Source of the DNA: Bacillota bacterium | Lineage (GTDB): Bacteria > Bacillota > UBA4882 > JBLNCG01 | NCBI GenBank assembly: GCA_050260475.1 | Contig: JBLNCG010000028.1 | Coordinates: forward strand, 64,283-128,282 | Direction of reading: 5' to 3' | DNA: 64,000 nucleotides | Part shown: positions 1 to 64,000 of the stretch, in pieces | Layout of the letters: every line of letters starts with the position of its first letter | Position numbering within the stretch: position 1 is the first letter of the stretch | The notes under the pieces: generated by a model | The model's input: the letters and a program-made list of their open reading frames with translations, nothing else | Database searches by the model: none | What the model was told of the DNA's origin: nothing | Translations under genes and position numbers: made by a program

Positions 1-2356
1 TCTTGCGGCGGAATATGTAAAAAAACAGATCGATGAGAAAAATATTCGTAAGCAAAAATGCCGGGATGAATATGATCGGATCGAGCGCCTTCTTACGGAA
101 ATCGAAAATTCTCTGATTTCATTAAATCAGAACAGGGAAAAACTGCATAGAGAGAAATCCTCGCTGCGGATTCAACTGGCGGAAAATGAAAGTGCACTGG
201 CCAAAACCAGGGATGCCTTGATGAATGCGAAGCAAAAAAAGGCTGCATACGGAGCCAGACTGGATGCCATGGAGCGGATGGAGCACGAGTATGATGGATA
301 TGCCATGGGAGTAAAGCATGTCATGGGCGCTGAAACGCAGCCATTTCGCAGAGGTGTAGTGGGAACCGTTGCGCAGCTTTTTTCGGCGCAGCATGGATAT
401 GAAGTGGCTCTTGATACGGTTTTAGGGCATGCGCTTCAGGACGTGGTGGTGGAAAACGATCAAATCGCGCAACAAGCGATATCGTACCTGAAACAGTCCC
501 AGAGCGGCCGTGTCACCTTTTTACCTTTAAATCTTATGGAAACGCGCAGGCCTCCGGAAGCTCTTTCCGCCGATCTGCTGTCCAAGCATGAGCTGGTGGC
601 AGCAGAAACCGTATTTACTGGGGAGGCCCGGCTGCAAAAGATTGTCCGATATCTGCTGGGTAATGTTTTGATCGCGCCCGATTTAAAGATCGCAATGGCG
701 GCTTTTCACGCGACAAAGCGACAGTTTCGCCTTGTAACTTTGGAAGGGGATCTGCTTTTACCCGGAGGAGCCATTTCCGGAGGGGGACGGGCTTTGCGCC
801 AGGCAGGCCTTTTGGAAAGAAAAGCCGAGTTTAAGCGGATCCGTACGGATGCTGATATCCTGGAACGGGAAATAGCGGATCTGATAATCACTGTTTCCTC
901 CCTGGAGAATTGCATCGCTGATTTGGCCGGCCGTTTAAATGAAATAACCGTCCGGCTTCAGGAACAGGAAATTAAAGCCGCTGGATTAACCGGTGAAAGT
1001 GAAAGATGGCAAAATGACTTGGCGCGCTGGGGGAAGGAATTGGAGGTACTGGAATTCGAACTGTCGGATTTGGCGCGGGAGCAAAGCGGACTGGTTGAAA
1101 AAACAAAAACGGAAGAATCGGATCTGGCGGATTCTGAGAACGCCAGAGCCGCTTTGGAAGCCGGGTTGTCGGAATGCGAACAGAATTTGAAATCCGCGCG
1201 AAAAGAACATGAAGACCTTCTTCATCAGTTGGGCGATGATAAAGCCTTGCTGGCGGCGGCCTGTCAGGAGGAAATGAATTTAAAACAGTTGTGCGCGAAT
1301 CTGAAGGAGCAATTGAATGAGCTGGAGCATCAAAGTGCCAGCAATCGCGAATTAAAACAAAAACTCCTGGCGGATATGGCGGGAATGAAAAACGATCTAA
1401 ACGTATATATGGAGGCTATCGGCGCGCTGATTTTAAAACGGGATCAGGAGATTGCGGAAATAGAAAAACTCAAAGCCCTTAAAACCGCTATGCAGGATGA
1501 CTGGGCCTCGCTGGAAGGGGATGAAGAGGAATGGCGCAAAACCGTCAAAGAGAAGGAGGAAAGAAGCCTCCGCCTGGAATTAAAAGTAAGCCAGTTGGCG
1601 TTGCAGACGGAAAACCACCATCGTTACCTGGCCGAGAATTACGGGGAGGATTGGCGCGCCAAATTTTGCGACGGGAATGGGGAATCCGTTGCCAATGCAA
1701 AAAGTAGAATAAGTGAATTGAAAGCGGAAATGAAGGCCATGGGCAATGTCAATACGGGCGCCATCGACGAATACCAGCGCTTAAAAGAGCGATACATTTT
1801 TTTGCAAAGACAACAGGAGGATTTACTCCAGGCCAAAGAATCATTGCTGGAGGTAATAAGTGAAATCGAAGGGACAACCACGGAAAGGTTTCTGGAGACA
1901 TTCGTAAAAGTGCGTGAAGAGTTTCAGTATATTTTCTCTCATCTTTTTGATGGCGGAAAGGCGGATTTGCTGTTGAGCGAGCCGGAGCGGCCCTTGGAAT
2001 CCGGCATAGAGATTTTTGCACAGCCTCCGGGAAAAAGGCTGCAGAACCTGTTGTCCCTTTCCGGCGGGGAAAGAGCCATGACCGCTATTTCCCTTCTTTT
2101 TGCCATTTTGAAGGTCAAGCCCACGCCATTTTGCGTGCTTGATGAAATCGACGCGACCCTCGACGAGGTTAATGTGCAGCGCTTTGCCGACCTACTTGTG
2201 GAATTTTCCGAAAAGATCCAGTTTGTAGTAATCACCCACCGCCGCGGCACCATGGAAATGTCAAACGCTTTGTATGGGGCAAGTATGGAAGAACGCGGCG
2301 TATCCAAACTGATCTCCATAAAATTGGCTGAAAATGAAAAGACGAAGGCAAGTTGA
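1..2356 (+). CDS. smc: chromosome segregation protein SMC, C-terminal ~785 aa (5' end outside window)
   Basis: Frame of the 218..2356 ORF is open back to position 2. Long coiled-coil heptad sequence. C-terminal ABC signature LSGGE and Walker B/D-loop (VLDEIDATLD). Followed by ftsY as in conserved synteny. Confidence 0.9.
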   Translation, partial: LAAEYVKKQIDEKNIRKQKCRDEYDRIERLLTEIENSLISLNQNREKLHREKSSLRIQLAENESALAKTRDALMNAKQKKAAYGARLDAMERMEHEYDGYAMGVKHVMGAETQPFRRGVVGTVAQLFSAQHGYEVALDTVLGHALQDVVVENDQIAQQAISYLKQSQSGRVTFLPLNLMETRRPPEALSADLLSKHELVAAETVFTGEARLQKIVRYLLGNVLIAPDLKIAMAAFHATKRQFRLVTLEGDLLLPGGAISGGGRALRQAGLLERKAEFKRIRTDADILEREIADLIITVSSLENCIADLAGRLNEITVRLQEQEIKAAGLTGESERWQNDLARWGKELEVLEFELSDLAREQSGLVEKTKTEESDLADSENARAALEAGLSECEQNLKSARKEHEDLLHQLGDDKALLAAACQEEMNLKQLCANLKEQLNELEHQSASNRELKQKLLADMAGMKNDLNVYMEAIGALILKRDQEIAEIEKLKALKTAMQDDWASLEGDEEEWRKTVKEKEERSLRLELKVSQLALQTENHHRYLAENYGEDWRAKFCDGNGESVANAKSRISELKAEMKAMGNVNTGAIDEYQRLKERYIFLQRQQEDLLQAKESLLEVISEIEGTTTERFLETFVKVREEFQYIFSHLFDGGKADLLLSEPERPLESGIEIFAQPPGKRLQNLLSLSGGERAMTAISLLFAILKVKPTPFCVLDEIDATLDEVNVQRFADLLVEFSEKIQFVVITHRRGTMEMSNALYGASMEERGVSKLISIKLAENEKTKAS

Positions 2357-3285
2357 TGTTTATGCCGGCAAACCTTTATAATAGTTTAAAAAAAGGCCTG
2401 GCCCGAACGGGACAGCATTTTTCCACCCAACTTTCCAGGATTTTCAGGGGGAAATCCCCGGTCAGCCGGGAAACATGGGATGAATTGGAAGCTGCGTTGA
2501 TCATGGCTGATCTGGGGGTTGATTATACCGGCTTATTGATTCAGCGGCTGAAAGCGCGCCTCAGGGAGGGGGATATCGTAGGCGCCGGGGATGTACGCGA
2601 GGCATTGTCCGGAATAATACTGGAGGATTGGCCTGATGTTGCACGGCCGTGGCCTCCGGACATCAAAACAATCATTTTTATACTAGGAGTCAATGGGGTT
2701 GGCAAAACCACCACCATCGGGAAACTTGCAGGCCAGCTTGTTTCTGCGGGAAAAAAAGTTTTAATAGCGGCGGGGGATACTTTTCGAGCTGCCGCCATCG
2801 ATCAGCTTGCCATCTGGGCTGAAAAGGCGGGCGCCGGTCTGGTTGCCCACCGTGAAGGCGCCGATCCCGGCGCGGTGGTGTACGATGCAGTTCATGCAGC
2901 CGATGCGCGCCGGGCGGACGTGCTTCTGGTGGATACCGCCGGACGTTTGCACAATAAGGTAAACTTGATGGAAGAATTGAAAAAAATGCACCGCATCGCC
3001 GTTAAGGAGGCCGGGGAATACCTGATCCAAAACTGGCTTGTGCTTGACGCCACCACCGGGCAGAACGCCCTGGCGCAGGCCGGGGCATTTCAGGCTGCGG
3101 TACGGCTCGATGGATTCGTTATGACTAAGCTGGATGGGACAGCCAAAGGGGGGATCGCCTTGGCAGTTTTGCATACTCTGAAAATTCCACTGCTTTTCGC
3201 AGGGATCGGCGAGGGGATGGAGGATCTGAAACCGGTTGAACCGGAGAACTTTATACGCGCCATCGCAGGAGAAGGGGGGCAATAA
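2353..3285 (+). CDS. ftsY: signal recognition particle receptor FtsY (short Firmicute form)
   Basis: SRP54-type GTPase motifs GVNGVGKTTT, DTAGR, TKLDG. ATG overlaps the smc stop (ATGA). Confidence 0.9.
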   Translation: MMFMPANLYNSLKKGLARTGQHFSTQLSRIFRGKSPVSRETWDELEAALIMADLGVDYTGLLIQRLKARLREGDIVGAGDVREALSGIILEDWPDVARPWPPDIKTIIFILGVNGVGKTTTIGKLAGQLVSAGKKVLIAAGDTFRAAAIDQLAIWAEKAGAGLVAHREGADPGAVVYDAVHAADARRADVLLVDTAGRLHNKVNLMEELKKMHRIAVKEAGEYLIQNWLVLDATTGQNALAQAGAFQAAVRLDGFVMTKLDGTAKGGIALAVLHTLKIPLLFAGIGEGMEDLKPVEPENFIRAIAGEGGQ

Positions 3286-3286
3286 A

Positions 3287-3898
3287 TTGCCGCAGATTAA
3301 AAAATCCAGGATACGGGAATGGCTTGAATTTTTTTCTCAAGTTTTCATCATCGCCCTGTTTGTTTTGATTTTCATCACGCAGCAATATATGGTCAAGGGG
3401 AGTTCCATGGAGTCCACCTTGCATCATGGCGATCGGCTGTTTGTGGACAAGCTGACCTATTATTTTTCCGCTCCGCAGCGCGGGGATATAGTTATCGTAA
3501 AGGATCAGCTTTCCGTACAGATCATTAAGCGCGTAATCGGGCTGCCCGGGGATTCCATTTATGCTAAAGACGGGCATCTGTTTGTCGATAATAATGAATA
3601 TATCGAACCTTATATAAATACGCCGTTCGATGATTTTGAATCGGTAAGAGTGGATCCTGACACGTATTTCGTACTCGGGGATAATCGGCCGTGCAGCAGC
3701 GACAGCCGCTTTATCGGGGCCGTCTCCCGAAAAAAAATCATCGGCAAGGCCTTTATCCGCATCTTTCCCTTTAATAAAATAGGATTGATCAAGCGGCCCC
3801 AATATAAGCCCCTTCCGAGGAAGGAGAATTCATACGGAGGTTATGGTTACAAAGACTATGGTTATCCCCCGGCGCATGATCCTTATTTCAAGCCTTAA
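3287..3898 (+). CDS. lepB: signal peptidase I (LepB/SipS family)
   Basis: Probable TTG start at 3287, 6 nt after AGGAGAAGGGGGG. N-terminal TM segment, catalytic SM(E/Q)PT and KR boxes, GDNR motif. Unusual Tyr/Gly-rich C-terminal tail. Confidence 0.8.
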   Translation: MPQIKKSRIREWLEFFSQVFIIALFVLIFITQQYMVKGSSMESTLHHGDRLFVDKLTYYFSAPQRGDIVIVKDQLSVQIIKRVIGLPGDSIYAKDGHLFVDNNEYIEPYINTPFDDFESVRVDPDTYFVLGDNRPCSSDSRFIGAVSRKKIIGKAFIRIFPFNKIGLIKRPQYKPLPRKENSYGGYGYKDYGYPPAHDPYFKP

Positions 3899-4019
3899 TA
3901 AACAGAACCGTGAATCCCGTTTGGGAATAAAAGCTGTATGTTGATTCACGTCAGCTTATTTTTATTACTTCGTTCGCTGACGTGAACGACTACTTGAAAA
4001 TTGCATAAAAGAACCGGGG

Positions 4020-4255
4020 CGCTTATTCTTGGAAGCTTAATAGGGAAACAGGTGCGATTCCTGTGCGGTCCCGCCACTGTAAGGGGGAGCCTCCTGGTAA
4101 ATGCCACTTTCCGTCACTATTGGCGCAGTATTCCAAGTGCCGGGGGGGAAGGCGCCAGGTGGACGAAGAACCCGAGTCAGGAGACCTGCCCCGGTTTCGC
4201 TGCGGCAAATGGGCCGCTGCACATCTCACAACCTACGGACGATAGGAGGGTGAAA
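4020..4255 (+). promoter_or_regulatory. cobalamin (AdoCbl) riboswitch aptamer
   Basis: Conserved core AATAGGGAA...GGTGCGATTCC...GCGGTCCCGCCACTGTAAGGGGGAG with the B12 box GCCACTG. Located in the leader of a TonB-dependent BtuB-like receptor gene. Confidence 0.85.
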
Positions 4256-4276
4256 AATGAGCATTTATTTTGCCTT

Positions 4277-4312
4277 TGATCCGGATCCGGGTTAAAGGCA
4301 TTTTTTATTAAA
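4277..4312 (+). terminator. riboswitch expression-platform intrinsic terminator
   Basis: GCCTTTGATCCGGATCCGGGTTAAAGGC stem (contains the palindrome CCGGATCCGG) followed by CATTTTTTATT. Confidence 0.6.
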
Positions 4313-4428
4313 GGCAATTGCGTTTTACCTTGATTCAAGGTCTTGCCATTAAATATAGTGTATGGCTACCATTAGGCTATCGATATTTCGCGGCAAGGCG
4401 TAAAATTATCACAACAACGCAAATTGCT
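4313..4428 (+). repeat. intergenic repeat family A, copy 1 (TIR-bounded, ~116 bp)
   Basis: AAGGCAATTGCGTT..TACC...GTCTTGCC...ATTAGGCTATCGATATTT...GGCAAGG...CAACAACGCAAATTGCT. Ends are inverted repeats of each other (GCAATTGCGTTGTTA / TAACAACGCAATTGC). An inner 7-bp inverted repeat GTCTTGC/GCAAGAC is also present. Four more copies occur in the window. Confidence 0.8.
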
Positions 4429-4482
4429 TATTCACACTACAAAATCATTCTTTTTAAAAATGACTGAATGGAGGCAAGGTAT

Positions 4483-6288
4483 ATGAATTTTAAAAAAGTC
4501 ATCATCGGCATATTGATTTTGGTATTATTTTCAATGGGAATAATCATGGCGTGGGCGGAGGAAGGGCACGATGATGCCGGAGAGGCTGATGAAGAAATAG
4601 TGGTAACCGCCACCCGAACCGCCGAATCTTCCGAGGAGTCTCCGGGAATGACTGAAACAGTTTCCGGCGAGGAGGTTGAAAGTAAAAAGGATGTGCCGGA
4701 AGCCCTGCGGGATGAAGGAGTCACTGTGTCCTTTTACGGAGGGGACAGTTCTGCCGCTGCACTGCAGCTAGACGGATGCTCTGCGGAGCAGACCGTGATC
4801 TTGCTCAATGGAGTTCCGTTGAGCGGCGGATGCAGCGGGATCTATGATTTGAGTTTTTTCCCTTCCGATGGCGTGGAGAGAATTGAAATCGCACACGGCC
4901 CTTTGTCTTCGTTGCACGGAGCCAACGCTTTAGGCGGCGCCCTTAATATCTTTACGGACTTGACCGGCGAGGCCTGCGTTAAAATAATGAAACGCTATGG
5001 CGATTTTTCCTCGGTGCAGACCGGTTTTCTTTTGCAAGACAACGAATTTGGAATCGCGATGGGACAGTCATCGACCCAAGGTTACCGCAATGATCCGGCT
5101 ACGGATACATATTTGTGCGGACAAATCGATCTTTGGACGAAAGATGAAAACAGTTGCAGCTTTTATCTTTATTTGCTGGGGAAAAATGCCGGGATACCGG
5201 GTTCCACATTTTATCCGTCAAATGGCCGGGAGCATGACAGCAGTTTTCTGGGAAGCATCCTGGGCAGAAAAAAAACCGGCGGGATAAAGTGGGAATACAG
5301 CCTTTATCGGCAGCAGTCGCAGTTGAATTACCAGGACAGCGCCTCTGTCGGCAACCATTTCGCTCTGCGGGAGGGTGCGGACCTGGCATGCTTCTACGAA
5401 GGGAAAAAACACACTTTCCTTACGGGTCTGCATTGCAACAGGGATTATTACGAAAGCAACGTCTCCGGTATTCATTCCATGGACAATACGGGCATCTTCT
5501 CCCAGGACATCTGGAAGATAAACAGCAGAACCACGGCCATTTGCGGTGTCCGGTGGGATCATAACGATGTATATGGATCCGCCTGGTCGCCCAGGATCAA
5601 TTTGATACATGGGCTGTCATCCGATTGGACGGTTAAAATCGGCTACGGCAAAGCTTTCCGGGCTCCGACCATCAACGAATTATACTGGAGTCAACCGGAA
5701 TTGGGAATGAACGGCAATCCGGAACTTAAGCCGGAAAACGGAGAAAGATGGGATGCGGTCCTTCAGTATGGCTCCGGTAAGGATTCAATAGCGATCGATG
5801 TATTCAGAACGGATCTTGCGGACGGCATCAACTGGGAGGCTACGCCGCCTGACTGGTTCTTTACGCCGGAAAACATTCAAAAAATACGCATCAACGGAGT
5901 AACTCTGCAGTGCAAACGGCAGTTTAACGATTGGTTGGGTTTTACTTTAAACAGTCAATGGCTGGATAAAAAAGCCTGGGATGCGGTTGACGCCGATTAC
6001 ACCCGTGATATGAACTATTATGGACGGCGCCGGTTTGCACTGGGATTCGATACCGCCTGGAAATCCTGGACGGTGGATGCAAACTGGCAGTTCACGGGGG
6101 ATCGATACCAGTGGGGCTCTGCAGTGCCGGATTATCACATTTACAACTTATATGCCACATATAAGGCAAGTCCAAATGTGGTTTTTCAGTTGGCAGTGCA
6201 GAACGCTCTCGATGAAATTTATGAGATGCATCAGGGTTATCCCATGCCGGGGAGGGAAATCCGACTGGGATGGATCATCAAAGCATGA
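4483..6288 (+). CDS. btuB: TonB-dependent outer-membrane receptor, BtuB-like (vitamin B12 transporter)
   Basis: Signal peptide, TonB box EIVVTATR, plug then beta-barrel length (~600 aa), aromatic-rich C-terminus. Downstream of the cobalamin riboswitch. RBS GGAGG 8 nt before ATG 4483. Confidence 0.8.
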   Translation: MNFKKVIIGILILVLFSMGIIMAWAEEGHDDAGEADEEIVVTATRTAESSEESPGMTETVSGEEVESKKDVPEALRDEGVTVSFYGGDSSAAALQLDGCSAEQTVILLNGVPLSGGCSGIYDLSFFPSDGVERIEIAHGPLSSLHGANALGGALNIFTDLTGEACVKIMKRYGDFSSVQTGFLLQDNEFGIAMGQSSTQGYRNDPATDTYLCGQIDLWTKDENSCSFYLYLLGKNAGIPGSTFYPSNGREHDSSFLGSILGRKKTGGIKWEYSLYRQQSQLNYQDSASVGNHFALREGADLACFYEGKKHTFLTGLHCNRDYYESNVSGIHSMDNTGIFSQDIWKINSRTTAICGVRWDHNDVYGSAWSPRINLIHGLSSDWTVKIGYGKAFRAPTINELYWSQPELGMNGNPELKPENGERWDAVLQYGSGKDSIAIDVFRTDLADGINWEATPPDWFFTPENIQKIRINGVTLQCKRQFNDWLGFTLNSQWLDKKAWDAVDADYTRDMNYYGRRRFALGFDTAWKSWTVDANWQFTGDRYQWGSAVPDYHIYNLYATYKASPNVVFQLAVQNALDEIYEMHQGYPMPGREIRLGWIIKA

Positions 6289-6938
6289 AAAAACACGGCA
6301 GGCCGGAGTTAAAACCCATCCACGGGTGTTTTTTGGTTTCCGCCGGACTTCATGTGCTTTTTTTACTGATCGCCGGGTTTCACGGGGATTCGGATTTGAA
6401 TGCCATCGAGTATGTGGAAATCACAGTTTCAGGCGAATGGCTGCATGATCCGCATATTTCTTTGTCCAAAACAAATTGCCCGGTCTTATCCTCCGGGCCC
6501 GATCTGAAAGCAGATCCTGAAGAAAAAACAGAGGCGGTCCCTGATGAAACATACATCCCCCTAAAAAGCCTTGAATATGTTAATCCTTCTCCACAAAGCA
6601 TGCAGCCCGGCGGAGAACAGCCCGAGGCACGCGTTTTGGGTGATGAAGGGACGGAAAACCCTGGAACGCCCGGATTCACACCCGTAAAAATTTTCCACGT
6701 CAACCCGGAATATCCCGCTGAAGCTAGGCGTAAAAACTGGGAAGGAGCGGTGTTCCTCAATCTTGAGATTACGCCTGCAGGTGATGTCGGGTCAGTCGTA
6801 CTAGTCAAATCTTCAGGGCATGCTCTTTTGGACCGCGCTGCGCAAAACGCGGCAAAGAGCTGGAAATATCTTCCAGCTCCGGATCAGCGTGTTGTCGTTC
6901 ATCTGCTTGTTAAAATAATTTTTCGACTGGAGGATTAG
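6285..6938 (+). CDS. tonB: energy transducer TonB
   Basis: N-terminal TM anchor, Pro/Glu-rich spacer, TonB C-terminal domain (VNPEYPAEARRKNWEGAV...). Start overlaps the btuB stop (translational coupling). Alternative ATG at 6270. Confidence 0.75.
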   Translation: MKKHGRPELKPIHGCFLVSAGLHVLFLLIAGFHGDSDLNAIEYVEITVSGEWLHDPHISLSKTNCPVLSSGPDLKADPEEKTEAVPDETYIPLKSLEYVNPSPQSMQPGGEQPEARVLGDEGTENPGTPGFTPVKIFHVNPEYPAEARRKNWEGAVFLNLEITPAGDVGSVVLVKSSGHALLDRAAQNAAKSWKYLPAPDQRVVVHLLVKIIFRLED

Positions 6939-6940
6939 GC

Positions 6941-7384
6941 ATGTTATGGATTGAACAGGGAGGATTCTTTATGCTCCCGCTGGTTGTGTGCTCCATAATT
7001 GGCATGGCAGTTATTTTGGAACGTTTTTTTGCTTACGGGAGGATTATGAAGATCCCTTTGATTAAATACGACAGTCCCCCGGACATCGTAAAGATGCTGC
7101 GGATGCGCATGATGACCATGTCCACGCTGATCACGATTAGTCCCATGCTCGGACTGCTTGGTACTGTGACGGGCCTGATGAAATGCTTCCGTCTCTTATC
7201 AGGAACCGCGGTAGTACGTCATCCCAAAGAAATGAGCCTGGGGATTAGCGAAGCGCTTGTTACAACTGCAGCCGGCCTGATCATTGCCGTTACGGTCACT
7301 GTGTTTTATAACTATTTTGCCTCGCGCTTGGACTCATACCTGTTCGATTACGATACAGCTTGTGAGGCGGATCGGCATGCATAA
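6941..7384 (+). CDS. exbB: MotA/TolQ/ExbB proton-channel protein (short form)
   Basis: Three TM segments with the conserved TolQ/ExbB C-terminal helix motif. Confidence 0.75.
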   Translation: MLWIEQGGFFMLPLVVCSIIGMAVILERFFAYGRIMKIPLIKYDSPPDIVKMLRMRMMTMSTLITISPMLGLLGTVTGLMKCFRLLSGTAVVRHPKEMSLGISEALVTTAAGLIIAVTVTVFYNYFASRLDSYLFDYDTACEADRHA

Positions 7385-7817
7385 ACCGATCCCCGTTAAA
7401 CCGCTTCCTTCCCCCAAGGTGGAAATCATCAATCTTATCGATGTGCTCATCAGTTTGATTGCTTTTTTCCTGTTCACGACGGTTTTCATCCAGTACCGCT
7501 ATGGATTCACCATTAAATTGCCTGAAGCGGAAGCGGGCGCCTTTAATAACGCAACAGAAGCTATTGTGGTGGATATTGATAAGAAAGGAGAGCTGGCAGT
7601 GAACGGAAAAGTGGTTGCCAGACATAAACTTGAGCAAGTTTTCAAAGGCAGGGGCAAAAACCTGCCGGTGTTTGTGCGAGCGGATAAATCATGCCCTTTT
7701 CAATGGGTGGTGGAAATACTCGGAAAAGCCAAGCGTGCTGGTTTGAAAAAAATCAACCTGGAAGCCCTGGAAAAAATTGCGGATAACCGTCATATGAATA
7801 ATCCCGTCGATAAATAA
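7377..7817 (+). CDS. exbD: biopolymer transport protein ExbD/TolR
   Basis: MHKPIPV...PKVEIINLIDVLISLIAFF single TM plus periplasmic domain. ATG overlaps the exbB stop (ATGCATAA). Confidence 0.8.
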   Translation: MHKPIPVKPLPSPKVEIINLIDVLISLIAFFLFTTVFIQYRYGFTIKLPEAEAGAFNNATEAIVVDIDKKGELAVNGKVVARHKLEQVFKGRGKNLPVFVRADKSCPFQWVVEILGKAKRAGLKKINLEALEKIADNRHMNNPVDK

Positions 7818-7847
7818 TTGTGTTAAAAAATTTGCGCCAAATAGTTG

Positions 7848-7876
7848 TTGACTTCCGTATGCCTCATGGTTATACT
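7848..7876 (+). promoter_or_regulatory. sigma-A type promoter TTGACT-17-TATACT
   Basis: Near-consensus -35 TTGACT (7848-7853), 17-nt spacer, -10 TATACT (7871-7876). Drives transcription into repeat A copy 2 and ylxM-ffh. Confidence 0.6.
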
Positions 7877-7905
7877 ATATCCTGTCAAGGGAAAATGCTT
7901 GACAA

Positions 7906-8019
7906 GGCAATTGCGTTGTTACCTTAATTCAAGTCTTGCACTTAAATATAATGTATAATTACTATTAGGCTATCGATATTTTAGCAAGACGTAAAATCAT
8001 CATAACAACGTATATTGCT
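7906..8019 (+). repeat. intergenic repeat family A, copy 2
   Basis: Same architecture as copy 1: AAGGCAATTGCGTTGTTACC...GTCTTGC...ATTAGGCTATCGATATTT...GCAAGAC...CATAACAACGTATATTGCTC. Confidence 0.8.
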
Positions 8020-8057
8020 CCTTGAAAGGATTTTTTCAACCGGGCCGGTGAAAAAAC

Positions 8058-8411
8058 TTGGAAGAAATGGTGCGCATCAATTTGATGCTTGACTTTTACG
8101 GGGATCTGCTTACCAAGAAGCAGCGGCGCATTTTGGAAAGCTATTACGCCCTCAACTTTTCCCTAGTGGAAATTGCCCAGGAGGAGAGGAGCAGCCGCCA
8201 GGCGGTGCATAATTTGCTGCACCGGGGCGTTCAGATTCTGGAGGATCTTGAGACAAAACTTTCCATGGTCCGTGATCACCTTGCCAGGAAACAGAGCCTT
8301 AAGAAGGCATGCTCGGAAATAAATAATATCCTGGCGATTTGCCCGGATAAAATCAAACCCGGACTGTTTGAGTTGATGCAGAGGCTTGAGCGGTTGGCTG
8401 AAAAGGAATAA
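8058..8411 (+). CDS. ylxM: UPF0122 DNA-binding protein YlxM (SRP operon)
   Basis: Helix-turn-helix sigma-70 region 4-like protein with the conserved YlxM N-terminus (LDFYGDLLTKKQRRILE). Immediately upstream of ffh. Confidence 0.8.
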   Translation: MEEMVRINLMLDFYGDLLTKKQRRILESYYALNFSLVEIAQEERSSRQAVHNLLHRGVQILEDLETKLSMVRDHLARKQSLKKACSEINNILAICPDKIKPGLFELMQRLERLAEKE

Positions 8412-8462
8412 TCATTTGGTCCTTCTGCTTGATGCAGGCGGGGCCGGGGAAAGGCCGGAGAA

Positions 8463-9788
8463 ATGTTTGAACAGTTGGCGCGAAAAATTCAGGAAGCCTT
8501 GAAGTTTTTAAGCAACCGGGGCAAGCTTTCGGAAAAGGATTTGGACGATGCTTTGCGCCTAATCCGTCTGTCCTTGCTGGAAGCTGATGTGAATTATAAA
8601 GTGGTTAAGGATTTTATTCAGAGGGCAAGGGAGAAGGCCCTGGGGAAAGAGGTTTTGGAAAGCCTGACCCCGGGCCAGATGGTGGTGAAAATCGTCCGGG
8701 ATGAATTGGTTTCATTAATGGGTGGAACCAACCAGGGTTTGTCGTATTCAGTTCAATCTCCGCTGGTCGTGATGATAATCGGCCTTCAGGGATCCGGGAA
8801 AACCACTACCTGCGCCAAGCTGGCCCGGCTCTTAAAACAGTCCGGAAAGCGTCCGTTGCTGGTGGCGGCGGATATTTACCGGCCGGCTGCGGTGGATCAG
8901 CTAAAGATACTGGCTGAACGCCTTGATGTATTGTTTTACGAATCGCGGAGGAAGGCTCCGCCGCAAATTGCCTCGGAAGGTTTGAACGAAGCGCGCAGGA
9001 AAGCGGCGGATACGGTGATCATTGATACGGCGGGCCGCCTTCATATCGATGGGGAAATGCTGTCCGAACTTCAGGAAATCGCCAATAATGTCAATCCAGG
9101 TGAAATCTTGCTGGTGGCGGATGCCATGACCGGCCAGGATGCGGTGGCGGTGGCGCAAGGATTTCAATCCGTCCTGAACCTGACAGGCGTCATCCTTACC
9201 AAAGTGGACAGCGATGCCAGAGGCGGCGCCGCTCTTTCCATGCGATCAACCCTGGAAAAACCCATCAAATATATCGGTGTAGGGGAAAAGCTGGAGGCTT
9301 TGGAGCCTTTCCATCCTGAGCGCATGGCGTCACGCATTCTGGGCATGGGCGATATCCTTACTCTTATCGAGAAGGCCGAAACCGCCATGAATGCGGAGCA
9401 GTCGAAAAAAATAGCCCGGAAATTGAGCAGGGCGGATTTCACCCTGGAAGATTTTCTTGATCAGTTGGAACAGATGAAAAAAATGGGTCCCTTGGAGGAT
9501 TTGCTTAAAATCATCCCTGTTCTGCCCGGTAACGATTTGGCTGCGCTCAAGGTGGATGAAAAGGACCTCGTCCGTCTTGAAGCGATCATCCGTTCCATGA
9601 CTCCGGGAGAGCGGGCCAATCCGCAGATTATCAATGCAAGCCGTAGAGAGAGAATCGCCAGGGGAAGCGGTACATCCATCCAAGATATTAATAGATTATT
9701 GAACAGGTTTGAACAAAGCCGTAAAATGATCAAGGAATTCGCCGGAATAAGCAAAAAGTCCGGGAAGAAAAGACCGTTCCCTTTTTAA
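8463..9788 (+). CDS. ffh: signal recognition particle protein Ffh
   Basis: SRP54 N domain, G domain (GLQGSGKTTT, DTAGR, TKVDG) and Met-rich M domain. Confidence 0.95.
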   Translation: MFEQLARKIQEALKFLSNRGKLSEKDLDDALRLIRLSLLEADVNYKVVKDFIQRAREKALGKEVLESLTPGQMVVKIVRDELVSLMGGTNQGLSYSVQSPLVVMIIGLQGSGKTTTCAKLARLLKQSGKRPLLVAADIYRPAAVDQLKILAERLDVLFYESRRKAPPQIASEGLNEARRKAADTVIIDTAGRLHIDGEMLSELQEIANNVNPGEILLVADAMTGQDAVAVAQGFQSVLNLTGVILTKVDSDARGGAALSMRSTLEKPIKYIGVGEKLEALEPFHPERMASRILGMGDILTLIEKAETAMNAEQSKKIARKLSRADFTLEDFLDQLEQMKKMGPLEDLLKIIPVLPGNDLAALKVDEKDLVRLEAIIRSMTPGERANPQIINASRRERIARGSGTSIQDINRLLNRFEQSRKMIKEFAGISKKSGKKRPFPF

Positions 9789-9823
9789 AATAAAATTTCC
9801 CTAATCGAAAGGAGGTGACAAGT

Positions 9824-10084
9824 TTGGCGGTCAGAATCAGATTGAACCGGATTGGCGCAAAGAAACAGCCGCATTACCGTTTGGTGGTCGCAGATTCCCG
9901 TTCAGCCCGCGACGGACGTTTTATCGATATACTCGGATATTACAACCCCATCACGGAACCCATTGAATTCAAGGTGGATCGGGAAAAAGTGCTGGATTGG
10001 ATTAAAAAAGGCGCCCAGCCCTCGGATACCGCAAAGAGGCTATTGGAAAAGGCCGGCGTATTAACCAAGGGAACCGCGAAGTAA
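9824..10084 (+). CDS. rpsP: 30S ribosomal protein S16
   Basis: TTG start 5 nt after [33 protein letters not shown] matches the S16 N-terminus. Confidence 0.9.
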
Positions 10085-10130
10085 GCCGATCGAAGCCTGT
10101 AAATATAGGCATAATGTCGATGTAAAAGGA

Positions 10131-10370
10131 GTGGTGCTGATGAAGGGGCTGGTAGAGGTTCTGGCAAAAGCCCTGGTCGATCAGCCGGATGAGGTGAGTG
10201 TGGTGGAAGTGGAGGGAGAAACCAATATTCTGGTGGAGATTAAAGTTGCTCCCGAGGATGTGGGAAAAATCATCGGAAAACAGGGACGCATCATCCGTGC
10301 CATACGCACTCTGGCTAAATCCGTAGCCCAAAAGCAGAGAAAGAACGTCTCTGTGGAATTGTGGCAATAA
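10131..10370 (+). CDS. KH-domain RNA-binding protein (UPF0109, YlqC-like)
   Basis: GXXG KH motif (IGKQGRIIRAIR). Conserved position between rpsP and rimM. Confidence 0.8.
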   Translation: MVLMKGLVEVLAKALVDQPDEVSVVEVEGETNILVEIKVAPEDVGKIIGKQGRIIRAIRTLAKSVAQKQRKNVSVELWQ

Positions 10371-10408
10371 AAGAGATTAAAACGGTGAATACTGGCAAGG
10401 GGAATTGC

Positions 10409-10921
10409 ATGTCAGCGTTTGTCCGTCTGGGTAAAATCCTCGGTCCCCACGGCATCAAGGGCCAATTGAAGCTCTGGCCGTACACTTCCTTTTTGGAGCG
10501 CTTCCAGCATTTGGACGAGGTGTTCCTAAAAAAAGGGGACGAAACCAGGATTTTTCATTTCGGCGAATTTACTTCAACGCATAAGGGTGCTCTGATATCG
10601 CTTAAGGAATGCAGGGATCGATCGACAGCTCAACAATTATCCGGCTGTCATTTATGCGTACCCGAAGAACAGCGGAGTAAACTGCCGGAGAACTATTATT
10701 ATCATGATGATCTGATCGGTCTTTCTGTTTATGAACCGGACGGAACCCGTGTCGGAAAAGTGCGTTATATATATGAACGTGGCATTCAAGATTGCCTCTG
10801 CATTGCCGATGAGACGGGCTGCGAATTTCTGGTTCCTTTCCACCGAAATTTCATTGTCAGTGTCGATCAGGAGGGGAAAAAAATTATTATCCGATCTATC
10901 CCCGGTTTGCTGGATAGGTGA
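10409..10921 (+). CDS. rimM: ribosome maturation factor RimM
   Basis: GKILGPHGIKGQLKL PRC-barrel signature. Start taken at ATG 10409 (AAGGGGA RBS). The ORF is open from 10361. Confidence 0.8.
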   Translation: MSAFVRLGKILGPHGIKGQLKLWPYTSFLERFQHLDEVFLKKGDETRIFHFGEFTSTHKGALISLKECRDRSTAQQLSGCHLCVPEEQRSKLPENYYYHDDLIGLSVYEPDGTRVGKVRYIYERGIQDCLCIADETGCEFLVPFHRNFIVSVDQEGKKIIIRSIPGLLDR

Positions 10922-10927
10922 GCGGAG

Positions 10928-11677
10928 ATGGAAATCGATATTTTGACGCTTTTCCCTGAGATGTTTGCCGGCCCGTTTTCCTGTAGTGTTATTAAAAGAG
11001 CGTTAGATAAAGGATTGTTTCAGATAAGGCTCCATGACATCCGGGACTTCGCGCTCGATAAACACCGGAGCGTGGATGATACGCCATACGGCGGCGGTTC
11101 GGGGATGGTGATGAAGCCAGAGCCCGTTTATTTTGCCTTACAGGTCGTCAAGAAGATTGCGAATTCGCCTGCCAGAGTGATTCTCTTGACCCCCCAGGGA
11201 GAAAGACTGAACCAGAAAATTGCGCAAAAGTTGTCAGTCTTGCCGCGCCTGATTTTGATTTGCGGGCATTATGAAGGTTTTGATGAACGCATTAGGGAAC
11301 ACATGGCGGATCAAGAAATATCCGTCGGAGATTACATCCTGACCGGCGGGGAATTGCCGGCGATGGTTCTTGTTGATGCTGTAGCGCGCCTGATTCCGGG
11401 TGTACTTGGAAATACGGAGTCCGCTTATGCGGAGTCATTTTTCGACGGCCTCCTGGAATATCCTCAGTACACAAAACCTAGCGTTTTCCAAGGTTGGCCG
11501 GTTCCCGACATTCTGCTTCAGGGGGATCACGGTAAAATCGCCCGGTGGCGCCGCGAGCAGGCCCTTATCAGGACCTTGAGGCGCAGGCCTGATTTATTGG
11601 AAAATATTAATCTGGCCCCGAATGAAAGGAAAAAACTGGAAGAAATAAAAAATAAAGATGCTGAAGTGGAAGAGTAA
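10928..11677 (+). CDS. trmD: tRNA (guanine37-N1)-methyltransferase TrmD
   Basis: SPOUT knot motifs ([23 protein letters not shown]). Confidence 0.9.
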
Positions 11678-11689
11678 AGGAGGACTAAT

Positions 11690-12061
11690 ATGGATTTATT
11701 AGGTATGGTAGAAAAGGACTATCAAAAAAACGCCCTGCCGGACCTAAATCCCGGAGCGGTAGTCAGGATTCATGTAAAGGTGAAAGAAGGCAACCGCGAA
11801 AGAATTCAGGTTTTTGAAGGGACGATTATTGCGAAAAAAGGCGGAGGATTGAAAGAAACATTCATAGTCAGGAAGGTTTCCCAGGGAGTAGGCGTGGAAA
11901 GGACTTTTCCGGTTCATTCGCCGAGTATTGAAAAGATAGAAGTGGTCAAAGAAGGCAGGATTAAGCGCGCCAAATTATATTACTTGCGCAAGCGTTCCGG
12001 GAAGTCCGCGCGTATCGTGGAAAAACGCGCTGCCGCGGCGGAGGCTGACATAGAAGAATAG
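11690..12061 (+). CDS. rplS: 50S ribosomal protein L19
   Basis: Conserved L19 sequence ([27 protein letters not shown]). AAGGAGG RBS. Confidence 0.9.
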
Positions 12062-12139
12062 GGGCATCTATTCGTGACGTATTTTTCCGGTATTCTTCTT
12101 TTAGGTTAACGAAACTTCGTCTTGACCGGGGGAAATAGC

Positions 12140-12715
12140 ATGTCGGAGTGGAAAAAAGCCCGTGTGGAACTTTATCCTAAATCATGTTTCCGGGAAAACC
12201 TGGAATCCATCGCAATTGCCATCACGTTTACTGTTTTTGTCATGATCTTTGTTTTACAAGCGTGCATGGTTGATGGGCATTCCATGGAGCCTACATTGCA
12301 CGATCGGGAAAGGTTATTTGTGGACAAGATAACCTATCAGATTCTTCCTTTGAAAACCGGCGATATCGTGGTTTTTCACCCTCCGCTGGAAACAAAAAAC
12401 CGCTTCATCAAAAGGGTGATAGGTACTCCCGGAAATTATGTGGAGATTAAAAACGGAGATGTATACATCAACGGGAAACCGCTTCATGAACCTTATCTGA
12501 AGGATCAGGATTTTTTACCCGGTAATTATGCATCGCAAGTAATTCCTGCGGATAAATATCTCGTGCTGGGGGATAACCGCAATAACAGCAACGACGGACG
12601 CTGGTTCGGCCTGATCGGGAAAAAAGCCATCGTGGGCAGGGCGGTATTTGTTTTTTGGCCCTTTTCAAGGATGGGATTTATTAAATATCCTCATTATTAT
12701 AGAACCGGTGATTAA
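12140..12715 (+). CDS. lepB: signal peptidase I (second copy)
   Basis: Catalytic SMEPT, KRVIG and GDNRNNS boxes with an N-terminal TM. Confidence 0.8.
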   Translation: MSEWKKARVELYPKSCFRENLESIAIAITFTVFVMIFVLQACMVDGHSMEPTLHDRERLFVDKITYQILPLKTGDIVVFHPPLETKNRFIKRVIGTPGNYVEIKNGDVYINGKPLHEPYLKDQDFLPGNYASQVIPADKYLVLGDNRNNSNDGRWFGLIGKKAIVGRAVFVFWPFSRMGFIKYPHYYRTGD

Positions 12716-12725
12716 ATGCATCTAA

Positions 12726-12823
12726 CCGTTTTGGAAAATCGCGATATCTCTAGGCCGTACCAATTAAGGTACGCTCGGCGTGCCTAAGTTAAGGCACGTT
12801 CCTTTAACGCGTTTTGCGATTGC
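12726..12823 (-). repeat. intergenic repeat family C, copy 1 (~98 bp, TIR-bounded)
   Basis: Ends ATCGCGATTTTCCAAAACGG / AACGCGTTTTGCGATTG are inverted repeats of each other. Two internal perfect hairpins: GTACC-aattaa-GGTAC and GTGCCT-aagtta-AGGCAC. The reverse complement aligns with copy 2 at 44713-44784. Confidence 0.7.
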
Positions 12824-13029
12824 TCAACTTTTACACTTTGATTTTAATGCAGCAAAATCAATATTTTAGGGATATTAAATTTGAAAAAATCGTTAAAAGA
12901 TCGTCTTTTCTTGTCCCGCAAGATCATTTGGATATTTTTCATTGCTGATTTTGATTTTTTTGTTTTGCATTGCAAGAACAGAAAGATATGACTTTGCGCC
13001 GGGCTAAATTGATATGCGAAATTTGAGTG
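12823..13029 (+). repeat. intergenic repeat family B, copy 1 (~207 bp)
   Basis: Starts CTCAACTTTT, ends CGAAATTTGAGTG (imperfect TIR). Contains the perfect 24-bp palindrome TTGATTTTAATGCAGCAAAATCAA (12838-12861) and a second palindrome TCTTGTCCCGCAAGA. Aligns with 16192-16349. Confidence 0.7.
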
Positions 13030-13073
13030 ATTGATAAGCTTAATTACAGGTTTAATAATATGTGCGGGAGGGG

Positions 13074-13925
13074 ATGTCGGTTAAGAGAATTCAATGGTTT
13101 CCCGGACATATGGCCAAGGCGTTCAGGGATTTTAAAAAAGTCTTCAGCCTAGTACACCTGATTGTGGAGGTAGCGGACGCACGTATTCCCATTACCAGCC
13201 GCAATCCGGAATTAGGGCATCTGGCTTCACACAAACCCCGCATTCTTCTTCTAAATAAAATGGATCTGGCGGATCCGCGCATCACTGTCCAATGGCATGA
13301 ATTTTGGGAAAAAGAGGGGATAAATGTTTTTCCTGTAAATGCCAGATTGCAGCAGGGTTTCCTGGAAGTTACGAGAAAGATCAAAACTCTGCAGGTTTCC
13401 AATCCTTCCCCCTTCAGACTGATGATTATCGGATTGCCCAATACCGGGAAATCGTCGGTTTTGAATAGTTTATGTAAAAACGGACGCTGTAAGACCGGGA
13501 ATAAGCCGGGGACAACCAGGGGAAAACAGTGGATCACCACGCCGTACGGGTGGGAACTTCTGGATACGCCGGGACTGATGCAACCTGGAGAGATGACGGC
13601 ACAAGCGGGCGTAAAACTGGCTGCAGCCGGCGTTATTCCTGATGATCTGCTGGGATTGGAAGAATTGGCCCTGGATCTGATTCGTGTTCTTAAGGAGAAG
13701 TATGCTTTAGGGGATCAAAAGGCGGTATGCCTCAATCAAGAGGCGGACGAATATGCAATTCTAAAGGGATTCGGCCTGAAGCAAGGATGTCTTGCAAAGC
13801 GGGGTGAAGTGGATTTGCACCGCACCGCGGGAATTTTTATGCGGGATTTTCGCAACGGAAGGCTGGGGCGGTTTACTCTCGAGTGGCCGCAGGACTTTTA
13901 TCCTTCAACAAGCGTAGAAAAATAA
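13074..13925 (+). CDS. rbgA: ribosome biogenesis GTPase A (RbgA/YlqF)
   Basis: IQWFPGHMAKA N-terminus. Circularly permuted GTPase motifs (LLNKMDL, GLPNTGKSS, DTPG). Confidence 0.85.
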   Translation: MSVKRIQWFPGHMAKAFRDFKKVFSLVHLIVEVADARIPITSRNPELGHLASHKPRILLLNKMDLADPRITVQWHEFWEKEGINVFPVNARLQQGFLEVTRKIKTLQVSNPSPFRLMIIGLPNTGKSSVLNSLCKNGRCKTGNKPGTTRGKQWITTPYGWELLDTPGLMQPGEMTAQAGVKLAAAGVIPDDLLGLEELALDLIRVLKEKYALGDQKAVCLNQEADEYAILKGFGLKQGCLAKRGEVDLHRTAGIFMRDFRNGRLGRFTLEWPQDFYPSTSVEK

Positions 13926-14970
13926 CTCCGCCGACGATATTGTTGGTATGAAAACTAATCAGGCGCCAGAGGGTGATGATTACTCCCAGCATATTTTTAG
14001 GAACATAAAGCTGACGGAAAATGGAGAGGAATCCTAATTCCACCACCCCGCTTCCCCCAGGAATAGGCAGGTAGGCAGCGACAAAAATGAATAGGTATTG
14101 AAGCAGGATGGAACTGGCGAAGTTCACTTTAAATCCCAGAAAATACAAGATAACAGGGGCAATGGAAAAAAATGAGAGCCAAAAAAGGCTGGAAAGGATC
14201 AAAATCAATGCAATTAGCCCCTTATTTTTATGAAAAAGCGCCGTGAGGCAAAGGTGGAATTCATCCAGCGCTTTGAAAAAGGCCTCCAAGTTGGTTTCCA
14301 GGAATATGTTTTTTCCCCGATCGGACGCGTCGCATTCTGCGGAAGAGCATTTTTGTTTTTCTTTACTGCATTTAAACAGCGCGAGAAATGTTAAGAGCAG
14401 GTTTTTTGCCGCATGCGGTCTGCTGAGAAAGAAGATTAAAAGTCCGCTGATCACCGCGCCTAGGATTATTAAAATAATCTGGATGAATAAAGCGAGATGC
14501 AGTACTTTCGGAAAAATAAACAGCAGCACGGGGGCTCCCAGCGTGAAAACAAGGGTGCCTGTGGCGATGCGCGCCGTAACGACGGCACTGGCTTTTCCCA
14601 GGGACATCCCCTCCTTGTGCAGAAGGTAAACCTGGGTAGGGGCACCTCCCGAAGTATATGGAGTCATATTTCCTGTAAAAAAAGTAGCCAGGTTGATTAA
14701 AATGATTTTATATAATGGAAGGTTTTCCTCAAGTAAAGTGGAAATGACTTTTATGCGCATACCTTCAACCAGCCACGACAGGGCAAGCATTAAAAGACCG
14801 GCGGCGGCAGCCCAGCATAACTTGAAGGTGTTCAATGCGCGCAGAACTTTTAAGGTGTCTCCGCCTGAACTGTAAAGGTTGACGGCTAGCAGGCATAAGA
14901 AGCTCAAACCCACGGTAACGGTAATACCGCGTTGAATGGTTCTGCGGCTAATGCTGTTTCGGCTGATCAT
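13873..14970 (-). CDS. UPF0104 / flippase-like (LPG_synthase_TM family) integral membrane protein
   Basis: About 8 predicted TM helices. The conserved C-terminal IPGGSGVVELGF motif is typical of the family. 3' end overlaps the rbgA 3' end by 53 bp (convergent). Confidence 0.65.
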   Translation of the reverse strand: MISRNSISRRTIQRGITVTVGLSFLCLLAVNLYSSGGDTLKVLRALNTFKLCWAAAAGLLMLALSWLVEGMRIKVISTLLEENLPLYKIILINLATFFTGNMTPYTSGGAPTQVYLLHKEGMSLGKASAVVTARIATGTLVFTLGAPVLLFIFPKVLHLALFIQIILIILGAVISGLLIFFLSRPHAAKNLLLTFLALFKCSKEKQKCSSAECDASDRGKNIFLETNLEAFFKALDEFHLCLTALFHKNKGLIALILILSSLFWLSFFSIAPVILYFLGFKVNFASSILLQYLFIFVAAYLPIPGGSGVVELGFLSIFRQLYVPKNMLGVIITLWRLISFHTNNIVGGVIFLRLLKDKSPAATRE

Positions 14971-15256
14971 GTTTCATGTTCCCACCTTTTCGGCAATGTC
15001 AAAAACAGGTCCTATATGGGATAAAAAATGGATTGTGATATTTATCAAACTCTTGCCATACCATAAAATTCAGTTCTATTTCATATTTTATTGCTATTTT
15101 CGCCCTGATGTGCCTTTCTCCTGCAGCAAGATCTTCCATCCGCGCCGCAGTCCGGCGCCCAATCTTAAGTACCTGACATATATGCGCTTACGATTAAATG
15201 CCATAATTATTCTCAATCCAATCGTAATTTCATGGCAGAACTGGGAAGGCGGTTTT

Positions 15257-15937
15257 ATGCAAGAATCCGCATTACACAATTTATACAACCGGATGTTTCC
15301 GGGTTTAAAAACCAAACTTCACGAGGAGAAAAAACGCCTTCATCTGATGTTGAGTTATGAACGCCGCTGCCTCAGGAGGGGTTACTCCAAAGTGGCGGGG
15401 ATTGATGAGGCTGGCAGGGGCCCGCTGGCCGGCCCGGTGATAGCCGCGGCGGCGATTTTGCCTTCCGGCATCAAGCCATATGGCCTTAATGATTCCAAGC
15501 AAATGACCAAAGGACAACGGGAGTATCTGTACCAGCATCTGCTGGATTCCGGAGCTGCCATAGCATGGGCCGGTGTGGATGCGGAAGAAATCGATGTTCT
15601 CAACATTTACCGGGCTACCATAAAAGCCATGCGATTAGCGTTGGAAAAACTCATCCCTCAACCGGACTTTTTACTAATAGACGGAATGGGGATCGATCTG
15701 GGAATGCCTGGAGAGGCCATTGTAAAAGGAGATGCGAAATCGTTGTCCATTGCCGCGGCTTCTGTAGTGGCAAAAGTTGCCCGGGATCGGATTATGGAGG
15801 AATACGCCAGTGTTTATCCTGAATACGGTTTTGATAAACATAAAGGCTATCCGACCCCTGAACACTACCGTATCCTGCAAAAGCTGGGCCCTTGCAAAAT
15901 ACACCGGTTGTCTTTCCGGCTTAAGGAAAAGGCTTAA
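15257..15937 (+). CDS. rnhB: ribonuclease HII
   Basis: GIDEAGRGPLAGPV catalytic motif. Start chosen at ATG 15257 (GGGAAGGCGG RBS). The long upstream in-frame extension lacks homology. Confidence 0.85.
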   Translation: MQESALHNLYNRMFPGLKTKLHEEKKRLHLMLSYERRCLRRGYSKVAGIDEAGRGPLAGPVIAAAAILPSGIKPYGLNDSKQMTKGQREYLYQHLLDSGAAIAWAGVDAEEIDVLNIYRATIKAMRLALEKLIPQPDFLLIDGMGIDLGMPGEAIVKGDAKSLSIAAASVVAKVARDRIMEEYASVYPEYGFDKHKGYPTPEHYRILQKLGPCKIHRLSFRLKEKA

Positions 15938-15941
15938 ACAG

Positions 15942-16058
15942 GGCAATCTGCGTTGTTAAGATAATTTTACGCCTTGCCACGGAATATCGATAGCCTAATA
16001 GTAGCCATATACTATATTTACTGGCAAGACCTAGTATTAAGGTAAAAAAGCAATTGCC
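15942..16058 (-). repeat. intergenic repeat family A, copy 3 (inverted orientation)
   Basis: The reverse complement aligns along the full length with copies 1 and 2 (…AAGGCAATTGC…ATTAGGCTATCGATATT…CAACGCAGATTGCCC). Confidence 0.8.
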
Positions 16059-16162
16059 TTAACAGGTAAAACTTTAAACAAAAAAAAAGGGTATTAAGTT
16101 TTGGCAACAAACGCCGATTTTAAGATTAAGACCAGCCGAACGATCTATAACATCCCCCCCAT

Positions 16163-16187
16163 AACCCCGCGGAAGCGGGGTTTTTTC
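16163..16187 (+). terminator. rho-independent terminator
   Basis: CCCCGC-ggaa-GCGGGG followed by TTTTTT. Confidence 0.75.
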
Positions 16188-16191
16188 CGAA

Positions 16192-16349
16192 CTCAACTTT
16201 CGCACCTTGATTTTAATGCGGCAAAATCAATATTAAATTGAAAAAATCGTTAAAACATTCGTCTGTTCTTGTTACGCAAGATCATAATGTTTTGAATTTA
16301 TATTAATTGATATGATTTTGCTGCGCTCTAATCGTATACGAAAGTTGAG
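16192..16349 (+). repeat. intergenic repeat family B, copy 2 (~158 bp)
   Basis: CTCAACTTTCG...CGAAAGTTGAG 11-bp perfect TIRs. Contains the palindrome TTGATTTTAATGCGGCAAAATCAA (16207-16230) and TCTTGTTACGCAAGA. Confidence 0.75.
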
Positions 16350-16361
16350 TCGCGAATATAA

Positions 16362-17522
16362 TCATATGGATTTAAATACCGCGATGCAATTGTTGCCTAC
16401 CACTACCAGATAGCCGAGGCCGATGGAAGCATGTCTGGAATATTCATTATATTTTTCCAACAGGACTGATTCATATAACTGTTTGTCCGCTGAATATATT
16501 TCTCCGGAAATCAAGCGGCGTCCCGCCAAAGGGTCAAAAGAGCGGTAATAAACCATTCCGTTGGCGCTGAATATATAACTGGTGTTGCCGCCGGCGACGG
16601 CATTCCAGTGTATTTTTCCAGTCAAGGCATCCAGTGCGAAAATTTTGCCTGTGGTGCAGTGAGCTATCAGGTAATTCTGATATAGGGTGTAATGATTGAT
16701 ATTTCCCTCTAACCGCATCTGCCAAATGGTTTTTCCGGTAGTTTCACTGAGGGCGTGAATTAGATAATCCGAAGTCCCGACAAATACCATCCCCTGGGAA
16801 AGGACAGGATGGTTTGCGCCCCGGACCTTTGTTTTCCATATGATATCCCCGTTTTTAGGGGATAATGCGATCACTTCCGTAAATGAGCCGCTTATGTCGT
16901 TAGAGCTTACTGAAGTGAAACAGATGATATCGTTGTTTACCGCGAATGCGTTGGAGTTAACGCCCTGATATACTTTTTTCCAAATTGTGTCGCCATTGCT
17001 TGCATTAAGCGCAAAGAAATCAATACCGGAGGATCTTTTTCCCATCAGATATAGTTTATCATGGCAAAGCAGTGGAGGATAATGGTAATCGCTTAAAAAA
17101 GTCTTAGCCCAGAGTTCCTTTCCATTAAAGGCGTCATAGCAAAAAAGCGTGCCCTTTTTAGTTAATACTATAAGTTTTCCCTGATAAAATACAGGTTCAA
17201 GAAAACTTTCGAAATATGAAGTTTCCCAAGATACTTTGCCGGTCGCGATATTATAAGCGATCAGTTCCTGATTTTGCGTCAGTATGAAAAATTTGCCTCC
17301 GCCGATGATCGGTTCGGAACAAAAAACAGGGTTGTCGACGCGGGGCGGAATGCTCCAAACGAAAGTATAAGGAACCTTCGCGGATTTTTCGCCGGTATTC
17401 GCCCTGGTGCCGGAACCGTCGCAGCCGAACATCGGCCAGTTATCGGCGGATTCTGTCGCTGCCATGCCCGATCCTGTCAGCAATAGTAAAAGGAACAATA
17501 GTGGCGAGATTTTTTTATACAT
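16362..17522 (-). CDS. secreted PQQ-repeat beta-propeller protein (BamB-like)
   Basis: Signal peptide MYKKISPLLFLLLLLTGSGMAA. Repeated YAL/YAxD-G-W beta-propeller blades. Perfect RBS AAGGGAGG 7 nt before ATG 17522. Confidence 0.7.
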   Translation of the reverse strand: MYKKISPLLFLLLLLTGSGMAATESADNWPMFGCDGSGTRANTGEKSAKVPYTFVWSIPPRVDNPVFCSEPIIGGGKFFILTQNQELIAYNIATGKVSWETSYFESFLEPVFYQGKLIVLTKKGTLFCYDAFNGKELWAKTFLSDYHYPPLLCHDKLYLMGKRSSGIDFFALNASNGDTIWKKVYQGVNSNAFAVNNDIICFTSVSSNDISGSFTEVIALSPKNGDIIWKTKVRGANHPVLSQGMVFVGTSDYLIHALSETTGKTIWQMRLEGNINHYTLYQNYLIAHCTTGKIFALDALTGKIHWNAVAGGNTSYIFSANGMVYYRSFDPLAGRRLISGEIYSADKQLYESVLLEKYNEYSRHASIGLGYLVVVGNNCIAVFKSI

Positions 17523-17608
17523 GGCCGGACCTCCCTTCGACGACACATATATTCTGCTTTGTTCGATATAATCCTGCTCAAGCCAATGCTTTTCTATAAA
17601 AACTTGTA

Positions 17609-17637
17609 GACAAAGCTTTTAATTTAGAGTAGAATTA
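17609..17637 (+). promoter_or_regulatory. candidate promoter TAGACA-17-TAGAAT for tRNA-Arg
   Basis: Hexamers with 5/6 matches each to the sigma-A consensus. The -10 lies 10 nt upstream of the tRNA 5' end. Confidence 0.4.
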
Positions 17638-17647
17638 TATATGCAGC

Positions 17648-17722
<75 letters not shown>

Positions 17723-17808
17723 TAAATTTTTAGACGACGAAACGGAATTATTATTTTAAGAATTTCATGATTTTTTTAAGGTTTACTTACCCAATGCATG
17801 TTTAAGAC

Positions 17809-17845
17809 AAAAGATGCAAAAGGAGCATCTTTTTTCTGTTTTTAA
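17809..17845 (+). terminator. rho-independent terminator after tRNA-Arg
   Basis: AAAAGATGC-aaaagga-GCATCTTTT followed by TTCTGTTTTT. Confidence 0.7.
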
Positions 17846-18016
17846 AATAAAGCATGAAAGCTGGAAAAGGTTATTCGGTATTTATCTCGAAAGTAGAAGC
17901 AATTTAGATTCCGTGGAAGGCGCGAACTTATATTGGTGAAAAATATTGCGGGATTATCACCCTGTGGGAGACCGGCGCCGACAACGGTATATCTCCATGA
18001 CGGAGGAGGTATGATC

Positions 18017-19327
18017 ATGAAAGTTAAAATTTGGAACCCCGTCTATGAATGTATGCCGCGCCGCGAAATAGAGGCTTTGCAGCTCATGCGGCTGAGAGAA
18101 CAGATGGATTACGCCTACCGGAACGTTCCTTTGTACCGGGAGAAGTTCGACAAGGCCGGGTTGACCCCGTGCATAATCCGTTCCTTGCAGGATCTGCCCA
18201 AAATCCCTTTCACCGATAAAAACGATTTCAGATTGAATTATCCTTACGGTATGTTCGCCGTACCGTTGGAAAAAATTGTCCGTATCCATTCTTCTTCCGG
18301 CACTACGGGTACTCCGACAGTGGTCGGATACACGAAAGAGGATTTGGATACTTGGTCTGAACTGGTGGCCCGTTTTATCACCGCCGCGGGAGTAACCGCC
18401 AGTGATATTGTGCAAATTTGTTTCGGCTATGGTTTATTCACCGGCGGCTTCGGATTGCATTACGGTCTGGAAAAAGTGGGGGCTACCGTAATTCCTGTTT
18501 CCAGCGGCAATACAGAACGGCAGATCAAAATCATGAAGGATTTCGGCAGTACGGTCCTGGTCAGCACCCCTTCTTACGCTTTGCATATGGCTGAGGTCGC
18601 AAAAGAGATGGGAATTTTGCCGGGCGATTTAAAGCTGCGCGTGGGGCTTTTCGGAGCTGAACCGTGGTCCGAGGCCATGCGCCGCGAACTGGAAAAAGCC
18701 TGGGGTATGCTGGCCACGGATAATTACGGGTTAAGTGAAGTCATGGGACCGGGAGTGGCGGGAGAATGCATTTTTTGTTGCGGTCAGCATCTGCAGGAGG
18801 ATCATTTCATTCCGGAGATCATCGACCCGGAAACCGGTGAAAACCTCCCGCCGGGCAAAGAAGGAGAGTTGGTTTTAACGGTCCTGACCAAAAAAGCGCA
18901 GCCTGTCTTCCGCTACCGGACACGGGACCTTACCGTATTGAACTATGAATCATGCCGGTGCGGGCGGACCAATGTCCGGATGCGGAAGACCACCGGCAGG
19001 ACGGACGACATGCTTATTATCAGGGGAGTTAATGTTTTTCCTTCCCAGATCGAAGAAATTTTAATAGGCATCGAAGGTGTTACCCCCCAGTACCAACTGG
19101 TGGTGGAGAGGGTGGAACGCCTGGATACCCTGGAAGTGGATGTAGAGGTGGATGCGGCTCATTTCACCGGCAGGTTGGGTTCTTTAGAAATGCTTGCGGA
19201 TCAAATCCGGCAGAAAATTTTTACCGCTTTAAACATTCATGTCAAGGTAAGGTTGCTTGAACCCAAAAGCATTGAAAGAAGTCTTGGCAAGGCAAAAAGA
19301 GTCATTGATAAACGGGAAATTAATTGA
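18017..19327 (+). CDS. phenylacetate-CoA ligase family adenylate-forming enzyme (PaaK/F390-synthetase-like)
   Basis: AMP-binding core [14 protein letters not shown]. PaaK-type N-terminus ([29 protein letters not shown]). C-terminal ACT-less tail. GGAGGAGG RBS before the ATG. Confidence 0.75.
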
Positions 19328-19388
19328 GTTTAAGATAATTATTGTTGGGGCATAATAGAAAAAATTATGTCGTGATGGAGGTTAATAT

Positions 19389-19913
19389 ATGGCTTTTTGT
19401 GCAATCCGGAGGATTCTGGTCATATTGATATTAACCGTCATAGGGATGGCCGGCATATTTTTCGTATTCGCAAATCGAAGTGCGATATTCAATCCCCCCA
19501 GTATCACTGCGAAGACAATAGTTGAATATGAGATGTTTTTTGATTGTCTACATTCGATGCGATGGCATAAAACTGTTCCCGGTGAATGGATTGGAATGCG
19601 GAGAAACGATCTTTCCCGGAAATTGATATTTTGGAAACTGTTGGCGTTCGATGGGGGAAAAGTTATAGTCCGCCGGGAATATCACGATTTATGTCAAGCA
19701 TGCAAGGAAAAAAGATATCTGGGTTTGCAAAACCACCAGGTGGCGCTATACAGGGGTATTCCAGGGCTGGGGCGTCTGGAAAAAGTCCTTCCGGACATCC
19801 AGATCAGCGCTTTGCCCATGGAAGAGGTGGATGACCTGAGTAAAGGGATTCCGGTAACCAGCGAGCGTGAAATGTTGCAAATCATAGAAGGGTGGTCGGA
19901 AAAACCGGACTGA
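19389..19913 (+). CDS. hypothetical membrane-anchored protein
   Basis: N-terminal TM helix (ILVILILTVIGMAGIFFVF). The soluble domain has a CxxC pair (CQAC). No recognisable family. Downstream of the PaaK-like gene on the same strand. Confidence 0.45.
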   Translation: MAFCAIRRILVILILTVIGMAGIFFVFANRSAIFNPPSITAKTIVEYEMFFDCLHSMRWHKTVPGEWIGMRRNDLSRKLIFWKLLAFDGGKVIVRREYHDLCQACKEKRYLGLQNHQVALYRGIPGLGRLEKVLPDIQISALPMEEVDDLSKGIPVTSEREMLQIIEGWSEKPD

Positions 19914-19966
19914 CATACGGCAGGATTTGCCGCAGCATTGGCGAATTAAACTTGTGGTGATGCTAA

Positions 19967-20479
19967 TTGGTAATATTAGGGATTGATCCGGGAACAGCCA
20001 CTACCGGTTTTGGAATAATAGAAAAAAAGGGCTCGTCTTATGCAATTGTTAATTACGGGGTGATCAAGACTTCCGCCGACTTACAGCTTAAAGACAGGTT
20101 GCTTTTGATATATCAGGATTTATGCAAACTCATCGCGGTTTATCATCCGGATTCCTGCGCCATCGAAGAACTCTTCTTTAATAAAAATACACGGACTGCA
20201 CTAAACGTGGGACAAGCCCGGGGTGTCGCTTTGCTGGCCATGGCCGAAACGGGGCTTCCTGTAGGCGAATATACTCCTTTGCAGGTAAAGCAGGCTATCG
20301 TAGGTTACGGAAGAGCGGATAAACACCAGGTGCAATATATGGTGAAACTGCTTTTGAACATGACCGGTTTACCAAAGCCCGATGATGCCGCTGATGCTTT
20401 GGCCGTCGCATTATGCCATGGCCAATCATGCGGCAGGTTTTCCGAATTGATCCGGATGAGCGGAGGCAGTAAAAAATGA
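19967..20479 (+). CDS. ruvC: crossover junction endodeoxyribonuclease RuvC
   Basis: TTG start. ILGIDPGTATTGFGII and catalytic Asp/Glu residues. Confidence 0.9.
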   Translation: MVILGIDPGTATTGFGIIEKKGSSYAIVNYGVIKTSADLQLKDRLLLIYQDLCKLIAVYHPDSCAIEELFFNKNTRTALNVGQARGVALLAMAETGLPVGEYTPLQVKQAIVGYGRADKHQVQYMVKLLLNMTGLPKPDDAADALAVALCHGQSCGRFSELIRMSGGSKK

Positions 20480-21069
20480 TTGCAAGCATCAGGGGGAGGA
20501 TATTAAGCGTCGGTCCCGGATGGGTGATAATAGAGGCTGCGGGCGTCGGCTACCGGATTTTTGTGCCGCTAAATGCCATATCCCATTTCAGCGAGGGACA
20601 AGAGTCTTTATTATACACGTATCTGAACATCCGGGAGGACGCCATGCTGTTGTACGGATTCCTATCCACCGAAGAAAAGGATATTTTTCAAAAACTCCTT
20701 TCCGTTAACGGCATCGGCCCCAAAATAGCCCTGAGCATTTTGTCGGTCCTGTCGCTGGAACAAATCCAAGAGGGCATTCAGACACAAAATTTCACGTATT
20801 TCTCTGCCGTGCCCGGAATCGGCGCCAAAACAGCCCAGCGGATCGTATTGGAGATGGCGGGAAAACTCCCGGAACGGGAACTTGTTTCAAAAATCCCCGG
20901 AACAGCCGGGCGGTTTGCAGCCAACGAAGCCGCTGAAGCGCTGGTGGCTCTAGGATATCCCCTGTCTTCCGCCAATCTGGTTGTTTCCAGGCTCCACAGG
21001 GAAAATCCGCAGGACGGCGCGGCGGAACTGGTAAAAAAAGCGCTCCAGGAACTGGTAAAAGTAAAATAA
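20476..21069 (+). CDS. ruvA: Holliday junction DNA helicase RuvA
   Basis: Helix-hairpin-helix motifs ([22 protein letters not shown]). Overlaps the ruvC stop. Confidence 0.9.
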
Positions 21070-21137
21070 CCGCTTTTTTTCGCATGATTTTGCCTGTGCT
21101 CCAGCACCGACTTTTAAATATTGGAAGAGGAAATGAC

Positions 21138-22172
21138 ATGGAAGAACGCATCATCTCAGGATTGCTTTCTGAAGAAGATCAGGATCTGGACTTAAGTTTA
21201 CGGCCCAGGTTTCTTCGGGAATTCATCGGCCAGGAGCGCCTGAAGGAGCTTTTAGGCATCTCCATCGAGGCAGCCAAATGCCGCAAAGAAGCGCTGGATC
21301 ATTGTCTGTTGTATGGCCCTCCGGGATTGGGCAAAACATGTCTCGCCCATATTATTGCCAATGAATTGGGGGTTAAAATCCGCACCACATCCGGGCCGGC
21401 GGTCGAAAGACCGGGCGATCTGGCGGCCCTGCTTACGAATTTGGAACCGTACGATGTGCTTTTTGTAGATGAGATTCACCGGTTGAACAGGAGCGTGGAA
21501 GAAATCCTTTATCCCGCCATGGAGGATTATGCTCTGGACATTATTATCGGTAAAGGACCCGCTGCACGCTCAGTGAGGATCGATTTACCTCCGTTCACTT
21601 TAGTGGGCGCCACTACCAGGGCGGGATTGCTTTCCTCGCCTTTCAGGGACCGCTTCGGTTTAATCAACCGCTTGGAATTTTACGATTTTGCGGATCTTGA
21701 GATCATTATAAAAAGAGCTGCGCAAATCCTGGAAATCGCAATAGACGGACCGGGCGCCTCGGAAATTGCCAGGCGATCCAGAGGCACGCCGCGGGTGGCG
21801 AACCGCTTGCTGAAAAGAGTCAGGGATTATGCGCAGGTTTGTGCGGAAGGCGTGATTACAACCACGGTTACGCAGCATTCGCTGGAGAAAATGGAGATCG
21901 ACTCCCTGGGGCTGGATCGAGTGGATCGCCATCTTTTGTCAGTGTTGATCGAAAAGTTTCAAGGCGGTCCAGTCGGCGTCGAAACCCTGGGCGCGGCTAC
22001 CCACGAGGCTGTTGAAACCATTGAAGACGTTTATGAACCGTTTTTATTGCAGTTGGGTTTCCTGCAGCGCACGCCCAGGGGAAGGATGGCCACACCTCTG
22101 GCATACAGGCACCTGGGTTTTAAAATCAAGAACTTGCCCCAGCAACGATTATTTTCAGAAAGTGAGGGTTAA
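21138..22172 (+). CDS. ruvB: Holliday junction DNA helicase RuvB
   Basis: AAA+ Walker [20 protein letters not shown]-terminus. Start at ATG 21138. Confidence 0.9.
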
Positions 22173-22176
22173 AGGA

Positions 22177-22638
22177 TTGAGCAGGCCGTCCAAGGATCAA
22201 TATTATCTCAATATCGCCCGCGAGGTCGGTCTCAGGGGCACCTGCCTGCGTAGAAGGTATGGGGCGGTAATTGTGAAGGATGATCAGATAATCAGTACGG
22301 GATATGTCGGAGCTGCGCGGGGAGCGGCGAACTGTTGCGATATCGGCAAGTGTAAAAGGCAGGAACTGGCCATCCCTCCCGGCGAACGTTATGAGTTATG
22401 CCGATCGGTTCATGCGGAAATGAATGCGGTGATCCACGCTTCCCGCAGGGATATGCTGGGATCCACACTCTACCTTCATGGTGAAAATTTTCCGGATGGA
22501 AGTGTGGTGGAAAACAGCCGGCCATGCATGCTCTGCACCCGGGTGATTATTAATGCAGGAATTGCCAGAGTAGTGGTCCAGGAGTCAGATAAAAAGACCA
22601 GGACATATTTGGTGGAAGACTGGGTCGGCGAGGAATAG
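22177..22638 (+). CDS. dCMP / cytidine deaminase family protein (ComEB-like)
   Basis: Zinc-binding HAEMNA and PCMLCTRVI motifs. TTG start 22177 just after the ruvB stop. Confidence 0.75.
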   Translation: MSRPSKDQYYLNIAREVGLRGTCLRRRYGAVIVKDDQIISTGYVGAARGAANCCDIGKCKRQELAIPPGERYELCRSVHAEMNAVIHASRRDMLGSTLYLHGENFPDGSVVENSRPCMLCTRVIINAGIARVVVQESDKKTRTYLVEDWVGEE

Positions 22639-23187
22639 ATGGATAAATTTCTGCTGCATGTTTGCTGCGGCCCATGCGCTTTGGGAGCAGTGCCGGCGTT
22701 TCGGGCCGAAGGCTTGAAGCCGGTTGGATATTATTTCAATCCGAATATCCACCCGTGGCGGGAATATGCGCAAAGATGGGACGCCCTCCGCGCGGCCTCA
22801 AAGAGTTTAAGCCTCCCATTAATGCCTCCGGGAAGATATGATTACCGGGAATATTTGAAACAAGCCTTGTTAACGGAAAGCCGCTGCGAGTCATGCTACC
22901 GAATCCGCTTGCTGGAAAGCGCCCGTAAAGCTGCAGAGCAGGATTTATCCTCCTTCAGCACCACACTTTTAATCAGCCCATACCAGAACCGGGAAATACT
23001 TATTGCAGCCGGCCGGGATGCGGCGGCGCAATATGGCTTGAAATTTCTCGAACCCGATTTGCGCCCTTTCTTCCATGAAGGCCGGCTTGCAGCAAAAAAC
23101 AATGGTATTTACCTGCAGGGCTACTGCGGCTGCATATTTTCGGAACACGAGCGATATGGTAAAAACGGACTGGAGCAAAGTAGGTAA
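22639..23187 (+). CDS. queH: epoxyqueuosine reductase QueH (DUF208)
   Basis: N-terminal LLHVCCGPCA Cys cluster plus a C-terminal CGC motif, characteristic of QueH. Confidence 0.75.
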   Translation: MDKFLLHVCCGPCALGAVPAFRAEGLKPVGYYFNPNIHPWREYAQRWDALRAASKSLSLPLMPPGRYDYREYLKQALLTESRCESCYRIRLLESARKAAEQDLSSFSTTLLISPYQNREILIAAGRDAAAQYGLKFLEPDLRPFFHEGRLAAKNNGIYLQGYCGCIFSEHERYGKNGLEQSR

Positions 23188-23203
23188 GGAGGATTACCGA
23201 CCG

Positions 23204-23428
23204 ATGCAGGAATTTTCTTTTTTGGGACGGATGCTGGTGGTAATAGGTATTGTCATTGCAGGAGCCGGAGTGATCTTCATGCTGGCAGGGAGGATACCCT
23301 GGCTGGGACGCCTGCCGGGCGACATTGTAATTAAAAAAGGTAATTTTACAGGCTATTTTTTATTCGGCACCAGCATCCTGATCAGCCTGATATGGACCTT
23401 GTTTTTCTGGCTGTTCGGCAAAAAATAG
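23204..23428 (+). CDS. DUF2905 small membrane protein
   Basis: Two-TM, 74-aa protein with the conserved RIPWLGRLPGDI motif. AAGGAGGA RBS. Confidence 0.6.
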   Translation: MQEFSFLGRMLVVIGIVIAGAGVIFMLAGRIPWLGRLPGDIVIKKGNFTGYFLFGTSILISLIWTLFFWLFGKK

Positions 23429-23446
23429 ATGGTCGTTCACGCCAGC

Positions 23447-23499
23447 TATCGATATTTGGTGGCAAGACGTAAAATTATCATAACAACGCAAATTGCTCT
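23447..23499 (+). repeat. intergenic repeat family A, copy 4 (3' half only, truncated)
   Basis: GCTATCGATATTTGGTGGCAAGACGTAAAATTATCATAACAACGCAAATTGCTC matches the 3' ~55 bp of family A. The 5' arm is absent. Confidence 0.7.
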
Positions 23500-23522
23500 A
23501 AGAGGGGAAAGAGACCTTTCAG

Positions 23523-24263
23523 ATGGCTTTGCTCAAAGATGAGGGGATTGTGGTGCGCACCCGGCCAATAAATGAAGCAGACCGGATTGTCACGATTTTA
23601 AGCGCAAAACACGGAAAAATAGAAGCGGTGGCGAGGGGGGCGCGGCGTCCGCGCAGCAGGTTCGTGGGCAGCACGCTTCCCTTCACGCACGTGGTTTTCG
23701 CTGTTTTTGAAGGCAAAGGCATGCATGATTTGAGTCAGGCGGAAATCATATCTTCTTTTCCTATTTTACGGAACGATTTGCTCAAGCTGGCTTACGCCTC
23801 GTACTGGATGGACCTATTGGAGAATCTTTTGGAGATTCAGCAAAGCGCCGAAGACGTTTTCAATTTGACCGCTAAAGCCTTAAAAGAATTATCCGAAGTG
23901 GATAAACCCGCATTGCTATCCAGACTGTTCGAATTACGCCTTGCGGATTACCTGGGGTGGAAGCCTGAACTGGAAGCATGTGTGCGGTGCGGGAAAACGC
24001 TGGACGCCCCGCCCTATTTTTTCTCCGCTTCCATGGGCGGGATGGTATGCCAGGCATGCAGGGATGGCTCCACCGGAGAAGTGCCGGTTTTGGAAGAAAC
24101 ATGGCAAACACTGAACAATCTGCAGAACAACAAGTCAAACCGCTGGCCCCAGAGCATCTCCCGGAGAGCCGAAAAAGAAATGGCGGGTTTATTGCATGAT
24201 TTTTTCCGGCTTCAGACCGGCAGGGCTATAAAGTCTTTTTCTTTTCTTCAAGAGGTGGAGTAA
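23523..24263 (+). CDS. recO: DNA repair protein RecO
   Basis: OB-fold N-terminus and C-terminal zinc finger (CVRCGK...CQAC). Confidence 0.85.
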   Translation: MALLKDEGIVVRTRPINEADRIVTILSAKHGKIEAVARGARRPRSRFVGSTLPFTHVVFAVFEGKGMHDLSQAEIISSFPILRNDLLKLAYASYWMDLLENLLEIQQSAEDVFNLTAKALKELSEVDKPALLSRLFELRLADYLGWKPELEACVRCGKTLDAPPYFFSASMGGMVCQACRDGSTGEVPVLEETWQTLNNLQNNKSNRWPQSISRRAEKEMAGLLHDFFRLQTGRAIKSFSFLQEVE

Positions 24264-24424
24264 GCGCTTTCGATGATAATCAGCGGATTTTAGGCATGAT
24301 GTGACGCCGTCAAAGCCGGGAGAATGCGTTAAACAATTCCCTTAAAAAGTCAAATTAAGCATTTTCACCTGCAGCGGTTTGTGATAAGATTAATAACCTA
24401 AGGAACCTGATAAAATCTGGAGGG

Positions 24425-25132
24425 TTGGCTTTGGCTGATTTTATTATGGATCAGATCCCTTTCCATGTGGACGAGGCGGATTTTTTTAAAACATGGCACG
24501 TGGATGAAAAGGCGCCCGATGCTTTCCGTATAAGGAAGCTGATCCGGGAAGCCCATTCCCTGGGCAGTCCGAAGGCTGTCTACAAAATGTCGCCAGTCCG
24601 GGAAAAAGGGCCTGATCATTTGATCATCGGCGATGTGAAATTCAAAAGTCGGGTGTTGAGCGTAAATATAGGCGCGGCGGAGCAGGTCTATCCGTTTGTA
24701 GCAACCTGCGGCGCGGAACTCGAGCGTTGGTCGCGGGAGTTTACCGATCCGATAGAGGTTTATTGGATAGAATCGATAAAGGAGCATGCCCTGGAGGAAG
24801 CCGTGCGTTGTCTGAGCAGCCATTTAAGGGAGATCCATGCCGCAGGCCCGTTGTCCGTCATGAATCCGGGCTCGCTTCCTGACTGGCCTTTGGAAGAACA
24901 AAAAGTCCTTTTTGCCTTGCTGGGCGAATTAACCGGCAGAATCGAAGTCCGGCTTATGGAAAGCTTTCTGATGGTTCCGACAAAGTCTATATCCGGCATA
25001 TTTTTTTCTTCCGACTCCGCTTTCGTAAACTGCCAGCTTTGCCTCAAGAAAAGCTGCCCAAACCGCAGAGCTTTTTATCAAGCCCATCTGTGGAATGAGA
25101 AATACGGCGCGTGTTGTGAAAAGAGTCAATAG
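24425..25132 (+). CDS. vitamin-B12-dependent methionine synthase activation-domain-like protein
   Basis: About 230-aa stand-alone protein resembling the MetH reactivation (AdoMet-binding) domain family common in Clostridia. Start is ambiguous (TTG 24425/24431 or ATG 24446). Confidence 0.45.
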   Translation: MALADFIMDQIPFHVDEADFFKTWHVDEKAPDAFRIRKLIREAHSLGSPKAVYKMSPVREKGPDHLIIGDVKFKSRVLSVNIGAAEQVYPFVATCGAELERWSREFTDPIEVYWIESIKEHALEEAVRCLSSHLREIHAAGPLSVMNPGSLPDWPLEEQKVLFALLGELTGRIEVRLMESFLMVPTKSISGIFFSSDSAFVNCQLCLKKSCPNRRAFYQAHLWNEKYGACCEKSQ

Positions 25133-25260
25133 ACACGATTGCCTTGATAATTATCCGGAAAAAGGCATAAATATGATCCGCAGGGATTTCTTAAAACTGC
25201 ACCGGTTTATAATTCGCCAATAAAGGCGACTTGTCGCAGGGAAAGGAAGGCAAACCTAAA

Positions 25261-26286
25261 ATGAAAATTCTCGTAACCGGAGGAGCCGGATATATTGGAA
25301 GCACCATCTGTTCCGCTCTTTTGGACAGCGGACACACGCCGATCATCCTGGATTCGTTGATTACAGGATGCCCGGAATATACCAAAAACCGCATTTTTTA
25401 CCACGGTGACATTGCCGACGGACATCTGGTGCGAAAAATTTTCTCGGATCATCCGGAGATTCGTTTAACGATACACTGCGCCGCTTTGATCTCAGTGCCG
25501 GAATCCGTGAAACGTCCTTACGAGTATTATAAAGAAAACGTGGCAAAATCCATAGAGCTGTTCCGACATTTGATCGATGCGGATTGCCCCAGACTGGTTT
25601 TTAGTTCCTCCGCTTCACTTTATGATGCGGTTCCCGGTTTTATGGTCAATGAAAAAACCCCTTTGAATCCCGGTAGTCCATACGCCAGATCAAAGCTCAT
25701 GATAGAAATAGTTCTGCGGGATTTTTGCAAGGCATATGGGATGAAAGGTATATCACTCAGATACTTCAACCCCATCGGCGCAGATCCGCAGATGCGATCG
25801 GGCATTTATTCGGATTCGACTCTCGTCCTGCCCACATTGATGGATGCCGCCATGGGAAAAAACACCGTATTCCGCATCACGGGAACAAACTGGCCCACCA
25901 GGGACGGTTCGGGAATCCGGGATTACATTCATGTGTGGGATCTCGCTTTGGCTCATGTCAGCGCGGCGGAAAAATTCGACAAAGTTTTGCGGCAAACTGA
26001 TGAAGACTATCCATATCTGGTGATCAACCTTGGCACCGGAAAGGGTGTCACCGTAAGAGAACTGGTAGCTGCTTTTGAAAAAGCACTGGGCATAAATATC
26101 CATAAGGTGGAGGCTCCTCCCAGGCCCGGGGACGTAGCGGGAGCATACGCCAATGCGGATTTGGCTTGGAAGTTGCTGGGTTGGAGAGCCAAGATGTCCA
26201 TCGAACAGGGCATAAAGGATGCCTTAAAATGGGGTGAAATACGCAAAACCCTCTTGAAAGCCGGAATACGGGAGGTACGAACATGA
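25261..26286 (+). CDS. galE: UDP-glucose 4-epimerase
   Basis: NAD Rossmann motif TGGAGYIGS and SxnY..K catalytic triad (SPYARSK). Start at ATG 25261 after GGAAAGGAAGG. Confidence 0.85.
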   Translation: MKILVTGGAGYIGSTICSALLDSGHTPIILDSLITGCPEYTKNRIFYHGDIADGHLVRKIFSDHPEIRLTIHCAALISVPESVKRPYEYYKENVAKSIELFRHLIDADCPRLVFSSSASLYDAVPGFMVNEKTPLNPGSPYARSKLMIEIVLRDFCKAYGMKGISLRYFNPIGADPQMRSGIYSDSTLVLPTLMDAAMGKNTVFRITGTNWPTRDGSGIRDYIHVWDLALAHVSAAEKFDKVLRQTDEDYPYLVINLGTGKGVTVRELVAAFEKALGINIHKVEAPPRPGDVAGAYANADLAWKLLGWRAKMSIEQGIKDALKWGEIRKTLLKAGIREVRT

Positions 26287-27317
26287 AGATCCCCATACCT
26301 CTATTCCTTTGTTTTACATGGGGGATTCTCGGGGTTTTTGCTTCAGAAAGCGGCGATTCTTTAAAGGAATCCTTAAAGTTCTTAGCCGAAAAGCGCGGTA
26401 TATTGGTTGGGGCAGCGGTAGCCGCTAAACCTTTGAAAGCCGATCCCCTTTATGCCGGGATCCTGGCGCGGGAATTCAATATTTTAACTCCGGAAAACGC
26501 CATGAAATTTGAAAATATCCATCCCGAACCGGAACGGTATGATTTCGCAGATTCCGACGCAATCGTCTCCTTTGCGCTGGATCATCATATGAAAGTCCGT
26601 GGGCATACGCTGGTATGGCATAATCAGATCCCGCTCTGGCTGATGACAAAGGATTATACCCGGGATGAACTGGTTAAAATTCTTCAAGGGCATATCTCGG
26701 AAGTGGTTACTCGTTATAAGGGTAAAGTATTTGCTTGGGATGTGGTAAATGAAGCGATCAATGATGATGGGACACTCCGCCGCAGTATCTGGCATGACGG
26801 CATCGGGCCTGAGTATCTGGAATTGGCTTTCAAATGGGCCCATGAAGCCGACCCGGACGTCATGCTGTTTTATAACGATTACAACGGGGAAGGCTTAAAC
26901 GGCAAATCAGATGCCGTTTACGATCTGGTCCGGGGTTTGCTGGCCAAAGGCATACCCATTCATGGCGTGGGTCTGCAAATGCATTTAAATGCCGGATGGT
27001 ATCCGGATCCCGCGGATATAGATGGAAATATAAAACGCTTGATGGATCTTGGCCTGCAAGTGCATATCACGGAAATGGATGTCAGGTTAAAAGAACCGCT
27101 TTCCAAGGAAAAATTGGAGGAACAGGCTAAAGTGTACCGGGAGATCATGGAGATCTGCCTGCGCCGTCGATGTCAGGCTTATATAACCTGGGGCTTTACT
27201 GATCGATATTCCTGGATCCCGCATTATTTTTTCGGCTGGAATGACGGATTGATTTTTGATCGATCATATCAGCCGAAACCGGCATATCTAGCGCTTATCG
27301 AGGCGTTGAAAAACTGA
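26283..27317 (+). CDS. secreted glycoside hydrolase family 10 endo-1,4-beta-xylanase
   Basis: Signal peptide. GH10 catalytic acid/base (WDVVNEA) and nucleophile (ITEMDV) motifs. ATG overlaps the galE stop. Confidence 0.8.
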   Translation: MKIPIPLFLCFTWGILGVFASESGDSLKESLKFLAEKRGILVGAAVAAKPLKADPLYAGILAREFNILTPENAMKFENIHPEPERYDFADSDAIVSFALDHHMKVRGHTLVWHNQIPLWLMTKDYTRDELVKILQGHISEVVTRYKGKVFAWDVVNEAINDDGTLRRSIWHDGIGPEYLELAFKWAHEADPDVMLFYNDYNGEGLNGKSDAVYDLVRGLLAKGIPIHGVGLQMHLNAGWYPDPADIDGNIKRLMDLGLQVHITEMDVRLKEPLSKEKLEEQAKVYREIMEICLRRRCQAYITWGFTDRYSWIPHYFFGWNDGLIFDRSYQPKPAYLALIEALKN

Positions 27318-27364
27318 AGGGAAGAGCCGGGGTACTGTAGAACCGGTAATTTAATATATCTGAC

Positions 27365-27408
27365 GGATTTCGGAAATCCGGGACACTAAAACGCGTTTTC
27401 CGAAATTG
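27365..27408. repeat. minimal family C-like element / 10-bp-stem hairpin
   Basis: ATTTCGGAAA-(24 nt)-TTTCCGAAAT. Shares the 16-mer TTTCGGAAAACGCGTT (reverse complement) with family C copy 2. Confidence 0.5.
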
Positions 27409-27521
27409 GAATGGATCAGTTTAAGCGTCGGTCTAATGCGGTATAGAAAAGCAATCTTTGGATAAAATAAGCTTCGCAAGTATACTGATTTAATTTTAAT
27501 CCTAAAAGAGGTGCAAATATC

Positions 27522-27917
27522 ATGGAGGAACTGGCGAAAATCGATATCATCCGGGAACGTACGAATCTTTCTTACGGCGAAGCCCGGGAACTGCTCGCGC
27601 AGCATAACGGGGATCTTGTGGCGGCTTTAATTTCCATGGAAAAAGAAGGGAAAATTGAACAGCAGCAATGGAAGCAAAAGGGAAACGAACTCCTGGAAAA
27701 AATCAAAGAGGTTATTCACCGGGGGAATATAACCAAGATCAAGGTAACCCAAAATGAACAGGTCATCCTGGAGGTTCCGGTAACCGCCGGAGTAGTCGGC
27801 ACTTTACTCGCTCCGCAGTTGGCGATCGTTGGAGCGGCAACCGCCCTGTTCACCGGATGCAGGGTGGAGTTTGAAAGCGGAAATATGGGAGGCGGAGCGG
27901 ATATACCGGTTCAATAA
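27522..27917 (+). CDS. DUF4342 protein with N-terminal UBA/NAC-like domain
   Basis: N-terminal ELAKIDIIRERTNLSYGEARELLAQHNGDLVAAL (UBA-like) plus a C-terminal DUF4342-like region. Confidence 0.5.
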   Translation: MEELAKIDIIRERTNLSYGEARELLAQHNGDLVAALISMEKEGKIEQQQWKQKGNELLEKIKEVIHRGNITKIKVTQNEQVILEVPVTAGVVGTLLAPQLAIVGAATALFTGCRVEFESGNMGGGADIPVQ

Positions 27918-28049
27918 CCGGCATCCACGGTTGATTTTGGGTTGCAAAATTAAATGATTCATTGATTCCCCTTGGGTTACATTTATGATTAAAATCGCAC
28001 CATTGACATGAGGATGTTTCTTTGATAAACTTGAATCATGAAATCCTTT

Positions 28050-28126
28050 AAACTAGCTCGGTGAGGCTAGGAAGGAAGAGCGTGGAATGAAACTTTCTTC
28101 GGACTGCACCGGGGAAAGTTTTTTTA
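28050..28126 (+). promoter_or_regulatory. PyrR-binding attenuator 1 (pyrR leader)
   Basis: PyrR box AGCTCGGTGAGGCTAGG, then terminator hairpin AAACTTTC...GAAAGTTTTTTT. Confidence 0.6.
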
Positions 28127-28145
28127 TGACCCGCTATCCTGATAA

Positions 28146-28718
<573 letters not shown>

Positions 28719-28719
28719 A

Positions 28720-28798
28720 CCGGTCCAGCGAGGCCGGGAAGGGGCGGCGGGAAAAAATTTCCTTACGCTCCTTCGAAATATGAGAAGGAGCTTTTTTA
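28720..28798 (+). promoter_or_regulatory. PyrR-binding attenuator 2 (pyrB leader)
   Basis: PyrR box GGTCCAGCGAGGCC, then terminator CTCCTTC-gaaatatga-GAAGGAG-CTTTTTTATT. Confidence 0.65.
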
Positions 28799-28996
28799 TT
28801 AGCCGGTGATGAAACTTTTAGTTTCCGGCACTCAACTCTAAATGAACGATTATAGCGCATTTATAACAAATATTTAAGGTTGATTGCCGGACGGTTAGAT
28901 GGATTTAATCGCCGTTTTATATCAGGAGCCATTTGCCATGAGCCTCCTGGAGGCGGCAAATAGGAAATCAGGGAAACGGTATAGAAAAAAGGTGGG

Positions 28997-29947
28997 ATGG
29001 ATATCATGTGGCAGCGCAAAGATATACTTGGGCTGGAGGAGTTGTCGGCGCAAGAAATAGAAATGGTTATGAATCAGGCTTCCATATTTAAAAAAATATT
29101 CGCCAAACCGGAAAGAAAGCTGACGCTGCTAAAGGGCAAAACTGTGGTAATTCTTTTTTTTGAACCGAGTACCCGCACTAGGACCTCTTTTGAAACAGCC
29201 GGCAAATGGCTGGGCGCGGATGTAATAAATATTTCGGTGGCCGCAAGCAGCGTCCAAAAAGGGGAATCCCTGCGGGATACTGCAAAGACACTGCAAGCAA
29301 TGGGTGCAGACATCATCATCATCAGGCATACCGCGGCCGGATCTCCTCATATACTGGCATCCGCATTGCAGGCAAAGGTAATCAACGCCGGCGATGGAGC
29401 TCATGAGCATCCCACTCAGGGGTTGCTTGATCTCTATACGATCAGAGAAAAAAAGAACAGCATCAAAGATCTCAACGTGACCATCATCGGTGATATCCTG
29501 CATTCCAGGGTGGCGCGCTCCAATATCTGGGGATTGCGAAAAATGGGGGCAAATATCACGGTAGCAGGTCCGCCGACATTAATTCCCGCCGGAGTTGAAA
29601 AAATGGGCGTCCGGATATTACATGACCTTAAAGAAAGCCTTAAGGACGCGGATGTTGTCAATATCCTCCGCATACAGCTTGAGCGTCAGGAGAAAGGCAT
29701 GTTTCCATCTTTACGAGAGTATTCGCATCTTTTCGGTCTCAACCATACAAAGCTGAAGGAGTGGGCAAAACCGGACATCCTGGTGCTGCATCCCGGCCCT
29801 GCCAATTTGGGGGTGGAGATCTCCGAAGAGGTTTCCTCCGGTGAATCTTCCGTTATTATCGAACAGGTCAAAAATGGTGTGGCGGTCCGGATGGCTTTGC
29901 TGAGTCTGCTGGCAGGAGGAGAGATGAAAAATGACGCTATTGATTAA
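28997..29947 (+). CDS. pyrB: aspartate carbamoyltransferase catalytic subunit
   Basis: STRTR carbamoyl-phosphate motif and HPLP/HPGP motifs. Confidence 0.9.
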   Translation: MDIMWQRKDILGLEELSAQEIEMVMNQASIFKKIFAKPERKLTLLKGKTVVILFFEPSTRTRTSFETAGKWLGADVINISVAASSVQKGESLRDTAKTLQAMGADIIIIRHTAAGSPHILASALQAKVINAGDGAHEHPTQGLLDLYTIREKKNSIKDLNVTIIGDILHSRVARSNIWGLRKMGANITVAGPPTLIPAGVEKMGVRILHDLKESLKDADVVNILRIQLERQEKGMFPSLREYSHLFGLNHTKLKEWAKPDILVLHPGPANLGVEISEEVSSGESSVIIEQVKNGVAVRMALLSLLAGGEMKNDAID

Positions 29948-31235
29948 AAATGGACTGCTGGTAGACCCTTGCGCATTTCAGCCTGCGGCAGCGGATCTAT
30001 TAATTAAAGATGGGATTATCCAAGGGACAGGCTTTGGTTTGGCCGCGGAAAGGGCTGAAATAATAGATGCATCGGGAATGCTGATTTTTCCGGGTTTTAT
30101 CGATTTGCACACCCATCTGCGGGAACCTGGCCGGGAGGATGAGGAAACAATTGCCACGGGAACAGCGGCGGCGGTGCGGGGCGGATTTACCGCGGTTTGC
30201 GCCATGCCCAATACGACACCCGCGTGCGATAATCCTGGAGTGGTGGAATTGATCCTGAAAAAGGCAGCGGAAGCTGGCTTGGCCAGGGTTTATCCTGTAG
30301 GATGCATCACCAAGGGGCGGAAAGGCGAGGAGATGGCGGAATTATGGGAAATGGCCTCCGCCGGAGCTGTGGCGTTTTCCGATGACGGATCCGGCGTGAA
30401 TAATGCCCGGGTCATGCGGTATGCGCTCCAATATGGGAGCATGATCGGGAAGCCGTTCATGCTGCATTGCGAGGATGCAATTTTGGCCGGAGACGGAGTG
30501 ATGCACGAGGGCTATTACTCTACAATTCTCGGGCTTAAAGGGATTCCCGCCCTGGCCGAGGAGATTATGGTGCAAAGGGATATTCAGCTAGCAAAGAGCA
30601 CCGGTACACCTATTCACATCTGTCATGTTTCTTCCGGTGAGAGCGCAAGGCTGATCCGGAAAGCCAAGGAGGAGGGAGTCCCGGTAACCGCGGAAGTTAC
30701 CCCGCATCATCTTGTACTGACTGATGAAATCCTTCTTGGATATGATACAAAAGCGAAAGTAAATCCGCCTTTGCGTTCTGCGGAGGATATGCACATACTG
30801 CGGGAATATCTGGCCGGAGGAATTATCGATGCCATAGCAACGGACCATGCCCCCCATGCCCCGGAAGAAAAAAATTTGGAATTCGACGCCGCCCCTTTCG
30901 GTCTTATCGGGCTTGAAACCGCTGCAGGATTGATATGGACTGAACTGGTGACGCCGGGGTTTTTGTCTCCCAATAGGATGGCGGCGGCATTGTCCGCAAA
31001 ACCCGCCAGTATTATCAAAGCCGGAGGCGGAAGCCTTGAACCCGGCGCGCCGGCGGATATTGCCATTTTTGATCCTGAACGACGCTGGACGGTGGAGAAG
31101 GAAGGGCTTGTTTCCAAAAGTAAAAACTCGCCTTTTATCGGCCGTAACTTGACCGGTAAAATTGTGTGCACCATCGTCAATGGCAAAGTTTGCTATCGGA
31201 ACGGAATACCTCGTGGAAAGGATGGTCAAAATTGA
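29931..31235 (+). CDS. pyrC: dihydroorotase
   Basis: Amidohydrolase metal-binding motifs DLHTHLR, ...HICHVS..., ...ATDHAPH. Confidence 0.9.
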   Translation: MTLLIKNGLLVDPCAFQPAAADLLIKDGIIQGTGFGLAAERAEIIDASGMLIFPGFIDLHTHLREPGREDEETIATGTAAAVRGGFTAVCAMPNTTPACDNPGVVELILKKAAEAGLARVYPVGCITKGRKGEEMAELWEMASAGAVAFSDDGSGVNNARVMRYALQYGSMIGKPFMLHCEDAILAGDGVMHEGYYSTILGLKGIPALAEEIMVQRDIQLAKSTGTPIHICHVSSGESARLIRKAKEEGVPVTAEVTPHHLVLTDEILLGYDTKAKVNPPLRSAEDMHILREYLAGGIIDAIATDHAPHAPEEKNLEFDAAPFGLIGLETAAGLIWTELVTPGFLSPNRMAAALSAKPASIIKAGGGSLEPGAPADIAIFDPERRWTVEKEGLVSKSKNSPFIGRNLTGKIVCTIVNGKVCYRNGIPRGKDGQN

Positions 31236-32308
31236 ACGCACGACTGGTTTTGGAAGACGGTTCCATATTTTACGGCTCCGCTTTCGGTTATCCTGTACAT
31301 GCAGAAGGAGAAGTGGTTTTTAATACAAGCATGACCGGATACCAAGAGATCCTGACGGACCCGTCTTATTGCGGTCAAATCGTCAGTATGACCTATCCGC
31401 TGATCGGAAATTACGGCGTGAATGAAGATGATTACGAATCCGCACGTCCTTATTGCCGCGGTCTTGTTGTCCACGAATTGTGCGCTTTACCCAGCAACTG
31501 GCGGGCATATACGACGCTGGAAAATTTCATGATTCGCTACAAATTATCCGGCATACAAGGAATTGATACCAGGGCCTTAACCAAAATCCTTCGTAAATCC
31601 GGCACCATGCGCGGCCTAATCAACGCGGATTCGGATGAAACCGACGCGGAACTGGTCGAAAAAGCGAAGAAAATCCCGTGCCTTTCCGGGCAGGATTTTG
31701 TACGGCAGGTGACTTCGCCGGAAATTATACAATATAACTCCAACGGATCCGGACCAAAAGTTGCGCTGATCGATTTCGGAGCGAAAATCAATATCATACG
31801 CTCATTATCCGGTATGGGCTGCCGGGTGACAAGCGTACCCTGCACCCTGCAGGCGGATGAAATTTTAAAGCTTAAGCCGGATGGCATCATGCTCTCCAAC
31901 GGACCGGGGGATCCTAAGGATGTAATGTTCGCAGTGGACACAGTTAAAAATTTGATGGGGGAGGTACCTCTGTTTGGCATTTGTCTTGGCCATCAAGTGA
32001 TAGGATTGGCTCTGGGAGGAGACACTTATAAGTTGAAATACGGACACCGCGGGGCCAACCATCCGGTCAAGGACCTAAATACGGGCAAAGTCTACATCAC
32101 ATCGCAGAATCACGGTTTCGCAGTGAAAACCGAAAGTCTTGATGCCGAAACCATAGCGGTTTCCCATATCAATTTGAATGACGGAACCGTGGAAGGTATC
32201 CGACACCGGAAGCTGCCGGTATTTTCCGTACAATACCATCCCGAAGCGTCTCCGGGCCCCTTGGAATCCAGTTACCTGTTCCACGAATTTTTATGCATGA
32301 TGCAATGA
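31232..32308 (+). CDS. carA: carbamoyl-phosphate synthase small (glutaminase) subunit
   Basis: LVLEDGSIFYGSAFG N-terminus. GATase catalytic GICLGHQ. TTG start overlaps the pyrC stop (TTGA). Confidence 0.85.
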   Translation: MNARLVLEDGSIFYGSAFGYPVHAEGEVVFNTSMTGYQEILTDPSYCGQIVSMTYPLIGNYGVNEDDYESARPYCRGLVVHELCALPSNWRAYTTLENFMIRYKLSGIQGIDTRALTKILRKSGTMRGLINADSDETDAELVEKAKKIPCLSGQDFVRQVTSPEIIQYNSNGSGPKVALIDFGAKINIIRSLSGMGCRVTSVPCTLQADEILKLKPDGIMLSNGPGDPKDVMFAVDTVKNLMGEVPLFGICLGHQVIGLALGGDTYKLKYGHRGANHPVKDLNTGKVYITSQNHGFAVKTESLDAETIAVSHINLNDGTVEGIRHRKLPVFSVQYHPEASPGPLESSYLFHEFLCMMQ

Positions 32309-32324
32309 AGGTGATGGAAAAAAA

Positions 32325-33023
32325 ATGAAAATCGGCCTGTTGACCGCCATGGCAGACGAATCTCATCCTTTGTTCCAGGAGATTATTAAATCGCATCAAA
32401 CCAAATATTGCTACCGGCAGGAAATCAATGCCTTCGCCTATGGAAAGCATGATTTTGTGCATTATACCTGCGGAGTTGGCAAAGCGAATGCGGCGTTAGG
32501 TGTTACGCTTCTGGCCCTGACGGAACAGCCGGATTGTTTGATAATGCTGGGAACGGCTGGTGCGATTGATCCGAGATTAAATATAGGGGATGTGGTGGTC
32601 GGGGAAAAAATGTATAATCATGATCTGGATGCCACTTCAGCAGGTTTCCGATCCGGCGAGATACCTTTTGCCGGCCGAGAATTTTGCGCTGATGAAGGTT
32701 TGCTGGCGGTAACCAGGCGGATGGAGCATGAGTTATACCGTGGATATGTCATTCGCCATGGAAATATCGCCGCAGGAGACCGGTTTGTCTCCGATGAATC
32801 CAGAATTGCCTGGATCAGGGAGGAATTCATGGCCTTGTGTGTCGATATGGAAGATGCATCTGCCGCTATGGTTTCGGAAAAGATAGGCATACCCTTTTTA
32901 GCCGTCCGCGCCATATCGGATTATGCGGCTTCCGGAGCCTTCGCGGTTTTTAGCGAAAATATGGCAAAAGCCAGTAAAAACGCCGTCGATTTTATGCTGG
33001 AACTTGCCGTGAACCTGAAGTAG
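32325..33023 (+). CDS. PNP_UDP_1 family nucleosidase (MTA/SAH nucleosidase- or futalosine hydrolase-like)
   Basis: [10 protein letters not shown]...[15 protein letters not shown]...ISDYA motifs of the MtnN/Pfs fold. Sits between carA and carB. Confidence 0.65.
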
Positions 33024-33054
33024 CATTAATATTATTAAAGCTGGAGTGAACCCC

Positions 33055-36000
33055 ATGCCCATGCGTAATGAACTAAAAAAAGTGATGGTAATCGGATCAG
33101 GCCCGATAATCATCGGGCAGGCCGCGGAATTCGATTACGCGGGCACGCAAGCCTGCAAATCCTTGCGGGAGGAAGGAATATCCGTAGTGCTGGTAAATTC
33201 CAATCCGGCCACTATTATGACTGATGCGGATATTGCAGACCGCGTTTATATCGAACCATTAACCGCAGGAATAATTGAAAGCATCATCGCCTTGGAAAGC
33301 CCCGATGGTTTGCTGCCTACTCTGGGCGGGCAGGTCGGATTGAATCTGGCCGTGGAATTGGCGGAGGCCGGGATTCTTGACCGGTATAGCGTCAAACTTC
33401 TGGGGACGCCGCTTTCCGCCATTAAAAAGGCGGAGGATCGCGCGCTGTTCAAACAAACCATGCGGGAGATCGGGGAACCCGTGCCGGAAAGCGCAATTGC
33501 CAATAGTATGCGCGAGGCCGCCTTTTTTGCGAAAAAAATCGGTTTTCCCATTATCATCCGTCCGGCATATACCCTGGGAGGATCCGGGGGGGGCATTGCG
33601 GATAATCCGGAGACCTTCCGGGAAATAGTACGGCGCGGCCTGGTATATAGCCCAATTCACCAGGTCTTATTGGAAAAAAGCGTTGCCGGATGGAAAGAAA
33701 TCGAATACGAAGTAATGCGTGATGAAGCCGGCAATTGCATCACCGTTTGCAATATGGAAAACCTTGATCCCATCGGTATTCATACGGGGGACAGCATTGT
33801 GGTCGCCCCCAGCCAGACGCTGGCCGATAAGGAATATCAGCTGCTCCGGTCAGCGGCCCTGAAAATTATCAGCGCGCTTGGAATCGAAGGGGGGTGCAAT
33901 ATTCAGTATGCCCTTGATCCTGCGTCGATGCGATATTATGTCATTGAAGTCAATCCCAGGGTCAGCCGTTCTTCCGCTCTAGCCTCCAAAGCCACCGGAT
34001 ATCCCATCGCCAAAGTCGCGGCCAAAATCGCTGTCGGGTTGAGGTTGGACGAGATAAAAAATGCGGTAACTCAGAAGACGTGCGCCTGTTTCGAGCCCGC
34101 ATTGGACTACGTGGTATTAAAGATACCGCGGTGGCCGTTTGACAAATTTCGCCATGCCCAGCGCCAACTCGGTACGCAAATGAAGGCCACCGGGGAAGTG
34201 ATGGCGATCGGCAGGAACTTTGAAAGCGCCCTGCAAAAAGCCATCAGATCTCTGGAAATAGGTTTATCCGGTCTGGGCTTAAAAGAGATGAAGGATTGGC
34301 CGACGGAACAGGTGCGTCAAAAGATCAAAGCCCAGGATGATGAAAGACTGTTCGCCATGGCCGAGGGTTTCCGCCGCGGTTTCTGGGTAGATGAGATCGC
34401 GCAATGGACCGGAGTGGACTCCTGGTTTCTAAAAAAGCTGGAACATTTGATTTCCTGGGAACGGCGCCTTGTCCATAAAAAAATGGCCAACCTCACCCGG
34501 GAGGAATGGCTGGAGTGTAAAAAATTGGGTTTTGCCGATCGCTACCTGGCCTTTTTATGGAATTGCAGCGAGGAGGAAGTGCGGCAAACCCGCCATAAAA
34601 ACGGTGTACATCCGGCATATAAGATGGTGGATACCTGCGCCGCGGAATTTGAAGCTCTTACTCCGTATTACTACTCCTCTTATGAACAGGAAAACGAGGT
34701 CCCGGTTGGTAAAGGCCGCAAGGTTATTGTACTTGGATCGGGTCCGATTCGCATCGGGCAGGGCATAGAATTTGACTATTGTTCGGTGCATACGGTGTGG
34801 GCGCTTAAAAAAATGGGCATCGAGGCCATCATCATCAATAACAATCCCGAAACGGTAAGTACCGATTTTGATACCGGCGACAGATTGTATTTTGAGCCGC
34901 TTGCCTTGGAGGATGTGCTGGAAATTGTCGCGCTGGAAAAACCCGAAGGCGTTATCGTGCAATTCGGCGGCCAGACAGCCATCAATCTGGCGGAGCCGCT
35001 GGCTAAAGCAGGCGTGAAGATTCTAGGTTCTTCCGTTGAATCCATCGATCTGGCGGAGAACAGGGAAAAATTCGACAGCCTGCTGATTAAACTGAATATT
35101 CCCAAACCGCCGGGCAAAACAGCTCTTTCAGTGGAAGAAGCCCGCCAAATCGCGGAAGAAATCGGGTTTCCCGTACTGGTAAGGCCTTCTTATGTCCTGG
35201 GGGGCCGGGCCATGGAGATCGTATACAACATGGATGAATTGACTTCTTATATGATGCATGCCGTGGAGGTGTCGCCACGCCACCCGGTGCTGGTGGATAA
35301 ATATATCGTCGGCAAGGAACTGGAAGTAGACGCGCTCTGCGACGGAAAGGATGTATTAATCCCGGGCATCATGGAACATCTGGAAAGAGCGGGGGTGCAT
35401 TCAGGGGATAGCATGGCGGTTTATCCGCCACAGACTCTGTCAGGGGAGTCCAAAGAACAAATCATCGGTTACACCCGGCAACTTGCATTGGCCATGGGGG
35501 TCCGGGGCATGATCAATATACAGTTTGTGCTGCATAAGGATAAATTATATGTCATTGAAGTCAATCCCCGGTCCAGTCGGACAGTTCCCTATATCAGCAA
35601 AGTGACCGATATCCCCATGATCAGCATCGCCACCAGGGCAATCATGGGTCAAAGCCTGCGGAAGCAAGGATTCTCATACGGACTTGGTGTTCAGCGTAAA
35701 ATGATCGCCGTCAAGGCTCCTGTGTTCTCCTTTTCAAAACTCAGCCAAGTGGAAATTTCCCTCGGACCCGAGATGAAATCCACCGGGGAAGTGCTCGGGG
35801 TTAATCACGATTATGCCGGCGCGTTATACAAGGCATTTATTTCCGCCGGAACTGATATCCCCACATCCGGTAAAATTTTGGCCACCATCGCCGACAAGGA
35901 TAAAACGGAGGCTTTGGCTATTTTGCGGAAATTTGCCGAACTGGGCTACGAAATTCACGCTACCGAGGGAACTGCCGCTTTTCTCGCGGCGAACCATATT

Positions 36001-36264
36001 CAGGCGCACGGGGTTGCAAAAATCCGTGAGGGTTCTCCAAATTTGCTGGATTTAATTAGAGAGAAAAAGATCGACCTGGTTATAAACACTTTGACCAGAG
36101 GCAAGGATCCGGAGAGAGACGGCTTTAAAATTCGCCGGGCGGCGGTGGAATACAACATCGCCTGTCTGACATCGCTGGATACTGCGGCGGCTTTGCTGAC
36201 CGTACTGGAAAAATTAAAGCTGGGCACGGGTCTGGATGTAACCGCGTTGCAGGAATATGAATAA
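33055..36264 (+). CDS. carB: carbamoyl-phosphate synthase large subunit
   Basis: Duplicated ATP-grasp halves ([23 protein letters not shown] / [21 protein letters not shown]) and the MGS-like C-terminus. ATG 33055 has GGAG 8 nt upstream. Confidence 0.95.
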
Positions 36265-36288
36265 AAATGCGGCTGGATTGGGGAAAAG

Positions 36289-37092
36289 GTGATAATCATG
36301 CAGGAAACGGGTATTGTCACAGAAAATCATCCGGTATGCCCTTCTTACTACCGGATGAGAATAAAGGCTCCCAAAATTGCGGAGCAGGCGCAGCCCGGTC
36401 AATTTGTCCATATCCGCTGCTCCCGGGAGAGCGGCCTGCTGTTGCGCAGGCCTATCAGTATTCATCAAATCCGCAAAGATAGGCAAGAGATCGCTATGCT
36501 CTTCAGGGCGGTCGGCAGGGGCACCGCGGCTTTAAGCCGGTTCGAACCGGGCGATGCCGTGGATTTGCTGGGCCCTTTGGGCAAAGGATTCTCCATCCCG
36601 AAAAAGTCCGGTAATATTTTACTGGTGGCAGGCGGTATGGGTATCGCTCCATTCTTTGCATTGGCGGAAGACGTCAAAAGAACGGGCAGCAAAGTGTTGT
36701 TGCTATATGGCGCAAGAACCGGCGATGAACTATCCTGTGCCGGCGAATTCACCCGTATCGGCTGTTCGATCAGAACGGCCACGGAGGACGGATCCTCCGG
36801 TCTAAAAGGCTTTGTAACTGAACTGATGGTTCCCGATCTGCTTCGGATACAGGATTACGTTTATCTTTGCGGGCCGAAACCGATGTTAAAAAAAGCGGTA
36901 GCGATATGCAGGAATTTCGGCCTACCCGGGGAGGTGTCCCTGGAGGAACATATGGCATGCGGCATCGGCGCTTGCCTGGGGTGCGTCTGCCGTGTCGCTG
37001 ACGCCGATTCAAACCGCCGGGAAAGCCGGTATAAAAAAGTATGCACGGACGGGCCGGTTTTTTCCATGGAAGAGGTGATATTGGGTGATTAA
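36289..37092 (+). CDS. pyrK: dihydroorotate dehydrogenase electron-transfer subunit
   Basis: FAD/NAD-binding fold and C-terminal [2Fe-2S] Cys cluster ([11 protein letters not shown]). Confidence 0.85.
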
Positions 37093-38002
37093 TCCGGATT
37101 TATCTGTAAACCTCGGAGGTTTGAAGCTGAAAAATCCTGTGATCGCAGCCTCCGGGACTTTCGGTTTCGGTCGTGAATATGATGCGTATTATAATATTGC
37201 GTGCCTGGGAGCTATCACTATCAAGGGAATCACCTTGGAGCCCCGCGAGGGAAATCCTCCCCCCAGGGTTATAGAAACGCCTGCGGGGATGCTGAATTGT
37301 ATTGGTCTGCAAAATCCCGGCGTGGAAGCATTTTTGCGGGATGAAATGCCCTGGTTGATCGCAAAAAATGTTCCGGTTATCGCCAACATCAACGGCGCTA
37401 CGGTTAAAGAATACGGCATCCTGGCATCAATGCTGGATGGCAAATCCGGTGTGGCCGGTCTGGAAATAAATGTCTCCTGCCCCAATGTAAAGGCCGGCGG
37501 GATGAATTTCGGCGTAGTTCCCGAAATGGTGCGGGCGGTTATGGCTGAAGTGAGGAAATATGCCAGGATTCCCGTGATCGTCAAATTATCCCCCAACGTC
37601 ACTGATATTGTAACAATTGCAAAAGCGGCCGCGGATGCCGGGGCTGACTGCTTATCACTGATCAATACGGTTTCAGGCCTGGCAATTGATGTGGGACAGC
37701 GGAAACCGTTTTTAAGCAACATTTTCGGGGGATTGTCGGGACCGGCCATAAAACCCATCGCCTTGCGCATGGTATGGCAGGTTTATGAGGCCGTAAAGCT
37801 GCCGATTATAGGAATGGGCGGCATTATGGAGACGGAAGACGCCCTGGAGTTCATTATGGCCGGAGCCGGGGCAGTTTCATTAGGCACCGCCAATTTTGTC
37901 AATCCCCGGGCATGCCCTGATATTATTGCGGGGATCGAAAGATACTGCCGGGAAAAATCTGTCCAGGACCTTCAGGATTTGGTAGGGGCTGCACATCGAT
38001 AA
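37085..38002 (+). CDS. pyrD: dihydroorotate dehydrogenase catalytic subunit (class 1B)
   Basis: [14 protein letters not shown] and GGI..GEDA motifs. Confidence 0.9.
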
Positions 38003-38076
38003 AACATAAGCAGGGCCAATACCGGCGCTAAGGATTTTTAATTAAATTGACGATTATAGAAAGGAATTTTATTTGC

Positions 38077-38784
38077 ATGAAAGAAAAAATTATCATCCCG
38101 CTGGATGTGCCCGAGATTTCGGATGCCCGGTTTTTGGTTGATTCGTTGAAGGACATAGTCGGCGCTTTTAAGGTGGGCATGGAGCTTTTTTATGCGGCAG
38201 GCGGCGCCGTACTTGATATGATTCATAATGCAGGCGCTAAGGTGTTCCTGGATCTAAAACTGCATGACATACCACATACTGTGGCAAACGCTTTGAAAGT
38301 GTTAGCAGGTCATAATATCTGGATGACAAATATCCATATTTCCGGCGGCCGGCCAATGCTGCAGGCGGCGGTTGCGGCGCTTAATTCCCTTTCAAACAGG
38401 CCCCTGTTAATAGGGGTTACCGTCCTTACGAGTATAGATCAGCAAGTTCTGTCTGATTTGGGATTTGATTTCGAACTTCATGCAAAAGTTCTTGAATGGT
38501 CCGGTATTGCCAGAGAATGCGGCTTGAACGGGGTGGTATGCTCCCCGCATGAAATTTCGGATATCAAGGGGCAGTATGGCCGCGAATTCCTGACGGTGGT
38601 TCCGGGAATACGTCCGGTATGGGCGCGAAACGATGATCAAAAAAGAATAATGACTCCCAGGCAGGCTGTAGTTAACGGCGCCGATTATCTCGTGATCGGC
38701 AGGCCTGTCACTAAAGCCGAAAATCCCCGCACCGCAGCATGGAAAATAATAGAAGAAATGGAGGACGGTAACGGACATGCTTGA
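38077..38784 (+). CDS. pyrF: orotidine 5'-phosphate decarboxylase
   Basis: IIPLDV...DLKLHDIP motifs. ATG 38077 after AGAAAGGAA. Confidence 0.9.
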   Translation: MKEKIIIPLDVPEISDARFLVDSLKDIVGAFKVGMELFYAAGGAVLDMIHNAGAKVFLDLKLHDIPHTVANALKVLAGHNIWMTNIHISGGRPMLQAAVAALNSLSNRPLLIGVTVLTSIDQQVLSDLGFDFELHAKVLEWSGIARECGLNGVVCSPHEISDIKGQYGREFLTVVPGIRPVWARNDDQKRIMTPRQAVVNGADYLVIGRPVTKAENPRTAAWKIIEEMEDGNGHA

Positions 38785-39352
38785 TCAGAAAGAATTGTTA
38801 TCCATTTTCCGCGAAACAAGGGTTCTGCGCGAGGGGCATTTCCGTCTTACATCCGGCAAACACAGCAGTGTATATATTCAATGCGCGCAGGTTTTACAAT
38901 ATCCGAAATTTACCGAATTGTTATGCGACGATCTGGCGCGCAGATTTAAAGGAGAGGAGATCGACGTAGTGGTGGCCCCCGCTATCGGAGGTATCATTAT
39001 CGCTTATGAGGTGGCGCGTTTTTTGGGTTGCAGGGCTCTTTTCACGGAGCGGGAAGACAATGTCATGACTTTCCGCCGGGGATTCCATCTGGAAATGGAT
39101 GAAAACGTCCTGGTGGTGGAGGATATTGTTACCACCGGCGGCTCCGTGATGGAGGTTATCGATGCCGTCCAAAAAAAAGGCGGTTTTATGCGCGGCGTAG
39201 GTGTGCTGGTAGACCGCAGCGGCGGGAAAGTGAATTTCGGCGTACGCACGGAAGCCCTATATACCACTGATTACGTTACATATGAGCCAGAGGAATGCCC
39301 GTTATGCAAGGAAGACGTGCCGTTGATCAAACCGGGATCGCGGAAATCATAA
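38777..39352 (+). CDS. pyrE: orotate phosphoribosyltransferase
   Basis: PRPP-binding VLVVEDIVTTGGS. Confidence 0.9.
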   Translation: MLDQKELLSIFRETRVLREGHFRLTSGKHSSVYIQCAQVLQYPKFTELLCDDLARRFKGEEIDVVVAPAIGGIIIAYEVARFLGCRALFTEREDNVMTFRRGFHLEMDENVLVVEDIVTTGGSVMEVIDAVQKKGGFMRGVGVLVDRSGGKVNFGVRTEALYTTDYVTYEPEECPLCKEDVPLIKPGSRKS

Positions 39353-39370
39353 TATCCGGGGTGATAATTT

Positions 39371-39895
39371 GTGCCGAAAATCGGTATAATCATGGGCAGC
39401 GATACAGATCTTCCCATTATGTCCCAGGCGGCCAAAATTCTTGAGGACTTCGGAGTCGCTTATGAGATCTCTTTAATGTCCGCGCACCGGTGTCCGGACG
39501 AAGCGGCCTGCTTTGCGCAAAACGCTGAAAACGCCGGCATAAAGGTGATTATAGCCGCAGCGGGATTAGCGGCTCATCTGCCCGGAGTCATCGCTTCCCA
39601 TACCATCCTGCCTGTGATAGGAGTACCGGTGATGACCGGTCCGATTAATGGCGTGGATGCTTTATTTTCCATCGTACAGATGCCTTCGGGCGTCCCGGTG
39701 GCTGCAGTTGGTATTAATAGTGCCAAAAACGCCGCATATCTCGCTCTGGAAATTCTGGCGACCGGCGATGAAGCATTGAAGGAAAAACTGCGGCGGCATA
39801 AAGATTTCTTGAAACAGGAGATTTTGAATAAGAACAGCCGTCTTCATGAAAAAGGATGGCAAGAATATCTGGCACAGATGATAAAAGAAGGTTGA
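39371..39895 (+). CDS. purE: N5-carboxyaminoimidazole ribonucleotide mutase
   Basis: IGIIMGSDTDLPIM N-terminus and PurE core. GTG start. Confidence 0.85.
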   Translation: MPKIGIIMGSDTDLPIMSQAAKILEDFGVAYEISLMSAHRCPDEAACFAQNAENAGIKVIIAAAGLAAHLPGVIASHTILPVIGVPVMTGPINGVDALFSIVQMPSGVPVAAVGINSAKNAAYLALEILATGDEALKEKLRRHKDFLKQEILNKNSRLHEKGWQEYLAQMIKEG

Positions 39896-39917
39896 ATGCA
39901 CGGACGCAAATAAAATA

Positions 39918-39942
39918 TAAACCGGAGAATCATGTCCGGTTT
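39918..39942 (-). terminator. hairpin terminator between convergent purE and anti-sigma genes
   Basis: AAACCGGA-gaatcatg-TCCGGTTT. The T-rich tract is on the minus strand (TATATTTTATTTG). Confidence 0.5.
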
Positions 39943-39982
39943 ATCATGTAAACGTAATTTGCTTGTATGGTAATTTTTAACT

Positions 39983-40441
39983 TTATGGATAATTTACCGG
40001 TATGGTGTTAACGGAGACAGGTTCACTGTCGCCGCCCCTTCTATTTCCGGGAACAGCCGAAGGCAGTTGCCCGGCTTCGCTCATGCGTACGATAATCTGC
40101 TCTTCGGTGGCATAATTTTCCCGGAAGGACAAAGTCTGGAAAGATGGGGCCAGCCAGAGCAAAAACGTAAGAGATACAACGGCAAACCATCGCATCTTGA
40201 GAAAAAGCCAGGGCGCGGTAATTCCCTGGTTTATATGATCCTGTATAGCAGAAACAAAATCGATGGGAGATTCCTGCACATCAAGCCGGGATAAAATGGA
40301 TTTTGTCTGTTGGAGCGTTTCCAATTCCTTCCGGCAGGTTTCACAAAAGAACAAGTGTTTACGAATCCGTTGTTTTTCCTCCGGGAGCAGTTCCCCGTCG
40401 AGATATGCGGAAAGAAGATTCTGCAGATATAAACATTCCAT
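39983..40441 (-). CDS. anti-sigma factor with zf-HC2 zinc-finger (RsiW/RseA-like) and C-terminal TM
   Basis: N-terminal C..H...C..C motif (HLFFCETCRKE) and a single TM. Immediately downstream of the ECF sigma gene. Confidence 0.7.
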   Translation of the reverse strand: MECLYLQNLLSAYLDGELLPEEKQRIRKHLFFCETCRKELETLQQTKSILSRLDVQESPIDFVSAIQDHINQGITAPWLFLKMRWFAVVSLTFLLWLAPSFQTLSFRENYATEEQIIVRMSEAGQLPSAVPGNRRGGDSEPVSVNTIPVNYP

Positions 40442-40462
40442 CTCGCATCAGCCTCCTTGTCG

Positions 40463-41050
40463 TTAACCGGCCAAGTACGATTTCAACTGTTTTTGAAGGA
40501 GCTTTCGGGCGCGGTGGATCCTTGAACGCACTGTTCCAGGGGAAATCCGCAAAGTTTTGCTGATCTCATCGTACGATAAACCGTGAATGTCGCATAATAT
40601 CAGAGTTGTACGGTATTCAGGGGGAAGCGTGTTGATGTATTCCTGCAATTTCCGCTGAAAGTCCTGCGATTCTAACATCTGCACCGGATCGTACTGCCAA
40701 TCTGCGATTTGCCGGTTGAGTCGCCCATCCTCGAAGTTTAACGGCGAATCCAGATATTCGATGCGCCGGCGTGATCGCTTACGCCATTCATCGCAGTAAA
40801 GATTGTGAATGATGCGGAACATCCATTTTTCAAAGGAAGTGTCCGGATCAAACCTGTGGAAGGAGCGGTACGCCCGGAGCAGGCCTTCCTGAGTCAGATC
40901 CTGGGCATCATCCCTGTTTCCACTGAGCCGGTATGCAAAATTGTAGATCCGCTTTTCGTGCTGCCGCACCAGGCTTTCAAAAACCGCCCATTTGTCCTGG
41001 CCTTTCGGCAAATCGACCGCCAGGGAACCGGAGCATGCCATATTCAACAC
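40463..41050 (-). CDS. ECF-type RNA polymerase sigma-70 factor
   Basis: Sigma-70 region 2 (DAQDLTQEGLLRAYRSF) and region 4 (LSYDEISKTLRISPGTVRSRIHRARKLL). Confidence 0.8.
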   Translation of the reverse strand: MLNMACSGSLAVDLPKGQDKWAVFESLVRQHEKRIYNFAYRLSGNRDDAQDLTQEGLLRAYRSFHRFDPDTSFEKWMFRIIHNLYCDEWRKRSRRRIEYLDSPLNFEDGRLNRQIADWQYDPVQMLESQDFQRKLQEYINTLPPEYRTTLILCDIHGLSYDEISKTLRISPGTVRSRIHRARKLLQKQLKSYLAG

Positions 41051-41118
41051 TCCTCAAAGCAAAGATCAAAATTGATAAGTTTAATCACTGCTTTTACAAC
41101 TGCCGTCTTCCAAGAAAA

Positions 41119-42303
41119 TTACATATTTCCAGGCCTTTCTCCTATTTTTACTTTGAAGATTTTTACCGTATTATTTCTAATCAAAAGGATTTGCACGGTT
41201 TGCCCGACTTTCATGGAACCGACGATTTTCTGCAATTGTTCAATGCTTTTGATTTTTATGCGGTTGATTTCAAGAATAATGTCCTGCGGTTGTATTCCGG
41301 CTTTATCCGCAGGGCTGTTCTGGATCACGTTACCCACAAAGACACCCTGCCCTGGCTTGACGTTAAAGTAGTCGGCAATCTCCTCGGTCACGGGGCTCAT
41401 CGAAATCCCCAGCCAGGGGTGGGAAACTTTCCCCTTTTCTCGCAATTCGGGCAGAATATCCTTGGCAGTATTAATGGGTATGGCAAAACCAATTCCTTGC
41501 GCATACGGGATGATGGCAGTGTTTATCCCGATAACTTCGCCCTGGATGTTGATCAGCGGTCCGCCGCTGTTTCCATAATTGATCGCCGCATCGGTCTGGA
41601 TCAGGTTGGTTGGAATATCCGGCTGTTGTATTTCCCTTTGCAGGCCACTGATAATGCCAGCGGTAACAGTATTGGCGTATCCGAAGGGATTGCCGATGGC
41701 CATCACCCACTGGCCCGGCTGTAAATCGCCGGAATCACCCAGTTTGACATGGGGCAAATCGTTGCCATCGATTTTCAGAAGCGCCAGATCATTTAATTTA
41801 TCCATCCCTTTCACAATGGCCTTATATTCTTTTTTATTGGAAAGGATTACTTTGATCTCATCAGCGCCGGAAACCACATGGGCATTGGTTAGGATATAAC
41901 CGTCTGGCTCGATGAGAAAACCGGAACCCTGTGCGGTTTGTTTTTCAGTCCGCGGCTTGATGGGTTTTTGCTCCTGTTCGAAAAATCGATCAAAAAAATC
42001 AAAGGGATTGATATAATTGGACACCGGTATTTCCTTGGATGTCTTGATAAAAACAACCGCGGGCGCAACGCTTTCCTGAATCCTTACGAAGCTCTCCGTA
42101 CCTCCCGAAAGCCGGTAAGCAGCCGGATCGATTTTTCCGGATTGCCTGGGTTCCGCTGCATACCGCTTCAGCAAGTCCTCGTTTGTTCTCAGTCCGATGG
42201 CGAGAAAAATCCCGGAGGTAACGACAGCCGATATGACAGCAACTGCCAGATACGGAAGAAATAATTTCACCGCGCTCAGAAGTTTCCTTTTATCCATGGG
42301 CAT
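41119..42303 (-). CDS. htrA: HtrA/DegP-family serine protease with PDZ domain
   Basis: N-terminal TM anchor. Trypsin-like catalytic motifs (TNAHVV, GNSGGPL) and a C-terminal PDZ. Confidence 0.85.
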   Translation of the reverse strand: MPMDKRKLLSAVKLFLPYLAVAVISAVVTSGIFLAIGLRTNEDLLKRYAAEPRQSGKIDPAAYRLSGGTESFVRIQESVAPAVVFIKTSKEIPVSNYINPFDFFDRFFEQEQKPIKPRTEKQTAQGSGFLIEPDGYILTNAHVVSGADEIKVILSNKKEYKAIVKGMDKLNDLALLKIDGNDLPHVKLGDSGDLQPGQWVMAIGNPFGYANTVTAGIISGLQREIQQPDIPTNLIQTDAAINYGNSGGPLINIQGEVIGINTAIIPYAQGIGFAIPINTAKDILPELREKGKVSHPWLGISMSPVTEEIADYFNVKPGQGVFVGNVIQNSPADKAGIQPQDIILEINRIKIKSIEQLQKIVGSMKVGQTVQILLIRNNTVKIFKVKIGERPGNM

Positions 42304-42541
42304 CCTCCTTTACTATTGCCTATTTAAAACGCATTTCCGCCAGAAAAGTTCCAGTTTAAAATAGGTTAACCTAAAACAGTCATCTTATTTTATCATGGGA
42401 CAAATTCATTCGCAAGAATATCCGAATAATCTCATCTGTTTGAAACAAAGACTAAAAAAAATTAGAACTTTGCGGCAGGCAGGATTTTACACGGAAAAGT
42501 GGAATATATCAAAAAGTTTACTGGACAGGATGGAATTATTC

Positions 42542-43426
42542 ATGCCGTCAAGCATGACCGGTTATGGCCGCGGTGAATTTACAAACGATAAATGCGCCAT
42601 TGTTGTGGATCTGAAAACCATCAATCATCGTTATCTTGATATCTCTTTCCGCATGCCCCGCAGTATACAGATTTTTGAAGAAAAATGCCGGAACGTTCTG
42701 CATAAATACATAAACCGCGGCAGGGTAGATTTATATATACAGTTAACAGAGCGCGAGAGCGGTCTTCACGATATAAAACTCAACCGCTTCATCGCGGCCG
42801 CTTATTATGACGCGCTGAAGGATTTAAGAAAGCTGTTTAATATCAAAGAAAAAATTAGCCTCCAATTGATGTCCGGATTACCCGATGTCTTCCAGACCGC
42901 AGAAATATCTTTGAATGAAGAGGAAATTTGGACTTATATGGAGAAAGCGCTGGAAGATGCAGTCTCCCGGCTGCTTGTGATGCGCCGGAAAGAAGGAGAA
43001 AAGCTTTTTGTGGATATTGCGAATCACCTGGGGGTTATTGAGGACTCCCTGGAGCGCATCAAGCTCAGAGCGCCGTTTGTTGTAGAGGATTATAAATCGC
43101 GCTTGAATAAAAACCTGGCCGAACTTCTTCCTCCGGATTCTTTAGATGAATATCAAAACAGGCTGCTTTGCGAGATTGTGATTTATGCTGATAAAATAAA
43201 CATTGCGGAAGAGATAGCCAGATTGTACAGCCATCTTCAGCAATTTAAAGAAACTTCGAGGCAGCAAGGATCCATCGGACGGAAATTGGATTTTTTATTG
43301 CAGGAGATGAACAGGGAAATAAATACCATTGGTTCCAAAGCCAATGATTACGCACTATCCGCATGTGTGGTAGAGATAAAAAGCGAGTTGGAACAAATTC
43401 GTGAACAAATCCAAAATATCGAATAG
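42542..43426 (+). CDS. yicC: YicC-family stress-induced protein
   Basis: SMTGYGRGE N-terminal signature and C-terminal DUF1732. The ORF is open from 42395 but that extension lacks homology. Confidence 0.75.
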   Translation: MPSSMTGYGRGEFTNDKCAIVVDLKTINHRYLDISFRMPRSIQIFEEKCRNVLHKYINRGRVDLYIQLTERESGLHDIKLNRFIAAAYYDALKDLRKLFNIKEKISLQLMSGLPDVFQTAEISLNEEEIWTYMEKALEDAVSRLLVMRRKEGEKLFVDIANHLGVIEDSLERIKLRAPFVVEDYKSRLNKNLAELLPPDSLDEYQNRLLCEIVIYADKINIAEEIARLYSHLQQFKETSRQQGSIGRKLDFLLQEMNREINTIGSKANDYALSACVVEIKSELEQIREQIQNIE

Positions 43427-43428
43427 GG

Positions 43429-43749
43429 GTGAATGTGATGGCATTACCCAAATTATCCCTGGACGAGAAACGTGAGGCCTTAAAAAAGGCGCAGGAGATG
43501 CGGGCGCGGAGAGCCAGGATAAGGCAGGATTTGAAAGCAGGAAAAACAAGCATTCCGGAGATATTGAAAAAGGATTCCGATGCAGTGATCGGTAAAATGA
43601 GAGTATCATACCTGCTGGAATCCGTACCAAAAATCGGAAAGATCAGATCGAAAAAAATCATGGGCGAAATTGGTATTGATGAAACAAGAAGAATACAGGG
43701 TTTGGGCAACAGGCAAAAGCAGGCTCTCTTGAAACGGTTCGGTCATTAA
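43429..43749 (+). CDS. integration-host-factor-like DNA-binding protein (actinobacterial mIHF type)
   Basis: [28 protein letters not shown]...[29 protein letters not shown] closely parallels the mIHF architecture. Confidence 0.6.
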
Positions 43750-43766
43750 TCAAAGGAGGCATTTTT

Positions 43767-44030
43767 TTGGATATCAAGCTTATTAATATCGGATTTGGTA
43801 ATATTGTCGCAGCGAATCGGATTATTGCCATAGTAAGCCCCGAATCCGCCCCCATCAAACGGATCATCCAGGACAGCAGGGAGCGCGGCATGCTGATCGA
43901 TGCTACATACGGGCGTCGTACCCGGGCCGTGGTCATCACAGACAGCGAGCATGTAATTTTATCTGCCGTGCAACCTGAAACCGTAGCGCATCGACTGAAC
44001 GATAAAGGTGAAATCAACGAGGAAAGTTAA
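43767..44030 (+). CDS. remA: extracellular matrix regulatory protein RemA (DUF370)
   Basis: [47 protein letters not shown] is near-identical to the RemA consensus. Confidence 0.85.
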
Positions 44031-44048
44031 CCAAGGAGAACAGCTTCT

Positions 44049-44681
44049 TTGAAACGAAAGTCCGGTATGTTTTATGTGATTTCAGGCCCCGCCGGCGCGG
44101 GAAAAAATGCGATTATCGCCAAGTTGTTAAAAAGCCATAAGAATATGTTGTACTCCATTTCCGCAACAACGCGTCCCATGCGCAAAGGAGAAATAAATGG
44201 AGTACATTATTTTTTCCTTGCAAAAGACGAATTTGAAAAAAATATCGCGGAAAACTGTTTTTTGGAATGGGCAAGAGTAAATAATTGCTATTACGGTACT
44301 CCGCGACAATTCATCATGGAAAAAACCGCCATGGGTATGGATGTCATTACGGATATGGATGTTCAGGGCGCCCGCCGCGTCAAACACATTCTTCCTGAAA
44401 CAATTTTAATCTTTATCATTCCACCGTCATATTATCTTTTGGAAAAGCGGCTTAAGCAGCGAAAAACAGAGGATGCCGCCACCATTGAACAACGACTTCA
44501 AATCGCAAGGGAGGAAATAAAAGCCGCCCGGGAATACGATTATCTTGTGATCAACGATAAATTATCCCTTGCTGTAAAGCAAATTAAATCGATTATGTTT
44601 ACGGAAAGATATAAAACAGAGCGTTACGATATGGAACGTCTTATAAAGGATTTTTATTCCAGCGGCATTGACATGGATTGA
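44049..44681 (+). CDS. gmk: guanylate kinase
   Basis: P-loop ISGPAGAGK. TTG start 8 nt after AAGGAGAA. Confidence 0.9.
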   Translation: MKRKSGMFYVISGPAGAGKNAIIAKLLKSHKNMLYSISATTRPMRKGEINGVHYFFLAKDEFEKNIAENCFLEWARVNNCYYGTPRQFIMEKTAMGMDVITDMDVQGARRVKHILPETILIFIIPPSYYLLEKRLKQRKTEDAATIEQRLQIAREEIKAAREYDYLVINDKLSLAVKQIKSIMFTERYKTERYDMERLIKDFYSSGIDMD

Positions 44682-44712
44682 TCACCTAAACCGGGGATTT
44701 AACTTGGCAAAT

Positions 44713-44784
44713 GATTTCGGAAAACGCGTTAAAGGAGCGTGCCTTAACTTAAGCATGGCAGGTTTCGCGATTCTCCGAAATCGG
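44713..44784 (+). repeat. intergenic repeat family C, copy 2 (~72 bp)
   Basis: GATTTCGGAAAACGCGTT...GTGCCTTAACTTAAGCATGGC...TTTCGCGATTCTCCGAAATCGG. Ends form ~17-bp inverted repeats. Aligns with the reverse complement of 12726-12823. Confidence 0.7.
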
Positions 44785-44982
44785 CAGATGTAGGTTCTCA
44801 TAGAAGCGTTGTGATAAGTCGAACTTACCCACGTTTTCCCCTCTCTTCTGCAGAATAAAGGGAGATAGCAAGGCTTCAAAGGTTCAGGGTTACCCTCTTT
44901 ACAAAAGAGATAGTAAGGGTGAGTTTTTTACAGCGCTTATAGAGTGAACCCGGTAAGAACTGATTTGCAGGGAGGGTTATTA

Positions 44983-45180
44983 TTGGAAAACCATTTAAAA
45001 AAAGTGGATTTGCATTGCCGTTATATCCTGGTAAGCGCCATTGCCAAAAGAGCCAGACAGATCATGATGGACAGTCTGAAAAACGGAGACGACAAGGCCA
45101 TGCGTGCAGTCTACCTCGCCCAGAAGGAAATCGAACAAGGAAAACTGCATGTGGAGCCTGGTGCGGCCCTTTATTCATAA
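44983..45180 (+). CDS. rpoZ: DNA-directed RNA polymerase subunit omega
   Basis: LLENHLKKVDLHCRYILVSAIAKRARQI matches the RpoZ core. TTG start 6 nt after CAGGGAGGG. Confidence 0.8.
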   Translation: MENHLKKVDLHCRYILVSAIAKRARQIMMDSLKNGDDKAMRAVYLAQKEIEQGKLHVEPGAALYS

Positions 45181-45237
45181 TTGCCGAAAGCTTTCTTTAA
45201 ATCGCCGTCAGGATATTCGGCAAATGCGCTTATAAGC

Positions 45238-45358
45238 AGAGCAATTTGCATTGTCATTATAATATTACGTCTTGCCGTAAATATCGATAGTCTAATGGCA
45301 GGCCGTACACTATATTTAATGGCACGACCCAGCATTAAAGTAACAACGCAATTGCCTT
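45238..45358 (-). repeat. intergenic repeat family A, copy 5 (inverted orientation)
   Basis: The reverse complement aligns full-length with copy 1 (AAGGCAATTGCGTTGTTAC...CCATTAAATATAGTGTA...CATTAGACTATCGATATTT...GGCAAGACG...CAAATTGCTCTGC). Confidence 0.8.
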
Positions 45359-45389
45359 AAGCAAAAAACATACCGCACTATCTTGGCAG

Positions 45390-45400
45390 TGTGGTATAAT
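45390..45400 (+). promoter_or_regulatory. extended -10 promoter element TGgTATAAT upstream of coaBC
   Basis: TGnTATAAT at 45392-45400. Weak -35. Confidence 0.45.
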
Positions 45401-45438
45401 TATATGCAGTCCGGAATTCCTGTCGGCGGGTGAGAGCG

Positions 45439-46653
45439 ATGATGGATGGAAAAAATGTAATAGTGGGCGTCACCGGAAGTATCGCAGCTTATAAAGCTCC
45501 GGAAATCGTCCGGTGGCTCCGCAAGAACGGGGCTCGAGTATATGTCGTGATGACACAGGCCGCTACGAAATTCATCTCCCCATTGACCTTAAGGGAACTG
45601 TCAAACCACCCGGTAGCCATTGACGCATTTGAGGAACCGGCGCATTTTGATGTTGAGCACATTGCTCTTGCCCGGTTGGCGGATGTATTTTTAATTGCCC
45701 CGGCCACAGCCGATATCATAGGGAAAATCGCCTCCGGCATCGCCGATGATATGCTCACTACAACCGTGATGGCCACCGGAGCAAAAGTGCTGATTTGCCC
45801 TGCGATGAATTCCGGAATGTATTTAAACACGATTGTTCAGGCCAACATTAAAAAACTGCGGGAATCGGGGTATATTATTATAGAGCCTTCAGAGGGAGAT
45901 CTGCTGTGCGGCCAAAAAGGGATCGGCCATCTTGCGGATTTGGATGTGATTTACCGAACAGTGGAGGATATTTTAAATGGTACGCCGGCAATGAAAGGCG
46001 TCGATGTTCTGGTGACAGCCGGAGGCACCAGGGAATTCCTTGATCCCGTCCGATTTATAGGGAATCCTTCCACCGGAAAAATGGGGATCGCATGCGCGAC
46101 TGCGGCAAAAAAATTTGGCGCCAAAGTTACCCTGATTGCAGCCAATATTACAATACCCATTCCCGTCAACCTCCGCGTAATACAGGTAAAAACCGCCGCA
46201 GAAATGGAGCAGGCGTTGCTTTCAGAGTTTCCGTCGCATCATATCACTGTTTTAGCGGCGGCGGTGTCGGACTTCCGCCCGAAAAAATCGCTGCCGCACA
46301 AAATAAAGCGGGAGGATAACGCCGGCCTGCAACTGGATTTAATTGCCGTACCGGATTTGAGCAAGTTGCTTACGGCCTCCAAACGAAAAGATCAAGTGGT
46401 GGTAGGTTTCGCAGCAGAGACAGGGAATGTCATACAACGGGCCGGGATGAAACTCAAGCAAAAGAAGTTGGATTTGATTATAGCTAACGACGTCACCAGC
46501 CCCGGTAGCGGATTTGCATCAGACACCAACCATGCCGCCCTAATAACAGAGGAAGCGCAGGAAACCTTGCCTCTTATGAGTAAAGCGGCATTGGGTGAGA
46601 AGATCATGGAAAAAGCGCTGGAAATCTTCAAAAACCGACAAAAGAGTTCATGA
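45439..46653 (+). CDS. coaBC: bifunctional phosphopantothenoylcysteine decarboxylase / phosphopantothenate-cysteine ligase
   Basis: Flavoprotein N-domain (NVIVGVTGSIAAYKAPEIVR) and DFP C-domain. Confidence 0.9.
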   Translation: MMDGKNVIVGVTGSIAAYKAPEIVRWLRKNGARVYVVMTQAATKFISPLTLRELSNHPVAIDAFEEPAHFDVEHIALARLADVFLIAPATADIIGKIASGIADDMLTTTVMATGAKVLICPAMNSGMYLNTIVQANIKKLRESGYIIIEPSEGDLLCGQKGIGHLADLDVIYRTVEDILNGTPAMKGVDVLVTAGGTREFLDPVRFIGNPSTGKMGIACATAAKKFGAKVTLIAANITIPIPVNLRVIQVKTAAEMEQALLSEFPSHHITVLAAAVSDFRPKKSLPHKIKREDNAGLQLDLIAVPDLSKLLTASKRKDQVVVGFAAETGNVIQRAGMKLKQKKLDLIIANDVTSPGSGFASDTNHAALITEEAQETLPLMSKAALGEKIMEKALEIFKNRQKSS

Positions 46654-46748
46654 CAGATAACGATACATGGTTGTTTTTATAAATATGTCGTATATAATTA
46701 ATGGTTATTGATGCAAAATCCGCATGAATAAAACACAGGGGGATAAGA

Positions 46749-47834
46749 ATGGCCAAATCGAAAATATGCGTGATATACGGCGGGAGATCGGGTGAGCATG
46801 AAGTTTCGGTGCAATCCGCTGCTTCCGTTATTGATGCCATAAATAGCGATAAATATGAAGTTATTCCCATCGGCATTACGAAAAACGGAAAATGGGCGCC
46901 GGGCGTTTCCCCCCGCGCCCTGATCCAGCAAGGCTCGCTGGAAGTAAAAGAAAACGGCGCTATGGAGAATATAACCGGCGCGCTTATGGCGTCAAATCGC
47001 CGGGAAGTGCTGCCCATTCTGGATACGGAGGTCAATGTAGTCTTTCCCGTGCTGCATGGGCCTTTTGGAGAAGACGGCACTATCCAAGGGCTTTTGGAGT
47101 TGGCGGACATAGCTTATGTAGGCGGCGGAGTATTGGCTTCAGCCCTCGGTATGGATAAAATCGTTATGAAAATGATTTTTCAGGCGAACGGTATCCCTGT
47201 GGGAGATTTTTTGTTTTACACCAGAAAGCAATGGGAGCAAAATCCGGAGAAAATCACGGCGGAAATTTCTAAAAAGATCGGCTTGCCTTGCTTTATCAAA
47301 CCTGCCAACCTGGGATCCAGCGTTGGCATAAGTAAAGCCCATAACCATGCGGAAATTCGGCGATCCATGGATTTTGCCGCCCGTTATGACAGAAAAATAA
47401 TTGTAGAGGCGTTTATCAAAGGGCGGGAGATCGAATGCAGCGTATTAGGAAACGACGACCCCATCGCTTCCGTGCCCGGGGAAATTGTTCCATGCGCTGA
47501 ATTCTATGATTATGAGGCAAAGTATATTGCCAATGATTCAAAACTGATCATCCCCGCTGCGCTTTCCCCGGAACTCACCGCAGAAGTGCAGGACCTGGCG
47601 GTATGCGCTTATAAAGCCATAGATTGCGCCGGAATGGCAAGGGTGGATTTTTTCCTCTGCGCGGATGGCAAGGTTTTTGTAAATGAGATCAACACCATCC
47701 CGGGTTTTACCAAGATCAGCATGTACCCAAAACTTTGGGAAGCAAGTGGATTACCTTATACCGAATTGATCAACCGTTTGATAGAATTGGCTCTCGAACG
47801 AAAAAACGATAAGGATCGCAATCAATTACGGTAA
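46749..47834 (+). CDS. ddl: D-alanine--D-alanine ligase
   Basis: ATP-grasp with the Ddl N-terminus (KICVIYGGRSGEHEVS) and C-terminal motifs. Confidence 0.9.
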   Translation: MAKSKICVIYGGRSGEHEVSVQSAASVIDAINSDKYEVIPIGITKNGKWAPGVSPRALIQQGSLEVKENGAMENITGALMASNRREVLPILDTEVNVVFPVLHGPFGEDGTIQGLLELADIAYVGGGVLASALGMDKIVMKMIFQANGIPVGDFLFYTRKQWEQNPEKITAEISKKIGLPCFIKPANLGSSVGISKAHNHAEIRRSMDFAARYDRKIIVEAFIKGREIECSVLGNDDPIASVPGEIVPCAEFYDYEAKYIANDSKLIIPAALSPELTAEVQDLAVCAYKAIDCAGMARVDFFLCADGKVFVNEINTIPGFTKISMYPKLWEASGLPYTELINRLIELALERKNDKDRNQLR

Positions 47835-47850
47835 TGAAGCTGGTGGATGA

Positions 47851-50274
47851 ATGTACGCCCAAGTCTTGCTGCCCTTTGGAAAAACCGTAAGCGATTTTTA
47901 TACGTACGCTGTTTCGGAAGATTTGGAGCGCCGTATAAAAAAAGGCCAGCGGGTGCTGGTGCCCTTTGGAGGAAGCATCAGGGAAGGCATCGTATGGGAA
48001 CTGCTTGCGGAAAAACCCCGTCATGGAGAGGTAAAAAATATAGCGGCTCTTCTGGATGAGCGACCGTACGTGAATGAAACATGGCGGCAAGTCGCAGCCT
48101 GGATGGGCAGTCATTATTTATACAGTCCAGGCGATGCCCTAAAATGTATAATTCCGGCTATTGTCAGGGGGAAATGGGAAAGGACGTATCATCCCGACGC
48201 TTCACGCGCGGAGATCGAAGCGGCTATAAATGAATGCGCTGCCGCCGGCAAATCAAACCGGCATATTACATATGAGGACATTATCCTGCCGGGATTTTGG
48301 AGAACCGCAGCGGGAAAAAAAATCCTTCCTCATCTGCTGAAAAACGGACTTATAATGGAAAAATACCGACTTTCTGAAAAAAGCATCAAGACACGGAAAA
48401 TGACAGCTTACCGCATGACTCCCGATCTGGTGGCGGATCAGCATGGACTTACGGTCAAACAAAAAAACTTGCTGGAATTCATCAAAAAAAAGGGCGGTCT
48501 GGTTTTACGCGGAGAATTAAAACAAGCGGGTTTTTCCCCTGAAACCGCCGAACGCCTATGCCGCAGAAACATAATAGAAAAGGCGATGGAATCGCAAAGA
48601 AGGCCGCCTGGTGTATTGACCTTCAGCGGTAAGGCAGAGAATATTCCCACTCTCACCGGATCTCAGCAAAAGGCATGGGAAATCATATCCGCTTCCATTT
48701 CCAAAAGCCGCGGGGAGATTTTTCTCTTACACGGCGTGACCGGCAGCGGTAAAACTGAGTTGTATCTGCGCGCCCTGGAGGAAGTAAAAAACCGGGGCGG
48801 GGCAGGACTTTACCTTGTTCCCGAGATCGCCCTTACGCCGCAGACAATTGAGCGGGTGACCGCCAGACTCGGTGAAGGCATAGCGGTTCTACACAGCGGA
48901 CTCGGGAAAGGGGAACGCTACGATGAATGGTTCAGAATTTTTAACGGCGCAGCTAAAATAGCGGTTGGCGCCCGTTCGGCTATATTTGCGCCCTTTGAGA
49001 ATTTGAAGCTCATTATTCTGGATGAGGAGCACGAAAACACCTATAAACAAGACGAATATCCGTTCTATCATGCCAAAGAGATTGCGGAGAAATTGCACGA
49101 TATCACCGGTGCGACTCTGATCCTCGGCAGCGCCACGCCATCCGTGGTCTCATATTATCGGGGAAACAGCGGACAATACCATATATTGGCTTTGCATGAA
49201 AGAGTGGAAGGCAGGCTCCCCAGGGTCGAAATCATTGATTTGCGGGAGGAGTTTAAAAAAGGATCCCGGCAAATCTTCAGTCAAAAACTTCTTCACGCCA
49301 TGGAAAACCGTCTTGCCCGGAAGGAGCAGTCCATCCTTTTCTTAAATCGTCGCGGGCATTCCACTTTTGTGTTCTGCAGGGAATGCGGATATGCGGTGCG
49401 GTGTCCACATTGTGATGTGTCGTTGGTCTATCATTTGCCGCTAGGTTCCATGCAATGCCATTATTGCGCCTATACAGCGCCGCCGCCGGTCCTATGTCCC
49501 AACTGTAAAAGCCACCATATTAAATTTTCGGGACTCGGAACGCAAAAAATCGAGGAGGAACTGCGGCGCCATTTTCCAGGCGCGCGCATCGCACGGATGG
49601 ATGTGGATTCCACGGCAAGAAAGAACGCATCCTTGCGCATTTATGAAAAACTGAAGAACGGTGAAATCGACATCCTCATCGGCACCCAAATGGTGGCCAA
49701 AGGCCTGGATCTTCCCCGGGTGACCTTGGTTGGCGTCATTATGGCGGATACAAGCCTCAATATCCCGGATTATCAAGCCGGAGAACGCACTTTTCAATTG
49801 CTGACGCAGGTGGCAGGCAGGGCCGGACGCGGTCTGATCGAAGGGGAAGTTATACTGCAGACTTTCAGCCCGGAGCATTACAGTATTAAAGCAGCGGCGC
49901 AGCATGATTATGAGCGGTTTTATGCTCAGGAGATACTTTGGCGTAAAGCCGAACAATATCCCCCTTTCAGTGAAATCCTGAAAATAACCGTGGTGGGGTG
50001 TCTCCCGGAAGTAGCGAAGCAGGAAGCCGGGAAGGTAGCGGAAAAGTGTCATTTTATGCGAAAAACACTCGGTTATGAAAACGATGATTTCCTGTCCATT
50101 CTTGGGCCCAATCCGTCTTTAATTCATAAAAAACATAATAAATATTGGTGGATAATATTATTAAAAGGACAGCGGACTCGGATTATACAGGTGGCCGACG
50201 CCGTTTTAAAGGACATTCCCATGAAGAACGGTTGCTATTTCCTGATGGATTTGAATCCCGCCGCTGTCATGTGA
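47851..50274 (+). CDS. priA: primosomal protein N' (replication restart helicase PriA)
   Basis: DEAD-like helicase Walker A GVTGSGKTE, DEEH box, and a zinc-binding Cys cluster (CRECG...CPHCD...CHYC...CPNC). Confidence 0.9.
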   Translation: MYAQVLLPFGKTVSDFYTYAVSEDLERRIKKGQRVLVPFGGSIREGIVWELLAEKPRHGEVKNIAALLDERPYVNETWRQVAAWMGSHYLYSPGDALKCIIPAIVRGKWERTYHPDASRAEIEAAINECAAAGKSNRHITYEDIILPGFWRTAAGKKILPHLLKNGLIMEKYRLSEKSIKTRKMTAYRMTPDLVADQHGLTVKQKNLLEFIKKKGGLVLRGELKQAGFSPETAERLCRRNIIEKAMESQRRPPGVLTFSGKAENIPTLTGSQQKAWEIISASISKSRGEIFLLHGVTGSGKTELYLRALEEVKNRGGAGLYLVPEIALTPQTIERVTARLGEGIAVLHSGLGKGERYDEWFRIFNGAAKIAVGARSAIFAPFENLKLIILDEEHENTYKQDEYPFYHAKEIAEKLHDITGATLILGSATPSVVSYYRGNSGQYHILALHERVEGRLPRVEIIDLREEFKKGSRQIFSQKLLHAMENRLARKEQSILFLNRRGHSTFVFCRECGYAVRCPHCDVSLVYHLPLGSMQCHYCAYTAPPPVLCPNCKSHHIKFSGLGTQKIEEELRRHFPGARIARMDVDSTARKNASLRIYEKLKNGEIDILIGTQMVAKGLDLPRVTLVGVIMADTSLNIPDYQAGERTFQLLTQVAGRAGRGLIEGEVILQTFSPEHYSIKAAAQHDYERFYAQEILWRKAEQYPPFSEILKITVVGCLPEVAKQEAGKVAEKCHFMRKTLGYENDDFLSILGPNPSLIHKKHNKYWWIILLKGQRTRIIQVADAVLKDIPMKNGCYFLMDLNPAAVM

Positions 50275-50298
50275 TAAATTATACCTATTGATGCGAAG

Positions 50299-50766
50299 AT
50301 GGAGGTTGATTTCTTGGCATTACTGCAAATTAAGCTGGAAGGCGAATCCTGCCTACGCCGGAAATCCGAACAGATTAAAAAAATCACCAAACAGTTGCTA
50401 AAGCTTGGCCAGGATATGCTTGAAACAATGTATGAGGCGAAGGGAGTCGGGCTTGCCGGTCCGCAAGTCGGTATAAACAAAAGAATTATCGTAGTTGACA
50501 CGGGGGAAGGACCGTTTATCTTGATCAATCCGGAGATAATGCAAATGGAAGGAAGGCAGAAGGATGTGGAAGGATGCCTGAGCATTCCCGGACGCAATGA
50601 ATATATCACTCGCGCCGCCTCGGTAATTGTTTCCGGCCTTGACCTGAAGGGAAGAACCGTTAAAATAAACGCCGGCGGATTGCTGGCCCGGGCTTTTCAG
50701 CATGAAATCGATCACCTGAACGGGATTCTTTTTATAGATTATCTGTCGGAAAAGACGGAGGATTAA
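50299..50766 (+). CDS. def: peptide deformylase
   Basis: GVGLAGPQVG, EGCLSIP and HEIDHLNG motifs. The true start may be TTG 50314. Confidence 0.85.
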   Translation: MEVDFLALLQIKLEGESCLRRKSEQIKKITKQLLKLGQDMLETMYEAKGVGLAGPQVGINKRIIVVDTGEGPFILINPEIMQMEGRQKDVEGCLSIPGRNEYITRAASVIVSGLDLKGRTVKINAGGLLARAFQHEIDHLNGILFIDYLSEKTED

Positions 50767-50767
50767 G

Positions 50768-51709
50768 ATGAAGGTTGTCTTTATGGGAACTCCCGATTTT
50801 GCCGTGGCATCCCTGGAAAAGTTGCTTGAAGACGGTTTATTCTCAATCCGCGGCGTTGTTACACAGCCTGATCGTCCCAAAGGAAGGGGGCAAAAGCCTG
50901 GCTTTTCCCCTGTGAAGAAAACCTCTTTGCGCCATAATTTGCGGGTATGGCAGCCGGAAAGCATTTCTGACGACGCTTTCCAAAAGGAATTATCCCAGGT
51001 CGCGCCGGATGTAATTGCAGTGGTTGCCTTCGGACAAAAAATTCCCCCGCAAATCCTTAACATGCCGCCTTTCGGCTGCATCAATGTTCATGCTTCTCTT
51101 TTACCCAGATATCGCGGTTCTTCGCCCATCCACCGGGCTGTGATCAACGGGGAAACTGAAACCGGAGTTACCACCATATTTATGAACGAGGGATGGGATG
51201 AAGGGGATGTAATTTATCAATTTAAAATTCCGGTGGGTACTGATGAAACAGTGGGCGAACTTCATGATCGCCTGGCGCGCGAAGGCGCTCTGCTTCTTGT
51301 AAAAACTTTGCGCGATATCAGCGTCAATTGTGCGCCCAGGATTTTACAAGATCATACCGCCGCCACTTACGCCTATAAGTTAAAATCCGAAGAATCGAAC
51401 ATTGATTGGGCAAAACCGGCCAGGAGCATTCACAATCTGGTGCGCGGCATGAATCCCTGGCCGCTGGCGCAGACAATTTTCCGGGGAAAAATGCTGAAGA
51501 TCTGGAGAACTTCACTCATAGGCGATACCAGCCCGGTTTCCGCCCGGCCAGGAGAAATTGTTAAAACAGGCAAAAATATTTTGCAAGTTGCATGTGGACA
51601 AGGGTATATTAATCTGGAGGAACTTCAACCGGAAAGCGGTAAACACATGACCGTACAGGATTATATCGGAGGATACCGCCCCGACGAAGGGGAAGTTTTC
51701 GGAGAATGA
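50768..51709 (+). CDS. fmt: methionyl-tRNA formyltransferase
   Basis: Formyl-transferase N-domain (HASLLPRYRG) plus C-terminal domain. Confidence 0.9.
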   Translation: MKVVFMGTPDFAVASLEKLLEDGLFSIRGVVTQPDRPKGRGQKPGFSPVKKTSLRHNLRVWQPESISDDAFQKELSQVAPDVIAVVAFGQKIPPQILNMPPFGCINVHASLLPRYRGSSPIHRAVINGETETGVTTIFMNEGWDEGDVIYQFKIPVGTDETVGELHDRLAREGALLLVKTLRDISVNCAPRILQDHTAATYAYKLKSEESNIDWAKPARSIHNLVRGMNPWPLAQTIFRGKMLKIWRTSLIGDTSPVSARPGEIVKTGKNILQVACGQGYINLEELQPESGKHMTVQDYIGGYRPDEGEVFGE

Positions 51710-51757
51710 GTTCGCGGGTAAATAAGAATAATATGCGAATTATTGGGAGGGATATGA

Positions 51758-52462
51758 ATGTTTTTCATGGGACCGTACGGCTATCTGGTATTCATAGGCC
51801 TTATTCTGGTGATGTGGGCGCAATTTAAAGTCACCGGCACCTTTAACAAATTTGCGAATATCCGAACCATGTCAGGATATTCCGGGGCCGAAACAGCACA
51901 AAGGCTGTTGCGGGATTACAATTTATCCGAAATTACCGTGGAGATGGCGCAGGGTTTTCTGGGAGACCATTATGATCCCCGGCGCAAGTCGGTCCGCCTT
52001 TCGCCTTCGGTATATCAAGGCCGCTCTTTGGCGGCCGTCAGCGTGGCGGCGCATGAAACCGGCCATGCCATTCAACATGCCCGCGGCTATGCCCCGCTGC
52101 AGATCAGATCGGCCCTTTTTCCGGTCGCCTCTTTCGGATCTACCATTGGCTTTTATATCGCCTTCTTTGGCCTGATTGTTTTGTGGCGCCAGGGTAATCC
52201 TTTACTGTTTCAACTGGGCATGATATTATTCGGCGCCGCGGTATTGTTCCAGGTGGTTACCCTTCCCGTGGAATTCAATGCGTCTTCCCGCGCCTTGAAT
52301 ATGCTCGGGGAAAGCGGTATTTTATCCAAAAGCCAGGAACTCTCCGGGGCGAAAAAAGTGCTGCGGGCAGCGGCTTTGACATATGTGGCGGCGGCGGCCG
52401 CATCGATTCTCAATTTGCTTCGCTTACTGCTCATGAGCCAATTAGGGCGAAGGAATGACTAG
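51758..52462 (+). CDS. putative membrane zinc metallopeptidase (YugP/Zn_peptidase_2 family)
   Basis: HETGH zinc-binding motif and several TM helices. Confidence 0.65.
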   Translation: MFFMGPYGYLVFIGLILVMWAQFKVTGTFNKFANIRTMSGYSGAETAQRLLRDYNLSEITVEMAQGFLGDHYDPRRKSVRLSPSVYQGRSLAAVSVAAHETGHAIQHARGYAPLQIRSALFPVASFGSTIGFYIAFFGLIVLWRQGNPLLFQLGMILFGAAVLFQVVTLPVEFNASSRALNMLGESGILSKSQELSGAKKVLRAAALTYVAAAAASILNLLRLLLMSQLGRRND

Positions 52463-53861
52463 AAGCAATCCATATTCGGTAACCATGGAAGTGCTCCGTA
52501 AGACGGAAAAAAACGGGGCTTATTTAAATATTGCCCTGCATCATTCGCTAAACAGGGCTTGTTTATCCGAAAGGGACGGTTACCTGGTTACGGATCTGTG
52601 CAACGGCATTATACGCCAGCGGCTGACCTTGGATTATCTGTGGAACCGGATGATTGATCGCGGTTTTAAAAAAATCCAGCCGGCGATGGTTGATTTGCTG
52701 CGCATCGGCATATATAGGCTCAAATATCACAGCGTGAATTCCCCCGGCTTTATTCATGCTTTGCTGGAAGTGGCGAAAGGCTATGTTTCTCAGGGGGCGG
52801 TGGGAATGCTGAACGCGGTTTTTCGGCGTTTTTTGCTGGAAATGGATGCCATTCCATGGCCTGATGCGCACGAAAAGCCTGCCGATTATTTGTCGGTCTA
52901 TTATTCCCAACCGCTCTGGCTGGTAAAAAGATGGCTTGCCCGATTCGGATTCGACGCCGCGGCATCACTTTGCTCTTTTAACAATACCAAGCCGCCGCTG
53001 GTGGTCCGGATTAATACATTTAAAATCGCCCTTGAAAAAGCCTGTGGATATTTCAAGGACAAAGGCATTGACTTCGAGATTTCACCATATTTCTGCGATG
53101 CGTTGAGAATAACCGGACACTGGAATCCGGCGGAAGATCCTGCATTCCGGGACGGTTGGTTTTACTTGCAGGATGAAAGTTCGATGCTCCCTGCTTACAT
53201 TTTAAAGCCGAAGCCCGGCGAATATGTTATCGATCTTTGCGCCGCCCCCGGAGGGAAGACCGCTTATCTTGCGCAGCTCATGGAAAATCGCGGGAAAATA
53301 GACGCCTGGGATATCCATCCCCATAAATTGCAACTCCTCAGGGAAAATATGATCCGCATGGGATTTTCCATTGTCAATCCAGTGCTTGGGGATGCCCGGG
53401 AAATATCCGCTCAAACTCTACAGGCGGATGGGATTATACTGGACGCGCCCTGTTCCGGCACGGGCGTATTAAGGCGCCGCGCTGATGCACGATGGCGAAA
53501 GCAGCCTGGGGATCTGGAAAAGCTTACGGAATTACAGCGGGAGCTACTGGACCGGGCCGCAAAAGTGTTGAAACCCGGCGGCAGGCTGGTATACAGCACC
53601 TGTTCCCTTGAACCGGAGGAAAACGATATGCAAATCAAGAATTTTATGTATAGGAATCCTGAATTCACGGAGCTTCCTTTGAATCCTGAATTTCCTCCTG
53701 CCTGGGCTGAAAAAATGCCGGAGGTTCAGGGCTGCTATTACATTCTACCTCAACAATGGAATGTGGATGGTTTCTTTATCGCTCTTTTAAAAAAACAAGT
53801 GATTGCAGGAGAAATTGGAACTTCAAGAAATAAATCTCCGAATCCTGGTAAGGAGGCCTGA
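52455..53861 (+). CDS. rsmB: 16S rRNA (cytosine967-C5)-methyltransferase RsmB/Sun
   Basis: NusB-like N-domain, SAM-binding DLCAAPGGKT, catalytic PCSGTG and TCS motifs. Confidence 0.85.
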   Translation: MTRSNPYSVTMEVLRKTEKNGAYLNIALHHSLNRACLSERDGYLVTDLCNGIIRQRLTLDYLWNRMIDRGFKKIQPAMVDLLRIGIYRLKYHSVNSPGFIHALLEVAKGYVSQGAVGMLNAVFRRFLLEMDAIPWPDAHEKPADYLSVYYSQPLWLVKRWLARFGFDAAASLCSFNNTKPPLVVRINTFKIALEKACGYFKDKGIDFEISPYFCDALRITGHWNPAEDPAFRDGWFYLQDESSMLPAYILKPKPGEYVIDLCAAPGGKTAYLAQLMENRGKIDAWDIHPHKLQLLRENMIRMGFSIVNPVLGDAREISAQTLQADGIILDAPCSGTGVLRRRADARWRKQPGDLEKLTELQRELLDRAAKVLKPGGRLVYSTCSLEPEENDMQIKNFMYRNPEFTELPLNPEFPPAWAEKMPEVQGCYYILPQQWNVDGFFIALLKKQVIAGEIGTSRNKSPNPGKEA

Positions 53862-53867
53862 TTCTTT

Positions 53868-54839
53868 TTGAAAAAATATGCCATTGGATTTGATTTGGGC
53901 GGTACCAACATGGTGGCGGCAGTTTTAAGCATAGATGGAAAAATTATGCGGCGCAAGAAAGTTCCCACACTGGCTGCGGAGGATAAAACCAAAGTATGGG
54001 CGCGTATGGCTGGCGTAATCAATGATTTAATCAGGGAATCGGGCGTCGATCGCGGCGAATTCTTAGGAGTGGGGCTGGGATCTCCAGGTTTAGTCGACCG
54101 TAAAAACGGCGTGGTTTTCACATCTCCGAATCTGCCGGATTGGGAGAATATACCGCTGGCGAATATCATTGCGCAGGAAGTCTCCCTGCCGGTTTATGTG
54201 GATAATGACGTCAATGTAATCACATTGGGCGAGCTATTTTTCGGGGCCGGTAAAGGCAGAAAAAACTTTATTTATCTTACGCTGGGCACCGGGATCGGCG
54301 GAAGCATCGTCACGGATGGCGCTATATTGAGGGGGGAAAATGGATTTGCCGGCGAGGTGGGACATATGACCGTTGATCCTGATGGGCCTTTATGCGGCTG
54401 CGGAAATTACGGCTGTTTGGAAGCCCTTTCTTCCGCTACCGCCATTGTCCGGAGATTCACGGAAGGTTTGGTCAAAGGTGGCCAATCTAAAATACTGGAG
54501 ATCATACACGGCGATTTATCGCGTATTGATACGAGGCTTATATGTCAAGTAGCCGAACAAGGCGACTTGCTTGCACGTAAAACGCTGGAGGAAGCAGGCA
54601 TATATCTTGGTGTTGCTATTGCCAATCTGGTAAACCTGCTGAATCCTGAAGCGATAATCATTGGCGGTGGCGTGTCGTTAGCCGGGGAACACATATTTGC
54701 TCCTTTAAGAAGGACGGGCTCCATACGGGCCTATCGGCAATCCTGGCAAAATATGGAATTGCTTTATTCAAAAATGGTAGATGACGCAGGTTTATACGGC
54801 GGCCTGGCCTTAGTCCTGGAAAACGTGAACCGGAATTAA
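53868..54839 (+). CDS. ROK-family glucokinase
   Basis: FDLGGTN ATP-binding N-terminus and the ROK zinc motif CGCGNYGCLE. Confidence 0.75.
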   Translation: MKKYAIGFDLGGTNMVAAVLSIDGKIMRRKKVPTLAAEDKTKVWARMAGVINDLIRESGVDRGEFLGVGLGSPGLVDRKNGVVFTSPNLPDWENIPLANIIAQEVSLPVYVDNDVNVITLGELFFGAGKGRKNFIYLTLGTGIGGSIVTDGAILRGENGFAGEVGHMTVDPDGPLCGCGNYGCLEALSSATAIVRRFTEGLVKGGQSKILEIIHGDLSRIDTRLICQVAEQGDLLARKTLEEAGIYLGVAIANLVNLLNPEAIIIGGGVSLAGEHIFAPLRRTGSIRAYRQSWQNMELLYSKMVDDAGLYGGLALVLENVNRN

Positions 54840-54945
54840 TAAATTCTTTAGAGTATCGATTATAATCATTTGTAAAAATTTGGCGCCTAAGAAAAATGAA
54901 AAACGGAAAAGCCAAACGAAAGCAAATAAAATCCTTGAAAAATCC

Positions 54946-54974
54946 TTGTCATTTTGCTTGTAGTATGCTATAAT
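54946..54974 (+). promoter_or_regulatory. sigma-A promoter TTGTCA-17-TATAAT for the rimP-nusA-infB operon
   Basis: -35 TTGTCA 54946-54951, -10 TATAAT 54969-54974, with a TG 2 nt upstream. Confidence 0.65.
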
Positions 54975-55038
54975 CAACGTAGAAACTTGTGAAGAGTGGG
55001 AAAAACCCCACTCTTTCGACTTGTTGGAGGGAAGATCA

Positions 55039-55503
55039 TTGTCTGCATCCCTGGAAAAAGCGCTCATTATAAAGCTGGAGCCGATAATCAACACATCCGG
55101 GTATGAACTTGTGGATGTCTCTTATCTGAAAGAAGCCGGGCAGTGGTATTTGAGATTGTTTATTGATCATCCCCATGGCATAACCTTGCAGGACTGCCGG
55201 TATATCACGGAGCGGATCATGCCGGTTTTAGACAAGGATGATCCCATCCCTCATCAGTACCTGTTGGAAGTGTCTTCCCCGGGCCTGGAAAGACCGATTA
55301 AAAAAGAACAGGATTTTCCAAGATTCTATGGCCGAAAAGTAAAGATAAAATTGCATGCGGCATTTAACGGACAAAAAAAATATGAAGGAATTTTACGGGA
55401 TAATTCCGCCGAATTTCTTTGCCTGCAAATCGACAACGAACTTTTAAAATTGCCCAAATCTTTAATCGCAAAAGTAAACTTGCATCCGGATCTGTTAATC
55501 TAG
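55039..55503 (+). CDS. rimP: ribosome maturation factor RimP
   Basis: Conserved RimP N-domain. TTG 55039, 6 nt after GGAGGG. The ORF is open from 55021. Confidence 0.85.
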   Translation: MSASLEKALIIKLEPIINTSGYELVDVSYLKEAGQWYLRLFIDHPHGITLQDCRYITERIMPVLDKDDPIPHQYLLEVSSPGLERPIKKEQDFPRFYGRKVKIKLHAAFNGQKKYEGILRDNSAEFLCLQIDNELLKLPKSLIAKVNLHPDLLI

Positions 55504-55558
55504 GAGTATTCAAATATGCGCTGGAAATTAGCAGTATCAAGAAAGGAGACCTCCTGCG

Positions 55559-57085
55559 ATGAACGTGGAATTTATTGAGGCATTGCGGCAAATCGAAAAG
55601 GAGAAAGGCATATCCCGGAATATTTTGATTGAAGCCGTAGAAACGGCTTTAGCTGCTGCATATAAAAGAGAACATACCGGGCCTCAAAACATAAAAGTAC
55701 AGATGGATCCCAATAACGGATCCATGAAGGTTTACGCTTTGTATACCGTTGTAGGAGAGGTTAATGATCCGCGGCTGGAACTCTCTGAAGAGGAAGCGCA
55801 GAAAATCATGCCCGGATATAAAATAGATGATGTGGTGGAACAAGAATTACCTCCAAAGGATCTGGGGCGAATTGCCGCACAAAACGCAAAACAGATCGTA
55901 ATTCAGAGGATCCGGGAGGCGGAACGCAACATCATTTATGAGGAATTCATAAGCCGCCAGGGGGATATCGTCACCGGCGTGGTGCAGCGCTATGAGCATA
56001 AAAACGTTTACCTTGAATTGGGCAAGGCGGAAGCCATATTGCCAGCCTCGGAACAAATGCCAAATGAACGCTATGAACAGAATCTCAGGTTGAAGACCTA
56101 TTTGTTGGAAGTAAAAAAGGCCTCCAAGGGACCCCAGATTACCGTATCACGGACGCATCCAGGCTTGCTCAAACGCCTGTTTGAATTGGAAGTTCCGGAA
56201 ATATACGATGGCACAGTGGAAATCAAGTCCGTGGCCAGGGAGCCGGGGTACAGATCAAAAATCGGCGTATACAGCAGGGATAAAAACGTGGATCCGGTCG
56301 GATCATGCGTGGGCGCAAAAGGTTCCCGCGTGCAAAGCATTGTCCGGGAATTGAGGGGGGAACGCATTGATATCATTCCCTGGAATGAAAATCCTAAAAT
56401 ATTTATTGCCAATGCGTTAAGTCCGGCTAAAGTGTCGGAGGTATATATCGCTCCCGAAACCAGAAATGCAGTGGTAGTGGTTCCCGATGATCAATTGTCC
56501 CTAGGGATCGGCAAGGAAGGCCAGAATGCGCGTTTGGCAGCTAAATTGACCAATTGGAAAATCGACATCAAAAGCTTCACGCAAGCCCAGGAAATCTCGG
56601 ACCAACTGGACGAAATGCGTCGTCTAGAAGAAGAAGCGACGATTATTCCAGAAGTTATCGTGACCGAGACCATTGGCGTAGAGCAATCGTGGGAAACCAA
56701 TCAGGTTCCAGTCGAATCCGGCGATTTCGTTCCTGCACCGGAGGAAGCCAGTGAAAATCGGGGCAAGAGAAAAAAACGTAAAAAGGACCAGGATGAAACT
56801 ATACCTCTCGATGATCTATTAGTCAAACCCGTCAAGAAAAAGGCGAAAAAACCGGCTAAATTTTACGAAGTGGACGATTATTTACATGAACCCGCCTATG
56901 AGGATACGAATACTCAGATGGAGGCAGGTACAACCATGATTTTTTCGGATGAAAACCATGAGGATAAATTTGGCGTTAAGTTGGGTGATTTATTCAAGAA
57001 CTTAAGCGGCTTTGAAAGTTCGGGAACAGAAAAAGAGGAAAAAACGAAAAAACCTCCAACACGGCAAAAAAAGAAAACTAAATGA
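55559..57085 (+). CDS. nusA: transcription termination/antitermination factor NusA (with C-terminal acidic/basic extension)
   Basis: NusA N-domain, S1 and two KH domains. About 150-aa C-terminal low-complexity tail rich in E/K. Confidence 0.95.
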   Translation: MNVEFIEALRQIEKEKGISRNILIEAVETALAAAYKREHTGPQNIKVQMDPNNGSMKVYALYTVVGEVNDPRLELSEEEAQKIMPGYKIDDVVEQELPPKDLGRIAAQNAKQIVIQRIREAERNIIYEEFISRQGDIVTGVVQRYEHKNVYLELGKAEAILPASEQMPNERYEQNLRLKTYLLEVKKASKGPQITVSRTHPGLLKRLFELEVPEIYDGTVEIKSVAREPGYRSKIGVYSRDKNVDPVGSCVGAKGSRVQSIVRELRGERIDIIPWNENPKIFIANALSPAKVSEVYIAPETRNAVVVVPDDQLSLGIGKEGQNARLAAKLTNWKIDIKSFTQAQEISDQLDEMRRLEEEATIIPEVIVTETIGVEQSWETNQVPVESGDFVPAPEEASENRGKRKKRKKDQDETIPLDDLLVKPVKKKAKKPAKFYEVDDYLHEPAYEDTNTQMEAGTTMIFSDENHEDKFGVKLGDLFKNLSGFESSGTEKEEKTKKPPTRQKKKTK

Positions 57086-57098
57086 AGGTGGCCGTTTG

Positions 57099-57383
57099 AT
57101 GCCTAAAACTAAAAAAATCCCGCAGCGGAAATGTCTGGGATGTCTGGCCATACGGCCGAAAAAAGAACTCATAAGGCTTGTGCGCACTCCGGAAGGTGAA
57201 CTCGTCATCGATCCTACCGGCAGAAAACCCGGGAGAGGAGCATATCTTTGTCCGAGACAGGTTTGCCTTGATAAATTGAAGCGTAGTAAACTTTTGGGGA
57301 AAAACCTGGAAGTACGGATTGAATCCGGCTTTTGGGATGAACTGGCCCGTTTTTTACAGGAACGCCCTGCAGATCATGAATGA
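57099..57383 (+). CDS. ylxR: YlxR-family RNA-binding protein (DUF448)
   Basis: [19 protein letters not shown]...GRGAYLC motif. GAAGGTGG RBS. Confidence 0.8.
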
Positions 57384-57405
57384 TCAGAAGAAAGACGGTG
57401 ATGTC

Positions 57406-59775
57406 ATGACGCGAGTTTTCGAGTTGGCAAAGGAGCTTAACGTTTCCAGTAAGGATTTGCTTACTGTTTTACGGCGTTGGGATATTGAAGCAAAAAATCA
57501 TATGTCAAACCTGGAATCGGAACAGGTCGAAGAAGTACGCCGCAGATACTTGGGGGATAAGGCCCCTGGAGCGGTTAAAAGAGTTGAAAACAAAGAAAAC
57601 AATCAACCGGTAAAATATGAGGCAAAACAACAGATGAAAGGGTCGGTTGCACCCCCCATCCGGCGCGAACAGAGTGTGGTGAAACACGGAAACTCAATCC
57701 CGGTTGCCCAAAAAACTTCCGCTTCGTCCGGGATGTTGAGGAGGATCAGCAAACCTGCACCAAAACAAATGCAGGAAAGTTCCACGCCTCAACATAAACA
57801 ACGCCAACAGCCTCCACATCAACAACAGCGTCGCCAACCTCCGCTGTACCAGCAGCAACAGCAACGCCGTCAACAACAGCAGCGGCAACATCAGCAACCG
57901 CAACATCAACGCAGACAGCATTCAATCCAGCAGCAGCCGCAGCAACAATTCCGGAGCGCTAAAAACCTGAAACAGACTTTTGCAACGGCCGCATTACCAA
58001 AAAAGCAGGCAGAACAAACAAAAAAAGCCGGTACGCTAATGCTGCCGGAATCAATACAAGTTAAAACTTTCGCAAATCTGATGGGCATGACTGCAGGTGA
58101 AATTATCAAAAAACTGATGATATTGGGTATGATGGTGACAATCAACCAGGAAATCGACAGGGAAACCGCAGAAATCGTTGCTCATGAATTCGGTTGGAAG
58201 GTAGAAGCGCTTCCCAGCGAAGCTGATCAATTAATGGTAGAGGAAATAGAAGATGAACCGGATGAATTGGAAATACGTTCTCCGGTAGTAACAGTTATGG
58301 GCCATGTAGATCATGGTAAAACTTCGCTTCTCGATGCCATCCGTTCCACGAATGTGGCATCCCAGGAATCCGGAGGTATTACCCAACATATCGGGGCGTA
58401 TCAGATAGAGTTCAAGAACAAGCCGATTACTTTTTTAGATACACCGGGCCATGAAGCTTTTACGGCGATGAGAGCACGCGGTGCGCGGGTTACTGATATC
58501 GCGGTACTTGTAGTGGCGGCGGATGACGGTGTAATGCCCCAGACCGTAGAAGCGATCAACCATGCGAAGGCGGCCGGTATCCCGATCATCGTGGCAATCA
58601 ATAAAATTGATAAATCCGATGCCAATCCCGACCGTGTAAAACAACAACTTACGGAATATAATCTGGTTTCGGAAGAATGGGGTGGAGAAACCATTATTGT
58701 CCCCGTATCCGCCAAACAAAAAATAGGCCTGGAGGATCTGTTGGAAACCATCTTGTTGGTGGCAGACGTACAGGAATTAAAAGCCAATCCCAATCGCAAC
58801 GCTAAAGGCCCCATAATCGAGGCCAAACTGGATAAAGGCCTTGGTCCCGTCGCCACAGTACTTGTGCAAAACGGAACACTGAATTTGGGAGATACGGTCA
58901 TAGCCGGTGCAAGCTATGGCAAAATCCGCGCCATGATCAATGACAAGGGAAAACGTGTGAAAAAAGCAGGGCCTTCCGTACCTGTTGAGGTATTGGGATT
59001 CAATGAACTGCCCAACGCCGGTGATATATTATATGTGGTTGAAGAGAGAGTGGCCAGGGATTTAGCGGCCAAGCGACAAAATAAACGCTGGGAAGATGAA
59101 CTGCGCAAGACCCAAAAAGTTACGCTTAATGATTTGTACGAGAAAATCAAGGAAGGAACCATCAAAGAGCTCAATCTAATCGTAAAAGGGGATGTACAAG
59201 GTTCGGTGGAAGCAATCCGCCAAGCTCTGGAACGCCTTGGAAAAGAGGATATAAAAGTAAACGTCCTTCATTGCGCCGTTGGCGCTATTACAGAAAGTGA
59301 TGTGCTTCTTGCGAGCACTTCTAATGCCATAATTATCGGTTTTAATGTAAGGCCGGAACCCATGGCAAAAAAAATAGCGGACAAAGAATCTGTAGATATC
59401 CGGCTTTATAGGGTCATATATGATATAACCTCGGATATCGAAACAGCCATGGCCGGTATGCTGGAACCGGAAATCAAGGAAAATGTGCTGGGGCATGCGG
59501 AAGTACGCGCAATTTTCAAAGTTCCCAAAATAGGCAGTATTGCCGGATGTCTTGTGGTAGACGGGAAAATATTGCGCACCTCTGAAGTAAGGGTGCTTCG
59601 CGATAATGTAGTGGTTCATGAGGGCAAAATCGGTTCATTAAAGCGTTTCAAGGATGACGTAAGGGAAGTGGCAAGCGGTTATGAATGCGGTATTGGTCTG
59701 GAAAAATTCAATGATGTAAAAGAAGGGGATGTTATCGAATCCTATATCATGGAAGCAGTAAAAGCCACTTCATAA
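57406..59775 (+). CDS. infB: translation initiation factor IF-2
   Basis: N-terminal [19 protein letters not shown], a Q/R-rich linker, G-domain ([21 protein letters not shown]), C-terminal beta-barrels. The start could be further upstream (ORF is open from 57319). Confidence 0.9.
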
Positions 59776-59856
59776 AAAACAGACATTACTTTTATGAATC
59801 GCGAAAAATTTATGTATTATTCCCAAATTCCTTTATATAAATGGAGTTGAAATATT

Positions 59857-60216
59857 ATGACAAATAAAATACGGCAGGAAAGGCTCAGGGAGGTTATTAA
59901 AGCTGATATCGCGGAAACACTTCAACGGGAACTGAAGGATCCCCGTATTAAGTTCCTTACTATTACGGATGTGACAGTTTCCTCTGATCTCCGGCATGTA
60001 AAAATATATTTCAGCGTGCTTGGAGGAGAGGATAAATTTGAAGAAGCCATAGCTGGTTTAGAAAGCGCAAAGGGATTTATCAGATCGGACCTGGCAGGCA
60101 AATTGGCGCTGCGTTTTGTGCCCGAAATATCTTTTTTGCCTGATCATTCCCTGGAACATGCCGCCAGGATTATGTCACTTTTATCCCAGCTAAAGGAAGA
60201 AAAAAATGATCGCTGA
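59857..60216 (+). CDS. rbfA: ribosome-binding factor A
   Basis: Conserved RbfA KH-like fold sequence (RQERLREVIKADIAETL...ITDVTVSSDLRHVKIYFSVLG). Confidence 0.9.
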   Translation: MTNKIRQERLREVIKADIAETLQRELKDPRIKFLTITDVTVSSDLRHVKIYFSVLGGEDKFEEAIAGLESAKGFIRSDLAGKLALRFVPEISFLPDHSLEHAARIMSLLSQLKEEKNDR

Positions 60217-61195
60217 TGGAACACCGATTTATTCCCGAGGGAACCATGATTTTTGGGAGATTGTTAAAGTAAAAAAACACTTTCTGCTGACCGTTCATGA
60301 ACACCCGGACGGAGATTGCCTGGGTTCTATGTTGGCGTTGGGCATGGCGTTAAAGTCCCTCGGAGGCAGTATTTTATACTGCTGTAATGAAAACCTTCCC
60401 GCAGTTTATAATTTTTTACCCGGCATCGAGCAGGTTCAAAAAAAACTGCCGGATGAATGGCAGGGGGAGGTCCTCATCTCTCTGGACTGCAGTGATATTT
60501 GTCGGTTGACCATCGAACACCAAAAGATATCCGATTTTTTTCTTATAAATATTGATCACCACCAAACAAACACAAATTTTGGCCAACTTAATCTGGTTGA
60601 TGGGAATGCTTCAGCTACGGGGGAGATGATCTACAATTTATTACACCCAATGGTGAAGATCGATTACCAGATGGCCTTGTGCTTGATGGTGGCGATTATT
60701 ACGGACACCGGCTTTTTTCGTTTCGCCAATACCACCCCGGGTTGTTTGCGGATCGCCGCGGAATTGATGGAAGCCGGAGTGGAATTAGGCCAGCTTGCGG
60801 AACAACTTCAGGAGCGGAAGAAAATTACGGTGCTGCTGCTTTTAGGTGAATTATTGTCCAGCCTTAAAATCGGCGCTTCCGGGCGAATTGCCTGGATGAG
60901 CGTTACTAAAGAGCATCTTGCCAAATATGGCACTGAAATATCGGAGACCGAAGGTTTTGTAAATTACGCGAAGACCATCGACGGCGTTCTGGTGGGAATT
61001 TTATTTAAGGAAATGGATGATCAGGTTATAAAAGTAAGTCTGCGTTCGGGCCCGGAAATCGATGCAAGTAAAATCGCTCAGTATTTTGGAGGCGGAGGCC
61101 ATCCAAGAGCAGCAGGCTGCTCGTTAAAAGGGAATTTATCTGAAGCGCAAAGTAATTTCATCACATATCTGGAGTCACAATTAATGAGAAAATGA
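60206..61195 (+). CDS. nrnA: DHH/DHHA1 bifunctional oligoribonuclease / pAp phosphatase NrnA
   Basis: DHH motif (NIDHHQTN) and DHHA1 GGGH motif (GGGGHPRAAG). Confidence 0.75.
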   Translation: MIADGTPIYSRGNHDFWEIVKVKKHFLLTVHEHPDGDCLGSMLALGMALKSLGGSILYCCNENLPAVYNFLPGIEQVQKKLPDEWQGEVLISLDCSDICRLTIEHQKISDFFLINIDHHQTNTNFGQLNLVDGNASATGEMIYNLLHPMVKIDYQMALCLMVAIITDTGFFRFANTTPGCLRIAAELMEAGVELGQLAEQLQERKKITVLLLLGELLSSLKIGASGRIAWMSVTKEHLAKYGTEISETEGFVNYAKTIDGVLVGILFKEMDDQVIKVSLRSGPEIDASKIAQYFGGGGHPRAAGCSLKGNLSEAQSNFITYLESQLMRK

Positions 61196-62121
61196 ACGGA
61201 CTACTGCTGGTCGACAAACCGGAAGGCATTACTTCCCATAATGCAGTCGCGGTAATACGGGAAATATGTAAAATCAAAAAGGCAGGTCATTCGGGAACGC
61301 TTGATCCGTTTGCCAGCGGGCTGCTAGTCGTATGCCTGGAGGAAGCCACCAGGATCGTCTCTTACCTCCCTGAAGATAAAAAAACTTATTTGGCCGGTGT
61401 AAGTCTGGGGGTGGAGACAGATACTCTGGATTATACAGGGCATGCAATTTCTTCTAATCATATATTTCAAATATCCCATACAAGGCTGCAGGAGACTGTC
61501 GCTTATCTTAAAAATCAAATAGAACAAATTCCCCCACAGTTCTCTGCGATTAAATTGCGCGGGGAGCCATTGTATAAGAGGGCCCGCAGGGGTGAATATA
61601 CGGTTCTCCATGCGCGGCCCGTCAAATTTTACGAGATCAAACAAATATCCTCTCCGCAAGCTTCCTATAGTTACAAAGATCTTCTTATATTCAGCATTAC
61701 TTGCTCGAAAGGCGCATATATACGAAGTCTGGCCCGGGATTTGGGGCGGGAATTAGGATGCGGCTGCCATCTTTACATGCTGCGGAGATTATCCTCGGGG
61801 CCCTTTTCCCTCACATCCGCTTATTCCTTACAGCAAATTAAAATGGCTTGCGCCCGTAATGAATTGGATAAATTGGTTATCGGCATGGCGGATGCATTGC
61901 CGCATATGCCCAAATTGGTTGTAGATCCTTCGGCGGAAAGGCTGCTATTTAACGGCCGTATGATACACCATCCCCATATGGGAGATGAAAACGGCTCTGT
62001 TCTGGCCCTTAATGAAAAGGGCAACTTGGTTGCAATCTTAAATCCCGACGGCCCGTATTTCCGGCCGGTGAAGGTTTTTCATCATTCATGCGCGCAACGC
62101 CAGCCAATGGAAAACCAATGA
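61192..62121 (+). CDS. truB: tRNA pseudouridine(55) synthase TruB
   Basis: GLLLVDKPEGITSH...GHSGTLDP catalytic Asp motif. Confidence 0.9.
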   Translation: MNGLLLVDKPEGITSHNAVAVIREICKIKKAGHSGTLDPFASGLLVVCLEEATRIVSYLPEDKKTYLAGVSLGVETDTLDYTGHAISSNHIFQISHTRLQETVAYLKNQIEQIPPQFSAIKLRGEPLYKRARRGEYTVLHARPVKFYEIKQISSPQASYSYKDLLIFSITCSKGAYIRSLARDLGRELGCGCHLYMLRRLSSGPFSLTSAYSLQQIKMACARNELDKLVIGMADALPHMPKLVVDPSAERLLFNGRMIHHPHMGDENGSVLALNEKGNLVAILNPDGPYFRPVKVFHHSCAQRQPMENQ

Positions 62122-62153
62122 CTTTCGGACCAGGTGTGGAGAGGAAGATTTTT

Positions 62154-63101
62154 TTGAGCTTTTGTATGGACATCGTTGCCGTACCCTGCGGATTATGTAA
62201 AAATACGGTCCTGACTTTAGGCGTTTTTGACGGAATGCACCGCGGGCACCAAAAAATAGTTTCCAAGGTTATAAAAACAGCTAAAACCATGAACTATTTT
62301 TCTGCCGTACTTACTTTTCTCAATCATCCGCAAAATACTCTGTCCAATATTGCTCCGCGATTCATTATCACGCCGGAAGAAAAAATCCGTTTTATTGAGG
62401 AATGCTACAAGCCTGATTTTATTATTACGATTACCTTTGATCGGACCTGGGCGGAAATGCCCCCCGAGGTTTTTTTAAAAGAAATTCTCATCGCCAAATT
62501 ACGGCTTAAAGTCTTTGTCATAGGGCATGATTTTCATTTTGGGAAAAATGCAGAAGGAGACGAAGACTTACTATCTAAATATGCCGCCTTATATCATTAT
62601 AAAATTGCTCCTGTTTCGCCTGTTAAATATAAAGGTGAAGTTATAAGCAGTACGGTTATCAGGCATTTGATAATAAGCGGGGATTTTAAAAAAGCAGGGC
62701 GGTTACTTGGTCGTCCGTATCAGATTTCCGGATCGGTGGTGGCCGGAAGACAACTGGCGCGTAAATTAGGTTTTCCCACGATGAATATGAAACTTGCGAA
62801 TAATATCCTTCTTCCGGATTTCGGAGTATACCTGATCCGGGAAAAAAATTACGGTTTCGGAGCCGCCAATCTCGGGGTCAAACCGACCGTGGGTGAACAG
62901 GAACCTGCCCTGGAGGCGCATTTTTTTGTACCGCCGCAACATATTGAAGATAATCTGCAGATAGAGTTCTTGGAATATATCCGCCCGGAGATCAAATTTT
63001 CATCCCTTGAAGATATGAAAATGCAAGTTCAAAAAGATCTGGCGGTTGCCTGGGAGTTGCGGAAAAAATATTTACATATCGGCGGGGTTATGCTAAAATA
63101 A
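62154..63101 (+). CDS. ribF: bifunctional riboflavin kinase / FAD synthetase
   Basis: LTLGVFDGMHRGHQ nucleotidyltransferase motif and the C-terminal riboflavin kinase PTMN...E motif. TTG 62154 after GGAGAGGAAG. The ORF is open from 62088 and overlaps truB. Confidence 0.75.
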   Translation: MSFCMDIVAVPCGLCKNTVLTLGVFDGMHRGHQKIVSKVIKTAKTMNYFSAVLTFLNHPQNTLSNIAPRFIITPEEKIRFIEECYKPDFIITITFDRTWAEMPPEVFLKEILIAKLRLKVFVIGHDFHFGKNAEGDEDLLSKYAALYHYKIAPVSPVKYKGEVISSTVIRHLIISGDFKKAGRLLGRPYQISGSVVAGRQLARKLGFPTMNMKLANNILLPDFGVYLIREKNYGFGAANLGVKPTVGEQEPALEAHFFVPPQHIEDNLQIEFLEYIRPEIKFSSLEDMKMQVQKDLAVAWELRKKYLHIGGVMLK

Positions 63102-63203
63102 ACAAGTGAAGTTGCGCATCACAATTACCTTAAGCTCGGTTTCACGTTCCTCCGGCGAAGACTGGGCCTAGGGCATATTATCGAATTAGGGAGGTGATCC
63201 TGC

Positions 63204-63473
63204 ATGGCCCTGATAACTCAAAGAAAACAGGAGATTATTTCCGCGTATCGCTTGCATGAGCATGATACCGGTTCTCCGGAGGTTCAGATTGCTATTCTCA
63301 CCACACGGATCAATGAATTGACCGAGCACCTTAAGCTGCATAAAAAAGACCATCATTCGCGGCGCGGTTTATTAAAAATGGTAGGACAGAGACGCAGCAT
63401 GTTGAATTATCTTCAGAAAAAAGATATCAGCAGATATCGCGCAATTTTGGAACGGCTGGGAATTCGCAAGTAA
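63204..63473 (+). CDS. rpsO: 30S ribosomal protein S15
   Basis: Canonical S15 ([43 protein letters not shown]). Confidence 0.95.
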
Positions 63474-63483
63474 TAAAAAAAAT

Positions 63484-63510
63484 AAAGCGGAGATTCCGCT
63501 TTTATTTTTA
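63484..63510 (+). terminator. rho-independent terminator after rpsO
   Basis: AAAGCGGA-gatt-TCCGCTTT followed by TATTTTTA. Confidence 0.8.
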
Positions 63511-63630
63511 TACGGGAATCTCATAACCTTTTTCGGTTATACGATATGCCCAACCCGGATAAGGCTATTGATGACACATAGATCCGAAAAAAAACGAATG
63601 TTAAAATTTCTTCGCAGATGATTGGAGGCA

Positions 63631-64000
63631 ATGTCTTTGTATAAAAAACAGATTTTACTGGGGAATCGCAACCTGGAAATCGAAATCGGCAAGGTGGCCA
63701 AACAGGCTGGCGGCTCAGTCCTGATACGGTATGGTGATACCGTAATACTTGTCACAGCAACCATGTCCGACACACCCAGAGAAGGTATTGACTTTTTTCC
63801 GCTGCTTGTAGATTACGAAGAGCGTCTTTATTCAGTCGGCAAGATACCCGGGGGATGGATAAAAAGAGAAGGAAAACCGCCGGAAAGCGCGATTCTGGCG
63901 GGAAGGGCCATAGACAGATCCATCAGGCCGTTGTTTCCTGAAGGATTCCGGCATGACGTTCAAGTAGTGATAACTGTGCTTTCTGTCGATAACGATAATC
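63631..64000 (+). CDS. pnp: polyribonucleotide nucleotidyltransferase (PNPase), N-terminal part (3' end outside window)
   Basis: The ORF is open to the window end. RNase PH domain 1 sequence ([16 protein letters not shown]...[29 protein letters not shown]). Start is ATG 63631 or TTG 63637 after GGAGG. Confidence 0.85.

Follow-up and report, generated by a model that had tools for sequence, protein, structure and literature searches.

The window analysed here, a stretch of 64,000 nucleotides from a Bacillota genome, contains a cobalamin riboswitch with a sequence of just under 120 bp between its terminator and the coding sequence downstream of it, and similar sequences recur elsewhere in the same window. 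The question raised by this locus is whether the intervening sequence belongs to the regulatory leader or is a mobile repeat lodged within it. The features concerned are the following:

4000-4207: cobalamin riboswitch (Rfam, at gathering threshold)
4271-4300: riboswitch terminator, with a 13-bp stem and a T-tail
4484-6288: gene for a TonB-dependent receptor (btuB-like)

Copy 1 of the repeat, designated Family A, occupies the btuB-like leader from the T-tail of the terminator to 56 nt before the ATG, with the RBS located downstream of it. This position, between the riboswitch terminator (4271-4300) and the receptor gene, is the one given in the original prediction, which also described five aligned copies with the character of a MITE/REP-like mobile repeat rather than of a conserved leader. 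The alignment, together with an nhmmer scan of the 64-kb window using an HMM built from the four full copies, recovers all five close to the positions first assigned to them, four as full copies and one as a 3' half:

4311-4427, plus strand: copy 1, full, 117 bp (nhmmer 4310-4430; E=1.6e-38)
7904-8020, plus strand: copy 2, full, 117 bp (nhmmer 7903-8022; E=7e-33)
15943-16060, minus strand: copy 3, full, 118 bp (nhmmer 15939-16061; E=2e-38)
45239-45358, minus strand: copy 4, full, 120 bp (nhmmer 45238-45359; E=5e-37)
23445-23498, plus strand: copy 5, 3' half, model positions 69-122 (nhmmer to 23499; E=4e-14)

A sixth copy is not detected by nhmmer in the 64-kb window. The four full copies measure 115-120 bp, with homology spanning about 118 bp of the alignment, and their pairwise identity lies between 77 and 88%. 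The 12-nt core CTATCGATATTT, when at most one mismatch is allowed, occurs five times in the 64-kb window against 0.48 occurrences expected. Conservation of the central core ATTAGGCTATCGATATT, which includes an ATCGAT palindrome, is at least equal to that of the ends. The GC content of the copies is 30-39%, compared with 47.8% for the window and 40.4% for its intergenic DNA. All five copies are intergenic, both orientations are represented and one copy is truncated, exactly as had been described.

The ends of the element, 5'-AAGGCAATTGCGTTGTTA... and ...TAACAACGCAAATTGCTC-3', form imperfect terminal inverted repeats of 16-17 nt, the arms of which pair at 15-16 positions with a 1-nt bulge; in copy 1 one nucleotide has been deleted from the left repeat. 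Considered as a helix, this outer part consists of 15 pairs and one bulge, with 96.7% of the cells paired over the four copies. The inverted ends reported earlier are thus present, but the string then given for the 3' arm, TAACAACGCAATTGCCTT, has to be corrected: that string represents the 5' arm in reverse complement, the form in which it appears in the minus-strand copies. The inner GTCTTGC/GCAAGAC repeat, also part of the original description, is perfect in copy 2 and carries one mismatch in each of copies 1, 3 and 4, which in copies 1 and 3 becomes a G.U pair when the sequence is read as RNA. Neither solo terminal repeats nor a larger element sharing the Family A ends is found in the window.

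Further evidence comes from the flanks, which the original prediction had proposed to inspect for target-site duplications. When the 9 nt on either side of the element are compared for a common 5-mer, each of the four full copies proves to be bordered by a direct repeat:

4305-4309 and 4428-4432, plus strand: TTATT at copy 1, the left one being part of the riboswitch terminator T-tail
7898-7902 and 8021-8025, plus strand: CTTGA at copy 2
15937-15942 and 16061-16066: CCTGTT at copy 3, in element orientation (AACAGG on the plus strand)
45234-45238 and 45359-45363: TGCTT at copy 4, in element orientation (AAGCA on the plus strand)

These duplications are 5-6 bp long, differ at each full copy and consist of variable, T-rich sequence. 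The probability of sharing at least 5 bp at a single site is 0.027 for random window positions and 0.033-0.042 for intergenic positions, and the joint chance of duplications at all four full copies is approximately 5e-7 to 3e-6. As a control, left and right flanks taken from different copies share 5 bp in one of the 12 mismatched pairs. Judged from these four sites, flanking direct repeats that differ from copy to copy are the sequence signature of transposition.

The junctions themselves can be placed to within 0-3 nt: copies 1 and 2 carry an additional A or C on the left, while a terminal TC is present at the right end of copies 2, 4 and 5 and otherwise absent. If the element and one of its flanking repeats are removed, plausible sites result, as in the case of the riboswitch terminator, which regains its tail GGCATTTTTTATTCAC. 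The pre-insertion sequences predicted in this way are GGCATTTTTTATTCACACTAC for copy 1, GAAAATGCTTGAAAGGATTTTTTC for copy 2 and, in element orientation, GTTTTACCTGTTTAAGCCTTTTCC for copy 3 and GTATGTTTTTTGCTTATAAGCGCATTTG for copy 4.

The same flanks bear on the REP half of the earlier assignment. Scattered through intergenic DNA in both orientations and able to form a hairpin, Family A could in principle be a REP/REPIN doublet, for which a RAYT, an IS200/IS605-like Y1 transposase, would be the mover, or else belong to the palindrome-associated elements (PATEs) known from the IS200/IS605 family. Elements mobilized by Y1 transposases generally insert without target-site duplication, beside a fixed target of 4-5 nt, whereas the flanks of Family A are duplicated, by 5-6 bp, and different at every site. 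PMC3733652 describes REPs as palindromes rich in G+C, 20-40 bp in length, most of which have a GTAG or CGTC head; Family A is about 118 bp long, has 30-39% GC and ends in AAGGCAATTG and CAAATTGCTC. An origin of this type is therefore considered very unlikely. The MITE half of the assignment agrees with the inverted ends and the duplications, and the REP half is to be dropped in view of the AT-richness, the length of about 118 bp and the duplications.

The surroundings of the remaining copies make it possible to evaluate the idea of a conserved leader. Besides those at copy 1, the relevant features are:

7848-7876: promoter-like TTGACT-17-TATACT
16362-17546, minus strand: BamB-like gene
44984-45180: rpoZ

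Within what is predicted to be the ylxM-ffh 5' UTR, copy 2 follows the promoter-like site at a distance of 28 nt, which agrees with the position downstream of a promoter given in the original prediction. Copy 3 begins 5 nt past the rnhB stop codon (15937), antisense to rnhB, and is followed by a terminator-like hairpin at about 16165-16190 and then by the convergent BamB-like gene. Copy 4 is located between rpoZ and coaBC, antisense to both. Copy 5 is flanked by a DUF2905 gene, whose stop codon it follows by 17 nt, and by recO, with 24 nt left between the copy and the ATG.

Copies 1, 2 and 5 are in sense orientation, 24-56 nt upstream of start codons. This arrangement is what would be expected of an immobile cis-regulatory leader, an operator region or an sRNA gene family held in place by selection, and so is the promoter-like TTGATT-18-TATAGT in the interior of one copy, copy 1. 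The adjoining genes (btuB-like, ylxM-ffh, rnhB/BamB-like, rpoZ/coaBC and recO), however, are functionally unrelated housekeeping genes; the genes next to two of the copies run antisense to them, and one copy is placed between convergent genes. Moreover, the duplications vary from site to site and no Rfam family fits. The element is also absent upstream of ylxM in a relative with 64% Ffh identity (contig L083), as well as from 80 distant ffh loci among the matches listed in GTDB species representatives; the L083 relative cannot be counted as an empty site, because it is too distant (Ffh 64%). Selection on an immobile leader is accordingly given very little credence. The preference for a mobile repeat over a conserved leader, already expressed in the original prediction, is borne out by the differing duplications and by the ylxM upstream region of the L083 relative, which lacks the element.

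The promoter-like match within copy 1 (4330-4359) has a -35-like hexamer peculiar to that copy, the other copies having TTAATN at this position; should this promoter be active, btuB would be expressed without control by the riboswitch. Two further observations concern DNA close to the copies. In the riboswitch expression platform (4228-4300), AGGAGGG resembles a strong RBS and precedes an ORF of 12 codons with its ATG at 4238, MSIYFAFDPDPG with its stop, which overlaps the terminator hairpin at 4271-4300; anti-termination or sequestration is a conceivable role for this segment, as is that of a leader peptide. Between gmk (ending at 44681) and rpoZ (starting at 44984) there is a gap of about 300 bp, 44682-44983, in which no ORF of at least 80 aa and no Rfam match at the gathering threshold is found.

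The 20 window ORFs checked against Pfam are all housekeeping, and no transposase is found among them. The earlier statement that the window holds no transposase is upheld for these 20 ORFs, its wording being wider than the set examined. Two minus-strand ORFs of 394 aa, suspected of encoding transposases, correspond to the BamB-like protein and an HtrA-like protease.

Prokaryotic MITEs are defined as elements of less than 500 bp with inverted ends of 10-30 bp and duplications of 2-10 bp (PMC10969869, PMC11602168), which are further described as AT-rich and intergenic, with a stem-loop transcript and without a transposase of their own (PMC10969869, PMC11602168). Family A corresponds to this definition, because it is a non-coding repeat family with inverted ends of 16-17 nt, flanking duplications and no transposase among the 20 ORFs. 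Its length of 115-120 bp falls in the range of about 50-800 bp used for non-coding MITEs, its 15 terminal pairs compare with a minimum of about 10-15 bp, its duplications of 5-6 bp at the four full copies lie within 2-10 bp, and its dispersal amounts to five intergenic, AT-rich copies per 64 kb. Very probably, then, Family A is a non-coding, AT-rich prokaryotic MITE family of about 118 bp, which a transposase would move in trans. We regard it as a family not catalogued before, of a kind that is very common, and not as a new kind of system. Among the points that speak against the MITE reading is that the copies have diverged by 12-23%, whereas the four duplications are perfect, which is somewhat unexpected for old insertions, unless the divergence lies mostly between the source copies.

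According to the mechanism that we propose, the transposase would come from an insertion sequence (IS) that lies elsewhere in the genome and has the same ends. It would bind both ends of the element, excise or copy it and place it in T-rich DNA between genes, where the target is cut with a stagger of about 5 bp. Repair of the staggered cut would generate the flanking duplication. Copy 5 is a decayed, 5'-truncated copy. Where a copy is situated inside a transcription unit it would be co-transcribed to give a long imperfect hairpin; the candidates are copies 1 and 2, in the leaders of the btuB-like gene and of ylxM-ffh respectively, and copy 3, past rnhB and ahead of the terminator-like hairpin. 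Effects on mRNA stability and processing have been reported for other bacterial MITEs, and by analogy such a hairpin could alter the stability or processing of the mRNA.

Comparison with known elements places Family A close to prokaryotic MITEs in size, inverted ends, duplications, AT-richness, intergenic location, non-coding nature, predicted stem-loop transcript and restriction to a lineage. It differs from MITEs in general in that no parent IS is found within the window and its sequence matches nothing in the collections searched. The Correia elements of Neisseria (CREE/NEMIS) are likewise MITEs of 100-157 bp with inverted ends, are often located in co-transcribed 5' leaders and can hold promoter-like motifs, as copy 1 does with TTGATT-18-TATAGT. 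Their inverted ends, however, extend over 26 bp; they carry an IHF site and duplicate a TA dinucleotide, whereas the duplications of Family A comprise 5-6 bp and are variable and T-rich. RUP of Streptococcus pneumoniae has been linked to an IS630-type transposase with TA duplication. Both RUP and ERIC/IRU of the Enterobacteriaceae resemble Family A as imperfect palindromic intergenic repeats; they are about 107-127 bp long and classed as MITEs (PMC3184786, Table 1), and ERIC-type elements are flanked by a TA motif (PMC3184786). The flanks of Family A are repeats of 5-6 bp and not TA, and because of this length they point to a transposase family that differs from the ERIC/RUP type.

The closest analogue in behaviour, so far as the analogy extends, is bcr1, which is restricted to the Bacillus cereus group. 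In the account given in PMC3184786, bcr1 is an element of about 155 bp with 5-bp direct repeats that is transcribed and has no known transposase, and that forms a cruciform with two stem-loops and compensatory base changes (Okstad 2004, Klevan 2007, via PMC3184786). Family A and bcr1 as described there both reside in Bacillota, as repeats of about 100-150 bp dispersed between genes, and both have 5-bp direct repeats, a predicted stable RNA and no assigned transposase. The two differ in that Family A forms one long imperfect hairpin, has classic inverted ends and displays no covariation detected among its four sequences; their host lineages are unrelated, and the likeness is one of descriptions only.

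This analogy draws attention to the predicted RNA. Folding gives a long imperfect hairpin for every copy of Family A, the z-scores being -3 to -4.9. For the four full copies, the folding energies of the plus strand and its complement are -35.5/-32.2, -29.5/-29.2, -33.6/-25.5 and -41.2/-28.9 kcal/mol, and for the consensus -27.6 and -14.7 kcal/mol. In the four-copy alignment 94.5% of the cells pair, compared with 35-52% when the partners are slid by 1-3 columns. The palindromic architecture that had been suggested, nested inverted repeats folding into a long, imperfectly paired hairpin, is therefore genuine. The covariation score is 0.110 compared with 0.102 for shuffled alignments, with 202 of the 500 shuffles scoring at least as high, a comparison of low power with four sequences. 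Changes on both sides of a pair occur at only one pair of the stem in the four copies. About half of the stem substitutions keep G.U pairs, and nine of approximately 19 variant stem cells disrupt pairing. Selection on the RNA fold is not supported by these data, because covariation among the four sequences is no higher than in the shuffles.

The same data have to be weighed for a mobile structured RNA resembling bcr1, which would spread as DNA while selection acts on the plus-strand RNA hairpin and core, the transcript having a role such as mRNA stabilisation, processing or regulation. Consistent with such an element are the better folding of the plus strand in all four full copies and in the consensus, the G.U pairs just mentioned, the location of copies 1, 2 and 5 in sense just upstream of start codons, the conservation of the core at the level of the ends, and the precedent of bcr1 itself, for which PMC3184786 describes 5-bp direct repeats, transcription and compensatory changes. 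The strand asymmetry is nevertheless partly built in, because the structure was optimised on the plus strand. The covariation result, with its four sequences and low power, and the disruption of pairing in nearly half of the variant stem cells argue against this explanation, as do the antisense orientation of copy 4 to both neighbours and of copy 3 to rnhB. On balance, selection for a bcr1-like RNA appears improbable.

Returning to the MITE interpretation, conservation of the core at least as good as that of the ends is not required by the transposition model. A domesticated role, as a protein-binding site or RNA hairpin module in the btuB-like, ylxM-ffh and recO leaders, can be envisaged because of the conserved core ATTAGGCTATCGATATT and the better-folding plus strand; alternatively, the mover could belong to a type of transposase for which no link with 5-bp-duplicating MITEs of diderm Bacillota has so far been made. 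We attach only a small likelihood to a departure of this kind from an ordinary MITE.

Regarding a possible coding function, one reading frame is stop-free in copies 1, 3, 4 and 5 despite the AT-richness, with the consensus GNCVVTLILGLAIKYSVWLPLGYRYFVARRKIIITTQIAL. A coding role is rejected: indels are not multiples of three, copy 4 is internally frame-shifted, and there is neither a start codon nor an RBS. A peptide profile of this frame retrieves no protein among 5.8 billion, and reveals no further copies via spurious ORFs. The stop-free frame is probably a coincidence of shared ancestry, given the lack of a start codon and the frame shift in copy 4.

The distribution of Family A outside the window was examined in several collections. 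Cobalamin and one tRNA are the only Rfam 15 matches that reach gathering thresholds in the window, neither of them on Family A, while in a permissive search the best matches over copy 2 have E>=0.97, with scores far below the thresholds. The core pattern gives zero matches in GTDB species representatives and in IMG/VR, two core patterns give zero matches in JGI metagenomes, and blastn in distant mode finds no Family A match in plasmids and phages. The statements that the sequence is neither a known RNA family nor a recognised element hold throughout these collections. Approximately 98% of MITE clusters are genus-specific (PMC11602168), and a narrow distribution of Family A is expected for that reason.

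The Ffh protein encoded in the window is identical to that of the source metagenome-assembled genome and of the Logan assembly of SRR24035587, the next best of 5.8 billion proteins having 64% identity, and the best identity in GTDB representatives is 59% among the matches listed. Judging from these protein sequences, the host is a deep, poorly sampled diderm Bacillota lineage, since its nearest other Ffh is only 64% identical among the 5.8 billion proteins. Diderm genes of the host include the BamB-like gene (16362-17546) and the TonB-dependent receptor gene (4484-6288), and sporulation genes are represented by a BofC domain (19389-19913) and SpoVS (contig L082).

Signs of further copies come from the same Logan assembly. 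Three contigs of SRR24035587 match the window exactly and have five observable ends, three of which fall inside Family A, at 4362 (copy 1), 7910 (copy 2) and 23473 (copy 5). The remaining two are at 17664, in a tRNA gene, and at 12778, 44 nt before a second repeat family. Taking into account that Family A makes up 0.83% of the window, three of five ends would coincide with its copies by chance with P of about 6e-6. Logan assemblies use k=31, and the longest exact stretch common to the window copies is at most 21 nt; given that value of k, breaks inside Family A would imply other, closer copies elsewhere in the sample. This suggests that more Family A copies exist elsewhere, although the breaks could also reflect coverage dips at hairpins rather than extra copies. 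Logan contigs reach 7.6 kb to the left of the window, and these 7.6 kb contain no Family A copy.

Two side observations relate to the other contig ends. Contig L084 starts at 17664 within the tRNA gene (17648-17719), which fits breaks at sequences repeated in the sample. Contig L001 ends 44 nt ahead of the first copy of the second dispersed repeat, designated Family B, which is about 100-120 bp long and roughly 76-80% identical between its two copies:

12823-12940: Family B, first copy, downstream of lepB
16192-16290: Family B, second copy, downstream of Family A copy 3

Both are situated just past terminator-like hairpins, and the family contains an inverted repeat with the arms TTGATTTTAATGC and GCAAAATCAA.

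More than 1.4 million MITEs have been recorded in 58.5% of bacterial genomes (PMC11602168), and Family A adds one more family to this very large known class; a new question would be raised only if its conserved core or its hairpin proves functional. For annotation, the finding means that Family A copies should be masked as mobile repeats and not taken for riboswitch expression platforms, leaders or sRNAs. The repeat also seems to fragment short-read assemblies of its host. Since most MITE sequences are confined to a single genus, this uncultured, diderm, spore-gene-bearing Bacillota lineage could be tracked in metagenomes with the 118-bp model as a marker.

Follow-up and report, generated by a model that had tools for sequence, protein, structure and literature searches.

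A MITE-like repeat in the ylxM-ffh leader of an uncultured Bacillota bacterium and a conserved palindrome at the operon's promoter

Here, we describe a short intergenic repeat, family A copy 2, that lies between a sigma-A-type promoter and ylxM in the leader of the SRP operon of an uncultured Bacillota bacterium, within an analysed stretch of 64,000 nucleotides (the window). In our overall reading, which we regard as probable, a MITE-type element inserted into the ylxM-ffh leader and is now carried along in the transcript as a passenger, and the 22-bp palindrome at the promoter is a DNA operator with YlxM as its putative binder. The anatomy of the leader, the repeat family with its target duplications, and the fact that promoter and palindrome are conserved can be read directly from the sequences. 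The insertion of copy 2 is in itself ordinary; the palindrome is the more interesting part. The leader and its surroundings are composed as follows.

7380-7817: exbD, the upstream neighbour of ylxM
7818-8057, + strand: exbD-ylxM intergenic region, from the stop of the ExbD-family gene (7817) to ylxM
7848-7876, + strand: sigma-A-type promoter, with -35 TTGACT at 7848-7853, a 17-nt spacer and -10 TATACT at 7871-7876
7883-7904: 22-bp palindrome TGTCAAG-ggaaaatg-CTTGACA, in the 'O2' position, past the -10 and at the predicted start
7898-7902: left target duplication CTTGA, inside the 3' arm of the palindrome
7904-8020, + strand: family A copy 2, full, 117 nt, AAGGCAATTGCGTTGTTA to TAACAACGTATATTGCTC
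7924-7952, + strand: internal promoter-like site TTAATT-17-TATAAT, with a second TATAAT at 7954-7959; function doubtful
8021-8025: right target duplication CTTGA
8026-8057, + strand: residual native leader, with the SD GGTGA at 8047-8051
8058-8411, + strand: ylxM (UPF0122, sigma-70 region-4-like HTH), start TTG 8058, alternative starts ATG 8067 and GTG 8070
8463-9788, + strand: ffh (SRP54), followed by rpsP, khpA, rimM, trmD and rplS

The promoter agrees with the sigma-A consensus at 10 of 12 positions in the promoter scan, and the 17 nt between its hexamers fall within the 17 +/- 1 nt expected of such a promoter in the right place. Judged by the window alone this site does not rise above chance, as the scan of 3800-8600 returned 10 promoter-like sites against 6.9 +/- 3.0 in shuffled sequence. 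The promoter is convincing because 24 related loci share it together with the same palindrome 5' of ylxM; the -10 sequence TATACT itself recurs 5' of ylxM in four of the relatives (L004, L006, L011 and L015). The earlier note had placed TTGACT-17-TATACT at exactly these positions, and the promoter position is the one kept in the 24 relatives. Transcription of ylxM-ffh is predicted to start near 7883. The terminator scan found no terminator-like site between exbD and ylxM, and read-through into ylxM from the upstream riboswitch-controlled operon is possible.

Downstream, GGTGA also serves as SD in the relatives L011 and L015. Translation from TTG 8058 yields MEEMVRINLMLDFY and gives YlxM an N-terminus of the same length as in the relatives, and TTG 8058 is a plausible ylxM start; a gene caller run on the contig of an independent assembly from Logan chose GTG 8070 instead. 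A hairpin covering the SD (8032-8056) was considered as a further feature and rejected, its stability being that of shuffled sequence (z = -0.06). The encoded protein matches the Pfam family PF04297 (1.7e-20) and, above the Pfam cut-off, PF08281 (Sigma70_r4_2; 4.5e-6), with structural matches to PDB 1S7O and 1XSV.

The conserved Bacillota gene order smc-ftsY-ylxM-ffh is broken in the window. The region upstream of ylxM had been taken for an ftsY-ylxM intergenic region, which is wrong: ylxM adjoins exbD (7380-7817), and ftsY is separated from it by a signal peptidase gene (lepB), a TonB-dependent receptor gene, tonB, exbB and exbD, together with a cobalamin riboswitch.

2353-3285: ftsY, separated from ylxM
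4000-4207: cobalamin riboswitch aptamer (Rfam, 106.5 bits)
4271-4300: stem of the riboswitch terminator, followed by T6

The TonB-dependent receptor gene probably starts at ATG 4483. The TonB cassette and a BamB-like gene (16362-17546, - strand) suggest a diderm Bacillota lineage without a close sequenced relative. Among 5.8 billion proteins the nearest foreign Ffh is only 64% identical, and a true empty site for copy 2 cannot be found for that reason.

Copy 2 is one of five copies of family A in the 64 kb, three on the + strand and two on the - strand, all of them intergenic. They were detected by a seed-based repeat search and then by nhmmer, with a model made from the four full copies.

4311-4427, + strand: family A copy 1, full, flanked by TTATT at 4305-4309 and 4428-4432
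7904-8020, + strand: family A copy 2, as above
15937-16062, - strand: family A copy 3, full, duplication CCTGTT
23445-23499, + strand: family A half copy (c5), right half only, nhmmer E = 1.4e-14
45238-45360, - strand: family A copy 4, full, duplication TGCTT

The match of copy 2 (E = 5e-35) is partly by construction, as the model includes it; the half copy, which is outside the model, still matched at the 1e-14 level. Copy 1 lies in a leader, between the terminator of the cobalamin riboswitch and the TonB-dependent receptor gene, in the same orientation as that gene. Its box pair TTGATT-18-TATAGT (4330-4359) could in principle bypass the riboswitch. Copy 3 lies between the convergent rnhB-like (14936-15937) and BamB-like (16362-17546) genes, and copy 4 is upstream of an extended -10-like sequence, TGGTATAAT, that precedes the gene at 45430. 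The half copy, which may be a truncation or a partial insertion, sits between an ORF ending at 23428 and a recO-like ORF starting at 23523, 24 nt from the latter.

The element measures 115-118 nt from AAGG to ATTGC, is non-coding and falls within the size range of MITEs (under about 300 bp); across copy 1, the list of open reading frames holds a single ORF of 49 aa that spans the element. Its terminal inverted repeats are about 16 nt long, AAGGCAATTGCGTTGTTA pairing with TAACAACGCAAATTGCT(C), and the pairs between positions 5-20 and 106-122 are kept in all four full copies. The element is near-palindromic, and the nhmmer model also matches the opposite strand of each full copy. Each of the four full copies is flanked by a target duplication of 5-6 bp (TTATT, CTTGA, CCTGTT and TGCTT), scored as a direct repeat, 5 nt or longer, that is shared by the two flanks and lies no more than 10 nt from the respective end. 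At random positions in the window a shared 5-mer occurs by chance with a probability of 3.9% per copy (0.039), or about 2e-6 for four out of four. From the sequence, the duplications at 4/4 copies are a signature of transposition. Two details count against this main reading: the ends of the element vary by 0-2 nt, and one extra base separates duplication and element in copy 2 (C7903) and in copy 1 (A4310). Folded as RNA, the sense strands of the copies reach -30 to -41 kcal/mol (z -3.0 to -5.3), copy 2 having -30.2 kcal/mol (z = -4.8). In copies 3 and 4 the sense fold is more stable than the antisense fold, which leaves room for a role at the RNA level.

Contig L002 from Logan (SRR24035587), an independent assembly of the same organism, starts inside copy 2 (L002 1-115), a break that is expected because the repeat is multicopy. 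The 64-kb window holds no parent insertion sequence or transposase with family A ends, and no autonomous insertion sequence with matching ends was found in the window, plasmids, viral contigs, JGI metagenomes or GTDB representatives. The family A pattern CTATCGATATT-N3-7-GCAAGRCGTAA had no match in JGI metagenomes or viral contigs and a single match in GTDB representative genomes, in a Holosporaceae MAG, which is at about chance level and only weakly matched by nhmmer. A blastn search of plasmids gave no match to the element, and it is absent from the ylxM-ffh loci of the relatives that were fetched. Rfam recognised only the cobalamin riboswitch and one tRNA in the whole window and nothing for family A; the best score on 7800-8100 was 21.5 bits against a threshold of 70. 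Among the searched collections, family A is known only from this uncultured bacterium, and by its sequence features we class it as MITE-type, a new family specific to this lineage.

Short palindromic repeats of comparable habit are known from other bacteria. Correia elements (CREE/NEMIS) of Neisseria are palindromic non-coding repeats of 100-155 bp with a TA duplication and 26-bp ends, which often lie between promoter and gene, are co-transcribed as long leader hairpins and sometimes contain promoter-like boxes. Family A resembles them in being short, palindromic and non-coding, with inverted ends, target duplications, positions between promoter and gene, leader hairpins and promoter-like boxes; however, it duplicates 5-6 bp, has ends of about 16 nt, shares no sequence similarity and resides in an uncultured Bacillota host. 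Another comparison is with ERIC/IRU (enterobacteria) and RUP/BOX (Streptococcus pneumoniae), imperfect palindromes of 100-130 bp that lie in transcribed intergenic regions and can alter mRNA stability. They are alike to family A as imperfect palindromes of similar size scattered in transcribed intergenic DNA, but differ in sequence, ends and target duplications, and family A is known here from sequence alone. REP/BIME elements, associated with RAYT transposases, are likewise dispersed intergenic palindromes, yet REPs are 20-40 nt long and without target duplications, whereas family A has 117 nt and duplications, and we rejected this identity. By this comparison, family A would work like Correia, ERIC or RUP elements and stand outside those families, as its ends and target duplication differ.

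The genome seems rich in small repeats. A second intergenic repeat of about 100 nt occurs in two copies in the same orientation (12823-12935 and 16192-16290) and contains the inverted repeat TTGATTTT-AATGCRGC-AAAATCAA; one copy is separated from family A copy 3 by 130 nt. Two exact intergenic copies of a third, short repeat, AAAACGCGTTAAAGGANCGTGCCTTAACTTA, lie in opposite orientation at 12785-12815 (- strand) and 44721-44751 (+ strand). A small ORF of about 65 aa at 44985-45180 (LENHLKKVDLHCRYILVSAIAKRARQIM...), absent from the ORF list, ends just before family A copy 4 and, judged by eye, resembles the RNA polymerase omega subunit (RpoZ).

Copy 2 was expected between promoter and ylxM (8058), in the SRP operon leader, and this is where it lies, at 7904-8020. 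The left CTTGA duplication is embedded in the palindrome, the last two bases of the 3' arm being C7903 and A7904, the latter also the first base of the element; even after the insertion the palindrome is a perfect consensus site. Measured to the residue aligned with the window's GTG 8070, the palindrome is 165 nt away from ylxM in the window, compared with 16-45 nt in those relatives in which the palindrome likewise follows the -10. Removal of about 120 nt (7903-8020 plus one CTTGA) restores a gap of 45 nt, or about 33 nt when counted from TTG 8058. The element was inserted into an ancestral leader, as judged from the promoter and palindrome that the relatives share and from the deletion that restores their spacing. 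We propose that copy 2 reached the 5' leader of ylxM-ffh-rpsP by transposition and would thereby have duplicated a 5-bp target, CTTGA. This target would belong to an ancestral 22-bp palindrome, within its 3' arm; the palindrome directly follows the sigma-A promoter, and both would have stayed intact. The reconstructed empty site would have read ...AATGCTTGAAAGGATTTT... at the junction. The earlier note had left open whether the repeat was inserted into the 5' UTR or supplies it; ancestral promoter and palindrome, the CTTGA duplication and the restored spacing bear out the insertion, and the idea that the element supplies the leader is not supported.

Transcription from about 7883 would read through copy 2 and place a hairpin of about -30 kcal/mol in a leader of about 175 nt. 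Copy 2 is almost certainly co-transcribed with ylxM-ffh, since the promoter is upstream and no terminator follows the element, the terminator scan of 7904-8058 having returned no terminator-like site. The SD GGTGA is 27 nt 3' of copy 2. From its sequence context, copy 2 is most likely a passenger that the operon tolerates; if it influences the stability or processing of the mRNA at all, it would do so mildly.

The 7-bp inverted repeat that had been reported as a transcript hairpin at 7886-7907 has the sequence given, but lies at 7883-7904, the positions in that reading being 3 nt too high. It is also no incidental RNA hairpin; it is an instance of a palindrome that is conserved across Bacillota. 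Since a search for YlxM homologues returned only YlxM itself (a word-index limit), the ylxM-ffh loci of relatives (L003-L084) were fetched by their Ffh, which is 51-64% identical. A strict pattern of promoter plus TGTnAAG-N8-CTTnACA matches 5' of ylxM in 24 relatives (Ffh at most 64% identical), where the promoter reads TTGACA-16/18-TAnnnT, as well as in the window. Two of these loci, L004 and L006, exemplify a compact arrangement: a ftsY-ylxM spacer of 72-78 bp with TTGACA-17-TATACT, TGTAAAG...CTTAACA about 6 nt later, and then SD and start.

The palindrome was counted within 260 nt upstream of ylxM at 62 loci in which ylxM could be recognised and the upstream sequence was long enough. TGTnAAG-N7-9-CTTnACA is exact at 46 of them, has one mismatch at 13 and two at 2, and is lacking at one. 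With at most one mismatch it thus marks 59/62 ylxM loci, compared with none of the 16 loci without ylxM before ffh, and so both sits at ylxM's promoter and co-occurs with ylxM, as proposed for an operator. In about 0.4 Mb of fetched sequence, exact palindromes occur only 5' of ylxM and, in four Bacillus-like loci, 5' of rpsP.

L024, 3062: palindrome 5' of rpsP
L029, 3914: palindrome 5' of rpsP
L031, 3874: palindrome 5' of rpsP
L052, 1730: palindrome 5' of rpsP

Two placements can be distinguished. At 20 distinct sites, among them that of the window, the palindrome starts 3-9 nt past the -10, where transcription is predicted to begin (class I). At 13 distinct sites (class II) the -35 hexamer is formed by the 3' arm CTTGACA, and a -10 follows 16-18 nt downstream. 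Many loci carry both positions, 47-64 bp apart. The window has a single site, even with two mismatches allowed, and inspection by eye of 7832-7853 revealed no second palindrome over its -35. The arms are conserved in sequence, whereas position 4/19 is often mismatched (A-A in 8/34) and the inner 8 nt are AT-rich and do not keep their complementarity.

These features bear on whether the palindrome acts in DNA or in RNA. A 5'-terminal stem-loop that protects the mRNA would fit the class I sites, all 20 of which would come at the 5' end of the transcript, and the predicted stability of the window's palindrome as RNA (-8.0 kcal/mol, z = -4.7). It is nevertheless unlikely, because the 13 class II sites cover the -35 and precede the start, the arms keep their sequence and not just their complementarity, pairing is often lost at position 4/19, and the inner positions do not keep it. 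The placement of class II copies over the -35, upstream of the transcript, makes a DNA site the more likely choice, and an operator is further suggested by the conserved arms, the mismatched position 4/19, the unpaired inner 8 nt and the way in which the site brackets the promoter. Judged from these sequence comparisons, the palindrome most likely acts in DNA in an operator-like manner and not as an RNA stem.

The element itself could have contributed more than a passenger. Its left half contains TTRATN-17/18-TATART in all full copies (in copy 1, TTGATT-18-TATAGT at 4330-4359), and two perfect TATAAT boxes in copy 2 arose from changes specific to this copy, 7947-7959 reading TATAATGTATAA where the family consensus has TATAGTGTATGG; they could reflect AT-drift or selection for an internal promoter. 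If TTAATT-17-TATAAT in copy 2 were a working promoter that starts ylxM-ffh transcription downstream of the palindrome, the operon would be independent of any palindrome binder, and copy 1 would bypass the cobalamin riboswitch. We consider this quite unlikely: the -35 of copy 2 is poor (3/6) and fails the criteria of the promoter scan, the boxes lie in an AT-rich segment, in which matches of this kind are frequent, copies 3 and 4 face away from genes or lie between convergent ones, and the ancestral upstream promoter is intact and better. It is similarly quite improbable that family A is an exapted cis-acting RNA whose leader hairpin controls stability, RNase III processing or translation of ylxM-ffh and the btuB-like operon. 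Copies 1, 2 and 5 do lie in leaders, co-oriented with the downstream gene, and the stable sense folds surpass the antisense folds in copies 3 and 4. However, these last two copies are in opposite orientation and outside leaders, the target duplications point to mobility, no Rfam family matches, the element is absent from all relatives, and covariation is lacking (term +0.56; 1/41 pairs compensatory) in a comparison of four copies that is uninformative. The earlier note had further allowed for a small RNA that consists of copy 2 and is transcribed from the promoter at 7848-7876; it would end before ylxM. What speaks for it is the strong hairpin, followed by a T6 run at 8031-8036. That run, however, begins 10 nt beyond the stem, too distant to act with it, no terminator-like site is present in 7904-8058, and in dozens of relatives the same promoter and palindrome stand directly before ylxM, so that the small RNA is highly improbable. 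Copy 2 was also rejected as an intrinsic terminator or small-RNA gene by its structure, as it does not offer a GC-rich stem with a U-tract directly after it.

Returning to the palindrome as an operator, we propose YlxM as the candidate binder, because the half-site is -35-like, the protein has an HTH of the sigma region-4 type and the site strictly co-occurs with ylxM at the gene's own promoter. We infer that YlxM may bind the palindrome and thereby repress its own synthesis. The full proposal, that TGTnAAG-N8-CTTnACA is the YlxM operator and that YlxM is an autorepressor acting on the -35 and/or +1 of ylxM-ffh and, in Bacilli, on the rpsP promoter, is a serious possibility that we hold at slightly less than even. 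In the literature that was searched, no description of the palindrome or of a YlxM operator was found. Yus et al. (2019; PMC6721554) report the Mycoplasma pneumoniae protein (MPN424), defined by ChIP-seq, as one of nine transcription factors with binding motifs and as a repressor of one ribosomal operon, mpn656-660. This is a partial precedent for the present proposal, in which the palindrome tracks ylxM and, in Bacillus-like loci, also sits on the rpsP promoter. We take mpn656-660 to include rpsP, trmD and rplS. In Bacillus subtilis, promoters have been mapped 5' of ylxM (P1) and 5' of rpsP (P2) (PMC10100781), and at both of these positions Bacillus-like loci have the palindrome. YlxM is conserved across Bacillota and mostly seen as an accessory factor of SRP; other papers treat it as a modulator of the SRP GTPase (Williams 2014, as represented in citing work).

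Taken alone, the insertion of copy 2 is a routine example of an essential operon that tolerates a MITE-like repeat in its leader. Its main use is as a warning for annotation: short-read assemblies stop at the repeat, the start of ylxM may be set wrongly by gene callers, and the leader exceeds those of relatives by 120 nt. The wider meaning lies in the operator-like palindrome that marks ylxM-ffh promoters across Bacillota and leads to a hypothesis on DNA binding by YlxM and on SRP control in Gram-positives. If true, a YlxM operator would couple the expression of SRP and ribosomal proteins, and the family A insertion would show that the operator was kept intact even though a mobile element landed in its 3' arm.

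Follow-up and report, generated by a model that had tools for sequence, protein, structure and literature searches.

The spacer between lepB and rbgA is probably a nest of two non-autonomous, palindromic, MITE-like repeats bearing terminal inverted repeats (TIRs). The DNA analysed, referred to here as the window, is a 64-kb stretch from an uncultured, deep-branching member of the Bacillota, and the spacer holds one copy each of two repeat families found in it, family C (copy C1) and family B (copy B1). Judging from the arrangement of their parts, B1 is most likely nested inside C1 rather than adjacent to it. Such a feature is of an ordinary type and only modestly interesting. The repeats do account for a 358-nt gap in a conserved ribosome-biogenesis operon as repeat-derived, with no hidden gene, riboswitch, or dedicated promoter.

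The gene order of the cluster, ffh-rpsP-KH-rimM-trmD-rplS-lepB-rbgA...rnhB, is a conserved arrangement in Bacillota. lepB (signal peptidase I; 12122-12715, + strand) was recognized as an open reading frame with a Pfam Peptidase_S26 domain (E 8.6e-51) that stops at residue 179 of 197, 18 residues short of the stop codon. rbgA (ylqF; 13074-13925, + strand) encodes a protein identical to NCBI MGE5557926.1, which is annotated 'ribosome biogenesis GTPase YlqF' of 'MAG: Bacillota bacterium' and has the same start, ATG 13074. The spacer measures 358 nt to this annotated ATG and 346 nt to an in-frame GTG at 13062; an initial sequence-only reading had the gene context right, and its figure of 346 nt counts to the upstream GTG. 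The spacers on the 5′ side of lepB are short (rimM-trmD 6 nt, trmD-rplS 12 nt, and rplS-lepB 60 nt). A search of 5.8 billion proteins found a next-best RbgA homologue that was only 44-46% identical, indicating that the organism is phylogenetically isolated. The two relatives that are nearer by RbgA identity carry different genes 5′ of rbgA. In a distant relative (L007) with the order rplS-lepB-lepB-rbgA-rnhB, the lepB-rbgA spacer is 19 nt long, and this comparison, which concerns spacer length and gene order and not sequence, supports the idea that the spacer in the window was expanded by repeats. On the 3′ side, rbgA is followed by a convergent gene for an LPG_synthase_TM-family membrane protein, an arrangement that the window shares with those relatives whose RbgA is closest (44-46%). 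The 3′ ends of the two genes overlap by 53 nt in the window (13873-13925) and by 95 nt in L008 (4001-5894), and lie 89 nt apart in the relative locus L005 (3141-5098).

What does the spacer contain? All of its open reading frames are 47 codons or shorter, indicating no coding potential in C1 or B1. A known structured RNA or riboswitch was considered as its content and rejected, the best Rfam 15 match (E-value mode) scoring 20.9 bits against a gathering score of 45. At the Rfam 15 gathering threshold, the whole window gave just a cobalamin riboswitch and a tRNA. A blastn search of the spacer against plasmids and phages returned just a 38-nt chance match. Instead, most of the spacer has partners elsewhere in the window. 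The sequence-only reading had proposed that copies of two unrelated repeat families with TIRs fill the spacer almost completely. That both are interspersed repeats is borne out by the similarity of each copy to a second one (B1 to B2, E 4e-14; C1 to C2, E 1e-7).

Family B is represented by two full copies. B1 (12823-13028, + strand) is a 206-nt element of 31% GC, with a left TIR at 12823-12835 (CTCAACTTTTACA) and a right TIR at 13015-13027 (reverse complement CTCAAATTTCGCA). B2 (16191-16351, + strand) is a 161-nt imperfect palindrome whose TIR is a perfect 12-nt ACTCAACTTTCG. Aligned end to end, the two are identical at 137 of 156 aligned positions, with several indels, and their similarity is found by both nhmmer (E 4e-14) and blastn within the window (E 2e-20). 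They have a common TIR consensus, CTCAACTTTCGCA, from which the ends of B1 differ by 2 and 1 mismatches over 13 nt. With DNA parameters, B2, the best-preserved copy, forms one long imperfect hairpin (-28.5 kcal/mol, z -4.8), and a single strand of B1 folds no better than its shuffles (z -0.1). B1 is the more eroded, degenerate copy. B2 is located between the convergent rnhB and a PQQ-repeat gene, and it starts 5 nt past the T-run of a terminator-like hairpin at 16164-16186 (CCCCGCGGAAGCGGGGTTTTTT).

Family C has an arm of ~45 nt, TATTATAGAACCGGTGATTAAAT...ATTTCGGAAAATCGCG, that is inverted at both ends of C2, C3, and a further locus, D. C2 (44684-44806, - strand) is a 123-nt copy without B, lying between gmk and rpoZ, 3 nt past the gmk stop. 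C1 and C2 share a 39-nt core with 92% identity (44717-44755 on the C2 side; nhmmer E 1e-7 to 6e-7). C3 (27338-27433), found through a 17-nt exact match, is a short copy of 96 nt in which both arms are present and the centre is deleted; it lies 20 nt past the stop of the upstream gene and carries a 10-nt perfect inverted repeat, ATTTCGGAAA. D (28797-28921), found through a 27-nt match to the lepB stop region, has C-like outer arms at 28801-28815 (+) and 28903-28917 (-) around a 57-nt mini-palindrome, although the inverted match of these arms was reached by 29 of 2000 shuffles. The arm motif AACCGGTGATTAAAT occurs 8 times in the sequence scanned with at most 3 mismatches, versus 2.8 expected, and five of the eight occurrences fall in C1, C2, C3, and D (two in D). 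The core of C1 (12751-12801) consists of two tandem 25-nt hairpin units, …TTAAGGTACGCTC and …TTAAGGCACGTTC; C2 has one. On the other side of C2, the ~180 nt up to the rpoZ start (44807-44983) gave no open reading frame, Rfam match, or repeat partner in the window, and contain a 14-nt inverted repeat (44892-44905 / 44964-44977).

The extent of C1 is central to how the spacer is understood. The left arm, core, and inner right arm of C1 occupy 12695-12822, as determined from an arm profile match at 12695-12744 and from similarity to C2. Its outer arm is TATTATAGAACCGGTGATTAAATGCATCTAACCGTTTTGGAAAATCGCG, and the segment ends in CGCGTTTTGCGATTG with no right outer arm between the core and B1. In other words, C1 starts at about 12695 and not at 12726, as first thought. 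With a start at 12695, the last six lepB codons (YYRTGD) and the TAA stop are supplied by the left arm of C1 and are thus repeat sequence, a point of use for the annotation of this gene. C1 also continues past B1 instead of ending at 12823. Its right outer arm, ATAAGCTTAATTACAGGTTTAATAAT, is located at 13034-13060 as the inverted partner of 12695-12720, and its end lies 14 nt before the rbgA start codon, just upstream of a Shine-Dalgarno sequence, GGGAGGGG (13066-13073). Evidence for this arm comes from complementarity: 13041-13060 pairs with 12695-12714 at 16 of 20 positions, and when the 45 nt separating B1 from rbgA were shuffled 5000 times, one shuffle did as well. Likewise, a Smith-Waterman comparison of the right and left arms gave 17/21, reached by 4 of 2000 shuffles. 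In a multiple alignment, the right arm of C1 lines up collinearly with those of C2, C3, and D. The arm was weak in an arm-profile search of the whole window (E 3.8); it gains significance only from a prediction of its position and strand, and that prediction was formed after reading the sequence.

Further evidence for nesting is found at the junctions. GATTG is present at both sides of B1, at 12818-12822 and 13029-13033, and can be read from the sequence as a candidate target-site duplication. The chance probability of such a flanking pair is ~1%, given a freedom of +/-1 nt in the boundaries. A 5-bp target-site duplication is suggested by B1 and not by the family as a whole, because B2 shows no comparable duplication: there is no convincing match between its flanks (CCGA/CGCG). 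Removal of B1 together with one GATTG in silico left 159 nt that fold into one long hairpin (-46.5 kcal/mol, z -3.3), in which 12695-12720 and 13036-13060 together form the outer stem. Neither C2 nor C3 is interrupted at the position where B1 sits in C1, and both may be viewed as paralogous 'empty sites'. The presence of C1 sequence and GATTG on both sides of B1 indicates that B1 is probably nested in C1, not beside it. The sequence-only reading had described the two elements as abutting, which was wrong, since the right arm of C1 lies beyond B1. Of the explanations it had offered, the best fit is insertion into or next to palindromes, since C1 sequence and a 5-bp direct repeat flank B1 on both sides.

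The literal form of that earlier model is that C1 ends, or is truncated, at 12822, with B1 beside it and an unrelated native spacer following. It could draw on the C1-C2 core similarity, which stops near 12822, and on the E of 3.8 for the arm profile at 13029-13058 in the window-wide search. Against it, the segment that follows B1 is complementary to the left end of C1 and aligns collinearly with the right arm of each other C-type copy (C2, C3, and D); GATTG is found on both sides of B1; and a C1 ending in ...CGCGTTTTGCGA would be left without a right terminus. The side-by-side arrangement is therefore highly improbable.

Are B and C truly separate families? One possibility is that C arms and a B module belong to one mosaic family in the style of BIME, BOX, or NIME elements, and that B was never inserted into C. 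C2 and C3 would then be deletion derivatives that lack the B module, and B2 would be a solo module. Locus D speaks for such a model, as it consists of C-like arms around a B-like mini-core. Its interior (28826-28890), which opens with ACTCAAC, is similar to the right end of B2 (in reverse complement). As strong a similarity was seen in 5 of 3000 shuffles and in not one of 4000 genomic 65-mers taken at random. A 20-nt inverted repeat in D, TCCGGCACTCAACTCTAAAT (85%), crosses the junction of C-like and B-like sequence, and no direct repeat is visible at this junction. Palindromic symmetry that runs across the junction without a direct repeat keeps the reading as a single modular element alive. 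The lack of a target-site duplication at B2 points in the same direction, as does a B internal motif, GAAAAAATCGTTAAAAGA (12885-12904, also 16240-16257), which resembles the inner arm of C, GGAAAACGCGTTAAAGGA (12796-12815), at 14/18 positions by hand count (nhmmer E 0.06). This likeness may reflect a common module, a site for a host factor common to both families, or chance. In a comparison with the A-Bn-C module structure of BOX-type elements, C1 has two hairpin units versus one in C2, D is mixed, and B2 stands alone, all among few copies. However, B1 has TIRs of its own and 5-bp direct repeats at its flanks, it sits asymmetrically in the right arm of C1 and off the palindrome centre, and C2 and C3 are continuous across the point of insertion. 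B2 also occurs solo, with no significant C-like arms. Nesting of B2 in such arms was examined as a candidate and rejected: the inverted repeat of its flanks was reached by 730 of 2000 shuffles, and the C-arm similarity had p ~0.02-0.1. On balance, a single mosaic family is unlikely. As for whether B and C occur together elsewhere, as the sequence-only reading had asked, D provides one such case, a B-like core in C-like arms, and B2 does not.

The positions of the family C copies raise another question: are these repeats kept by the host? Three C copies start close to where the upstream co-directional gene ends (C1 overlaps the stop codon, C2 starts at +3, and C3 at +20 nt), and D directly follows a terminator-like hairpin. 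This placement recalls REP elements and could reflect either an insertion preference or selection. The repeats might accordingly be host-retained structural RNA or DNA motifs, similar to REP-like 3′ hairpins, with C1 and B1 tuning the ratio of lepB to rbgA expression. The start of C1, C2, and C3 within 20 nt of an upstream stop and the position of D are compatible with such a role, as are the stable C hairpins (C2 core z -4.06; restored C1 z -3.3). The search for a terminator-like site in the lepB-rbgA spacer found none, making read-through into rbgA plausible, and small repeats are known to attenuate or destabilize operon transcripts (PMC3049150). On the other hand, the orientation of C2 relative to its upstream gene is opposite to that of C1. 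The copies differ by large indels and are too few for covariation testing, and they match no Rfam family even at permissive thresholds. Their length of 100-200 nt greatly exceeds that of REP palindromes, which have 20-40 nt and are rich in G+C, whereas the B copies are AT-rich. Proximity to stop codons may also simply mark sites that tolerate insertions. A retained regulatory motif is thus distinctly unlikely.

A candidate rbgA promoter had been noted just after B1. The promoter-like site, TTGATA-17-AATAAT (13031-13059, + strand), has 10/12 consensus matches and the highest score of all such sites in the scanned 5 kb. The end of its -10 box lies 14 nt short of ATG 13074, which would give an 8-nt leader. 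It coincides with the C1 right arm and the repeat junction. The number of such sites in the 5 kb, nine, equals the number expected from shuffles (9.0 +/- 3.1), and the site lies entirely in the terminal arm of C1. These results argue against the earlier proposal, and a dedicated rbgA promoter was rejected as having no support beyond chance. TATAAT-like hexamers that face outward are present at each terminus of C, which may therefore bring a promoter of its own. The absence of a terminator in the spacer makes read-through from lepB equally plausible.

How might the spacer have arisen? The probable sequence of events starts with the insertion of C1 (~155 nt without B1; spanning 12695-13060) at the 3′ end of lepB. 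B1 would later have been inserted into the right arm of C1 by cut-and-paste or copy-in transposition with a 5-bp staggered cut, and a transposase encoded elsewhere in the genome would have supplied the activity in trans. Together, the two insertions would have enlarged a short operon spacer, which has ~20 nt in a relative, to its present 358 nt. In a read-through transcript from lepB, a long composite hairpin would then precede rbgA and might attenuate or stabilize the message.

The spacer had also been called an insertion hotspot, which a comparison with the rest of the window does not show. According to a crude gene map, a copy of family A, B, or C lies in most spacers longer than ~180 nt. 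Repeats seem to be what makes long spacers long in this window, and the co-occupancy of B and C may reflect only which spacers tolerate insertions. The third of these families, family A, comprises five copies (4301-4428, 7904-8020, 15940-16062, 23442-23500, and 45238-45368). They are bipartite palindromes of ~125 nt, made of two related half-units of ~55 nt in inverted orientation with ends AAGGCAATTGCGTTGTTA; the copy at 23442-23500 is a single half-unit. Five of the five match the pattern TTACGYCTTGC-N3-6-AATATCGATAG. The first copy (4301-4428) follows the cobalamin riboswitch (4000-4207, 106.5 bits) and precedes the next long open reading frame, which starts at 4468; it parts the aptamer from the reading frame that the aptamer presumably controls. 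The third copy (A3) starts 3 nt past the rnhB stop, in a 424-nt convergent spacer (region 15938-16190 on) that holds both A3 and B2. Because A3 comes right after rnhB, the terminator-like hairpin at 16164-16186 lies ~227 nt downstream of that gene.

The 64-kb window contains two full B copies and one mini-B, and four C-type copies. It appears that closer copies exist elsewhere in the genome. Indirect evidence for this comes from independent Logan contigs, assembled from run SRR24035587, which match the window with 100% identity. One of them, L002, covers 7910-12778, and another, L001, covers 12963-16219. Each of these four contig ends falls inside a repeat (A2, C1, B1, and B2); repeats make up 2.2% of the window (P ~2.5e-7). 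The part absent from both contigs, 12779-12962, is the C core and the conserved left half of B. Contig ends inside repeats are what a de Bruijn assembler is expected to produce when closer copies are present elsewhere in the genome. The repeats break short-read assemblies of this organism, but not always: C2 and A5 are both traversed without a break by a Logan contig of 46 kb, and the end inferred for that contig, near 23629, lies outside the repeats.

Searches for these families beyond the window gave little. The B core pattern had no match in genome_contigs, metagenome_contigs, or viral_contigs, collections that evidently lack the source genome. The C core pattern had none in metagenome_contigs or viral_contigs. 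The A pattern had none in viral_contigs and one isolated match in the GTDB genomes of genome_contigs (a Holosporaceae MAG), probably by chance. A 910-aa six-frame concatenation of C1/B1, B2, and C2 found nothing at E <= 1 among 5.8 billion proteins. A Pfam scan of six proteins flanking the repeats revealed no transposase. The 394-aa reading frames at 16362-17546 and 41119-42303 were considered as transposases and rejected, as they encode a PQQ beta-propeller protein and an HtrA-like protease instead.

The three B-type sequences suggest a further, more tentative model, in which family B prefers to insert into or beside DNA hairpins. These would be the C palindromes at 12823 and 28830 and the terminator-like hairpin at 16191. 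All three of the three sequences lie in or beside a hairpin, which fits insertion into palindromes, but three cases do not establish it, and such a preference is at present doubtful. If it were true, it would imply structure-directed targeting by a transposase in a deep-branching lineage of Bacillota whose long spacers are largely built from repeats.

How do these elements compare with known systems? REP/BIME and ERIC elements of enterobacteria are alike in being interspersed extragenic palindromes that lie just past stop codons and may influence mRNA stability or attenuation. However, REPs are G+C-rich units of 20-40 nt tied to RAYT transposases, whereas the B and C elements are 100-200 nt long with long TIRs, B is AT-rich, and no RAYT gene was seen. 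The individual copies measure 96-206 nt (B1 206, B2 161, C1 ~155 without B1, C2 123, and C3 96 nt). Against a window mean of 48%, their GC content is 30-31% for the B copies and 42-46% for the C copies; by segment, B1, B2, and the C1 right arm are AT-rich, with 22-31%, and the C1 core and C2 are near the mean, with 44-46%. The difference between two hairpin units in C1 and one in C2 is a variation in module number like that of boxB in BOX elements.

Some insertion sequences are known to target palindromes: IS1397 and ISKpn1 insert into BIME/REP, and elements of the IS110 family insert into REP. Family B is alike in that two loci have B-type sequence within a palindromic element and a third has it directly behind a terminator hairpin, which would fit targeting directed by structure or palindromes. 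Unlike these insertion sequences, B is non-autonomous and has conventional TIRs; the comparison involves only three cases, and no common target is evident (GATTG at B1, CCGA/CGCG at B2).

The closest likeness in kind is to bacterial MITEs such as Correia of Neisseria, RUP of Streptococcus pneumoniae, Nezha of cyanobacteria, and Chunjie of Geobacter. Like these, the B and C copies are non-coding elements in the range of 100-210 nt, well within the size of a MITE (<~500 bp). They have TIRs (12 nt and perfect in B2, 16/20 to 17/21 in the C1 outer arms) and a potential to form a hairpin over the whole element. They occupy intergenic sites, including one inside an operon and over a gene 3′ end. They also show a short flanking direct repeat (B1) and diverged copies with internal indels. 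They differ in that B and C have no sequence similarity to a known element or insertion sequence in the collections searched, and in that a target-site duplication is present at one copy: GATTG/GATTG flanks B1, there is no match at B2, and none is clear at any C copy. B and C are new MITE-like families from an uncultured, deep-branching MAG; the sequences and the lineage are new, while the kind of feature and its nesting are already known. Together with family A, they add three families of small repeats from a lineage without close sequenced relatives.

Nesting itself has a well-described parallel. In pneumococci, BOX, RUP, and SPRITE repeats occur in clusters, where one repeat may be inserted in another (Croucher et al. 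2011, PMC3049150), and this pattern has been attributed to a common site preference or to regional tolerance (PMC3049150). The pneumococcal repeats belong to another phylum-level lineage, have other sequences, and were studied in a population of complete genomes versus one 64-kb window here. The likeness is that different repeat families share spacers and insert into each other. The lepB-rbgA spacer thus provides another case of small repeats nesting and, if confirmed genome-wide, could be used to weigh palindrome targeting against insertion tolerance.

Follow-up and report, generated by a model that had tools for sequence, protein, structure and literature searches.

Family B repeats in a Bacillota housekeeping gene cluster as probable decayed MITEs with IS10/ISPepr1-type ends

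Family B, a pair of repeats in a 64,000-nucleotide stretch of Bacillota DNA (the window), is very probably a low-copy, decayed MITE with IS4-family ends of the IS10/ISPepr1 type. MITEs are non-coding deletion derivatives of insertion sequences. Comparison of the family B ends with those of known elements suggests that the perfect 24-bp palindrome carried by both copies serves the functions of a transposon end and not those of an operator. The two copies (B1 and B2) and their features are listed here by window coordinates.

12816–12822, no strand: left flank of B1, GCGATTG, a weak candidate for a decayed target duplication
12823–13027, plus strand: B1, family B copy 1, putative MITE of 205 bp (GC 0.31) in the lepB-ylqF spacer
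12823–12836, plus strand: B1 left terminal repeat, CTCAACTTTTACAC, with 2 mismatches to the CTCAACTTTCGCAC type
12838–12861, plus strand: B1 subterminal palindrome, TTGATTTT-AATGCAGC-AAAATCAA, at +16 to +39 from the tip
12856–12868, plus strand: perfect IHF-type consensus WATCAANNNNTTR (AATCAATATTTTA) in B1, at +34 to +46, overlapping the right arm of the palindrome
12909–12923, plus strand: B1 central hairpin, TCTTG-TCCCG-CAAGA (TCTTGTCCCGCAAGA)
13014–13027, minus strand: B1 right terminal repeat, CTCAAATTTCGCAT (minus-strand reading)
16165–16186, plus strand: intrinsic-terminator-like hairpin, CCCCGC-GGAA-GCGGGG then TTTTTT, downstream of rnhB, read from the sequence
16185–16191, no strand: left flank of B2, TTCCGAA, putative left-hand repeat of a 7-bp target duplication, now decayed, overlapping the last Ts of the rnhB terminator
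16192–16349, plus strand: B2, family B copy 2, putative MITE of 158 bp, bounded by the rnhB terminator on one side and by the 3' end of a convergent BamB-like gene on the other
16192–16205, plus strand: B2 left terminal repeat, CTCAACTTTCGCAC
16207–16230, plus strand: B2 subterminal palindrome, TTGATTTT-AATGCGGC-AAAATCAA
16267–16281, plus strand: B2 central hairpin, TCTTG-TTACG-CAAGA (TCTTGTTACGCAAGA), at the centre of the fold-back
16336–16349, minus strand: B2 right terminal repeat, CTCAACTTTCGTAT (minus-strand reading)

The preliminary description of this DNA had placed the copies at 12823–13029 and 16192–16349; the second pair of boundaries stands, and the right end of B1 is moved to 13027, making that copy 2 nt shorter. 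In a blastn comparison, B1 12823–12927 and B2 16192–16285 are 79% identical (E = 4e-22). Aligned globally, the two full elements have 134 matching and 21 mismatching positions and 53 gap columns, an identity of 86% when aligned bases alone are counted and 64% when every column is. The homology in this alignment runs from tip to tip, the right ends included, which bears out the earlier claim that the two copies are similar. It breaks off precisely at the TIR tips, beyond which the flanking sequences show no relation to each other. B1 is 47 bp longer than B2, comprising a 12-nt block (TTAGGGATATTA) absent from B2 and T-rich material in its right half, in agreement with the T-rich extra sequence described before. 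Likewise, the statement that family B is unrelated to families A and C agrees with blastn, which found no sequence similarity between them. MITE-like families A, B and C together crowd the intergenic spacers of the housekeeping cluster, in a lineage without sequenced close relatives.

Both copies are intergenic, non-coding and shorter than 500 bp. They are AT-rich, with a GC content of 0.31 (B1) and 0.30 (B2) vs 0.48 for the window, 17 points below the host. No ORF is common to B1 and B2, which hold only short ORFs of 20–46 aa; a coding sequence was rejected, the ORF that is open in B1 having a stop in B2. The copies lie in direct orientation 3.2 kb apart, flanking ylqF, an LPG-synthase-like gene and rnhB, within a housekeeping array conserved in Bacillota (ffh, rpsP, a KH protein gene, rimM, trmD, rplS, lepB, ylqF, rnhB). 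B1 follows the lepB stop at 12715 and precedes the ylqF ATG at 13074. B2 sits between convergent genes, directly behind the terminator-like hairpin and 12 nt from the stop codon of the BamB-like gene. The hairpin at 16165–16186 received no call from the terminator scanner, possibly because A-T pairs lengthen its stem into the T run. A reading of the two copies as attL and attR of an island was discarded, the cargo between them being housekeeping genes.

No third copy or B-type end was found in 71.6 kb (the window plus 7.6 kb from Logan contigs of run SRR24035587). Each of the seven Logan contig ends observed lies in a family A, B or C repeat or in a tRNA-Arg gene; two lie inside B2, 14 nt apart within its palindrome, and one lies inside B1, an indirect hint at near-identical B copies elsewhere in the sample. 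The central-hairpin block had 0 matches in metagenomes, and blastn of B2 and of one Oceanobacillus MITE against PLSDB returned only noise.

The ends of B2 form a perfect TIR, CTCAACTTTCG / CGAAAGTTGAG (11/11), as the preliminary description had it, and those of B1 are 8/11 complementary (CTCAACTTTTA / CGAAATTTGAG). The TIRs of B2 extend imperfectly over ~40 nt, and B2 is self-complementary at 67% over 167 nt. The left flank of B2 is paired with TCGCGAA at 16350–16356, a 5/7 identity that was reached by 0/69 displaced flank pairs in the control described below. The left flank of B1 is paired with TGATTGA at 13028–13034, with GATTG in common at a 1-nt slip. The target sites of B1 and B2 are not especially AT-rich.

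Published definitions describe MITEs as non-coding elements of <500 bp with TIRs of ~4–30 bp and direct repeats that wane with age, AT-rich and intergenic, with a stable stem-loop and multiple dispersed copies (PMC10969869). Family B shares the length and non-coding character, the TIRs and the AT-rich intergenic site, and B2 alone has the stem-loop. The same features (short, AT-rich, non-coding, TIR-bounded and intergenic, with fold-back structure and putative direct repeats that would have decayed with age) liken it to the Correia, RUP, ERIC, Chunjie, Nezha and QMITE families (PMC10969869, PMC3184786). It differs from these classical MITEs in end sequence, with no sequence similarity to them, in TSD length, and in having only two copies documented in its host so far. 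Correia and RUP duplicate TA. Chunjie has 9-bp DRs (PMC3184786) and was rejected on that ground as the family to which B belongs.

B2 is a full-length fold-back (-50.9 kcal/mol; z = -8.4 as RNA and -4.8 as DNA), centred on a short hairpin whose counterpart is present in B1, so that the second palindrome reported earlier for both copies is confirmed at 12909–12923 and 16267–16281. Could the repeats then be exapted RNA elements, either paralogous sRNAs or stabilising or terminating 3'-UTR hairpins, an explanation compatible with a MITE origin? The 158-nt hairpin of B2 begins 12 nt past the stop of the BamB-like gene, which is without another obvious terminator, and MITE transcripts are known to act in this way in other bacteria (PMC10969869). 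Against this, B1 shows no significant folding (z = -1.6 as RNA, -0.1 as DNA) and has lost the fold-back property, the B2 hairpin has no T-tract behind it on the minus strand, and the two sequences, the only ones to compare, show no compensatory changes. Neither region matched Rfam 15 even at E = 1 (best scores 15–21 bits vs gathering scores of 45–57), and an sRNA or riboswitch was discarded on this result. We consider an exapted RNA element improbable; a role of B2 as RNA or terminator is possible as a passive side effect.

The ends of family B recur in other genomes. We scanned 185,579 species-representative genomes with the pattern CTCAACTTTCG-N120-150-CGAAAGTTGAG, that is, the B2 ends at MITE spacing, and recovered 69 elements at 67 loci vs ~1 expected by chance. 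The elements are multi-copy within genomes, with 25/67 loci from one Desulfobacula MAG and 10/67 from Desulfocicer vacuolatum. Other carriers are Desulfosarcina, Desulfobacter, Prevotellaceae, Oceanobacillus, Paenibacillus, Shouchella, Haloimpatiens, Campylobacterota, Nitrospirota and Chitinophagales, a spread over Desulfobacterales and at least five other groups. Among the complete genomes rich in MITEs of this type are those of Desulfosarcina alkanivorans PL12 (NZ_AP021874.1) and Desulfocicer vacuolatum DSM 3385. A perfect 7-bp TSD flanks 32/69 elements and a 6/7 match flanks 6 more, whereas 0/69 displaced flank pairs exceeded 4/7; the consensus TSD of the 69 elements is TTAWWAA. These 69 elements are bona fide MITEs. 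The first 14–16 nt of B2 equal MITE ends in Oceanobacillus, Paenibacillus, Nitrospirota, Campylobacterota and other genomes, which places family B in a cross-phylum MITE superfamily. Members resemble B in their tips, identical over 11–16 nt, and in size (142–172 bp). They differ in having fresh, perfect TSDs where those of B are decayed, and in their internal sequences, which are unrelated to B, as expected of MITEs that have only the ends recognised by the transposase in common. Two reviews and a literature search by end sequence, the latter returning primers only, contain no account of the superfamily, and it is apparently new to the literature.

Internal likenesses between B and individual superfamily members are slight. 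With the tips removed, B1 and a MITE of the CALFER01 family align with a score of 33, above 1000/1000 shuffles; the full-length alignment of B with CALFER01 scores 38, with the next best, between unrelated families, at 29 among 276 comparisons, and is not a clear outlier. We take the internal similarity of B1 to CALFER01 as a hint only. A MITE family from a Deltaproteobacteria MAG (L055) carries the palindrome arms of B around another spacer, GTTGATTTTT-N7-AAAAATCAAC. Dyads of the form TTGAT...ATCAA occur in 2/55 clusters vs 0.17 expected (p ~0.01), an enrichment that we discount because the motif was defined post hoc.

The assignment to the IS4 family draws on the published characters of its ISPepr1 subgroup, which has ends of the form YT-AA-YTT---A beginning 5'-CT, DRs of 7–8 bp and a preference for AT-rich targets (PMC2266710, Table 1). 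Both CTCAACTTTCGCA and CTCAACTTTTACA fit this consensus at 8/8 specified positions, with a chance of ~1 in 16,000 per comparison, a fit that holds for the left end of B1. Besides the 5'-CT ends and the consensus match, the 7-bp AT-rich TSDs of the superfamily are shared with the subgroup, a likeness that is only suggestive for B itself; B differs in being a 158–205 bp derivative and not a 1.5-kb IS. ISTeha8, an IS of the ISPepr1 subgroup with experimentally observed activity, produced the 7-bp duplication TTATTCA.

Within the subgroup, the named member ISAsp3, from the Anabaena sp. 90 plasmid pANA02, has the end TTCAATACTGTAGCC. Distant relatives of its transposase, found by tblastn in Deinococcus, Persicobacter, Bacteroides/Parabacteroides, Leptolyngbya and viral contigs, have CAAT..TxCG ends; the ends of ISAsp3 and these relatives are similar to CTCAACTTTCG but not the same. 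Their TSDs are 6–7 bp long and AT-rich (ATTCTTA, TATTAAA, ACTAAAT, GTTAAA, ATAAGT, TTTCAAT), which is consistent with placing the B superfamily in the ISPepr1 clade. No transposase of the right kind was present in the window, in L011 or at the 67 MITE loci, and no autonomous IS with exact CTCAACTTTCG ends was found among the PLSDB or IMG/VR relatives of the ISAsp3 transposase. ISPepr1 itself was absent from 200 kb of the Pelobacter plasmid pPRO1, in which ISPepr2, ISPepr5 and ISPepr6 are present. Two sets of candidates were rejected in the same search: the recurrent ORFs at the 67 MITE loci are ordinary genes, and the solo ends considered as ends of a parent IS are truncated MITEs. The IS4/ISPepr1 assignment of family B, which follows from the published consensus, the TSD length and the end architecture, is well supported but indirect, because no autonomous element with the exact ends was found.

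The end architecture was compared with the outside end of IS10, checked on plasmid R100 immediately upstream of the IS10-type transposase gene. This end reads CTGATGAATCCCC-TAATGATTTT-GGTA-AAAATCATTA-AGTTAAGG, and its subterminal palindrome is perfect. In missing-nucleoside interference the transposase-binding site of IS10 spans +7 to +23 and its IHF site shows from +28 to +34; the IHF site reaches +42, the consensus equivalent lying at +30 to +42; IHF bends the IS10 arm and thereby brings about subterminal transposase contacts (PMC3159471). Like family B, the IS10 end begins 5'-CT, and TGATTTT occupies +17 to +23 in it, the very positions that it takes in both B1 and B2. The IS10 end likewise carries a perfect subterminal palindrome whose right arm, AAAATCA, lies within the IHF-type site, and has that site at one end of the element only. 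It differs in its terminal 13 nt, which are unrelated (CTGATGAATCCCC in IS10 vs CTCAACTTTCGCA in B), in its spacer (4 nt vs 8 nt in B), in the start of its IHF-type site (+30 vs +34 in B) and in its 9-bp duplications, as against 7 bp in the superfamily of B; B, in addition, is non-coding.

At the left end of B1 the IHF consensus is matched with 0 mismatches from +34, and neither the B1 nor the B2 right end has a site; in B2 the consensus is broken by a 12-nt deletion that removed its 3' half. The left end of B1 thus appears to have the bipartite architecture of IS10, with a transposase-contact region followed by an IHF consensus 30–45 bp in. The position of the box is conserved in the superfamily: with ≤1 mismatch allowed, five independent end clusters have the consensus beginning exactly at +34 and one more has it from +33, whereas the largest pile-up at any single position in 1000 shuffles was 3 (mean 1.0). 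L055 belongs to these families. Each element has an IHF-type box at one end only, as in IS10. Bacillota are not known to encode IHF, and no HU/IHF gene signature was seen in 72 kb of this genome; the IHF-type site in B1 may therefore be inherited baggage, or it may be used by HU.

The preliminary description had reported a perfect 24-bp palindrome in both copies, which we find at 12838–12861 and 16207–16230, and had called for a search for further instances of it alone. The exact form TTGATTTT-N8-AAAATCAA does not occur in the window beyond those two sites. With ≤2 mismatches there are 3 matches in the window vs 0.09 expected (3 were reached in 0/100 shuffles), the third being a 2-mismatch match at 27931–27954 whose flanks show no similarity to B. 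The exact 24-mer had 0 matches in the species-representative genomes and in JGI metagenomes, and the end-plus-palindrome pattern had 0 matches in IMG/VR. The 9 matches of a relaxed palindrome scan of IMG/VR, with dissimilar flanks, were put down to chance. The arms carry no substitutions between B1 and B2, which is only marginally unusual at the observed divergence (~7%, an estimate from the global alignment). In the CALFER01 MITE family the dyad is broken (TTGAATTT) in 3/4 copies, and a perfect dyad is therefore not required.

Two functions had been proposed for the palindrome, the operator of a dimeric transcription factor and a recombinase-binding site at an IS end. As an operator it would make the two loci duplicated regulatory regions, and the perfect 8-bp dyad with an 8-nt spacer, the retention of the arms in both copies, the position of B1 upstream of ylqF and a weak promoter-like array overlapping the palindrome (TTGATT-18-TATTTT, read from the sequence and below the scanner threshold) would all fit. 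B2, however, lies between convergent genes, after a terminator and just past a stop codon, with no gene to regulate; no promoter prediction is common to B1 and B2; and no other intergenic region of the window contains the palindrome, the 2-mismatch site at 27931 being without flanking similarity. The broken dyad of CALFER01 also speaks against an operator, and the arms are accounted for by the IS10-like end architecture, the right arm being explained by an IHF-type consensus whose position is conserved and which unrelated MITE families also have. We therefore judge an operator to be highly improbable. The IS-end half of the earlier proposal gains from the MITE ends, the 7-bp TSDs and the mapping onto the IS10 end, and the operator half loses from its genomic context and the lack of a promoter. 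From the positional homology with the IS10 end we infer that the palindrome is best read as an inner transposase box joined to a host-factor site; the simplest reading is that these two functions were inherited together from a parent of the IS10/ISPepr1 type.

A local segmental or leader duplication, or recombination repeats around the ylqF-rnhB block, with no mobility, would suit two direct copies 3.2 kb apart flanking ylqF, the LPG-synthase-like gene and rnhB, and is scarcely credible because the homology stops at the TIR tips between unrelated flanks and the same tips bound dozens of TSD-flanked elements in unrelated genomes, the GC content standing 17 points below the host as well.

For family B as a decayed MITE, the likeliest parent is an IS4-family member from the IS10/ISPepr1 lineage. 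The ends of B would be bound over their terminal 15–23 bp (CTCAACTTTCGCAC...) by a transposase acting in trans, the left arm of the palindrome (TGATTTT, +17 to +23) forming the inner part of the contact region. The right arm, AAAATCAA, would be the core of the IHF-type bending site WATCAANNNNTTR at +34 to +46; in IS10 a site of this kind loops the arm of the transposon back to meet the transposase, and the right arm of B may be read likewise. Excision would take the cut-and-paste route via hairpins, as in Tn10 and Tn5, and insertion would use a 7-bp staggered cut. B1 and B2 look immobile or nearly so today because the TIRs of B1 are mutated and the IHF-type site of B2 is without its 3' half. 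Their side effects are probably passive: B1 lengthens the distance from lepB to the predicted ylqF promoter by 205 bp, and the 3' UTR of the BamB-like gene gains a 158-nt hairpin from B2.

The host lineage is remote from sequenced relatives. Among 5.8 billion proteins, the closest homologue of its YlqF outside the source genome is 44% identical, and there are therefore no orthologous empty sites. The window also contains a cobalamin riboswitch ahead of a TonB-dependent receptor, and a BamB-like protein, which suggests that the host belongs to a diderm lineage of Bacillota.

For annotation, the decayed-MITE reading means that a perfect 24-bp dyad beside essential ribosome-biogenesis genes is to be taken as probable mobile-element debris and not as the site of a regulon. 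More broadly, MITEs of at least six phylum-level groups have in common their 11-nt tips, 7-bp duplications and an IHF-type box locked in position, and a distant branch contains an exact positional match to the subterminal palindrome of the IS10 outside end. The natural variation in spacer length (1, 4, 7 or 8 nt) offers material for studying DNA bending in IS4-family transpososomes. These by-products, the 69-member superfamily and the positional match with IS10, merit the note of transposon specialists and are unsurprising in kind. A more far-reaching proposal, which we advance tentatively and regard as possible rather than likely, is that B and the 69 elements form an undescribed cross-phylum MITE superfamily with IS10-like bipartite ends in which the bending site for a host factor is always at +34. 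If this is true, transpososomes folded by a host factor would go back to the ancestor of the IS10/ISPepr1 branch, and they would also work in hosts such as Bacillota, via the subterminal hairpin itself, HU or another factor. Elsewhere in this deep-branching diderm Bacillota genome, family B may still be moved by an ISPepr1-like transposase.

Family B, the decayed MITE pair B1 (12823-13027) and B2 (16192-16349), shares the window with two further repeat families. Family A repeats are ~120 bp long, are bounded by TIRs AGGCAATTGCGTTGTTA...TAACAACGCAAATTGCT and occur as five copies in the window, full or partial. The flanking sequences, e.g. CTGTTAA/CTGTTTAA, suggest a target duplication of ~7-8 bp, and family A is probably another MITE family. 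One of its copies lies in the 3' region of rnhB, just ahead of B2. Family C repeats are ~65-85 bp long, end in GGAAAATCGCG...CGCGTTTTSCGA and contain hairpins.

Family A and family C copies and the gene between ylqF and rnhB
4311-4428, family A copy
7904-8019, family A copy
~12735-12819, family C copy
13873-14970, minus strand, LPG_synthase_TM (flippase-like) gene, 365 aa
15940-16062, family A copy, inverted
23442-23500, family A copy
44717-~44790, family C copy, inverted
45238-45368, family A copy

The right end of the family C copy at ~12735-12819 is separated from the start of B1 by 3 nt, and two repeat families are therefore stacked in the lepB-ylqF spacer. The ylqF and rnhB genes are usually neighbours in Bacillota; here the LPG_synthase_TM gene lies between them on the opposite strand. 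This gene and the copies of families A, B and C suggest that the stretch has been an insertion hotspot.

Short assembled contigs (Logan, SRR24035587) mapping to the window end at 4362, 7910, 12778, 12963, 16206, 16219 and 17693, and all seven ends fall within repeats A, B or C, or tRNA-Arg. Inside the B2 palindrome, two of these contigs share an overlap of only 14 nt. These contig ends and the short overlap suggest that more near-identical repeat copies, or variants, are present in the sample.

A scan of species-representative genomes for B2-type ends yielded 67 loci (L013-L079) with 69 MITEs, which measure 142-172 bp and have CTCAACTTTCG tips and TTAWWAA duplications of 7 bp. Desulfobacula sp. 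LigF6_bin14 contributes 25 of the 67 loci and Desulfocicer vacuolatum DSM 3385 another 10. An IHF-type box lies exactly at +34, counted from the element tip, in several families of these MITEs. We found no description of the superfamily in reviews or by a sequence-string literature search. In the CALFER01 MAG (L017, 552-772; also L034, L035 and L061), a 57-bp mini-element, CATTCAACTTTCGCC...GGTGCGAAAGTTGAA, lies 6 nt beyond a CTCAAC-type MITE of 156 bp; the left arm of the mini-element, ACACATTGATTTTAAAGGCGAAATCATAATTTTTAAGGAT, is similar to B1 positions 11-56. Two further loci (L023, L028) contain mini-palindromes of abutted ends, e.g. CTCAACTTTCGG-AGTT-CCGAAAGTTGAG.

Dyads resembling the 24-bp subterminal palindrome of B1 and B2 were also seen outside family B.

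Dyads outside family B
27931-27954, version with two mismatches, TTGATTTTGGGTTGCAAAATTAAA, in the spacer upstream of ORFs 28164-28718 and 28997-29947
Plasmid R100 (L109), 1501-1545, IS10 outside end

The two ORFs we take to be pyrR and pyrB. No similarity to family B was found in the flanks of the 27931-27954 dyad, which is probably a chance match. Within the IS10 outside end, a perfect 10-bp palindrome, TAATGATTTT-GGTA-AAAATCATTA, occupies +14 to +37 and straddles the border where the transposase-contact region meets the IHF site; we know of no published function for the dyad itself.

The host is an unclassified Bacillota MAG whose YlqF shares only 44% identity with the closest database protein.

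Features of the window pointing to an outer membrane
4000-4207, cobalamin riboswitch (106 bits), upstream of the TonB-dependent receptor
4468-6288, TonB-dependent receptor
16365-17522, minus strand, BamB-like PQQ_2 beta-propeller protein

The riboswitch and TonB-dependent receptor, with the BamB-like protein, point to an outer membrane, and the MAG is thus probably diderm.

Follow-up and report, generated by a model that had tools for sequence, protein, structure and literature searches.

The bcr1-type repeats of the Bacillus cereus group, in Bacillota, are MITE-like elements of ~150 bp that are intergenic, carry terminal inverted repeats (TIRs), and are transcribed within neighbouring mRNAs. 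Insertion at TA is the behaviour of bacterial MITEs derived from IS630/Tc1-mariner. In general, bacterial MITEs are non-coding, A+T-rich sequences of <200 bp with TIRs, 5'-TA-3' termini, and long stem-loop transcripts (PMC2229807). Correia elements come in two lengths, 107 and 155 bp, distinguished by an internal block, and the RUP element of pneumococcus is an intergenic sequence of ~107 bp with stop codons in all frames and TIRs that inserts at TA and, based on TIR identity, is thought to be mobilised by IS630-Spn1 (PMC2229807). REPINs are extragenic, hairpin-forming elements of ~100 nt composed of two inverted conserved units and a spacer (PMC3116915).

The window, which is the whole 64-kb stretch of DNA analysed here, contains three loci (C1, C2, and C3) described in an earlier note as a dispersed intergenic family with inverted-repeat ends. 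These loci are genuine members of a small, dispersed family of intergenic, hairpin-forming repeats. Together with a further element, R4, and a probable solo arm, R5, they most likely constitute one lineage-restricted family of miniature non-coding foldbacks of ~100-120 nt, with four elements and one solo arm known in the window. The family now has corrected boundaries, two added loci (R4 and R5), and a defined arm structure, with the following features:

12700..12743, plus strand: C1 alpha arm, with its terminal TA at 12700-12701, outer module GAACCGGTGATTAAATGCATCTAACC, and inner module GTTTTGGAAAATCGCG (12728-12743); leave-one-out nhmmer E 1.9e-6.
12756..12798, no strand assigned: C1 interior with two similar hairpins, defined by sequence and fold; the second hairpin is common to C2.
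12781..12822, minus strand: C1 segment homologous to C2 (12781-12819, 39 nt, 92%), ending in a diverged inner module CGCGTTTTGCGATTG (12808-12822).
13024..13054, minus strand: candidate displaced beta arm in the lepB/rbgA spacer, reading TA followed by AACCTGTAATTAAGCTTATCAATCAC...; alignment with the C3 beta arm, p = 0.003.
27338..27435, plus strand: C3 as redefined, a 98-nt TA-to-TA foldback with an alpha arm at 27338-27380, a 9-nt spacer, and a beta arm at 27390-27435.
28800..28919, plus strand: R4, 120 nt, with a beta arm at 28800-28842, an alpha arm at 28877-28919 (minus strand), and an unrelated AT-rich interior.
41071..41096, minus strand: R5, a probable solo beta-type arm reading TA followed by AAAGCAGTGATTAAACTTATCAAT; best non-training nhmmer match in most leave-one-out models (E 0.06-0.5).
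44687..44802, plus strand: C2 as redefined, a 116-nt TA-to-TA element with a beta arm at 44687-44728 (inner module GATTTCGGAAAACGCG), a core hairpin at 44738-44757, and an alpha-type arm at 44766-44802.

Formal alignment of the three loci finds extended similarity and upholds the family. Positions 12781-12819 of C1, taken in inverted orientation, align with 44717-44755 of C2 over 39 nt (92% identity, E 2.5e-8), and identity rises to 97% in the central 31 nt (E 1e-9). C1 and C3 have 41 nt in common (TAGAACCGGTGATTAAATGCATCTAACCGTTTTGGAAAATC vs TAGAACCGGTAATTTAATATATCTGACGGATTTCGGAAATC; repeat finder, local alignment). C2 and C3 share the exact 17-mer ATTTCGGAAAACGCGTT (44714-44730 on the plus strand and 27390-27406 on the minus strand), and in the reverse complement of C3 the other end also aligns with C2 (CCCGGATT-TCCGAAATC vs TCGCGATTCTCCGAAATC). 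A 16-mer said to be present in all copies is not found in C1, which reads AATCGCAAAACGCGTT, with 3 mismatches. The inversion of C1 relative to C2 is absent from the original description.

The cores from which the family was first recognised read CCGTTTTGGAAAATCGCG, two hairpins, and CGCGTTTTGCGATTG in C1 (12726-12823), GATTTCGGAAAACGCG-TTAAAGGAG-CGTGCCTTAACTTAAGCATG-GCAGGTTT-CGCGATTCTCCGAAATC in C2 (44713-44782), and GGATTTCGGAAATCC-GGGACACT-AAAACGCGTTTTCCGAAAT in C3 (27365-27406). Their ends had been taken as inverted repeats of each other, which holds for C2, where GATTTCGGAAAACGCG (44713-44728) and CGCGATTCTCCGAAATC (44766-44782) form a 16/17 stem (p = 0.004), and for C3, where ATTTCGGAAA/TTTCCGAAAT form a stem of 10-11 bp in agreement with the 10 bp first reported, but not for C1, where the diverged ends GTTTTGGAAAATCGCG and CGCGTTTTGCGATTG pair over ~9 bp with a bulge and a mismatch. 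The additional perfect hairpin noted in C1 is present (cGTACC-aattaa-GGTACg, 12756-12773). The second C1 hairpin (CGTGCCT-aagtt-AGGCACG, 12779-12798) is shared with C2 as claimed, but it is perfect only in C1; the C2 version contains one mismatch and one G-T pair and differs from C1 by two uncompensated transitions.

As first drawn, the boundaries and TIRs of the elements were too narrow. The named ends are sub-terminal, and the true termini lie ~28 nt further out, after TA. Each element consists of two inverted arms of ~45 nt that enclose an interior, and each arm is ordered as TA, an outer module, a short variable stretch, and an inner module. The outer module reads TA followed by GAACCGGTGATTAAAT.CATCTAAC, with the consensus (G/A)AACCGG(T/G)GATTAAA(T/C)... 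over ~28 nt, while the inner module reads (G)ATTTCGGAAAA(T)CGCG. The variable stretch between the modules separates alpha from beta ends. Beta arms are more diverged, read TA(A/G)ACCGG(T/G)GAT(T/G)AAAC(T)T..., and lie opposite an alpha arm at the left of C2, the right of C3, and the left of R4. The alpha-type arm of C2 has a deletion of ~10 nt in its outer module, and the outer parts of the partner arms of C2 and C3 have diverged.

The interior is exchangeable: it is lacking in C3, comprises one hairpin in C2 and two in C1, and is unrelated AT-rich DNA in R4. The size variants thus differ by internal segments, as the earlier note had it, but its ordering of them as full, internally deleted, and solo-end copies is an assumption, and C1 could have gained its second, similar hairpin unit instead of C2 having lost one. 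C3 is not a solo end; it has two complete arms around its 9-nt spacer. Nor is C1 a clean full copy: it lacks a second outer arm, or has had that arm displaced by family D, a different repeat that begins at position 12823.

At least two other short intergenic repeat families occur in the window. Family A consists of foldbacks of ~125 nt at five loci. Family D occupies 12823-12927, where it adjoins C1 at 12823, and is similar to 16192-16285. The candidate second arm of C1 at 13024-13054 is separated from the C1 core by family D. This candidate is not recovered window-wide by leave-one-out models, and its identification as the displaced arm of C1 is weak.

Leave-one-out nhmmer models recover the alpha arms of C1 (E 1.9e-6), C3 (E 2.5e-3), and R4 (E 0.019), and the left (beta) arm of C2 is the best non-training match (E 0.076). 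The outer module also recurs in inverted orientation at the R4 locus (28891-28922, 32 nt in common), and the two arms of R4 align with each other over 43 nt (p < 0.001). With models built from the outer module only and run window-wide, the left arm of C2 scores E 2.1-3.1, and the right arm of C3, the left arm of R4, and the right arm of C2 are not recovered; these three assignments rest on predicted position and cross-comparison and are accordingly putative. The outer module was also considered as a perfectly symmetric TIR, and this description was rejected on the same three missed arms. Because a symmetric TIR fails the leave-one-out comparison, two end types are described here and the weaker arms are flagged. 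The outer-module pattern AACCGGNGATTWAAY has 4 matches in the window at <=1 mismatch, all at family loci, and 53 matches at <=3 mismatches against 25 +/- 5 expected.

An alternative explanation is that there is no family beyond C1 and C2, with the 17-mer of C3 and the outer-module likeness arising by chance or low complexity, or through artefacts of metagenome-assembled genome (MAG) assembly. Exact repeated 17-mers in the window are confined to this family, families A and D, and an internal duplication in carB; yet a repeated 17-mer is not rare, arising in 3/20 shuffles, and by itself the C2/C3 17-mer is weak evidence. The arms missed window-wide by the leave-one-out models also speak for chance. 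Against it stand the 41 nt common to C1 and C3, the 32 nt at R4, the leave-one-out E-values of 1e-6 to 1e-2, and the location of the 17-mer exactly where the model predicts it, together with a second matching end. The combined evidence is strong, and the ensemble is not chance.

A short-read assembly of the same sample also speaks against the artefact reading. Each of the three Logan contigs compared, which come from the single run SRR24035587, matches the window at 100% identity. One 46-kb contig passes straight through C3, R4, and C2, so that these three elements are reproduced in an independent assembly. In contrast, the core of C1 (12779-12962) falls outside the retrieved contigs, which leaves some room for an artefact at that locus; overall, chance or artefact is a very improbable explanation. 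Logan contigs end at 7910 in family A, at 12778 inside C1, and at 16219 in family D, and one starts at 12963. Since C1 and C2 have no exact 31-mer in common, the break inside C1 probably reflects further C1-like copies elsewhere, and the assembly breaks are consistent with additional near-identical copies in the genome.

The elements are 98-120 nt long, have no coding capacity, and have a GC content of 36-46%, compared with 47.8% for the whole window. Open reading frames over them are limited to C2, which is crossed by spurious frames of 40-65 aa. C2, C3, and R4 each fold end to end into one long hairpin from the TA-proximal bases. Predicted folding energies are -34.5 kcal/mol for R4 (z -3.75, 0/200 shuffles as good), -37.6 kcal/mol for C2 (z -3.31, 1/200 shuffles as good), and -25.2 kcal/mol for C3 (z -1.55).

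All elements are intergenic, and all except R5 lie between plus-strand genes. The flanking genes are as first stated, namely Peptidase_S26/RbgA at C1, GH10/DUF4342 at C3, and guanylate kinase/RpoZ at C2; Pfam identifies Peptidase_S26, Glyco_hydro_10, DUF4342, and RNA_pol_Rpb6, RbgA is confirmed by homology, and guanylate kinase and RemA are confirmed by gene calls on the independent contig. R4 lies between the PyrR attenuator and pyrB and starts just past the T-run of the attenuator, while R5 lies between the stop codon of an htrA-like protease gene and the start of an ECF sigma factor gene. C3 starts 21 nt and C2 starts 6 nt 3' of a stop codon. At C1, the arm that begins at 12700 covers the last 4-5 codons of lepB (AGA ACC GGT GAT) and the TAA at 12713-12715, so that the gene draws its final four codons and its stop from the repeat; the lepB end at 12715 is also found in the Logan gene call. 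The elements inflate spacers within otherwise compact housekeeping clusters.

A second alternative is selection by the host, which would keep the elements whatever their origin, either as stem-loops in 3'-UTRs or between cistrons with a role in mRNA stability or processing, or as palindromic operators for a DNA-binding protein. Three of the four elements start within ~20 nt of an upstream stop codon or overlap one, their folds are strong, and there is a loose likeness between the inner module and AT-rich palindromic operators. In other bacteria, transcripts of MITEs are known to affect the fate of mRNA (PMC2229807). However, orientation relative to transcription is split 2:2: the upstream arm is of the alpha type in C1 and C3 but of the beta type in C2 and R4, which favours a DNA-level element over a strand-specific RNA. 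The interiors differ wholly among copies, and the two substitutions in the shared hairpin of C2 weaken its stem. Together with the exchange of interiors, the lack of a fixed orientation and of compensation for the stem mutations argues against a selected strand-specific RNA, and the neighbouring genes are functionally unrelated.

Rfam 15 gives no match at C1, C2, or C3 at the gathering threshold, and at E up to 5 it returns only scattered eukaryotic snoRNA/miRNA noise. No terminator-like site with a U-tract was found in or beside C1, C2, C3, or R4, and promoter-like sites show no excess at the elements; intrinsic terminator and promoter functions were ruled out on these grounds. A TTGATA-17-AATAAT site at 13031-13059 is a candidate to drive rbgA. 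Selection by the host is thus quite unlikely as an account of the family. The inner module was also compared by eye with CodY-box, cre, and Spo0A-box operators and rejected as a member of these classes, its likeness being limited to TTTC.GAAA-type cores, with ~8/15 positions for CodY.

The family is instead best read, at slightly better than even confidence, as MITE-like non-autonomous DNA transposons, or relics of them, of the Correia/RUP type. TA lies directly outside the left arm of C1 and both arms of C3, R4, and C2, as well as the candidate second arm of C1 (C1R2) and R5. This regularity of the termini points to DDE transposases of the IS630/Tc1-mariner type, which target TA, as has been proposed for RUP. 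No copy is flanked by a direct repeat longer than TA, and the repeat itself could simply start with TA, in which case the dinucleotide would not be a target duplication.

In the proposed mechanism, the elements would be non-autonomous, with their terminal inverted repeats recognised by a transposase from another part of the genome. Insertion would target TA dinucleotides, and the surviving copies would be those that do little harm, in AT-rich spacers just 3' of stop codons. Read-through transcripts would contain the long stem-loop. No transposase was found among the annotated genes of the 64-kb window. Nor did the 4-5 available loci show an empty site, an insertion polymorphism, or a cognate IS. 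Two minus-strand ORFs of 394 aa were considered as transposase candidates and rejected, as they encode a PQQ-like beta-propeller protein and an HtrA-type protease.

A third alternative is that the arms are REP-type units and the elements inverted doublets of them, mobilised or maintained as in REPINs by a single-copy Y1 (RAYT/IS200-like) transposase that acts on single-stranded hairpins and leaves no target duplication. The elements match the published REPIN layout in being inverted doublets with a variable spacer that are extragenic, ~100 nt long, and hairpin-forming (PMC3116915). In some arms, such as the alpha arm of C3 (GGATTTC-G-GAAATCC), the inner module forms a small palindrome by itself, and the two tandem similar hairpins in the C1 interior recall REP clusters. 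Elsewhere, however, the inner module is only imperfectly palindromic, and most arms are unconvincing as lone palindromes, since the outer module folds to a 4-bp stem only (RNAfold). The heterogeneous interiors and the TA at all termini, as expected of DDE-type MITEs, also speak against this reading, and none of the window's annotated genes was recognised as a Y1/RAYT gene. RAYT systems have been described mainly outside Bacillota. A REP/REPIN-like origin is therefore unlikely.

The same low probability is given to a more specific version, a Bacillota counterpart of REPINs in which vertically persisting inverted doublets with modular hairpin cargo would depend on a single domesticated transposase. 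If it were true, the family would amount, together with families A and D, to approximately one locus per 5 kb in a deep-branching, otherwise unsampled lineage of Bacillota, and to one of the densest bacterial short-repeat loads known.

For the preferred MITE-like family, copies diverge by ~8-40%, so any activity may be ancient. The single sample SRR24035587 carries the organism, and the next-best RbgA among 5.8 billion proteins is 46% identical, which indicates that the lineage is isolated; by sequence comparison, the host is an isolated uncultured member of Bacillota. The locus of its nearest relative has in common only rbgA and a convergent LPG-synthase gene, the upstream region is not syntenic, and no family member occurs in the 21 kb around rbgA.

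Searches of wider collections recovered no relatives of the family. The pattern TCGSAAAACGCGTTWWAG, which fits all three copies, gave 79 single chance matches in 596 Gb of genomes, against an estimated ~140 chance matches, and none of them extends past 16-23 nt; this collection is evidently without the source genome. The C1/C2 core ACGCGTTAAAGGANCGTGCC has 0 matches in JGI metagenome contigs, and the gapped TIR pattern TTTCGGAAAACGCGN{16,46}TCCGAAAT has 11 matches in JGI metagenomes, all in unrelated coding sequence. In viral contigs, the 18-mer and two outer-arm patterns gave chance matches only, and blastn of C1 and C2 against plasmids gave no match.

If confirmed genome-wide, these findings would establish an undescribed MITE-like family with defined true boundaries in a lineage without close sequenced relatives. 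The family would account for the short-read assembly breaks at these sites, for the inflated spacers in rplS-lepB-rbgA, gmk-rpoZ, and pyrR-pyrB, and for the odd C-terminus of lepB, and its copies would be useful as strain-typing markers. The TIR sequence, TA followed by GAACCGGTGATTAAA, could serve as bait for the responsible transposase. The family does not open a new mechanism.

The family is not known to be related in sequence to bcr1-type repeats and belongs to another host clade, and the target duplication reported for bcr1 is different. It resembles REPINs in its inverted unit pairs and in its clustering and nesting with other repeats (PMC3116915). Unlike in REPINs, the imperfect palindromic core of REP units is only partly present in its arms, and TA termini are not a REPIN feature. 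REPINs are also tied to a flanking RAYT gene, whereas none was noticed in the 64-kb window.

The likeness to the Correia/NEMIS elements of Neisseria includes a length of ~100-155 bp, the lack of coding sequence, TIRs, 5'-TA-3' termini, variation in size through an internal block, transcripts that fold, or here would fold, into long stem-loops, and intergenic positions at times fused to gene ends (PMC2229807). The present family is found in another phylum, however, and its arms are longer (~45 nt) and composite, with alpha and beta ends. It is not known to have any sequence relationship to the Correia TIR. RUP comes from the same phylum as the host and shares its ~107-bp scale, intergenic location, TIRs, and TA; RUP copies are highly conserved, whereas those described here are diverged and have heterogeneous interiors. 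Most likely, then, this is a previously undescribed, lineage-specific MITE-like family, but an ordinary kind of element.

C1, a probable MITE-like foldback element, lies in the spacer between lepB and rbgA. Its alpha arm, one of the two inverted-arm types (~45 nt) of C-family elements, encodes the final four lepB codons (R-T-G-D) and the TAA stop (12698-12715), and the repeat appears to have replaced the native C-terminus and stop of this gene. The window holds two signal-peptidase I paralogues (3236-3898 and 12122-12715), which share 75% DNA identity over 72 nt (3389-3460 vs 12266-12337). At the other end of the spacer, a promoter-like site (TTGATA-17-AATAAT, 10/12) occupies 13031-13059, within the candidate displaced beta arm and a short way ahead of the ribosome-binding site of rbgA. 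Promoter-like sites in the region are no more numerous than shuffled sequence would predict.

The inner end of C1 directly adjoins one copy of a second repeat, family D, which is ~100 nt long, has 79% identity between its copies, and contains the palindrome TTGATTTTAATGC.GCAAAATCAA. Family D may be a mobile element, an sRNA or an operator.

Family D copies in the window
12823-12927, adjoining the C1 inner end
16192-16285, after a terminator, between convergent genes

In the Logan contigs, an independent short-read assembly of run SRR24035587, sequence breaks off at 16219, in family D, and a contig starts again at 12963. The ends of two Logan contigs also fall at or near copies of family A, a foldback repeat of ~125 nt that is separate from the C family. 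Its arms are ~40 nt long (AAGGCAATTGCGTTGTTAC...GTCTTGCCA), and its copies, four full and one half, all lie in intergenic spacers of the window and show 77-92% identity. TTAA/TA is present at the flanks of some copies.

Family A copies in the window
4301-4428, full copy
7904-8020, full copy
15935-16062, full copy
45233-45368, full copy
23445-23499, half copy

RemA and Gmk are both called, with unchanged lengths, on Logan contig SRR24035587_1648. Exact-protein records lack both proteins, and a missing record is therefore no evidence of absence.

Judged by sequence comparison, the organism is very isolated. The top non-self homologue of RbgA (13062-13925) among 5.8 billion proteins searched is 46% identical, and contigs matching the window came from a single sequencing run, SRR24035587. 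In the nearest relative, GCA_046128175.1, the sequence TTAAACCGGGGATTAAAG occurs just past a stop codon (L097, 7395-7412) and has a 13-mer in common with the beta arm of C2, the C-family element at 44687-44802 (blastn-short E 0.074; nhmmer E 1.6). This likeness is probably due to chance, because no partner arm is present for that site in GCA_046128175.1.

The window also contains an ordinary tRNA-Arg(CCG) gene (17648-17722) and an ordinary cobalamin riboswitch (4000-4207, 106.5 bits) upstream of a 606-aa ORF. R4, the fourth C-family element, is located between the second of two predicted PyrR attenuators and the start of pyrB.

Predicted PyrR binding-site matches (Rfam)
28041-28127, upstream of pyrR
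28708-28799, upstream of pyrB

These two matches score 51.1 and 52.5 bits, just under the Rfam gathering score of 54.
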